Assembly: GCF_008065095.1 (NCBI RefSeq)
Contig: NZ_CP042911.1
Coordinates: 6,240,001 to 6,272,000 of the forward strand
Direction: 5' to 3'
Length of the DNA stretch: 32,000 nt
From: Gemmata obscuriglobus
GTDB lineage: Bacteria > Planctomycetota > Planctomycetia > Gemmatales > Gemmataceae
A program made the position numbers and the translations under genes. Below are positions 1-32,000 of this stretch, piece by piece; positions within the stretch are counted from its first letter, which is position 1; each line of letters opens with the position of its first letter. The notes under the pieces were generated by a model. That model searched no databases. It saw only the letters and a list, made by a program, of their open reading frames with translations, and was not told the origin of the DNA.

Positions 1-1327
1 GCCCGCGGGCCGACACCCAGACCGGGCAGTCTCCCAGTAGCGGGTACTCCATGTCGTAATCGGTCCGGGTCGCGGCCGCACGGCGGGACTCGTCCCGGCT
101 CCGGTCGCGGTACTCGGGGTGGATGAGCCCGCGCATCGACTCGCGCCCGTGCGTGCAACCCGGCTCCACGCCGTAGATTTGGGCGGCCCGGTCGGACATG
201 GTGAGCTGGTCCGTGACCGGGTCCCACACCCACGTGCCCAGGTCGGCGGCGTCCACGGCCAGCCGGAGCGCCTCCGCCAGCCGGTTGCGCGCGTCCTCCT
301 GGAGCTTGCGCGGGGTGATGTCGCGGAACACCAGGATGGCCCCGTTGATCCGGCCGTCGGGGCCACGGATCGGGGCCGCGGAGTCGTCGATCGGGTGCTC
401 GGCGCCGCCCCGGGCGATGAGGATGGTGTGGTTCGCCAGCCCGACGATGACGCCCTTCGCCAGCGCCCGCAGGGCCGGGTTCTCGACCTCGACGCGGGTG
501 GACTCGTTGACGATGCGGAACACCTCGGTGAGCGGGCGCCCGGCGGCGGCGGCGGCGGGCCACCCGGTGAGCTGCTCGGCGACCGGGTTCATCAGCGTGA
601 CGCGCCCGGCCGGGTCGGTCGCGATGACGCCGTCGCCGATGCTGGTGAGGGCGGTGCGGAGCCACTCGCGCTGTTCGATCAGTTCGGCGGCGGCGCGGGC
701 ACGCGAACGGGAACCGCGGCGCAGCAGCCACACGAACAGCCCGAGCGCGACCAACCCGATGGCCGCCGCGGCCAGTTCCGAGAGCAGCGCGCTGGAGTGC
801 GCCCGTTCGGACTCGTTTCGCCGCGTTCGGAGCAGGTCACGCTCGGCGCCCTCGAACTCGTCCGCCCCGCGTGCAAGTGCGGCGAGCCGGTCCGCCCACC
901 CCGCTTCGGCGGCGCTGCGGCCGGCCTCGGGTCCGCGCTCCCTTCGCGCCGCAGCCGCCACGCGGAGTTGCCGCGAGGCGGCGGAGAAGAGGTCGGTAAT
1001 CTCGGCGATGCGGTCTTGCTGGGCGCGGTCGTCGCGTGTGAGCTGCGTGAGTTCGCCGAGCGCCGCGAGGGCACGTTCTTCGCCGGCACGTAGCGCCTGG
1101 GGCGGCTCCTCACCCGCCAGAACGAACGTGCGATGGGCGGCTTCCAGGTCGCGGATGTGGGCACGCACGGCGCCAAGGGCCGTGAGCACTTCCTGGGTGT
1201 GAGCTACCCGGGCTTCGCCGACGTGAACCGCGTGCGTGTGCCAGATCGAGGAGGCGGCGCTGGCGGCCACGAGGACCGCGAGCAGCACCGTGCCGGTGAG
1301 GACGCTGCGATCGAACTCCCTACCCAT
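1..1327 (-). CDS. Sensor protein: CHASE3-like extracytoplasmic domain, TM, tandem PAS domains. C-terminal part runs off the window. Absent from the supplied ORF track.
   Basis: Own translation of the minus strand from ATG at 1327, with AAGGGG SD-like 7 nt upstream. Reads MGREFDRSVLTGTVLLAVLVAAS (TM), then HTQEVLTALGAVRAHIRDLEAAHRTFVLAGEE (CHASE3-like), second TM LAAAAIGLVALGLFVWLL, then PAS-like LTSIGDGVIATDPAGRVTLMNPVAEQLTGW...ILVFRDITPRK and a second PAS. Frame stays open to position 1. Strong GC3. Confidence 0.75.
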   Translation of the reverse strand, partial: MGREFDRSVLTGTVLLAVLVAASAASSIWHTHAVHVGEARVAHTQEVLTALGAVRAHIRDLEAAHRTFVLAGEEPPQALRAGEERALAALGELTQLTRDDRAQQDRIAEITDLFSAASRQLRVAAAARRERGPEAGRSAAEAGWADRLAALARGADEFEGAERDLLRTRRNESERAHSSALLSELAAAAIGLVALGLFVWLLRRGSRSRARAAAELIEQREWLRTALTSIGDGVIATDPAGRVTLMNPVAEQLTGWPAAAAAGRPLTEVFRIVNESTRVEVENPALRALAKGVIVGLANHTILIARGGAEHPIDDSAAPIRGPDGRINGAILVFRDITPRKLQEDARNRLAEALRLAVDAADLGTWVWDPVTDQLTMSDRAAQIYGVEPGCTHGRESMRGLIHPEYRDRSRDESRRAAATRTDYDMEYPLLGDCPVWVSARG

Positions 1328-1483
1328 GCCCGCCCCTTGTTCGCGGTGCGGCCCGTCGGCCCGCCGGGGCAATATCTTACGGGCGCACTGCGGTCGGGCA
1401 CGCCCCGGCTGGTGTCGGGCCGGTGCGTCGGCTCTGCGCCTCGCTTGCCGGCGGCGCAGGTGGAAAGACCGTGGGGGCGCGAT

Positions 1484-3424
1484 TCAACTCCCGCCGCTCG
1501 TTACCACCGCACGACCGGGTTCCCGCACCGTGGGTGCCGGCGCGGCGGTCCGTTCCGGAGCTGCAGGCGTCACCCCGCGGGCGCGGTCGAGAGCCGCCTT
1601 CAGCCCGCGGTTCCAGGCGTCCAGGTTGTACCGGTCGCGCACGTCGGCCCGGGCCGTCCGCCCGAGCCGCCGGCGCAGGGCGTGGTCCTCGACCAGCCGC
1701 GACACCGCCTCGACGATTCCCGCGACCACTTCGGGGTCGGGCGTGTACGTGAACTCGTAGTCCTCGCGCAGCATCCCGGCTTCGGGGTCCGCCCAGGACG
1801 CCTTCCCGTGCCGGCCGCGGACCACCAGGCCGTTGTGGCCGTCCTCAAGGTACTCCTCCATGCCCCAACCGTCCGAGCCGACGACGGCGAGGCCGTAGGA
1901 CATCGCCTGGAGGAGCGACACGATGTGAACCCGGGCCGCGGGGAGCAGGAAGATGTCGCTCCCGGCGTGCAACTCGGCCATCTCCTCGTCGGTCAGGAAC
2001 CGGTTCACGACCCGCACCCACCCGCCCTCAATGATCCGCAGGTAGTGGTCGTCCAGGGCGGGCAGGGCCGTCCGGATCGTGAGCCGCAGGTGCGGGTACC
2101 GCTTGCGCAGCACGGAGAACGCTTCGAGCACGTCCAGCCCGCCGCGGACGTAGAAGTTCTCCGGCACCTGGCACCACGAGTTGATGAACAGCAGGTTGAC
2201 GGGCTCGTCACCGGGCCGCGGGTCGTGCCGCTGCCAGCGCTCCGGCAGGCGCACGCCGAGCGGGGCGTACACCACCTTCTTGCTGATGATCTCGCTCTTG
2301 AACAGCGCCGGGATCAGCTCGGCGGTCGACCGCATGTGCGTGAGGACGGCCTTGCAGTGGTCGGCCTCGAGCAGCGCCCGCACGATCGGGAAGTACGGCG
2401 ACTCCGCGAGCGCCATGCCACAGGTGTGCCCGTTCTGGACGTGCGGGTAGAACAGCGTGGTCACGTCCTCGATCTCGATCACCCACGGGTTCTGCCCGAA
2501 GGTGTACGGCATGCTCGTGAGGAACACCAACTCCTGCCGGCCGAGGAGCAACTGCGATTGCAGGTGCCGGGTTTGAAGGAAGCTCAACACCGCGCCGGGC
2601 TTGCAGCCCTTCCGGATGAGCAGGGCGGCCAACCGGACGAAGGCGACCAGCACCGCGACCCGGGTCGCCAGGCTCACCCCCTTCGGCGGGAACACGAAGC
2701 TCAGCGCGCTGCGCCCCGCGTACCAGAGCTTCTGGAGCGCGACACCCGCCTTGCCGCACAGCCGTCGGGTCCGGGCTACGATCCCGCCGGCGCCGGGCGG
2801 TGCGGCTTGCGGGGCCGTCACCGGCGGCGCGGACCGGGTGAACCGGTAGCCGTCGGGCGGGTTCCCGGTGTGCTTGAACTGCGGGTGCTGCCCGCAGTTG
2901 CCCGATACGGAAAAGATCGGCAGCCACCCGGCGAACTCGACCGGCGCGCCCGCGGCGATCTGCTGCACCCGGCGCTCCAGGTCTTCGGCGCTGACCCCGG
3001 GAATCACCCCCGCCCGCTGCCGGTCCGCAGGAACGTCCAGGTCGATCGCGCCGGCGTTTTCGGGCACCGCGTAGAACACGCCGCGGTGCCGCGCGATGTC
3101 GTACCCCGCGACCTTCGCGACCGCTTCCGGGAGGTGCGCACGCGGGTCGCAGGCGTCGACCAAGCGCTTCACCTCGTCGAGCGTCGGGGCCGCGAGAACC
3201 GCGGGGTGCCGGTCGAGCAGCCCCGGCGTGCGGAGGATGCGCTCGACCTGTGCGGTGAGCGGGATCGCGTGGACGCGCCCGTGGATGCGGATCAGTCGGA
3301 ACCCGTTGTACGACTCCGGGAACGGGATCTTGTCGCGGCGGCCGAGCTGCATGGCAAGTTGTCCGAGGGGGCGATTCGGGTGCGCGGGGCCGGCGCCGTT
3401 CCGGGAAATCACCCGGGCCGGCAC
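1484..3424 (-). CDS. Glycosyltransferase family 1 (GT-B, GT4-like) with ~300-aa non-GT N-terminal extension
   Basis: 646-aa ORF. The C-terminal half has GT1 hallmarks (FINSWC..., LRLTIRT, EEMAELHAGSDIFLLPARVHIVSLLQAMSYGLAVVGSDGWGMEEYLEDGHNGLVV). GTG start at 3424; ATG at M25 is an alternative. Confidence 0.8.
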   Translation of the reverse strand: MPARVISRNGAGPAHPNRPLGQLAMQLGRRDKIPFPESYNGFRLIRIHGRVHAIPLTAQVERILRTPGLLDRHPAVLAAPTLDEVKRLVDACDPRAHLPEAVAKVAGYDIARHRGVFYAVPENAGAIDLDVPADRQRAGVIPGVSAEDLERRVQQIAAGAPVEFAGWLPIFSVSGNCGQHPQFKHTGNPPDGYRFTRSAPPVTAPQAAPPGAGGIVARTRRLCGKAGVALQKLWYAGRSALSFVFPPKGVSLATRVAVLVAFVRLAALLIRKGCKPGAVLSFLQTRHLQSQLLLGRQELVFLTSMPYTFGQNPWVIEIEDVTTLFYPHVQNGHTCGMALAESPYFPIVRALLEADHCKAVLTHMRSTAELIPALFKSEIISKKVVYAPLGVRLPERWQRHDPRPGDEPVNLLFINSWCQVPENFYVRGGLDVLEAFSVLRKRYPHLRLTIRTALPALDDHYLRIIEGGWVRVVNRFLTDEEMAELHAGSDIFLLPAARVHIVSLLQAMSYGLAVVGSDGWGMEEYLEDGHNGLVVRGRHGKASWADPEAGMLREDYEFTYTPDPEVVAGIVEAVSRLVEDHALRRRLGRTARADVRDRYNLDAWNRGLKAALDRARGVTPAAPERTAAPAPTVREPGRAVVTSGGS

Positions 3425-3526
3425 CAGTATTCCGTTGAAATCACAAGGAGCGTTCGGGCGCGGGCGTCGCGCCGCACGGGCCGAGAGAGGCGTCGCGAAT
3501 GGTCGGGGCCGGACGGAGCCGGCGAC

Positions 3527-4405
3527 TTATGCGAAGAAGGAGCCGATTCGGGTGCGGAGCTTGCGGAGCGCCCGCGCCGGGAGCCGGTGCGCCGGCTGCT
3601 GGCGCATCTTGTACCACGTCTCCGACCACCCGCGGCGGTGTTCGGTGCCGTGGACCATGTTCAGGTAGAGGTTGCGGGCCTGGCGGCGCACCAGCTCGAA
3701 CCAGTAGCGGTTGTTGGGGCCGACGTTGTTGGTGATTTCCATGTTGTTGTACGTCGGGGCCAGCCCGCAACTGGCGGGCCGGTCGTCCGCGCCGCCGCGC
3801 GCGTAGAACGGGTGGTGCTGCTTCCAGATCACCACCCCGTACAGGTCGTACAGCGCCACCGACAGCCCCATGAGCCAGCTGTCGACGTTGGCCTGCCACC
3901 CGAAGTTCTGGCACACCTCAATGACCCGCGAGCTGACGACCGGCGACCACGGGCCGAACGACACCACCCACTCGCGGATCACTTCCTCTTGCTCGTACCG
4001 GCCGGCGTAGGTCTCGATCATCGGGCGCCGGTGCCCCATGATGCAGAACTCTTCCTTCGTCGCCAGGATCTCGGACACGAACCCGGGCCGGTTGAAGTAG
4101 AAGTCGTCGGCGGTCATCAGGCACCACTTCGAGCGCGGGTCGCGCTGGGCGAAGAGGTACTCCTGCGCGTGGTGCAGGCCGTGGCGCCCCTCGCCCCGGG
4201 ACCACACGAACGGGCGCACCGGGAACGGGTACTTCGCCAGCGCGGCGTCCGTCGGCCGGTCGTCGTCGTCGGAATCGAACTTGATGAGGAACTCGACGTG
4301 CTTCTTCTCTTCCGGGGTGGTGCAGTCCGCCATCGACTCGAGGAGGCGGGTGAGCCCGGAGTCCGGGTTGCCTTTGGCGCGCGAGCAGAACAGCACGCTG
4401 ATCAT
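3527..4405 (-). CDS. Putative GT-A-fold glycosyltransferase-like protein (292 aa)
   Basis: The coding-looking part of ORF 3527..5467 begins at ATG 4405. MISVLFCSRAKGN...LLESM...VEFLIKFDSDDDD and LMTADDFYF resemble GT2-type Rossmann/DxD layout. Upstream residues in the long ORF are Arg-rich shadow overlapping the permease gene. Confidence 0.6.
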   Translation of the reverse strand: MISVLFCSRAKGNPDSGLTRLLESMADCTTPEEKKHVEFLIKFDSDDDDRPTDAALAKYPFPVRPFVWSRGEGRHGLHHAQEYLFAQRDPRSKWCLMTADDFYFNRPGFVSEILATKEEFCIMGHRRPMIETYAGRYEQEEVIREWVVSFGPWSPVVSSRVIEVCQNFGWQANVDSWLMGLSVALYDLYGVVIWKQHHPFYARGGADDRPASCGLAPTYNNMEITNNVGPNNRYWFELVRRQARNLYLNMVHGTEHRRGWSETWYKMRQQPAHRLPARALRKLRTRIGSFFA

Positions 4406-4517
4406 GGTATCACCGTCCTGGCGAGGGAGCGCGGCGGGGTTCGGGGGCCCGAGCGACCGGCCGCGAGGACGGCAATCTACATCCGGCGCGAAAAGTGGGT
4501 CAAGGCGGATTGGCCGG

Positions 4518-4545
4518 CGGCTCGCCCCGCGTGGGGGGCGAGCCG
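4518..4545 (-). terminator. GC-rich hairpin (11-bp perfect stem, 6-nt loop) between permease and GT-A-like gene
   Basis: cggctcgcccc-gcgtgg-ggggcgagccg. Lies 55 nt downstream of the permease stop on the minus strand. No adjacent U tract, so terminator function is uncertain. Confidence 0.3.
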
Positions 4546-4599
4546 CATGTGCCGGCCGTTCTGGGCGCCCGAGACATCTGCCCGGTTTCGTCAACTCGG

Positions 4600-5385
4600 T
4601 CAGAGCTGGTACACAACCTTCTTCTGGCAGCGCCAGGTGGTGGCGAGCGCGAACAGGTACAGCGCCGCGGTGCAGAAGGCGGCGTACGCGTACACCTTCA
4701 CGTCGGGCAGTTCGCCGGCAATCAGCGGGCGGCGCACCAGTTCCATGTACGCGTTCAGCGGGTTGAACCGGGCCACCCACCCGAGCCCCTTGCCCGTCAG
4801 CAGTTCCGCCGGATACACGATGGGGGTCAGGAAGAACAGGATCTGCGCGAAGATCTCCAGCAGGTGCTTGGTGTCGTGAAAGTGCACCTGCGCGAACGCG
4901 CAGACGGTCGCCACCGCCCAGCCCGCGACGAAGATCATGAGCAGCGCCGGCGCCACCGCCCAGAGCATCAGCAGCTTCTCCGCGTGCCCGTCCTTGATGA
5001 CGAGCGCCGCGAGCGCGACCCCGAACGCGAGCAGCCCCTGGATCGCGTACCCGATCACGAACCGGAGCGAGTACAGGCCGAACGGGAGCGGGCTCTGGCG
5101 GATGTAGTTCTCGTGCGAGATCAGCGCCAGGCACCCGCTGACGGCGCACTCGCGCACGAACCCCCACACCGCGAGCGCGACCAGCAGCGAGGTGGCGTAC
5201 TCCGCGGGCGAGAGCCCGAGCACCCCGCTGAACACGATCACGTAGGTCCCGGCCATCGCGATCGGGATCAGCAAGGCCCACCCGGTGCCCAGCGCGGACC
5301 GCTTGTACCGCATGCGGAAGTCGAGCCGCACGAGCGCGAGCAGGAAGTTCCGGAACTTCCAGATGCCGGTGACTTGGTTGAGCAT
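4600..5385 (-). CDS. ABC-2 type (Wzm/TagG-like) polysaccharide export permease (261 aa)
   Basis: Starts at ATG 5385 (GAGGTAGGG SD). MLNQVTGIWKFRNFLLALVRLDFRMRYKRSALGTGWALLIPI is the canonical ABC-2 N-terminus, followed by six hydrophobic segments. The rest of the 970-aa ORF upstream is shadow over the kinase gene. Confidence 0.85.
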   Translation of the reverse strand: MLNQVTGIWKFRNFLLALVRLDFRMRYKRSALGTGWALLIPIAMAGTYVIVFSGVLGLSPAEYATSLLVALAVWGFVRECAVSGCLALISHENYIRQSPLPFGLYSLRFVIGYAIQGLLAFGVALAALVIKDGHAEKLLMLWAVAPALLMIFVAGWAVATVCAFAQVHFHDTKHLLEIFAQILFFLTPIVYPAELLTGKGLGWVARFNPLNAYMELVRRPLIAGELPDVKVYAYAAFCTAALYLFALATTWRCQKKVVYQL

Positions 5386-5477
5386 CCCTACCTCGGCCGC
5401 GGGTCCCCTGTCGGGCGGAACGGGGGCGGCTTCTACAGAGCGCCCCGCGGTTCCACAACCCCAACACGGCCGGCGCG

Positions 5478-7997
5478 TCACACGCCGATCGCGGTGAGCG
5501 CGACCTGGAGGTCGCCGCGGGCGTAAGGCTTTTGGAGGAAGCCGGTTGCGGAGTCGGCGGCCAGCTCCTCGGGCACCGCCTCCGATGTGTACCCGCTGCA
5601 CAGGATCACCGGGACCGTCGAGCGGTCCCGGATCGCCGACAGCGCCTCGGCCCCGTCCATTACCGGCATCATTAGGTCGAGCAGCACGACCCGGATCTGG
5701 TCCGCGTGCTCGACGAACAGGGCCACCGCCTCCGCGCCGTTGGTCGCGGTAATGACGGCGTAGCCCATCTGCACGAGCAGCAGTTCCGCGACCTGGCGAA
5801 CGGTCGGCTCGTCGTCCGCGACCAGCGCCAGCCCGCGGCCCGCCGGCGGGGGCGTGACCGTCGGCCCCGGTGTCGCCACGTCGGCCCCGGGAACCGGCGC
5901 CCGGCGTGGGCGCCGCGGTTCGGCGCCCGGCGTGGGTGTGACGCTCTCCGGGGGCGTGTGAAGTACCGCCGGCGGGCACTCGGGGGCCACCGGCAGTAGC
6001 ACCGTGAAGCGGGTGCCGATCCCGACGCGGCTGTCGACGCGGATCCCGCCCTGGTGCCCGCGGACGATGCCAAGCACCGCCGACATGCCCAGCCCGCGGC
6101 CGGTGAACTTGGTGGTGAAGAACGGGTCGAACAGCCGCGCCTTCGTGGCGTCGTCCATCCCGCACCCGGTGTCGGACACGATCAGCTCGACGAACTGCCC
6201 CGGCGCCGCCGGGCTGTACACCCCGCCGCTGACCGCTTCCAGCGCGAGGTCGTGAACCGCCGTCGTCACCGTGACCGTCCCGGCACGGTCCCCGATCGCC
6301 TCGCCGGCGTTGATGAGCAGGTTCATCAGCACCTGGCGCAACTGCCCGTCGTCGCCGGTGACCGTCGGCAGCCCCGGGGCCAGGTCGAGCGTCAGGTTCA
6401 CCTTTTTGGGCAGCGTGAGGCGCAACAGCTCCGTGGTCTGGCGGATCAGGTCGTTCAGGCTGATCGTTTTGAGCATAAACCGCCCCTTGCCGGAGTACGC
6501 GAGCAGCTGCCGCGTGAGCCCGCTGGCCTGCGCCACCCCGCTCAGGACGGTCGCCAGGTGGCGCCGGGCCGGGTGCCCTTCCGGGAGCGACCCGACCGCC
6601 AGTTCCGCGTGCCCCAGGACCCCGGCGAGCAGGTTGTTGAAGTCGTGCGCCACCCCGCCCGCCAGCACGCCCAGCGCCTCGAGCCGTTGTGCGTCCTCCA
6701 TCTTGCGCTGGATCGCGACCCGCTCCTCTTCGGCCTGCCGGCGCTCGGTCAGGTCGATGCCGACGGCCTGGAACTCGTCGCGCCCGGCGACGGTCTTGAT
6801 GAGCCGGGCGGTCCACCGGTACCACAGGCACGCCCCGTCCGACCGGCGGATCATCCCGGACACCCCGTTGGGGGGGCCGGTGAGCGGCGCGACCGGGAGG
6901 TCCGCCACTTCCTCGCGCCGCGGCATTTTGGGGATGAAGGTGAGCACCGACTGCCCGAGCAGCCGCTCGCGGGGCTGACCGAGCAGCTTGCACAGGGTCT
7001 CGTTCACGAACGTCAGCACGCCCTCGGGCGTGTACCGGACGATCGCGGCCGGGGTCCGGTCGACGAGGTTCTGGTACTCCTGCGCGGCCACCGCCAGCGC
7101 GGCCTCGGCCCGCTCGCGCTCGGCCATCGTGGTCGTCATCGCCAGGATGACGAGCGCGCTGGTCGTCGTGAGCGCCCACACCATCAGGAGCTTGGTGAGC
7201 GGGGCCAGGTGGGCGAACGCCCCGAGCCCGGCGGAGGTGCCGCCGATCGCGAACGACGCGAGTATCAGGACGTGCAGCGACCCGATCCGGAGCCGCTCGT
7301 TCATCCCCACCCACAGCAGCAGCATGAACGGCGGGAACACCATCAGCGACCGGAACCGCGGGTCCACGATGTTGGTGAACGCCAGACAGGTCAGCACCGT
7401 GGTGAGCAGCAGTCCCAAGGCCGGGCGCAGAGAGGACCGGCGGAACTGCGGCCGCTCGAGCGTGAGCAGAGGGGGGCCGACGATGAGCAGCCCGGTGGTG
7501 GCCCCGAGCCACCAGATAAGCCAGGCGGTCAACAGGTCGGAGGCGGGCAGCCCCCCGGCGGCGCGCCAGAGGACGCCGTTGGTGGCCCCGACCGTTGTGC
7601 CCCCGAGGCCCGCGAACAGGAACGCGTAGAGGTCACGTCGCCCGGCCGTCGCGGGGTTGAACCCGAACCCGCGCAACCCGCGGACCGTCACCACGGCGGC
7701 CGCCGCGTGGCCCGCCGACACGCCGAGCGCCACCCACCAATCGAACTGCGCCACCTGGCACGCCAGCGCGCCGAGGAACACGCCGGGCCAGTACCGCGGC
7801 CCCGCCCGGAACAGCACCGCGACCGCAAGCCCGGCGGGGGGCCAGACGAGCGCGATGTCGCAGCTGGCGCGGGCCAGCACCAGGCCGACCTGGGCCGTGA
7901 GGTAGTAGCCGAGTGCGAGAGCCAGCGTCCCCGCGACGAACCGGGCGATCGGCGTGGCGTAAGGACCCGGCATCGGTAGTTTAGTTGTTCGGGTCAC
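5478..7997 (-). CDS. Hybrid sensor histidine kinase: MASE1-like membrane domain, PAS, HisKA, HATPase_c, receiver
   Basis: Motifs seen: ALVWPPAGLAVAVLFRAGPRYWPGVFLG (MASE1-like), PAS (YQNLVDRTPAAIVRYTPEGVLTFVNE), H-box GGVAHDFNNLL, N/G boxes (NLLINAGEA, DTGCGM, GRGLGMS), Pro/Thr linker, REC (LALVADDEP...VLLDLMMPVMDG). GTG start 7997; ATG 7973 is an alternative. Confidence 0.9.
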   Translation of the reverse strand: MTRTTKLPMPGPYATPIARFVAGTLALALGYYLTAQVGLVLARASCDIALVWPPAGLAVAVLFRAGPRYWPGVFLGALACQVAQFDWWVALGVSAGHAAAAVVTVRGLRGFGFNPATAGRRDLYAFLFAGLGGTTVGATNGVLWRAAGGLPASDLLTAWLIWWLGATTGLLIVGPPLLTLERPQFRRSSLRPALGLLLTTVLTCLAFTNIVDPRFRSLMVFPPFMLLLWVGMNERLRIGSLHVLILASFAIGGTSAGLGAFAHLAPLTKLLMVWALTTTSALVILAMTTTMAERERAEAALAVAAQEYQNLVDRTPAAIVRYTPEGVLTFVNETLCKLLGQPRERLLGQSVLTFIPKMPRREEVADLPVAPLTGPPNGVSGMIRRSDGACLWYRWTARLIKTVAGRDEFQAVGIDLTERRQAEEERVAIQRKMEDAQRLEALGVLAGGVAHDFNNLLAGVLGHAELAVGSLPEGHPARRHLATVLSGVAQASGLTRQLLAYSGKGRFMLKTISLNDLIRQTTELLRLTLPKKVNLTLDLAPGLPTVTGDDGQLRQVLMNLLINAGEAIGDRAGTVTVTTAVHDLALEAVSGGVYSPAAPGQFVELIVSDTGCGMDDATKARLFDPFFTTKFTGRGLGMSAVLGIVRGHQGGIRVDSRVGIGTRFTVLLPVAPECPPAVLHTPPESVTPTPGAEPRRPRRAPVPGADVATPGPTVTPPPAGRGLALVADDEPTVRQVAELLLVQMGYAVITATNGAEAVALFVEHADQIRVVLLDLMMPVMDGAEALSAIRDRSTVPVILCSGYTSEAVPEELAADSATGFLQKPYARGDLQVALTAIGV

Positions 7998-8084
7998 GGC
8001 GCAGGGTTGTTGTTGTGCGGGGCGCCCGGTTACGCCCTAAATGTAGTTCGCCATTTGCCTTCCCTCCACCGTTCGTGCCGGTTC

Positions 8085-8906
8085 TTAAAATTCGGCTACC
8101 ACCCGACTTACCAGCGCGCGCAGCTTACTTTCAGCCTCGTTCGCGGTCTTGATGATGTCCGGCAGGTGAACTGGTTCGAGGGCGTCCGGGAGGCATTGAT
8201 CGGTTATGACGGATATGCCGAGCACCCGCATCTTCCCATGAACCGCCACGATCACTTCCGGCACCGTCGACATCCCCACGACATCGGCCCCGATCGCCCG
8301 CAGGAACCGGTACTCGGCCCGCGTTTCGAGGTTCGGCCCGCTGACCGCGACGAACACGCCCTGGTGGCACACGATCCGCTCCTCAAGGGCGATTTTGCGC
8401 CCGAGCGCGAGCAGCGCGCGATCGTAGGGGAAACACATGTCCGGGAACCGGTCGCCGAGCCGGTCGTCGTTCGGGCCGATCAGCGGGTTGTCCCCGAGCA
8501 GGTTGATGTGGTCCTCAATGAGCATGATGTCGCCGCGACCCCACTGCGGGTTCATCCCGCCGCACGCGTTGCTCACGATCAGCACTTCGGCGCCCAGCGC
8601 CTTCATCACCCGCACCGGGAACGTGACCTGCTGGAGCGTGTACCCCTCGTAGAAGTGCATCCGCCCTTCCATGACGAGCACCTTCTTCCCGCCGAGGGTG
8701 CCGCACACGAGCTGCCCCTTGTGCGACGGCGCCGTCGAGCGCGGGAAGTGCGGGATGTCCGCGTAGGGGATGACCGCGTCCGCCGCCACGTCCTCGGCCA
8801 GTTTGCCGAGCCCGGTGCCGAGGATGATGCCGGCCGCGGGGGCGTGCGCCCACCGCGCCCGGACGAACGCGGCGGCTTCCTGAATCTGGTCGTACAGCGC
8901 GGACAT
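8085..8906 (-). CDS. punA: Purine nucleoside phosphorylase (PunA type, 273 aa)
   Basis: Starts at ATG 8906 with AGGAG 5 nt upstream. [52 protein letters not shown] match trimeric PNP family blocks. The 40-aa N-terminal extension in the track is Arg/Pro-rich. Confidence 0.9.
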
Positions 8907-9015
8907 GCGTGCTCCTGATTGGGGGATGCGCTTGTTGTAGAATCTCCCCACGCTTGGCGCGGCGCGCGAACGCGTCGGGGGCGACCGACGGGGCGCGCCG
9001 AACACAGGAGCCCGT

Positions 9016-10011
9016 ATGGCAGTCAACCTTCCCCCGCACTACCACGACGCCGAAGCCCGGTACAAGAAGGCGCAGACCCCGGAGGACAAGCTCGCCGCGC
9101 TCAAAGAGATGTGGGTGCTGCTGCCCAAACATAAGGCGAGCGAAAAGGTCCAGGCGGACCTCAAGACCAAGATCTCGGAGCTGACCGACCAGATCGAGCA
9201 GGCCAAGAGCGGCCCGAAGAAGGCCGCGCCCGGGACGTTCAAGTTCCAGCGCCAGGGGGCCGGGCTGGTGGTGTTCGCGGGACCGCCCAACTGCGGCAAG
9301 TCGCTGCTCATGACGAAGCTCACGAAGGCGACCCCGGCGGTCGCGCCGTACCCGTTCACCACCCGCGAGCCGATCCTCGGGATGATGGACTACGAGGACG
9401 CGCGCGTGCAACTGGTGGACCTCCCGCCCATTACCGCGGACCACTACGAACCGTTCGTGACCGACGTGACCCGGGCCGCCGACGCCGCCGTCCTGTTTCT
9501 CGACTTGGCCGACGACGACGGCCCGGCCGCGACGAAGGCCGTTGTCGAGCGCCTGCAGCGCGCCCGGCGCGAGCTGGTGCCCCCGGGCACGCCCCCGACC
9601 GACGACCCCACCACCTACGCCATTCCGACCGTGCTGGTGGCGAACAAGGGCGACGACGAGGCCGCCGACGTGCGCCTCGAAATCGCCCGCGAGGAGCTGG
9701 ACGCGCGGCTCCCGATCCTGGTGATCTCCGCGGAACGCGGCGACAACCTCGACGCGCTGCGGAAGGCGATTTACGACGCGTTGGGGGTGATGCGGATCTA
9801 CACGAAGCAGCCCGGCAAGCCGGCGGACATGACCGCCCCGTTCACGCCGCCCGTCGGTAGCACCGTGGCGGAGTTGGCGGGCAAGGTGCACCGTGACCTG
9901 GAAGACGCGGTGAAGTCGGCGCGGGTGTGGGGCAGCGGGGTCCACGACGGCCAGACCGTCGGCCGCGACCACGTTCTGAACGACAAGGACGTGGTCGAGT
10001 TGCACACGTGA
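9016..10011 (+). CDS. DRG-like OBG-family GTPase with C-terminal TGS domain (331 aa)
   Basis: CAGGAG SD precedes the ATG. G1 GPPNCGKS, G2 YPFTTREP, G3-position DLPP, G4 NKGD. C-terminus [19 protein letters not shown]...[28 protein letters not shown] closely parallels the DRG TGS region (LVRIYTKPKG...DEDVV). Confidence 0.85.
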
Positions 10012-10018
10012 GGCGCGG

Positions 10019-10295
10019 ATGCACGCTCTGTCCACCGTGGCGCTCGGCGTGGCTGCGGCGGTTCTTTACGGGATCGCGCACGATCAGCGGCCGTTGCGGG
10101 CGCGCTTGGCTGTTGGCGAGCGCGGGCGTGGTCGTTCTCGTCGGCCCCCTCGCGGCAGAGGTCCCGCGAGAGAGACACGTCGCATTTTTGAGCGCGATGT
10201 GGGCACACTCCGCGAGCTATCTGTTCGGCTTCCTCGGCGGGGTGACGTTGTGCGTTAGTGTGTGGCGCGAGCGAAAGGCGCGGGGCGCCGAATGA
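10019..10295 (+). pseudogene. Possible small 3-TM membrane protein gene split over two frames (frameshift, sequencing error or two-frame decoding)
   Basis: ATG 10019 (GAGG SD, 8 nt after the GTPase stop) encodes TM-like MHALSTVALGVAAAVLYGIA and then turns Arg-rich. The +1 frame from ~10107 gives WLLASAGVVVLVGPLAAEV...WAHSASYLFGFLGGVTLCVSVW, ending at 10295, with high GC3. An in-frame TTG at 10113 could alternatively start a 60-aa 2-TM protein. Confidence 0.3.
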
Positions 10296-10335
10296 TCGCG
10301 TTGTAACTTCGGCCGCTCTTCGCGAAGATGGTGGT

Positions 10336-11160
10336 ATGAGCACGGCCCCGATAGCCCCGAACTCGTTCCTGGTCCGCCACGGTTCGATGCGGTTCATCGG
10401 CGCGTTCGCCGCGCCGCCGAACATCGCCGTCACGCGCGGGGACGTGGCGATCATCCGCACCGAACGCGGGTTGGAGTACGGCGAGGTGCTGTGCCCGGCC
10501 ACGCCCCAAACCGTCGCCGCCATCCCCGAGCCGACCCGCGGAGAACTCGCGCGCGTCGCCACCGCGGCGGACCGGGCGAAGATCGCGGACCTGGCGGTCA
10601 AGCACAAGCAGCAGTACGCGACCGGCACGAAGCTGGTCGCGCAGCACCGGCTCGCGATGCAGATCGTGGACGTGGAGTTCCTCTTCGGCGGCGAGCGGCT
10701 GGTGTTTTACTTCCTCGCCGAGGGGCGGGTGGACTTTCGCGAGCTGGTCAAAAGCATGGCCCGCGAGTTCCACACCCGGATCGAGTTGCGCCAGATCGGC
10801 GTCCGCGACGAGGCCAAGCTGCTCGCGGACTACGGCGACTGCGGCAAGCCGGTGTGCTGCAACTCGCACATGGTGGTGATGCCGCCGGTCAGCATGCGGA
10901 TGGCGAAGCTCCAGAAGTCGACCCTCGACCCGACCAAGATCTCGGGCCGGTGCGGGCGGCTGAAGTGCTGCCTCCGGTTCGAGCAGGACGTGTACGAGGA
11001 GTTCCAGCAGGAGCTGCCGCCGGTCGGCTCGCGGGTGGTGACCGAGAAGGGTCAGGGCAAGGTGCTCGCGCACGAGGTGCTCGCCCGCCGGCTGCTCGTC
11101 GAGTTCGAGGACGGGCGCCGGCTGCCGGTCGCGCTCGCCGAGGTGCTCACCCGGCTGTGA
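10336..11160 (+). CDS. PSP1 domain protein (RicT/YaaT-like, 274 aa)
   Basis: Starts at ATG 10336. VEFLFGGERLVFYFLAEGRVDFRELVKSMAREFHTRIELRQIGVRDEAK, then Cys clusters GDCGKPVCCNSH and GRCGRLKCCLRFE typical of PSP1/RicT. Confidence 0.9.
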   Translation: MSTAPIAPNSFLVRHGSMRFIGAFAAPPNIAVTRGDVAIIRTERGLEYGEVLCPATPQTVAAIPEPTRGELARVATAADRAKIADLAVKHKQQYATGTKLVAQHRLAMQIVDVEFLFGGERLVFYFLAEGRVDFRELVKSMAREFHTRIELRQIGVRDEAKLLADYGDCGKPVCCNSHMVVMPPVSMRMAKLQKSTLDPTKISGRCGRLKCCLRFEQDVYEEFQQELPPVGSRVVTEKGQGKVLAHEVLARRLLVEFEDGRRLPVALAEVLTRL

Positions 11161-11282
11161 CGCCCGGCGCGAGCGCCGCGGGAACAAATTGCGGGCCTCG
11201 GGATCAGACCGGTGTCGCGCACCGGGCGGGGCGGTTCGGGTACGATTTCAAGGGTAGTTGAGAGTTGTCAGCAGGAGACGCC

Positions 11283-11696
11283 GTGGACCCACGGATACTG
11301 GAGCTGTGCCGCGAAGACTCACGGTTCGCCTACGAGGCGTACGAGTTCGTGTCGGAGGCGGTGACGTTCACCCAGGGGCGGCTGGGCCGCACCCCCGCGG
11401 ACCGCGGGGACGACGGCGACGACCGGCACGTGAGCGGGGCGGAGCTGCTCAACGGGGCGTGCGAACTCGCGGTCCGCGAGTTCGGCATGATGGCCCCGGT
11501 CGTGTTCAAACAGTGGGGCCTGAAGACGACGGACCACGTCGGTGAGATCGTCTTCAAACTCATCAAGGTGAAGCTGCTGAGCAAGTCCGACCGCGACGAC
11601 CCGGTCGACTTCAGTGACCTGTTCGACCTGCACGAGGCGCTGCGGAACGGGTTCGAACTGACGCTCCGCGACACCGCCAGGAAGGGGGACCGATGA
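11283..11696 (+). CDS. Conserved hypothetical protein; resembles the Planctomycetes/Verrucomicrobia-restricted Minf_1886 (TIGR04138-type) family from memory
   Basis: GTG 11283 is preceded by CAGGAGAC; TTG 11265 is an alternative. Motifs: RFAYEAYEFVSEAV...RHVSGAELL...FGMMAPVVFKQWGLKTTDHVGEIVFKLIK. High GC3. Family assignment not verified. Confidence 0.7.
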   Translation: MDPRILELCREDSRFAYEAYEFVSEAVTFTQGRLGRTPADRGDDGDDRHVSGAELLNGACELAVREFGMMAPVVFKQWGLKTTDHVGEIVFKLIKVKLLSKSDRDDPVDFSDLFDLHEALRNGFELTLRDTARKGDR

Positions 11697-12271
11697 GCGA
11701 CGTTCAACTGGCTCCGGGCGCACGTTCGGCGCCGCGCCCGAAGGGCGGCCGGGCGCTCGTGGCGGTCACGGCCGTGCTGTTCGTCGGCTGGCTGTGCTGG
11801 CTCGGCTACACGGCGCTGACCCGGAGCCACTCGCCTTACATTTCGCGCGCGCAGGCCGCGGGCGCGAGCGTGGCGGTCGTTGCGGAACTGACCGCAGGCG
11901 CGGACGGCCGGATCGTCGTGCTGACACGCCCCGGCCGCGTCGCCGACGCGGCGGACCTCAAGGAGGCGGCCGACCGGCCCGCTGTCAAGGTATCCGTTGT
12001 GGAGTCCTGGAAGGGCGGGCCGGAGAAGGGCGCATCGATCGGTGTCACGAACCTCTCGGCTTGTTCGGGTTACACCGGGCCGGGAACGTACCTCCTGCTG
12101 CTCAGCCCGGTTCCGGACGCGGTCGTTGAGAACCTGCCCGCGTACACCGTGGCCGGGGCACAGCGGTCGCCGGGGAGTGACCCGCCGGAAGCCGCGGCGC
12201 TCCGCATTTACCCCTGGACCGAGCAGACCTCCGCGGATTTGCGGAAACAGGTTGAAGTGCTGTTCCGGTAA
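11693..12271 (+). CDS. Membrane-anchored hypothetical protein (192 aa)
   Basis: ATGA start/stop overlap with the upstream gene and a GGAAGGGGGA SD. Single N-terminal TM ALVAVTAVLFVGWLCWLGYTAL. Coding-type GC3. No recognisable domain. Confidence 0.7.
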   Translation: MSDVQLAPGARSAPRPKGGRALVAVTAVLFVGWLCWLGYTALTRSHSPYISRAQAAGASVAVVAELTAGADGRIVVLTRPGRVADAADLKEAADRPAVKVSVVESWKGGPEKGASIGVTNLSACSGYTGPGTYLLLLSPVPDAVVENLPAYTVAGAQRSPGSDPPEAAALRIYPWTEQTSADLRKQVEVLFR

Positions 12272-12281
12272 ACCTGTCGCG

Positions 12282-12303
12282 CCGGCGGGAGCTGTCCCGC
12301 CGG
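12282..12303 (+). terminator. Hairpin ending the 9016-12271 gene string
   Basis: ccggcggga-gctg-tcccgccgg (9-bp perfect stem), 11 nt after the stop. A T-rich ctcgttttgcc follows ~10 nt later. Confidence 0.4.
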
Positions 12304-12695
12304 TGGCGTGCATCTCGTTTTGCCACTTCTGTGTCAGTGACTCTGCCCTTCGCTCGCCGACAGCGGTTTTGCCGCGGCGGACGAGCCCGTCGAAATGTTG
12401 TCGCCGATCGTCAGCACGAAAAAGACCGAGAACGGGGTCTGCCATTACGAGAACCGCGCACACCGGTCCGAGTGCTGCTCATCACCGACGGTGCCGTCTG
12501 GGCGTTTAACCGCTTGTACGGCCAGGGTATAGTGACGGCCGCGGTGGGAAGCCCGCTGCTCGCGGCGTACCTCGTCCACGAACGGTTGCACTGGCCTAAA
12601 CGGCCCTGTGCATTATCCGCGGTTCGACTTGAAACCGCCCCTGTCGGTCGCGTCTAATGCCGGCGAGGATTGTTCAGCGTCAGGGAGGACGCGCC

Positions 12696-13526
12696 GTGCC
12701 AGCCGAACTCATCGACCGCCTTGGCAGTTTGCAGCCCGTCATCACGCCGGTTGCGACGGAACCGGCGTTCGCGGCCCGGGCGCGCCTCGTGTGCTTGCGC
12801 GACGCCCTCGCCCGGACCGCTTCGCAGCTCACACCGGCCCGGTGGAACGAGCCGGCGGTGTTTTTCTTCGACCCGCAGCGACAGGCCGAACTCGAGTTGG
12901 CACGCGGACCCGCGCCGGACCGCTTCGGCGCTCTGACCGCCCACATTTGCGCCGAGCTGACGGAGCTGATCGAGTCCGTTGAAGTGCGCCGGGTGGCCCG
13001 CACGATCGACGGGCTTCACCAGGCTTCGCGCGACCTGGCTCTGCACTGTCCGGCCGCGGGGGACTTGGCCGACCTTTTGGCGGTTCCAGACGACGAGGTG
13101 TTTCTTGCGCTCGCGCCGGCCGCGCGCACGGGAGTGCGGTTGCACGTCCGCGGAGCCGCAACCGTCGGGCAGTTCCACGAGTTGCTCGCCCCGACCCAAC
13201 ACGACGGGTTCCAGCTTTTCGCCCCGAACGCACTGCGCGCCGATTGCACACTGCCCGGCGGGTTGACCGGGTGCGGCCACTGGCTCTGGCCCAACCAACC
13301 CCTCTCGGTGGTGCCGCGCGCCGGCGGTGAACGCATCGTTCTGGTCGGGCCAGCCGTACTCGCGCCCGTGGCGGCCGAGCCCCGGTTCTCGGGGCTGCGT
13401 GCCGTGGCCGACATGGTACACGTGCTGAACCCGTTTCAGGTGACGGACGCGCTGTCACGGCTGGCCGGGCGCCCGGTTGCGGGGAGCCGGATGCCCGACG
13501 TGTTCCCGGTTGTACGGGCGGCGTGA
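12696..13526 (+). CDS. Hypothetical protein (276 aa), no recognisable motif
   Basis: GTG 12696 is preceded by AGGGAGGA (12682-12689); the track start of 12657 lacks an SD. Consistent high GC3 and balanced composition, unlike the Arg-rich antisense ORFs 12654..13421 and 12829..13530. Confidence 0.65.
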   Translation: MPAELIDRLGSLQPVITPVATEPAFAARARLVCLRDALARTASQLTPARWNEPAVFFFDPQRQAELELARGPAPDRFGALTAHICAELTELIESVEVRRVARTIDGLHQASRDLALHCPAAGDLADLLAVPDDEVFLALAPAARTGVRLHVRGAATVGQFHELLAPTQHDGFQLFAPNALRADCTLPGGLTGCGHWLWPNQPLSVVPRAGGERIVLVGPAVLAPVAAEPRFSGLRAVADMVHVLNPFQVTDALSRLAGRPVAGSRMPDVFPVVRAA

Positions 13527-13633
13527 CCACGTTCGCTGAAGTGTGAGCCAGAGGTCCGGTTCGGGTCCTGGCCTTTGGGGTGGTCGATCCGACCGCGTGT
13601 TTCGCCGGGCCACGGGTTCGGCGGAGCCGAGCA

Positions 13634-15094
13634 CTACACTACACGACCCTTCGACAACCGGAGCGTCTGGGACACCGTGCCGGGGAGTTCGGACAGCTCA
13701 TGCGTAACAAACAGTAGCGTCTGATCCGGCCCGATTTCCGTTTCCAGCCAAGTGCGGCAGCGTTCCGTTGACTCCGGGGACAACCCCTGAAACGGTTCGT
13801 CCAGGATCACGAGCGGCGGGCGCTTCACCAGCGCCCGGGCGAGCAGCACCAGGCGCTGTTCGCCCGTCGAGAGCGCTTTGAACGCGCGGGCAGCGAGGTG
13901 GCTGATTCCGAGCGCCGCGAACAGTTCGCGAACTCGCCCGTCCTGCTCCGGGGTGGTGTCATGATCGGTGACGCCGTCGAAGAAGCCGGTCGCGGCGGCA
14001 CGCAGGGCGGTCAGCGGCTCGGTGAAATACAGGTGGAACTCCGGGGACAGCAGCCCCACGTTCCGCTTCACGTCCCAGATCGTTTCACCGGTCCCGCGGC
14101 GCCGGCCGAACAGTTTGATGTCGTTCGAGTAAGCCTGCGGGTGGTCGCCGCAGAGGAGACTCAAGAGCGTCGTTTTGCCGCTGCCGTTCGGCCCCAACAG
14201 CGCCCACCGCTCGCCCCGTCGAACGGTCCAGGAAACGCGATCGAGGATCGCGTTTCCGGAGTGCGAAACGGTCACGTCGCGCAGCTCGATGATCGGTTCG
14301 TCGCCCCCGCCGGGCGGGCGGGACGCGTGAGCATCCCGGTGTGCCGCGGGTGCCTCGCTTTGTAACCCGCTGCTCCTTGGTGCGTCCTCGGCACCCGTGC
14401 GACTCCCACCGGCGAGCCGGGGAAGTTCGAGTACGTTCGTCACCCACTCGGGAACCGCGTCGGCGCGACAAATCAGCACGAGCCGTTTGCCGTCATCGAC
14501 GAGTTCGTGCAGCAGCGCGGCGAGGTCGATGCGGGCTTGCGCGTCCAACCCGATGAACGGGTCATCGAGAACGAGAACTTCCGGACGCGCGAGCATCGCC
14601 CGGGCCAACCGCGCCCGACGGGTCTGGCCGTTCGAGAGCGTCATGAACGACTGCGCGCGCCGGTCGCCGATGCCGAACCGCGCGCACACCGCCGCGAGGT
14701 CGGAGTCGCTGGCGCCGGTCCCGGTGCGCAAGAACCGTTCGAGCGACAACGGTTCGTCACTGTCGGCGAACTCGAACCGCTGCTGGTAATAGTGACCGGC
14801 GTAGGAAAACAGCCGGGAGTTCTCCCGGAACGTGACGTGCGCCACGACCTGCGACGGGTAGTCGACCCGCCGGCCGGCGGCGCGGAGCCGGTCGAACAGG
14901 GGCCAGGTGAGCGCGCCGCCGTTCAGCGGGTGCCGCCCCAAAAGGGCCTCCGCGAGCGTGGTTTTGCCGCTCCCGGTCGGGCCGACCACGGCCCACGCTT
15001 CGCCCTCACGCACCACCCAGTCGAAGTCACGCAGGACGGCCTCACCGCCGCGAACGACGGTCGCGCCCTTGAGTTCAAAAATGCTCGGACTCAT
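13634..15094 (-). CDS. modF: ModF-type twin-NBD ABC ATPase without membrane domain (486 aa)
   Basis: NBD1: GPTGSGKTT, LSNGQTRR, VLVLDDPFIGLD. NBD2: GPNGSGKTT, LSTGEQRL, LVILDEPFQGLS, FVTHE. The block LLCGDHPQAYSNDIKLFGRRRGTGETIWDVKRNVG matches the E. coli ModF block ITGDHPQGYSNDLTLFGRRRGSGETIWDIKKHIG as I recall it. Confidence 0.9.
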   Translation of the reverse strand: MSPSIFELKGATVVRGGEAVLRDFDWVVREGEAWAVVGPTGSGKTTLAEALLGRHPLNGGALTWPLFDRLRAAGRRVDYPSQVVAHVTFRENSRLFSYAGHYYQQRFEFADSDEPLSLERFLRTGTGASDSDLAAVCARFGIGDRRAQSFMTLSNGQTRRARLARAMLARPEVLVLDDPFIGLDAQARIDLAALLHELVDDGKRLVLICRADAVPEWVTNVLELPRLAGGSRTGAEDAPRSSGLQSEAPAAHRDAHASRPPGGGDEPIIELRDVTVSHSGNAILDRVSWTVRRGERWALLGPNGSGKTTLLSLLCGDHPQAYSNDIKLFGRRRGTGETIWDVKRNVGLLSPEFHLYFTEPLTALRAAATGFFDGVTDHDTTPEQDGRVRELFAALGISHLAARAFKALSTGEQRLVLLARALVKRPPLVILDEPFQGLSPESTERCRTWLETEIGPDQTLLFVTHELSELPGTVSQTLRLSKGRVV

Positions 15095-15118
15095 CCTTCC
15101 GGTATAGAACCGCGCGGT

Positions 15119-15574
15119 TCACAGTACCAGCCGCCCCTCCGGGTCGGCGGCCTTCGTGCTCGCTTGTGAGAAGACGAGCCGACCGAGCGTCAGGTGGAAC
15201 GACATTTTCGGCGCCCCGTCGAACCCCAGCCGGGCGCGCAGCTCGGCCAGTTCCGGCGACCACACGTCGAGCCAAGCGTGCCGTCCGTTATCCCACCGAA
15301 CGACGTTCGAGTAGTGGAACGTCACCGGCCCCGGGTCGTACCCCCACGATTCACGCACCGGCGGTTCGATTCCCTTCACCACACTCACATGCGGTCCGAA
15401 CGTCGAGCCTTTGTGAAGCGCGATCCCGTACCGCAACAGCAGCCACGCGTAGTAATCGACGATGCCACGGTCGCACAGCAGTATCAGCCACCACGGGTCG
15501 AAGGCACGAGTGCCAAGTCCCGGATCGTACAGTACGTGCCCGGTCGATTCGTGTGGAAAGTCGATCGCGTCCAT
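15119..15574 (-). CDS. Hypothetical protein with two H-x-S/T-x motifs (2H phosphoesterase-like, 151 aa)
   Basis: ATG 15574 with GGGAG 7 nt upstream. GPHVSVVKG (His codon 15389-15391) and SFHLTLGRL (His codon 15194-15196) lie ~65 aa apart. Stop is 24 nt upstream of the modF start. Confidence 0.7.
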   Translation of the reverse strand: MDAIDFPHESTGHVLYDPGLGTRAFDPWWLILLCDRGIVDYYAWLLLRYGIALHKGSTFGPHVSVVKGIEPPVRESWGYDPGPVTFHYSNVVRWDNGRHAWLDVWSPELAELRARLGFDGAPKMSFHLTLGRLVFSQASTKAADPEGRLVL

Positions 15575-15827
15575 CAGTGAACTCCCGGCAATTTTTCTTA
15601 GACACCTTTTTCTCCGCCGGGTCCACAACATTTATGCTGTCGCATGAATTGTCGCTAACTTTGTATCCTTTTCCTAACCCTTTACAGCACAAGTAGTTTA
15701 CCAAATCCAGCAAAAGCTACGCAATCGACATAATTGCTACAACTGAAACACTGGCTTCAGCGCGCACAACCCTTTCGACCTGATCTTGTCGCACTGCCGG
15801 AAAAAATTACATACTCTTGGAAACCGG

Positions 15828-15856
15828 CAACCTCGCCGCAAGCGCCACAACCTCGC
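15828..15856 (+). repeat. 9-bp direct repeat CAACCTCGC x2 in 20-bp register just upstream of the FG-GAP protease gene
   Basis: Exact copies at 15828-15836 and 15848-15856, 14 nt before ATG 15870. They lie in an unusually AT-rich divergent intergenic region (15575-15869) that also carries TGTCGC three times. Confidence 0.5.
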
Positions 15857-15869
15857 TACGGGATCCCTA

Positions 15870-17861
15870 ATGCGGACCTTGGACCCTCGTGCGCAGCGCA
15901 CGGGCATGATGCCCCGTGGCCCGGTTCTTCGACTCGAGACCCTGGAGCAGCGTGACGTACCCGCCATCACGATTCAGATCGATTACACCTACGACACCGG
16001 GTTCTTTGCGAACCGGCCCGACGCCCGCGCCGCGGTCGAGCGGGCGGCGAACGAACTCGGCAGCGCGTTAACCGCGACCCTCGGGGCGATCACCCCGACG
16101 CTCGGGAACACGTGGACCGCCACGATGTTCAACCCGAGCGGGTCGGGTGAGCTGTCGCTTCCGAACCTGTCAGTCGGCGCCAACACGCTCAAGGTGTTCG
16201 TCGGCGCCAAGGCGATGAGCAACAACGAGCAGGGGGTCGGCGGACCGGGCGGGTACTCGGTGTCCGGCAGCAGCGCGTGGATCAGCACGGTGCAGAGCCG
16301 GAACCACGCCGGGTTCGCCCCGTGGGGCGGCAGTTTGTCGTTCGACAGCGGCGCGGACTGGTCCTTCACGTCCAGCGCCAACGGGATCGGAACGAACAAG
16401 ATCGACTTCTATTCCGTGGCGCTGCACGAACTGGGGCACCTGCTCGGGATCGGCACCGCCCCGCAGTGGAACAGTCTGGTGCGCAACGGCACCTTCACCG
16501 GTACGGCCGCGCAGTCGCTGTACGGCGGTCCGGTGCCGCTGACCGGCGACGCCACGCACTGGGCCGACGGCGTTACGATCGGCGGCCAGGCCGTGGCGCT
16601 GGACCCGATCATGCCCCGCGGGACCCGCGTCTCTTGGAGCACCCTGGACACCGCGGCGCTCCGCGACCTCGGCTGGTTCACCGTCGACTCCGGCCCCACG
16701 ACGCCGATCACCACAGTGCCGCTCGGTAACCAGAAATCGGTCGCCTTCACCGGCGGCACGAACGGCACCGTCTCACTCTTCACGGCGTCCAACGGCGTAC
16801 TGGTCGACACCGGCACGCGGCTCACCCCATTTGCGGGGTACGCCGGTGCGGTGCGGGTCGCGAGCGGGGACTTTAACGGCGACGGGGTCACCGACTACGC
16901 GTTCACAACAGGCGCCGGGCCGCAAGCCGTTGTTCAGATCGTGAACGGTCGCGACGGCTCGCTCCTCGTGGGGCAACGGGTCGTGTTCCCGGGGTTCCGG
17001 GGCGGGCTGTTCCTGGCGGCGGCGGACATCGACCGCGACGGGGCCGATGACCTCGTGATCTCTGCGGACGCCGGGGCTGGCCCGCACATCCAGACGTTCC
17101 GGGTGGTGGGCGGTGATCTGGTCGTGCAGTCCAGCTTTTTCGCGTTCGACAATCCGGCATACCGGGGCGGCGCTCGAGTGGCCGCGGGCGACATCAACAA
17201 CGACGGGTACGCGGACGTGGTGGTGACGACCGGCGGGTTGGCCGAAGGGCGTGTCGCGGTTTACAGCGGCGCGAGCCTGCGGAACGGAGCGGCGGCCCGA
17301 CTGGTGCCGGACTTCATCCCGTTCAAAGGGCTGTGGGCCGGGCTGAACGTCGCCGTGGGCGACATGAACGGTGACGGGTACGCAGAACTGGCAATCAGCC
17401 CGGACCGCGGCGCTCCCGCGCACGTGCTGATCTGGTCCGGGTACACTCTTGCCCGGAACTCGGGCACCCAGGCCAGTGCCTTACCGGTAATCGCGAGCTT
17501 CTACGGCCTGCCCTCCAGCGACCATTCTGGCGGTCGGCTCGCGCTCCGCGACACGAACGGGGACGGCCGGTCGGAACTGTTCGTGGCGAGCGGGAATCCG
17601 CAGAACTCCATTGCCGCGACTTACACCTACGAAATGGCGATTGCGGGCGGTCAAGGGGCGACGCCCGCGACACCCTTCAACACACTGGTGACCTACGACG
17701 GTGTGTACGCCGGACTCCATACCACTGACGACGCGACGGAAACGGTCACGGTGGCACCGGTGGAACGCAAGAAATGTACGTGCCACGCGTGTACCGCACT
17801 GGCGCAACTGATCGCAACCGCGACTGGCGCCGAGGCACTCGTTGAAACGATTCCCGTGTGA
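15870..17861 (+). CDS. Secreted-type protein: metzincin-like zinc peptidase domain (HELGHLLG) + FG-GAP/VCBS repeats (663 aa)
   Basis: ATG 15870; ATG-ATG at 15906 is an alternative. ALHELGHLLGIG, and five DxDxDG loops (GDFNGDGVTDY, ADIDRDGADDL, GDINNDGYADV, GDMNGDGYAEL, RDTNGDGRSEL). N-terminal LRLETLEQRDVPA. C-terminal KKCTCHAC. Confidence 0.85.
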   Translation: MRTLDPRAQRTGMMPRGPVLRLETLEQRDVPAITIQIDYTYDTGFFANRPDARAAVERAANELGSALTATLGAITPTLGNTWTATMFNPSGSGELSLPNLSVGANTLKVFVGAKAMSNNEQGVGGPGGYSVSGSSAWISTVQSRNHAGFAPWGGSLSFDSGADWSFTSSANGIGTNKIDFYSVALHELGHLLGIGTAPQWNSLVRNGTFTGTAAQSLYGGPVPLTGDATHWADGVTIGGQAVALDPIMPRGTRVSWSTLDTAALRDLGWFTVDSGPTTPITTVPLGNQKSVAFTGGTNGTVSLFTASNGVLVDTGTRLTPFAGYAGAVRVASGDFNGDGVTDYAFTTGAGPQAVVQIVNGRDGSLLVGQRVVFPGFRGGLFLAAADIDRDGADDLVISADAGAGPHIQTFRVVGGDLVVQSSFFAFDNPAYRGGARVAAGDINNDGYADVVVTTGGLAEGRVAVYSGASLRNGAAARLVPDFIPFKGLWAGLNVAVGDMNGDGYAELAISPDRGAPAHVLIWSGYTLARNSGTQASALPVIASFYGLPSSDHSGGRLALRDTNGDGRSELFVASGNPQNSIAATYTYEMAIAGGQGATPATPFNTLVTYDGVYAGLHTTDDATETVTVAPVERKKCTCHACTALAQLIATATGAEALVETIPV

Positions 17862-17887
17862 GGTTAGGTGAACTTGAAGTGTAGCGT

Positions 17888-17921
17888 CGCGGGTCGCTTC
17901 AGCCGGCTGAAGCGGCCCGCG
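17888..17921 (+). terminator. 34-nt palindrome (17-bp arms, one G-U) downstream of the FG-GAP gene
   Basis: cgcgggtcgcttcagcc/ggctgaagcggcccgcg, 27 nt after the stop. No U tract. Confidence 0.4.
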
Positions 17922-18131
17922 GCGATGCCGATAGTGATCCGTTGGTTGACCCGGCCGGCCGCAACAAGCAGGTTCCGGTCGTTTCCAGTTCGCGCGGCTT
18001 TGGCGATCAGGTGAGGGACGCATACACGCGACCAAATGGAAACGGCTGGATTCTGATGCCCCACATTCGCCTCAATCGGAAGCGAACGCGGGCCGCGCGT
18101 GCTTTAATCACACTCGCGTATCCGATTGTCT

Positions 18132-18374
18132 TCACGAGGCCGGGGCCATTTCGAGCCCGCGAAGCTGACCCGGTTCGATTCGCAACTGAACCTCCGCTGC
18201 GCCCCAACTTTCCCACCATTTCAGGATCAGTGGGCGATCCCGGTGCTCCGGGTGGGTGTCAAGGAAGTCGGCCGCAAGGCGTTCGGGCTCGGTTTCCGAA
18301 CAGTACCAGTGGTCGGCACGAGACAGCGGCCACCAGAGCGGACCTTCGGTTTCGGGCTGGCAAGTCCAGGGCAT
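18132..18374 (-). CDS. Small Trp-rich hypothetical protein (80 aa)
   Basis: ATG 18374 is preceded by GGAGAG (4-nt spacer). MPWTCQPETEGPLWWPLSRADHWYCSE...LILKWWESWGAAEV. Decent GC3 in an otherwise lower-GC gap. No homology recognised. Confidence 0.45.
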   Translation of the reverse strand: MPWTCQPETEGPLWWPLSRADHWYCSETEPERLAADFLDTHPEHRDRPLILKWWESWGAAEVQLRIEPGQLRGLEMAPAS

Positions 18375-18776
18375 AAACTCTCCACAAGGGGGGGCGGTTC
18401 GGCCCGGAAAGGAGAGTGGCATCCGGGCGAAGACGCGCGTGGCAAGTAGTGTGATGGTAAACGCTAGTGGTATCGTGTCAATTGCCAGAAAGTAGTTTTA
18501 CGTCTAACCCTGACTCTTCGTGTAAACCTTTCTTTACACACGCCTGCCGAGGTGACAAACGTCCATCTTGCCAGTGGCTTCCGCCGGCATGTGGCCACTG
18601 AGCGGTGCAGATCGGCATCAAAGCGACCGTGGTATCGCGGCATGCCGCAACAGCCGGGGCTGTACGAATTCTCATACTTTTTTCCGGAGTATGAGGTGTC
18701 CGATCTCAGTACGCTCTCATTCACCACATTGCCCACCTCTCCGGGGCAACCGACGAGCTATTCCCGAGTCACACGT

Positions 18777-20573
18777 ATGCTCGCGCTTCGCTTTGCGGCG
18801 CTCGGCTTGGCCGCACTCCTTGCTGCACCGATCCTTGCCGCCGACCCGGACCTGACCGGCTATCGGACGCTCGAAAAAGCGGTCGTAGCCCCGCCGGGTC
18901 GGTTCAAGGCCGCGGAGGCCGGAGCCGATCCCGCTTTCCTCGGCCTGTCGCTCGCGGCCGACGCGAAGGGGCGGTTGACCGTTGAGTACACGGCCGACAA
19001 CTCGCCCGCCGCCCGCGCCGGCGTGAAGTCCGGGGACGTGCTGTCGGGGGCCGATAGTGCGACCTTCGCCAGCCAGGACGCGTTCCGCGCGTGGCTCGCC
19101 GGCAAGGCGCCCGGTGACCGCGCCCGGCTCGCGCTGCTGCGCGACGGGAAGGCGGTCGAGGCCACCGCGACGCTCGTCCCGGTCAGCCGCCCGACCTCGA
19201 ACGCCAAAGCCTCCCTCGGCATTCAGGTGTCGGCCGCGAAGGGGGGCGGGGTGACGATCGAGCAGGTCGCCGCCGGATCGCCGGCCGCCCGTGCCAAACT
19301 GAAAACGGGTGAGGTGGTGCTGGCGGTCGATCAGACGGAACTGACCGCCCCGGAGAAGTTGCGCGAGGCGCTCGCCGCCAAACGTCCGGGCGATCCCGTC
19401 GTCCTCACGCTGCTCCTGGCCGATAAGCGCGTCGAACTGCAAGTGACGCTCGGCGCGGAAGCGCCCGAGGAGCGGCGCGGCGGCGGGTGGGACGCGCGGC
19501 CCGGCGGGTACTGGACGAAAGAAAAGTACACGGTTGCGATCATCGGGGTCGAGTACCCGGACGTGAAGCACAACGCGGTCATCACGCCCAAGGCCTGGGA
19601 AGAGTCGATGTTCGGCACCAAGTACACCAAATCGGTGACCGGCCAGACCGCCTACGGCAGCATGAAGGAGTACTACGACGAGCAGTCGTACGGCAAGCTG
19701 TCGGTGGTGGGTAAGGCGTTCGACTACGTCGAGGTTAGCAAGAAGCGGGCCGATTACGACAGCGGCCCGCGGATGGCCCTGCTGACCGAGGCGATGGACA
19801 AACTGCTCGCCCGCGAGGGCAAAGACGCGCTCAAGGACTTCGACGGCGTGTTCTTCATCTACGCCGGGGAGCGCTTCCCCGCCGCCCGCGGCAGCCTGTA
19901 CTGGCCGCACCGCGCCAGCATCCGGCACGGCGGCAAGAACTGGCCGTACTTCATCTGCCCCGAGGGCGGCGCGCGGATGGGTAACATCAGCGTGTTCTGC
20001 CACGAGTTCGGGCACATGCTCGGGATGCCGGACCTGTACGCCCGGCCGGAGAACCCCGGGATGGAAGGGGCCGGCATCTGGTGCGCGATGGCCAACCAGG
20101 CCGGCGCCGGGCGCCCGCAGCACTTCAGCGCGTGGTGCAAAGAGCGGCTCGGGTGGATCAAGCCGACGGTGGTCGACCCGTCGGTGAAACAGAAGCTGAT
20201 CCTGGCGCCGATCGAGGACTCGAAGGAGTGTCTCAAAATCCCGGTTCGGGCGGACGGGAGCGAGTACTACCTGCTGGAGAACCGCAAGAAAACCGGGTTC
20301 GATACGAGCCTGCCGGCGGAGGGACTTTTGATCTGGCGCGTGATCGGCGGGCGCCCCGTGCTGCAAGAGTCGCACGGGGTAGCCGGGCCGGCCGGGCCGG
20401 GGTCCTTCCTCTCGTCCGTTCCGTACCCGAGCACAGCAAACGACGCGTTCACCCCGTTCACAACGCCGTCGAGCCGGTCGCAACTGGGCGGCGGGCTACC
20501 GGTGTACGTCACCAACATCCGCCGCCTCGACGACGGCCGCATCACGCTTCAGATCGGGTACGAGTACCAGTGA
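18777..20573 (+). CDS. Secreted PDZ-PDZ-M6 (InhA-like) metalloprotease, catalytic motif intact (598 aa)
   Basis: Signal peptide MLALRFAALGLAALLAAPILAADP. Two PDZ-like modules (SPAARAGVKSGDVL; SPAARAKLKTGEVVL). CHEFGHMLGMPDLY, with HEFGH at 20001-20015. The upstream in-frame 75 codons of the track ORF have poor GC3. Confidence 0.9.
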   Translation: MLALRFAALGLAALLAAPILAADPDLTGYRTLEKAVVAPPGRFKAAEAGADPAFLGLSLAADAKGRLTVEYTADNSPAARAGVKSGDVLSGADSATFASQDAFRAWLAGKAPGDRARLALLRDGKAVEATATLVPVSRPTSNAKASLGIQVSAAKGGGVTIEQVAAGSPAARAKLKTGEVVLAVDQTELTAPEKLREALAAKRPGDPVVLTLLLADKRVELQVTLGAEAPEERRGGGWDARPGGYWTKEKYTVAIIGVEYPDVKHNAVITPKAWEESMFGTKYTKSVTGQTAYGSMKEYYDEQSYGKLSVVGKAFDYVEVSKKRADYDSGPRMALLTEAMDKLLAREGKDALKDFDGVFFIYAGERFPAARGSLYWPHRASIRHGGKNWPYFICPEGGARMGNISVFCHEFGHMLGMPDLYARPENPGMEGAGIWCAMANQAGAGRPQHFSAWCKERLGWIKPTVVDPSVKQKLILAPIEDSKECLKIPVRADGSEYYLLENRKKTGFDTSLPAEGLLIWRVIGGRPVLQESHGVAGPAGPGSFLSSVPYPSTANDAFTPFTTPSSRSQLGGGLPVYVTNIRRLDDGRITLQIGYEYQ

Positions 20574-20620
20574 CCCTAACCGCCACCCACCCGGAACCGC
20601 ACCACCGACGGAGCCCCATT

Positions 20621-22414
20621 GTGACCCGGATCTGCTTCGCGCTCCTCGCCTTCGGTCTGATGACCTCTACCGCCCGTCCGCAGCCCAAGCCTGCCGACGA
20701 CGTGACGGGCTACCGGACGCTGGCGGAAGCGACAACCGCAAAAGTTGTCGCCCCGAAGGGCGGCCCCGGGCGCGTCCCGTACCTCGGCGCGGCGGTGGCC
20801 GCAGCGGCCGACGGTCGCGCGGTCGTCGAGGACGTACAACCGGGCTCGCCTGCCGCGAAAGCCGGGCTGAAGACCGGCGATGTCGTGGTCCGGGTCGGCG
20901 AGAACGCGGTCAAGACGCCACAGGCGTTCCGCGAGTGGCTCCAGAGCTACCGCGCCGGCGATGTCGTTACGCTTGGCGTGTCACGTGACGGCAAGACGAC
21001 GGACCTGACGGCAACGCTCGCGGCCGTCAGCCGGCCGATGACGCGCGGCGGCGGCGCGGCCCCGATCGGGGTAACGCTCGTCGAGGACAAATCTGGCAAG
21101 GGCATCTTTGTGGAAACGGTCCAGAAGGACTCGCCGGCCGCGAGCAGCGGGCTCAAGGCCGGCGACCTCGTTCTGTCACTCGACGGGGCGGAGATGTCGC
21201 GGCCGTCGCGCCTGGGTGAGCTGATCGCCGAGCGCCGGGCCGGGGACGTGATCACGTTCGCCGTGACGCGCGACGGCAAGCCGGCTGAAGTGAAAGTGAC
21301 CCTCGCCGCCGAACGGTCCCGCTCGGGTGCGGGCGTGACCGCCGTTTGGACCGGGCCGTCTCTGCGGTTAGCGGTTGTCTGCGTCGAGTTCGCAGACACC
21401 GCGCACAACGCGAAGATCACGCCCCGCGAACTCGACCGGGCGTTCTTCAGTCAGGACGGCCACACCGGGAAAGATGTGACCGGGAAGGACGTCCACGGGA
21501 GCTTGGGGGATTACTTCCGCGAGCAGTCGGCCGGCGCGTTCCGCCTTGAGGGCAAGGTGTTCGATTGGGTCGCCGTCGCGAAGAAACGGGGCGACTACAT
21601 TCAGGGGTCCGGGACGAGCAACAAAACGGCCCTGCTGGCGGACGCGCTCGCGCTCCTGACCACCCGCGACGGTGACCGCGCCCTCGACGGGTTCGATGCC
21701 GTCGCGTTCGTCTACGCCGGCAGCCGCTACCGCACGAACCGCGGTGCGGTGTACTACCCGCACTCCGGGACGGTGTCGTTCAAGGGGAAGGCCCACCGCT
21801 ACCTGATCGGCGAAGAAGGCGGCACGGCGCTGGCCCCGATCGGTACGTTCGTGAAGCCGCTGTGCGAACTGCTCGGCGTGCCCGACCTGGCCGCCCGGAC
21901 CGAGAACATCGGGTCTGAGGGACTGGGGCCGTGGTGCGCGATGTCGAACACCTTTGAAACGGCCCGACCGCAGCACCTGTCGGCGTGGTGCAAGGAGCGG
22001 CTCGGGTGGCTCAAACCGGTGGTCGTGGACCCGACGGTCAAGCAAAAGCTTGTGCTCTCACCGCGGGAGTGCCTGAAGGTGCTGGTGCGCCCGGACGGGA
22101 GCGAGTACCTTTTGCTGGAATGCCGCACGAAGAAGGGGTTCGACACAGACCTGCCGGCCGAGGGGCTGCTGATCTGGCGGGTGGTTGACGGCCGACCGCT
22201 GCTCGAGGAAGCGCACGGAGTGGAAGGGCCGAGCGGGCCGACGTCCAGCTTGTCGGCGGTGCCGTACCCCAGCCCGGCCAACACCGCATTCACCCCGCTG
22301 ACGACTCCGTCCAGCCGGTCGCCGCAGGGCGGCGGGCTACCGGTCCACATAACGAACATTCGACGCCTGACCGACGGTCGCGTCGCGTTCCAGATCGGGT
22401 ACGAGTTCCGCTAA
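20621..22414 (+). CDS. Paralogue of the preceding gene: PDZ-PDZ-M6-like protein lacking HExxH (predicted pseudo-protease, 597 aa)
   Basis: GTG 20621 with GGAG 7 nt upstream. Signal peptide VTRICFALLAFGLMTSTA. PDZ motifs SPAAKAGLKTGDVVV and SPAASSGLKAGDLVL. The aligned active-site position reads FVKPLCELLGVPDLA (21854-21868). The C-terminal third is near-identical to the upstream gene. Confidence 0.9.
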   Translation: MTRICFALLAFGLMTSTARPQPKPADDVTGYRTLAEATTAKVVAPKGGPGRVPYLGAAVAAAADGRAVVEDVQPGSPAAKAGLKTGDVVVRVGENAVKTPQAFREWLQSYRAGDVVTLGVSRDGKTTDLTATLAAVSRPMTRGGGAAPIGVTLVEDKSGKGIFVETVQKDSPAASSGLKAGDLVLSLDGAEMSRPSRLGELIAERRAGDVITFAVTRDGKPAEVKVTLAAERSRSGAGVTAVWTGPSLRLAVVCVEFADTAHNAKITPRELDRAFFSQDGHTGKDVTGKDVHGSLGDYFREQSAGAFRLEGKVFDWVAVAKKRGDYIQGSGTSNKTALLADALALLTTRDGDRALDGFDAVAFVYAGSRYRTNRGAVYYPHSGTVSFKGKAHRYLIGEEGGTALAPIGTFVKPLCELLGVPDLAARTENIGSEGLGPWCAMSNTFETARPQHLSAWCKERLGWLKPVVVDPTVKQKLVLSPRECLKVLVRPDGSEYLLLECRTKKGFDTDLPAEGLLIWRVVDGRPLLEEAHGVEGPSGPTSSLSAVPYPSPANTAFTPLTTPSSRSPQGGGLPVHITNIRRLTDGRVAFQIGYEFR

Positions 22415-22472
22415 CCTTTGGCGGGCGCCTTCAAGCAGGCATTGGCGGCACACCCTCAGTTGCGTCGCCAAA

Positions 22473-22526
22473 GCAGACGAAGTGTTGGGCGCGAAGACGT
22501 TACTTCGCGCCCAACACTTCGTCTGC
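22473..22526. terminator. Perfect 24-bp inverted repeat (6-nt loop) between convergent M6 paralogue and hemC; right arm is the last 8 codons of hemC
   Basis: gcagacgaagtgttgggcgcgaag-acgtta-cttcgcgcccaacacttcgtctgc. The loop contains the hemC stop (22500-22502). Confidence 0.6.
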
Positions 22527-23417
22527 GCCTTCGGCTAAAAGAATTCCCGCCAGTTCCTGACCAACCGAGAGCGGGGCGCGCATTAACCCCTCGTGCGTTC
22601 CGACGATGCGCCGGCGACCGTCGGGAGAAAGCACCGCACCTCGAACCGTCAGCACCCCGTCGAGTACCTTCGATGTGGCGCCAATGGGCACCAAGCACCC
22701 GCCGCCCAACGCGTACAGCATCGCACGTTCCGCTTGCACCCGCGCGAACGTCGATTCGCACCGCACCTGCGCGAGAACCAGCTTCGTCTCGCCGTCGTCG
22801 CTGCGGCACTCCAGGCCGATGGCCCCCTGTCCCACCGCGGGCAGCATCCAGCTCGGGTCTAGAATTTCGGTGATGCGGTCGGCGAGCCCCAGCCGCGCCA
22901 GCCCGGCCTCCGCTAGCACGATGGCGTCCAGGCCGAGGTCGTCGAGCTTCCTCAGCCGGGTGTCCACGTTCCCGCGCAGGTCCAGCAACTTCAGATCGGG
23001 GCGCCGGTTCAGTACCTGGGCGCGGCGGCGCAAGCTGCTGGTGCCGACCGTCGCCCCCGGGTGCAAATCGTCGAACCGCTTGTGCTTCCGCGAGACGAAC
23101 GCGTCCCCGGTCGGCCCGCGGGGCGGCACCGCGGCCAGTTCCAGTCGTGGCTCGGGGATGGTCGGGAGGTCTTTGAGGCTGTGAACGGCCACGTCCGCGC
23201 GGCCGTCGAGCAGCGCGTTCTGAATAGCCTTGGTGAACACGCCGAACCCGCCCATCGCGGACAGCGCGGACGCCTGGTCGCGGTCCCCGTGTGTCTCGAT
23301 CAGCACCAGCTCAACGGGGCGCGGAGCGACAACCGGCCGCAGCAGTTCCGCAATGTAATTCGCCTGCCACAGCGCGAGCGGGCTGCCGCGGGTGCCGAGC
23401 TTCAGCGGGGCAACCAT
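22500..23417 (-). CDS. hemC: Hydroxymethylbilane synthase (porphobilinogen deaminase, 305 aa)
   Basis: ATG 23417 with AAGGAA SD. LKLGTRGSPLALWQA, RGNVDTRLRKL, LPAVGQGAIG, GGCLVPIG blocks. Its start overlaps the HIT gene stop (TAATG). Confidence 0.9.
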   Translation of the reverse strand: MVAPLKLGTRGSPLALWQANYIAELLRPVVAPRPVELVLIETHGDRDQASALSAMGGFGVFTKAIQNALLDGRADVAVHSLKDLPTIPEPRLELAAVPPRGPTGDAFVSRKHKRFDDLHPGATVGTSSLRRRAQVLNRRPDLKLLDLRGNVDTRLRKLDDLGLDAIVLAEAGLARLGLADRITEILDPSWMLPAVGQGAIGLECRSDDGETKLVLAQVRCESTFARVQAERAMLYALGGGCLVPIGATSKVLDGVLTVRGAVLSPDGRRRIVGTHEGLMRAPLSVGQELAGILLAEGADEVLGAK

Positions 23418-23905
23418 TACGATTCCTTTCGCCGGGGCGCGTTGTTCGCGGTGAGCCACGCGCGGAGCCGCTCGCGCACTTCATCGGGTGGCGCGGTGCC
23501 CGTTTCGAGGCGGCGCTTCTCCGCAGCGTCGGTCTTCGCGCGCTCGAGCGCCAGCCACACGGGCTGAAGGCGCTCGGGATCGTCGGCCGACCGCGGGAAA
23601 ATGTGCCAGTGGAGGTGCGGCACCACGTTCCCGAGCAACTCGTAATTGAGCTTGTGTGGCGCGAAGCACGATTCAATCGCCTCTGCGAGAATCGCCATTT
23701 CGCCCAGAAACGCAGCCCGGTCCGTTCCGAGGTGGCTCAACTCGGATGCGTGTGCGCGAGACGCGAGCAGGCAGTAGCCGGTGTAGAACTGCCACGGACC
23801 GACGAACGCGACCGAATGCGGGAAGTGCCACACCAGCGCCGAGCGGTCGTGCGCGCTGAGATCCGCGACCGTCGCGCACATCGGGCAAGCGGATTCTGTT
23901 CCCAT
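23417..23905 (-). CDS. HIT family protein (162 aa)
   Basis: Histidine triad VPHLHWHIFPR and an N-terminal CPMC zinc-type motif. Confidence 0.85.
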   Translation of the reverse strand: MGTESACPMCATVADLSAHDRSALVWHFPHSVAFVGPWQFYTGYCLLASRAHASELSHLGTDRAAFLGEMAILAEAIESCFAPHKLNYELLGNVVPHLHWHIFPRSADDPERLQPVWLALERAKTDAAEKRRLETGTAPPDEVRERLRAWLTANNAPRRKES

Positions 23906-23936
23906 TCGGTTATGGTAATCTGGGGCGGAAAAGAAG

Positions 23937-23964
23937 AAAGCCCCGGGCGGATACCCGGAGCTTT
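23937..23964 (-). terminator. Rho-independent-type terminator after the TPM/Gly-rich gene
   Basis: Minus-strand RNA reads aaagcuccggg-uauccg-cccggggcuuu followed by cuucuuuucc. Lies 26 nt after the stop at 23990. Confidence 0.55.
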
Positions 23965-23989
23965 CAGTGTTCTGAACCGGGGCACGGGA

Positions 23990-25090
23990 TCAGAAGTCGC
24001 CGCCGAAGTCACCACCGCCACCGCCGCCGTAATCACCGCCCCCACCGTAGTCGCCACCGCCACCGTAGTCACCGCCACCGCCGTAATCACCACCACTGCT
24101 GTAATCGCCGCCGGAGCCACCGTAATCGCCGTCGTCGTAGCTGCCACCGGCTCCCGCGTCACCACTGAAGTCGCCATCGCCGGCCGTGGCATCGCTGCCA
24201 CTGTAGTCGGACGGGTTGTAGTCGGCCGCGGAAACGGTGTCGTAGTGGTGCGTGCCCCACATGCTGTCGTAGAGCCACATGCCGGCCATCACGCCGAACA
24301 TCCCGCCGAAGAACGCGGTACCGAACCCGCCGCCCCCGCCGCCGTACGCCGGGCCGCCGTAGTACGCCGGAGCGGTCAGCGCCCGGATCAGTGCAACCGT
24401 AACCCAGATGGCGAGGAGCACGCACAGCCCCAAGCAGATCCAGCCCCCGATGCCCATGGTTCGCTTCGTGTTAGTGGTGGTTGTGGTCGCCGTCTTCGCC
24501 GGGCTGCCGGTCGTGCTGCTCGCGACAACGGTTCCCTTCAGGTCACTAACGACGTATTCGACGGCCGTGTTCAGAGCTTTATCGCGGATCGTAAACTGTT
24601 CGTTATCGGACTTGCCGTCCTTCTTCGCCGCCGCTGCGTCTTTAAACGCGCTCAAGAAGAGGTCGCGGAGCCGTTGCTCGTTGTCCGCGGTGAACCCGCG
24701 GTCCCGGGTGGTTTTGTCAGCAAGCACCTGAACGTAGCCTGGGCTGCGGCACACCAGCACGAACACGCCCTTCGCCTTATCCCCGGCCGCGATCTCTTTG
24801 GCCCAGCTCTCGAAGAACCGGGCGCGTTCCGCCTTATCTTCAGGGAGCTTTTTGTCGGCCGGAACGCCCGATCGCGTTTCGACCACCATCGTCAGCCCGT
24901 GATCGAACGTCGTGTTGCTCATCGCGGTCTTGGCGCGATCGACCCCATCGTTGGTGAACAGCGCACCGTCGTCGTAAACGCGTAACACGCCGGGCGAGCC
25001 GGCTTTGCCGGCCCACGCTGGTGTTGGCACCGCGAGCACGCCGCCGGCCATCAGGACGGCGGCTGTCGTCAAACTTGCCAAGCGGTTCAT
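23990..25090 (-). CDS. TPM-domain (YgcG-like) protein with signal peptide, TM helix and Gly/Asp/Tyr-rich C-terminal tail (366 aa)
   Basis: ATG 25090 with [32 protein letters not shown]-type core. TM GGWICLGLCVLLAIWVTVALI. Tail GGDYSSGGDYGGGGDYGGGGDYGGGGDYGGGGGGDFGGDF. Confidence 0.85.
   Translation of the reverse strand: MNRLASLTTAAVLMAGGVLAVPTPAWAGKAGSPGVLRVYDDGALFTNDGVDRAKTAMSNTTFDHGLTMVVETRSGVPADKKLPEDKAERARFFESWAKEIAAGDKAKGVFVLVCRSPGYVQVLADKTTRDRGFTADNEQRLRDLFLSAFKDAAAAKKDGKSDNEQFTIRDKALNTAVEYVVSDLKGTVVASSTTGSPAKTATTTTTNTKRTMGIGGWICLGLCVLLAIWVTVALIRALTAPAYYGGPAYGGGGGGFGTAFFGGMFGVMAGMWLYDSMWGTHHYDTVSAADYNPSDYSGSDATAGDGDFSGDAGAGGSYDDGDYGGSGGDYSSGGDYGGGGDYGGGGDYGGGGDYGGGGGGDFGGDF
23993..24136 (-). 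repeat. In-frame degenerate tandem repeat encoding (G)nDY units
   Basis: Periodic ...accgccaccgccgtaatc / accgccaccgtagtc... units are visible on the plus strand. It is coding low-complexity sequence, not a spacer array. Confidence 0.7.
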
Positions 25091-25147
25091 TGTTTCTCCC
25101 TGTGGTAGCGGGCGGGGCATGGCAACCGCCACACGAGCGTATCTATT

Positions 25148-25720
25148 CTACTTGATGGTTCCCTTCAGGACGCCCGAAACGTACTCGACCGCGTTCGACA
25201 GGCTCTTGTCCCGAATCTTAAACAACTCTTCGTCGGACTTGCCGTCCTTTTTGGCCGCCGCCGCGTACTTGAACGCGGTCGTAAACATGTCACGGAGCCG
25301 TTGCTCGTTCTCCACGGTGAACCCGCGGTCGCGGGTGGCTTTGTCCGCGAGCACCTGAACGTAGCCCGGGCTGCGGCACACGAGCACGTATACGCCCTTG
25401 GCTCGATCGCCGCTCGCGGCGGACTTCGCCCAGCTCTCGAAGAACTTGGGGCGCTCGCCGGGTTCGGCGGGCAACTTCCGGTCCTTCGGCACCGCGGCGT
25501 GCGTGTCGACGGTCAGCACCGTCTCGTGATCGAACACCGTCTTTCCCAACGCCACTTTGCCGCGATCAATGGCCGTTTCGGTGAACAGTGCGGCGCCGTC
25601 GTACACGTGCAGCACGCCGGGCTTCTTCTTCTGTGGCGCCGCGTCCACGCGGGGCGCGACAATCAGCCCTGCGGTCAGCACAGCAAGGACCGAGCCGAGT
25701 CCGACAATCGACCGAATCAT
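25148..25720 (-). CDS. TPM-domain paralogue, secreted, no TM/tail (190 aa)
   Basis: Signal peptide [27 protein letters not shown]. By-eye similarity to the N-terminal domain of the downstream gene looks well above half of aligned positions, including the block [30 protein letters not shown] and [11 protein letters not shown]. Confidence 0.85.
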
Positions 25721-25936
25721 TGGGGTGACCTCGGGTTCGCCGACCGGACCGCCGCTCTCGGCATTCTATCTCACGCGGAACCAGATACCGCCGCAAATCG
25801 TCCCTCGCTCCGCTCTCAGGGTTGTGTGGCACGGAGGCGTATCATACCTGAGTGCCTTTGCGAGGGAGAGGCCCGTTGCCGTCCGGTCGTGGCAGCGAGC
25901 CTGATAGGTATTCGCGGCCCCGGGAGCAATCTTAAC

Positions 25937-26473
25937 GTGTCACGTATTCGCGCCACAACTATTCTTGCCGTCAGGACTTCGAACGGCGCCGCGATCGGGG
26001 GCGACGGTCAGGTCACGCTCGGCAACATCGTGATGAAGGCCGACGCCCGCAAGGTGCGCAAACTGTACGACGGTAAGGTGCTGGCCGGCTTCGCCGGCGC
26101 CGCCGCGGACGCGTTCAGCCTGCTCGACCGGTTCGAGCAGAAGCTGCGCGACTTCCAGGGGTCGGTGCCGAAAGCCGCAACCGAGCTGGCGAAGGAGTGG
26201 CGCACGGACCGCATCCTGCGGCGTTTGGAAGCGATGCTCGTGGTCCTCGACCGCGACAACCTGTTACTCGTGAGCGGAACGGGCGATGTTATCAGCCCGA
26301 CCGACAACGTCCTGGCTATCGGCTCGGGCGGCCCCTACGCGCTGTCCGCCGCACGCGCGCTCATGCAGCACACGCAACTGAAACCTGCCGAGATCGTTCG
26401 CGCCGGGTTGGAGATCGCGGGCGACCTGTGCATCTACACGAACCGCAACATCGACGTTCAAGAACTCAGTTAA
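25937..26473 (+). CDS. hslV: ATP-dependent protease subunit HslV (178 aa)
   Basis: GTG 25937. (M)[12 protein letters not shown]: a short propeptide before the catalytic Thr, as in B. subtilis Cod[32 protein letters not shown] blocks. Confidence 0.9.
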
Positions 26474-26494
26474 GCGAAGGTGGAAGGAACAGAC

Positions 26495-27841
26495 GTGGCA
26501 GACTCGATGACACCCCGGCAGATCGTCGCCGAACTCGACAAGTACATCGTGGGCCAAGCGGCGGCGAAAAAGGCCGTCGCGGTCGCGATCCGCAACCGCT
26601 GGCGGCGGCAGCAACTCTCCGCGGAGTTGCGGCAGGACGTGACGCCCAAGAACATCATTCTGATCGGACCGACCGGCGTCGGCAAAACGGAAATCGCCCG
26701 CCGGCTCGCTTCGCTGGTCGGGGCGCCGTTCATCAAGGTCGAGGCCACCAAGTTCACCGAGGTGGGCTACGTCGGGCGCGACGTGGAGAGCATCATCCGC
26801 GATTTGACCGAGGCCGGAATCGGGCTCGTGAAGCAGGAGATGCGCGTCAAGGTGCGCGAGAAGGCACAAGAGAAGGTCACGGAGCGGCTGCTGGATCTCG
26901 TCGTTCCGTTGCCGAAGCGGACCGCCTGGGAGCCGGAACAGGAAAAAGAAGACGAGGAGCGCCGGCGGCGCACCCGCGAGAAGTTCCGGGCGAAGCTGGA
27001 AGCGGGCGAACTCGAAGACCACGTTGTAGAACTGACTGTTGAGCAAAAGGCCACTCCGGTGCAGATTTTCTCCAACCTGGGCATGGAGAACATGGACGTG
27101 GATCTGCAAGGCATGTTCGACAAGATGATGCCCAAGAACGCGCAGCCGCGGCAACTCCCGGTCAGGGACGCGCGCAAGGTGCTGCTGGAACAGGAAACCG
27201 AGTCGCTGATCGACCGCGCCGCGGTGGTGGAGCAGGCGATCGAGCGCGTGGAGAACCACGGGATCGTGTTCCTGGACGAGATCGACAAGGTGTGCGGGCC
27301 GTCGAACGGGCAAGGGCCGGACGTCTCGCGCCAGGGCGTTCAGCGCGACCTGCTGCCGGTGGTCGAGGGCACCACGGTCAACACCAAGCACGGCCCGGTA
27401 AAGACCGACCACATCTTGTTCATCGCCGCCGGCGCGTTCCACGTGTCCAAGCCCGCCGACCTGATGCCCGAACTTCAGGGCCGGTTCCCGATCCGCGTCG
27501 AACTCACCGACCTGACCAAGCCGGACTTCTTACGGGTGCTCACGGAGCCCAAGCACGCGCTCCCGAAGCAGTACGCGGAACTGCTCCGGACCGAGGGCGT
27601 CGAACTGGAGTTCACAACGGACGGGCTGGAGGCGCTGGCCGACATCGCGTTCGATGTGAACCGCGCGAACCAGAACATCGGCGCCCGCCGGCTGCACACG
27701 GTGATCGAGAAGGTGGTGGAGGAGGTCAGCTTTGAAGGCCCGGACCTGGATAACAAGCGGGTGGTGATCGACGGCCCGTTCGTGCGTAGCAAGCTCGGCC
27801 CGGTCATCCAGCGCGAAGACCTGAGTAAGTACATCCTGTAG
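26495..27841 (+). CDS. hslU: ATP-dependent protease ATPase subunit HslU
   Basis: MTPRQIVAELDKYIVGQ, Walker A GPTGVGKTEIARRLA, FIKVEATKFTEVGYVGRDV, IVFLDEIDK. GTG 26495 has GGAAGGAA upstream. GTG 26480 and ATG 26507 are alternatives. Confidence 0.92.
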   Translation: MADSMTPRQIVAELDKYIVGQAAAKKAVAVAIRNRWRRQQLSAELRQDVTPKNIILIGPTGVGKTEIARRLASLVGAPFIKVEATKFTEVGYVGRDVESIIRDLTEAGIGLVKQEMRVKVREKAQEKVTERLLDLVVPLPKRTAWEPEQEKEDEERRRRTREKFRAKLEAGELEDHVVELTVEQKATPVQIFSNLGMENMDVDLQGMFDKMMPKNAQPRQLPVRDARKVLLEQETESLIDRAAVVEQAIERVENHGIVFLDEIDKVCGPSNGQGPDVSRQGVQRDLLPVVEGTTVNTKHGPVKTDHILFIAAGAFHVSKPADLMPELQGRFPIRVELTDLTKPDFLRVLTEPKHALPKQYAELLRTEGVELEFTTDGLEALADIAFDVNRANQNIGARRLHTVIEKVVEEVSFEGPDLDNKRVVIDGPFVRSKLGPVIQREDLSKYIL

Positions 27842-27866
27842 GCCGCAAAAAGAAGCAAGAGGCAAA

Positions 27867-27992
27867 GATTGGCCACAAAAAAGCACAAAGAGCACAAAAG
27901 AAAACCAAGACAAGAACAGTGTTTTTGAAACAATCTGCTGTCTTTGTTTTTCTGCTTCCTTTTGTGCCCTTTGTGCTTTTTTGTGGCCAATC
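27867..27992. repeat. A/T-rich imperfect palindrome (34-nt arms with 1 mismatch, partly self-complementary 58-nt centre) between convergent hslU and dapA; likely bidirectional terminator and/or REP/MITE-like element
   Basis: Left arm 27867-27900 is gattggccacaaaaaagcacaaagagcacaaaag. Right arm 27959-27992 is its reverse complement except one base. The apex is tgttt-ttg-aaaca. Base composition contrasts strongly with the rest of the window. Confidence 0.7.
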
Positions 27993-28002
27993 TTCTTCTG
28001 TC

Positions 28003-28887
28003 TCAAATCAGCCCAGCCTTTTCGAGAATCGCCTTCAGTTTGGCTTTCTGGGCGTCGCCGAACGGCAGGACCGGTGACCGCATCGGCCCGGCGCTGCGGC
28101 CCAGGAGCGTCATCGCCTCCTTCACTGCGCTGTTCCCCGTACCGAGGCTCATCGCCATCCGCACACCGTGGAGCCGCGACTGGAACGCCATCGCGCTTTC
28201 GATGTCGCCTCCCACAAACGACCTGTAGATCCCGACGCACAGCTCCGGCGCGATGTTGCACGACGCCGGAATGGCCCCATCGGCACCGGCTTGAAGCGCG
28301 GCGAGAATGAGGGTGTCGCGGCCGTTCAACACGCTGAACTTGCCCCGCGGCGTTTGGCGGATGATCTCGATCGTGTTTTGCAGGTCGCCGGACGAGTCCT
28401 TGATGCCGACGATGTTGGGCACCTCCGCGAGCCGAGCGACGGTTTCGGGCTCGATGCTCAGCCCGCCGCAGGTCGCCGGGTTGTTGTACAGCACGACTGG
28501 CAGCGACGTGCTCTCGGCGATACGGCGGAAGTGGTCGAACAGTTCGTTCTGGTTCGGTTTGATGAAATACGGCGTAATCACCGACACGCCTGCGGCCCCT
28601 TCCTTTTGAGCCATCCTCGTGAGCCGAACCACCTCGCGCGTGGTTTCCGCACCGGTCCCGGCGTACACCGGCGACCGCCCGCCCACGTGCCGGATCGCCT
28701 CCGCGACCACCGTTTGCTTTTCGGTTTCGTCGAGGGCATAGAACTCGCCGGTGGTGCCCAGCACGAAGACCCCGTCCACGCCCTTCGCGAGTACGTAATC
28801 GATATGGGTACGAAGGCCGGGAAGGTCGAGTTCCTGATCGGCGGTGAGCGGCGTAACGACGGGCGGAATGATGCCGCGAAGGCGCAT
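28003..28887 (-). CDS. dapA: Dihydrodipicolinate synthase family lyase (4-hydroxy-tetrahydrodipicolinate synthase-like, 294 aa)
   Basis: PPVVTPL, VLGTTGEFYAL, ITPYF, IVGIKDSSGD (Schiff-base Lys). Assignment within the DapA/NAL family was not resolved. Confidence 0.85.
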   Translation of the reverse strand: MRLRGIIPPVVTPLTADQELDLPGLRTHIDYVLAKGVDGVFVLGTTGEFYALDETEKQTVVAEAIRHVGGRSPVYAGTGAETTREVVRLTRMAQKEGAAGVSVITPYFIKPNQNELFDHFRRIAESTSLPVVLYNNPATCGGLSIEPETVARLAEVPNIVGIKDSSGDLQNTIEIIRQTPRGKFSVLNGRDTLILAALQAGADGAIPASCNIAPELCVGIYRSFVGGDIESAMAFQSRLHGVRMAMSLGTGNSAVKEAMTLLGRSAGPMRSPVLPFGDAQKAKLKAILEKAGLI

Positions 28888-28938
28888 GGGGGGGCTCCGA
28901 AAGTAGGTGCGGGCAGTGTACGCGGTCCGGCACGGGGT

Positions 28939-30579
28939 TCACTTCTTCTTGGGCGGCGCGTCCCAGATGGTTTGCATCAGCTCGTAAATCTCCGGCTCGC
29001 TTTCCTTCAATTCGGCCCGGTTGAAGGGGAAGAAGTCGTTCGCGCCGAAGTAGCTCTCCGTCATCTCTGCGAAGAACTCCATCGGGTTGGTCAGCGCGTA
29101 GTGCCGCACCCGCTCGCCGTTGTGCAACAGCGTCTTCTCCCCGCGCCCGCTCTTCTTGAACTTCTCATACGCCTCTTTCACGCGCGGGTGATCGAAGCCC
29201 AGAACCTGGTCGTGGTAGGCGTGCGCCAGTTCGTGCAGGATCACCCACGGTTGCTCCCGAACGTTGCGGCGGGTCACGATGTCGGCGGCGCGCGGCAGGT
29301 GGACGCACCGCGCGAGGTCGGCCGAGTACCCGTTCGCTTTTAGCCACCCGGCGCTCGGGTGGTACTGCATCGGCCCCAGGTTCCCGTGCGTGAGGTCGAG
29401 CACGATGGCCACCTCTTGCAGCTTCTTCACTTTGTCGGCCGGGATCACGATCTTGATGTCCGCGAGCTTGTTTTCGAGGAACCGGAGCGCCTTCGCACCC
29501 AGGTCGTCGTTCGGCGCCGTCAGGAGCCGGTCGTCGACTCGCACGGTCCAGCCTTCCACCGTTTTCATCGTGCGCGAAGTCGGCTTCGACGGCTCTTTCT
29601 TATCCTTCGGCTCCGGTTGCGGGGCGAGCAGCCTCACCATGCCCTGCCCGAGAGCGCCGCCGACCAGCACGCCGGTTTCGGCGTTCCCGAACTCGTGGTG
29701 CCCGTGCCCCGGGTTCGGCGACTCCTTCGCGGGGCGCACGAACGCGCGCGTCGAAACGAACGTCACATTACCCTTAAACTCCGGCCGCTCCGCCGCGGCG
29801 GCCTGCGCCTTCCGGAGGTCGCTCCAGGCGCCCGGCGCGTCCACCCACGGCCCGGTCAGCTCGCCGATCACGACCGGCAGCTTCGGCGCCTTCAGTTCCG
29901 TGCGCACGTCCTTGATGAGGTTGACGAGGTTCTGCTCGTACTCGGGAACCGCCTTCTTCGCATCGACTCCGTCGTTCCAGCCCTGATACCAGACGAAGCC
30001 CGCGAGTTCGTACCCCTGGTCAGCGTATTTGGGGAACTCGGCCTTCAGATTCGCCAGCGCCGCCCGCACGTCCGCGATCATCTTCGTGTAATACGGCCCC
30101 ACCTCTCCGCCCGAACTCGGCGGCCGGAAGTCCTTGTACAGGCTCTTCCCGCCCCACGCGGTCTTGATCAGGAGCACTTGGTTCTCGAAGTGATCGCCCA
30201 GCACGTGCCCGAACTGTAGTTCCGGACCGAAGTGGTGCTTGTCGCCGTACACACTGAACCCCATTCCGAGCGGCCCGGCCAAGAGCGGTCCCCTCTCGCG
30301 CTGGTACCGCACCCACACGTCGTCACGCGTGCCCCAGTCGCCCCGGTCGTTCCGCAGGTGCCTCACCAGCTTCGCCCGGTCGGGGTCATCAAGGAGGGTC
30401 TTGAGCGTCCCCTTGCCGTCGTTGTAGTCCTTGCCGCTGAGGTCCGTTACCGAGTGCCCCTCCATGTTCGACTGGCCGGCAAGCACGAACACCTTCACCG
30501 GTTTGGTTGCGTCCCCGGCCCAGATGTTGGGTGGGCAAGCAAAGAGGATCAGCAGACATGCGAGGCGGGTTGCGCGCAT
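28939..30579 (-). CDS. Secreted fusion: sialate O-acetylesterase/CE6-like (SASA) domain + MtfA/M90-like zincin domain (546 aa)
   Basis: ATG 30579 gives signal peptide MRATRLACLLILFACPPNIWAGD. VFVLAGQSNMEGH (30460-30477), WYQGWNDG, PGHGHHEF. C-terminal HELAHAYH (HELAH at 29221-29235) and NPMEFFAEMTESYFGANDFFPF. Confidence 0.85.
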   Translation of the reverse strand: MRATRLACLLILFACPPNIWAGDATKPVKVFVLAGQSNMEGHSVTDLSGKDYNDGKGTLKTLLDDPDRAKLVRHLRNDRGDWGTRDDVWVRYQRERGPLLAGPLGMGFSVYGDKHHFGPELQFGHVLGDHFENQVLLIKTAWGGKSLYKDFRPPSSGGEVGPYYTKMIADVRAALANLKAEFPKYADQGYELAGFVWYQGWNDGVDAKKAVPEYEQNLVNLIKDVRTELKAPKLPVVIGELTGPWVDAPGAWSDLRKAQAAAAERPEFKGNVTFVSTRAFVRPAKESPNPGHGHHEFGNAETGVLVGGALGQGMVRLLAPQPEPKDKKEPSKPTSRTMKTVEGWTVRVDDRLLTAPNDDLGAKALRFLENKLADIKIVIPADKVKKLQEVAIVLDLTHGNLGPMQYHPSAGWLKANGYSADLARCVHLPRAADIVTRRNVREQPWVILHELAHAYHDQVLGFDHPRVKEAYEKFKKSGRGEKTLLHNGERVRHYALTNPMEFFAEMTESYFGANDFFPFNRAELKESEPEIYELMQTIWDAPPKKK

Positions 30580-30746
30580 GAGGACGGAACTCGTGAGGTG
30601 ACCGGGGCGGGATGCCGACCGTTTTACCGCGCCGCCGGGTCGGTACGCAAGAATTCGTCTGACGGCTGTCTCCGGCACGTGCGGAACCCGTTTCGAGTGA
30701 TGGGTTCACTTCGACTCGCTGCTTTTAAACACACCAGGAGAGCGCG

Positions 30747-31136
30747 ATGAAGCGTGCGTTGTTCGGGCTGGCCGCATTTGTGGCAGGGGTGGCGCTGATG
30801 ACTTCGTCGGCGGTGTCCCAGCCACCCGACGGCAAGGGCGGTAAGGGAGCGGGCAAGGGTGGCATGCGCGCCGGGTTCAAATTGGGCACCATTCTCCCCC
30901 CGTTCATGGTCGAAGAGCTGAAGCTGACCGACGAGCAGAAGACCCAACTGGCGGATCTCGAAAAGGACGTGAAAACGAAGCTCGACAAGCTCCTCACCGA
31001 CGAGCAGAAGAAGTCGCTCGAGAACGCCCGTCCGGGCGGCGGCTTCCCGGGTGGGCAAGGCGGCGACAAGGGCGGCAAAGGCGGTGGCAAGGGCGGCGAT
31101 AAGGGGGGTAAGGGCGATCGCCAGCCGGGTGAGTAA
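30747..31136 (+). CDS. Secreted LTXXQ-motif (Spy/CpxP-like) protein with Gly/Lys-rich flanks (129 aa)
   Basis: AGGAGA SD. Signal peptide MKRALFGLAAFVAGVALMTSSAVS. LKLTDEQKTQL and LLTDEQKKSL. GKGGKGAGKGG and GGDKGGKGGGKGGDKGGKG tracts. Confidence 0.75.
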   Translation: MKRALFGLAAFVAGVALMTSSAVSQPPDGKGGKGAGKGGMRAGFKLGTILPPFMVEELKLTDEQKTQLADLEKDVKTKLDKLLTDEQKKSLENARPGGGFPGGQGGDKGGKGGGKGGDKGGKGDRQPGE

Positions 31137-31297
31137 CTCGCGTGCCAGGTGCGAGCGTGCCGCGCGTTGCCCATAAGTGAGCAACGCCGCGCTTCAAACT
31201 CGGCTGAATAGTTACAGTCTTGGAGCGATTGGTGAAGCGTCTCGCTCCCGAATTCTGCACCCGAGCGGCAGTCCATTCAGATCGCGCCACTGATGCA

Positions 31298-31830
31298 GCG
31301 TCAAGTTTTAATTTGGGGTCGAGCGAGTGAGCGAGTTCAGTTCGGCCCTCGCGTCTTCGAGGCGGAATTGCCACTCGACACCGCGTTGCTGGCCGTTGAC
31401 ATACTCGTGCCACGCGACCGCCTCCTTGCGCAACTTTTCGATCCTTGAAACTGCCGGCATCCCAATGACCTGAGCCTCTTGCCGTCGAGCACCTCGGGCC
31501 GTGACGCGTGGTCACGGGGTCGGCCGTGGGGGACTACTTCGAACCTCGACGTGACGAACCGTCCGCGGACGTTTTCGACAGTTCCGGCCCGGCACCCCAC
31601 GGCCTCGGCGATCTTCGCGTCTGTCCCTGGGCCGCCTGCGTCGGCCTTCGGCAGGACGTGCGCGCGACGCACCATCGGCGACCAGCCATTGAGCTTCTTG
31701 ACCACGTCCGCCACCGTCGCCCGCTCATTAGCGGTGGGCCGAACGATATACTTCTTTTGCGTGACGGAGCCCGGGGGCACAGCGTCCCACAAGCCGGGCT
31801 CAGTAACATCCTAATTCCTGGACTTGACAC
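31298..31830 (-). mobile_element. Internally deleted IS630-family element (MITE-sized remnant); boundaries approximate
   Basis: N-terminal HTH part KKYIVRPTANERATVADVVKK...RRAHVLPKADAGGPGTDAKIAEAVGCRAGTVENVRGRF...GRPRDHASRPEVLDGK lies in one frame. The IS630 C-terminal signature IEKLRKEAVAWHEYVNGQQRGVEWQFRLEDARAELNSL lies in another frame, ending at TAA 31308-31310. No DDE core lies between them. Imperfect terminal inverted repeats GCGTCAAGT..AATTTGG (31298-) and CCTAATT..ACTTGACAC (-31830). Confidence 0.55.
31337..31792 (-). pseudogene. Truncated IS630-type transposase ORF (HTH region only, then out-of-frame tail)
   Basis: In the 151-aa track ORF, homology-like sequence stops near LDGK. The remainder (FQGSKSCARRRSRG...) is frame-shifted relative to the conserved C-terminal peptide. 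Confidence 0.55.
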
Positions 31831-32000
31831 CGCACTCGTCTGTGAACGCCTCATTCACTCCGCCGCCGTCCAGCCCCATCGCTCGCTTCGGCCCCGCGAC
31901 CGCAGGATTGGTGTGGCAGCCCGCGCCGGCCGGGTTCAGCGGGGCGGTCGTCTGGCGCGGTGATGATTCATCAGGTGTGCCGCAAGTGGCCCTGAAGGGG

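Follow-up and report, generated by a model that had tools for sequence, protein, structure and literature searches.

Comparison of protein sequences indicates that the second of two adjacent genes of Gemmata obscuriglobus encodes a selected dead-enzyme partner of its neighbour and not a decaying duplicate, because its zinc site is lost and yet the gene persists intact beside its active counterpart in many related bacteria. Both genes are located on the forward strand of the 32,000-nucleotide stretch of DNA that was analysed (the window). Copy 1 (18777..20573, + strand; 598 aa, WP_010037435.1) encodes a secreted PDZ-PDZ-M6 metalloprotease that is predicted to be active, and copy 2 (20621..22414, + strand; 597 aa, WP_010037431.1) encodes a putative secreted PDZ-PDZ-M6-like pseudo-peptidase. 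The open reading frames and their translations begin with ATG at 18777 and GTG at 20621, with stop codons ending at 20573 and 22414, respectively; the public gene calls for G. obscuriglobus likewise give products of 598 and 597 aa, and the translated copy 1 is 100% identical to WP_010037435.1. The two proteins are 47% identical over their full length (BLASTP, E = 3e-174), and the near-identical blocks quoted in the original prediction are present in this alignment.

The spacer between the genes (20574..20620, + strand) is 47 nt long, and this distance, the common orientation and the protein lengths all agree with what was originally proposed. Within it a Shine-Dalgarno-like GGAG occupies 20610-20613 and precedes the GTG of copy 2 by 7 nt, and the same spacer sequence is present in G. 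algarum. A terminator scan of positions 17800-22700 returned 0 sites, hence none between the two copies; a promoter scan of the same interval, ill-suited to a planctomycete with 68% GC, returned a single sigma-70-like site on the minus strand (18481-18454), and an Rfam scan of the entire window gave 0 matches. Judging by the spacing, the Shine-Dalgarno-like sites and the lack of a terminator-like hairpin, copies 1 and 2 form a co-oriented unit that is probably co-transcribed.

In both proteins a signal peptide is combined with a pair of HtrA-like PDZ domains and an M6 domain of the InhA type, and the shared architecture that had been read from the sequence is borne out by Pfam PDZ and Peptidase_M6 matches in both, the signal peptides being assigned by eye. 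The putative signal peptide of copy 1 (18777..18842, + strand; aa 1-22, MLALRFAALGLAALLAAPILA followed by AD) has Sec-type features, and that of copy 2 (20621..20674, + strand; aa 1-18, (M)TRICFALLAFGLMTSTA followed by RP) is similarly built, each with an n-region and a hydrophobic core leading to ILA before AD and to STA before RP, respectively; in the AF2 model of copy 2 this region is a helix (residues 3-12) of low pLDDT. The PDZ1-PDZ2 tandem occupies 18930..19472 (+ strand; aa ~52-232) in copy 1 and 20777..21322 (+ strand; aa 53-234; 110.8 bits) in copy 2, with Pfam PDZ_2 matching two stretches in each, and in a search of PDB sequences the copy 1 tandem resembles PDZ1-PDZ2 of DegP/DegQ (E = 1e-13). 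The M6 domain follows at 19545..20339 (+ strand; aa 257-521, TIGR03296 envelope) in copy 1, and the M6-like domain at 21374..22180 (+ strand; aa 252-520, TIGR03296 and PF05547) in copy 2. Against the NCBIfam model TIGR03296 (cut-off 110.8 bits) copy 1 reaches 149.1 bits and so passes, whereas copy 2 falls short with 103.5; both pass the 22-bit cut-off of PF05547 (Peptidase_M6), with 53.5 and 26 bits, which makes copy 2 a borderline M6 homologue by profile. Its AF2 model (pLDDT 86.2) has the InhA2 zymogen 4yu6 as its top PDB match (E = 6.4e-13, TM 0.45 normalised to query length, 14% identity in the fold alignment), and the PDZ tandem of the model matches DegQ, DegP and RseP in the PDB fold search. 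As modelled, the InhA-like fold is retained in copy 2.

The difference between the copies is concentrated at the zinc site. The copy 1 motif HEFGHMLGMPDLY (20001..20039, + strand; aa 409-421) supplies the first His, the catalytic Glu, the second His, the Gly, the Asp ligand and the Tyr, so that HEXXHXXGXXD is complete (HEFGHMLGMPD). The aligned columns of copy 2 hold the degenerate motif KPLCELLGVPDLA (21854..21892, + strand; aa 412-424), in which KPLCE (aa 412-416) stands against HEFGH (aa 409-413) and of the M6 consensus the Gly and Asp alone are left (KPLCELLGVPD): His1 is replaced by Lys, Glu by Pro, His2 by Glu and the Tyr by Ala, with the Asp kept. A motif search of the entire copy 2 protein found no HExxH, HxxEH or H-x(2-4)-H, which together with the alignment upholds the earlier claim that both His ligands and the catalytic Glu are replaced with no second HExxH; a cryptic second zinc site was ruled out by the motif searches and by the variability of the columns. 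With both His residues and the Glu exchanged, copy 2 is a homologue of the M6 family without being one of its peptidases.

Among homologues, HExxHxxGxxDxY is invariant in the active type (84/84), and a further 131 homologues without the zinc motif make up the dead-type sample. In these the His1 position is basic throughout (131/131: Lys in 121, Arg in 10), the position of the catalytic Glu holds Glu in 90 (69%) and Pro in 37 (28%), the His2 position is filled by unrelated residues (Q/R/E/L/M/K), the Asp ligand is retained in 107 (82%), and the Tyr two residues past it has become Ala in 123 (94%). The original prediction had named conservation of the K-P-L-C-E substitution as something to check, and the string itself is not conserved: it occurs exactly in 7 of 122 aligned sequences, all of them from among the closest relatives, and the conserved features are instead the basic His1 position and the Ala in place of Tyr. 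Its description of the zinc site as erased needs correcting in that most of the clade retains the Asp ligand and the Met-turn. Both copies have the W-C-A-M that we take, by alignment and position, as the Met-turn; its Met is present in 100% of actives, and in the dead clade the residue is M in 63% and L in 35%. The other clade-wide switches are limited to W376Y, S405G, P427x, Q441P and Y300F. Within these alignments the loss of motif is restricted to the catalytic centre.

Copy 2 is under strong purifying selection, with omega of 0.05-0.08, on par with copy 1, as had been proposed when it was called a conserved and not a decaying paralogue. Between the window and G. algarum, omega lies at 0.064-0.071 in copy 1 and at 0.052-0.068 in copy 2, and comparison of loci L008 and L036 gave 0.041 for the copy 1 type and 0.079 for the copy 2 type, these two close pairs being the ones used since distant loci are saturated (dS 0.6 to above 2). 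Viewed on its own, the missing zinc motif would suggest a duplicate of recent date that is degenerating towards loss, a reading whose likelihood we regard as negligible: intact homologues span identities of 98% to about 50%, omega is low, and the dead proteins form a monophyletic clade with conserved replacements of its own, which together refute a pseudogene reading. In 49/50 NJ bootstraps monophyly is recovered for the dead clade and likewise for the clade of its paired active partners, and the tree shows a single origin of the dead clade. That clade evolves only ~1.2 times faster. Mean divergence is about 44% among dead copies and about 37% among partner proteins. In the NJ tree the dead clade branches deeper than the sister position to the partner clade, so the duplication node is not fixed by it; this deep placement is probably a rate artefact. 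The distance matrices of dead and partner proteins are correlated (Mantel r = 0.66, 0/5000 permutations), but since common vertical descent explains this, we give it no weight as a sign of contact.

The pair is not confined to one strain, as the original prediction required, and none of the observations that it had named as refuting it turned up. At all 23 loci with readable upstream DNA the dead-clade gene lies directly downstream of an HExxH copy on the same strand, with intergenic gaps of about 9-180 nt and, mostly, GGAG or GAGG ahead of the dead gene; across 15 loci no further conserved neighbours of the pair were found, the single common cluster being a generic ABC ATPase. The active gene alone is widespread in Verrucomicrobiota, Armatimonadota and Phycisphaerae, and in many lineages, other Gemmataceae as well as Zavarzinella among them, the active copy stands alone. 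The active enzyme thus has no intrinsic need for a dead partner, and the active/dead pair is a patchy Gemmatales-type innovation. A separate tandem at locus L093, whose copies are 58% identical to each other and one of which reads RTFGQ...ELS, is at least one case of independent duplication and inactivation, and the pairing has thus arisen a second time.

The partners also differ in PDZ2. When the clades are compared, copy 1 shows the signature derived within the paired actives (AKLKTGE, VVLTLLLADKRVE) and copy 2 the ancestral pattern (SGLKAGD, VTRDGK). The paired actives have altered the PDZ2 hallmark sites (G174K/R, D179E, G205D/N) and acquired a conserved signature of their own, whereas solo actives and dead partners retain the ancestral pattern. 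That the PDZ2 of the active protein is altered exactly where its dead partner stayed ancestral suggests interdependence of the two.

These observations can be brought together in a scheme to which we give about an even chance of being correct as a whole. A secreted PDZ-PDZ-M6 metalloprotease of the InhA type (HEXXHXXGXXD) would have been duplicated in tandem once, long ago, in the ancestry of a Gemmatales lineage. Copy 1 is predicted to have stayed an active zinc endopeptidase, and copy 2, having lost His2 and exchanged the Tyr beside the Asp ligand for Ala, would be catalytically dead, with the Lys or Arg at the former His1 probably filling the vacant metal site against the retained Asp in a Lys-Asp pairing. 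In copy 2, strong purifying selection has preserved the whole fold along with both PDZ domains, the C-terminal domain, a conserved segment at the N-terminus and the capacity for export. Its role is most likely non-catalytic, linked to copy 1 and exerted in the cell envelope. There it would join a PDZ-guided hetero-oligomeric protease as adaptor or subunit, its ancestral-type PDZ2 and its intact but inert cleft helping to bind or tether substrate, and copy 1 with its remodelled PDZ2 would do the cutting. The original prediction had suggested an obligate heterodimer of the M16 alpha/beta kind or else a substrate trap or regulator; a physical heteromer of the two proteins is plausible. Adjacency and mirror-tree correlation would also be expected of independent neighbours that are vertically co-inherited.

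A possibility that we hold to be real if rather doubtful is that copy 2 works on its own in the envelope as a non-catalytic protein (a PDZ holdase or chaperone, or an inert-cleft binder), independently of copy 1, its adjacency then being a mere relic of tandem duplication and shared regulation. Contact between the copies is not demanded by the data, solo active genes manage without a partner in most lineages, and conservation of both PDZ domains and of the full scaffold would suit such a protein, the more so as HtrA-type PDZ tandems are linked to protein quality control (PMC6411480). It is harder to reconcile with the 23 loci from deeply diverged lineages in which the dead gene is never apart from its active partner, with the change of the PDZ2 hallmark of the partner where the dead copy is ancestral, and with the dead/active tandem evolved anew at L093. 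We consider it unlikely that copy 2 instead antagonises copy 1 or controls its latency, working as a decoy for substrate or PDZ ligand or holding copy 1 inactive until a signal arrives. Regulation of active relatives by pseudo-peptidases is a known theme (PMC11266112), and copy 2 has the identical domain set, a cleft kept without its chemistry and a gene adjoining the active one, but no inhibition-specific feature was found in it, and equal gene dosage in one operon fits subunits better than regulators. A hydrolase with a non-canonical site is very improbable: most of the dead clade does retain the catalytic Glu and the Asp ligand and shares with the actives the invariant His of the ESHG block (H532), but the window copy has Pro for the Glu, the His2 position is chemically mixed, the Tyr is lost, the Met-turn Met is relaxed, and no alternative HExxH or HxxEH exists.

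A broader version of the preferred reading, which we put forward tentatively and think less likely to be right than wrong, holds that PDZ-PDZ-M6 proteins are a class, not characterised before, of envelope metalloproteases that form oligomers and are gated by their PDZ domains, as a metallo-counterpart of DegP/HtrA, and that became obligate hetero-oligomers in Gemmatales. The dead subunit, with Lys or Arg in the former zinc site, may then capture substrate by its ancestral PDZ2 and cleft, and the PDZ2 of the active subunit may have a new role. The active/dead arrangement would on this view have more than one independent origin, L093 being another case and L154 along with the one-PDZ forms P0253/P0254 possible further ones. 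If this were true, the family would be a natural replicate experiment on the origin of pseudo-enzymes from homo-oligomers.

The documentation of pseudo-enzymes that partner active relatives is good for eukaryotes and sparse for bacteria. We know of no characterised M6 enzyme that works with a dead paralogue. The literature searched by family, accessions and locus tags contained no description of an active/dead PDZ-PDZ-M6 pair; paired pseudo-peptidases as such are already known, and the PDZ-PDZ-M6 version is new as far as that literature goes. A 2024 review of pseudo-metallopeptidases does not mention InhA (immune inhibitor A) or the M6 family (PMC11266112), and the PDZ-M6 family is absent from the list in a survey of microbial PDZ proteins (PMC6411480). 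An old, strongly selected and always adjacent pair with inactivation of the centre only offers a tractable bacterial model for the fixation of dead subunits, because the inactivation is clean, the PDZ2 divergence is complementary and there is at least one independent recurrence. It also draws attention to a family of envelope proteases, so far uncharacterised, that occurs widely in Planctomycetota, Verrucomicrobiota and Armatimonadota.

A parallel in arrangement is that of M16B heterodimers, the alpha/beta mitochondrial processing peptidase and bacterial two-gene pairs, in which a homologous subunit lacking the zinc motif is essential for substrate binding (PMC11266112). Here, too, a homologous dead partner is under purifying selection and the genes are adjacent and co-oriented, but M16B belongs to an unrelated clan and fold (inverzincin HxxEH clamshell) and has no PDZ domains, and its heteromer is demonstrated whereas that of copies 1 and 2 is inferred. 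The FtsHi chloroplast pseudo-proteases (M41) are dead zinc-site paralogues that are selectively retained and assemble with active relatives (PMC8197885, PMC11266112); they differ in being AAA+ membrane hexamers of eukaryotic organelles, of unrelated fold and not encoded by tandem genes. Inactivated M6-like proteins are a recognised kind in NF052323, the T9SS-dependent M6-like inactivated metalloproteases of Bacteroidota, which are however about 1043 aa long, depend on T9SS, come from another phylum and have neither a PDZ tandem nor a stated pairing with an active copy; against this model (cut-off 600 bits) copy 1 scores 29.7, and copy 2 has no entry among its best 25 of 29 families.

Within the M6 family (MEROPS M6, clan MA(M)), to whose models copy 1 matches, InhA1/InhA2 of Bacillus and PrtV of Vibrio share with copy 1 the HEXXHXXGXXD motif, the Tyr two residues past the Asp and the C-A-M Met-turn, but have no N-terminal PDZ-PDZ tandem such as both copies carry, and they differ from copy 2 in that the latter is without two of the three zinc ligands. 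InhA reportedly has VEG and MAM domains, both absent from copies 1 and 2. InhA may be kept latent through its N-terminus, which we offer here as an idea only. With HtrA/DegP/DegQ the copies share the PDZ1-PDZ2 tandem, which is closest to that of DegP/DegQ, and envelope export; they lack the trypsin-like serine protease domain, for which neither copy has a Pfam match, and their order is reversed, with the PDZ domains first and the M6 module C-terminal. Some public records name both genes 'DegP precursor' and others 'PDZ domain-containing protein'. Since TIGR02037 scores 73.6 and 110.3 bits for the copies against a cut-off of 416.2 and covers PDZ residues alone, 'DegP precursor' is a mis-annotation, and the present finding corrects the public annotation of both genes.

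The two genes lie in tandem on the forward strand of the window, whose G+C content is ~68%. Copy 1, the predicted active PDZ-PDZ-M6 metalloprotease gene, runs from an ATG at 18777 to a stop at 20573 (598 aa) and copy 2, its downstream paralogue, from a GTG at 20621 to a stop at 22414 (597 aa); the spacing is 47 nt, a GGAG stands 7 nt ahead of the copy 2 GTG, and no terminator-like hairpin was found between the genes in a scan of 17800-22700. The same 598 and 597 aa products are present in public Gemmata obscuriglobus gene calls, and copy 1 is 100% identical to WP_010037435.1, whose gene lies on contig ABGO01000033 in the draft genome of UQM 2246. The copy 1 reading frame continues without a stop back to a GTG at 18552, and in the records AWM36795.1/AWM36796.1 and QEG30541.1/QEG30542.1 one copy 1 model starts upstream and is 643 aa long; the ATG at 18777 is preferred on the evidence of gene callers and of the signal peptide. 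The two proteins are 47% identical end to end (E = 3e-174), and each has a signal peptide, assigned by eye only, and Pfam matches to two PDZ domains and Peptidase_M6. In the records just named both are called 'Periplasmic serine endoprotease DegP precursor', a name that is due to the PDZ tandem and is wrong, since Pfam and NCBIfam show no trypsin domain in either.

A table in PMC3890501 places the M6 family in clan MA(M), and the family's motif HEXXHXXGXXD provides two His and an Asp as zinc ligands and a Glu as the general base (PMC3890501). Copy 1 agrees with M6 in every membership feature tested here and reads HEFGHMLGMPDLY at residues 409-421, while the aligned residues 412-424 of copy 2 read KPLCELLGVPDLA. 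Against TIGR03296, the broader NCBIfam M6 domain model, copy 1 scores 149.1 bits and copy 2 103.5 bits (cut-off 110.8); a check of the aligned columns shows that copy 2 lacks the zinc motif at this site, and a search of the whole protein found neither HExxH nor HxxEH nor two closely spaced His residues. The original prediction of tandem genes of one architecture, the second with its zinc site erased, was borne out in every testable particular. Profile and fold mark copy 2 as homologous to M6, but without the defining motif it is not a peptidase member of the family.

Zinc sites were aligned for 84 homologues of the active type, which carry HExxH, and 131 of the dead type, which resemble copy 2. 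The first His, the catalytic Glu, the second His, the Asp ligand and the Tyr two residues after it are each found in 84/84 sequences of the active type. Among the 131 of the dead type, the first His is replaced by K (121) or R (10), the Glu position holds E in 90 and P in 37, the second His gives way to Q (45), R (24), E (23), L (22) and others, the Asp is kept in 107, and the Tyr position is A in 123. In the presumed Met-turn (W-C-A-M) every active-type sequence has the Met, while the dead clade has Met in 63% and Leu in 35%, and outside the catalytic centre there are only five clade-wide switches (W376Y, S405G, P427x, Q441P and Y300F). The signature of the dead family is a basic residue in place of the first His and Ala in place of the Tyr; K-P-L-C-E, the zinc-site residues of copy 2 whose conservation had been in question, recurs as a string in 7/122 aligned sequences, the closest relatives only. 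An always-basic side chain opposite a retained Asp suggests that the K/R of the dead clade may stand in structurally for the metal. In related metzincins with an Asp ligand the Tyr at +2 adjoins the metal, where it is believed to stabilise the intermediate of the reaction (PMC12237041), and from the identical spacing we infer the same role in M6.

The pair is not unique to this strain. A survey that scanned one genome per species returned 80 loci, of which the closest is from G. algarum and which do not include the G. obscuriglobus genome itself. A dead-type gene is present in 14/80 loci, and in 14/14 of these an HExxH copy lies directly upstream on the same strand; the remaining 66 have a single active gene, with a second homologue in 0/66 within the flanking DNA covered, which reaches up to 6 kb on contigs that are long enough. 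These solo loci belong to Verrucomicrobiota (Limisphaerales, Pedosphaera), Armatimonadota (Chthonomonadales), Phycisphaerae/Tepidisphaerales, Zavarzinella formosa and other Gemmataceae. Another 8 pairs came from a metagenome scan and one direct look-up, so that with the window counted the order is active then dead in 23/23 readable loci, a count that leaves out two dead-type genes at contig edges, which are uninformative. Many database matches of dead and active type also occur on contigs of equal size (for example Fimbriiglobus ruber, 1,625,878 bp, and contigs of 2,928,691, 180,446 and 67,910 bp). Gaps between pair members are ~9-180 nt, usually with GGAG or GAGG ahead of the start codon. Neighbour-joining trees recover both the dead clade and the partner-active clade as monophyletic groups, each in 49/50 bootstraps, and the internal branching of the one mirrors that of the other; their distance matrices are correlated (Mantel r = 0.66, 0/5000 permutations), and the dead clade evolves ~1.2 times faster. 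This fits a single ancient duplication after which both copies were inherited vertically together. The correlation alone is no proof of contact between the two proteins.

An independent tandem, L093:1002-4881, has the reversed order: its first gene is dead, reading RTFGQLLGLPELS and carrying a Gly-rich insertion that follows the Met-turn, and its second is active (HEFGH), with 58% mutual identity. In 50/50 bootstraps the dead copy is placed apart from the Gemmatales dead clade, and its inactivation looks convergent, with similar kinds of substitution; this recurrence is a circumstantial hint of interdependence, besides that from PDZ2 given below. The tandem L149:3015-7461 consists of two HExxH copies, 46% identical and both with long Gly-rich linkers, the first of which reads HEMGHMLGLPELT (Tyr to Thr, Asp to Glu) and may represent an intermediate state. 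Odd motifs outside the main dead clade also occur in L154:2-1510, which reads ACELGKLLGLPDLS at a contig edge, and among shorter one-PDZ forms, P0253 (dead, NLLGR..DLA, 528 aa) and P0254 (active, HEFGH, 533 aa), which may be yet another active/dead pair; L154 and these one-PDZ forms may be further cases of recurrence.

PDZ2 was compared between solo actives, actives paired with a dead copy, and dead partners. Hallmark positions kept in 95-98% of solo actives are altered in paired actives, where the Gly of A-G-L becomes K/R, the Asp of G-D becomes E and G205 becomes D/N, and which have a conserved PDZ2 signature of their own (akLK.GE, VtLTLllAEK.Ve); the dead partners keep the ancestral pattern. 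Each partner has lost or altered what the other kept, catalysis in the dead copy and the ancestral PDZ2 in the active one, and such complementary loss is the pattern expected of subunits with divided labour, a circumstantial sign.

Purifying selection on copy 2, rather than decay, had been proposed and holds. In a comparison with Gemmata algarum (L001, 98% protein identity), whose 47-nt spacer matches that of the window exactly, copy 1 has a Nei-Gojobori dN/dS of 0.064-0.071 and copy 2 one of 0.052-0.068. A second close genome pair, L008 vs L036, gives 0.041 and 0.079, and more distant comparisons are saturated. Among the matches listed, 116/120 lack the zinc motif, at identities from 98% down to ~50%. 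Compared domain by domain, conservation within the dead clade equals that within the partner clade, as in the C-terminal domain (0.75 in each); for the catalytic domain the values are 0.58 in the dead vs 0.70 in the partner clade. AlphaFold2 models copy 2 with confidence (mean pLDDT 86.2, pTM 0.72). The PDB structure that matches this model best is 4yu6, the InhA2 zymogen of Bacillus anthracis (E = 6e-13), and the PDZ tandem of the model matches DegQ, DegP and RseP. Copy 2 is very probably catalytically dead yet under selection. A mature N-terminus P-D-L-x-G-Y/F-R-T-V is common to both clades, with residues 31-40 of copy 2 modelled at high confidence, and the extreme C-terminus G-Y-E-Y/F-x is kept in both, where actives mostly end in Q and dead copies mostly in R; it is speculation that the former is a latency plug and the latter a PDZ ligand.

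That copy 2 is a decaying duplicate is refuted by the low dN/dS, the diverse homologues without a zinc motif and the conserved domains. That it is a cryptic non-canonical hydrolase is highly improbable. The preferred reading, which we hold with as much doubt as confidence, is that the exported, dead copy 2 works together with copy 1, most likely in a hetero-oligomeric metalloprotease guided by PDZ domains, to which it would contribute as subunit or adaptor; the two proteins would then associate. The constant gene order and the divergence of PDZ2 are consistent with it. Copy 2 might instead be an independent PDZ-based holdase or binding protein, which is possible and rather doubtful. We consider it unlikely that copy 2 acts on copy 1 as a decoy or as a regulator of its latency.

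The feature is real and well supported: an active gene and a pseudo-enzyme gene, conserved as a pair, from a PDZ-M6 protease family that is uncharacterised. The theme of paired pseudo-peptidases is known already, and the PDZ-M6 variant of it is new. The nearest functional analogy is the M16B alpha/beta arrangement (PMC11266112), whose fold is unrelated; the text of that review does not mention InhA or immune inhibitor A. The pair does not belong to NF052323, the Bacteroidota 'T9SS-dependent M6-like inactivated metalloprotease', the PDZ-M6 family is absent from a survey of microbial PDZ proteins, and a literature search found no paper mentioning either gene.

Upstream of copy 1 lie ~915 nt of intergenic DNA (17862-18776) of lower G+C (~0.61), with no Rfam matches and a single sigma-70-like site on the minus strand (18481-18454). 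The preceding forward-strand ORF (15786-17861; 663 aa in the public gene call) has a matrixin-like zinc motif, HELGHLLGIG, with a weak Peptidase_M10 match, and FG-GAP repeats after it; it is probably another secreted metalloprotease, and its adjacency to the pair is not kept in other genomes. Downstream, convergent on the minus strand, are hemC (porphobilinogen deaminase, 22500-23459) and a HIT-family protein gene (23417-23905), and because these are unrelated housekeeping genes the pair is an isolated two-gene unit. No conserved neighbour beyond the partner gene was found across the loci compared. In two sister lineages (L009:5961-9086 and L022:7862-11185) the pair is followed by a third gene on the same strand, whose product of ~1040-1100 aa has Sortilin-Vps10/BNR repeats and one PDZ domain.
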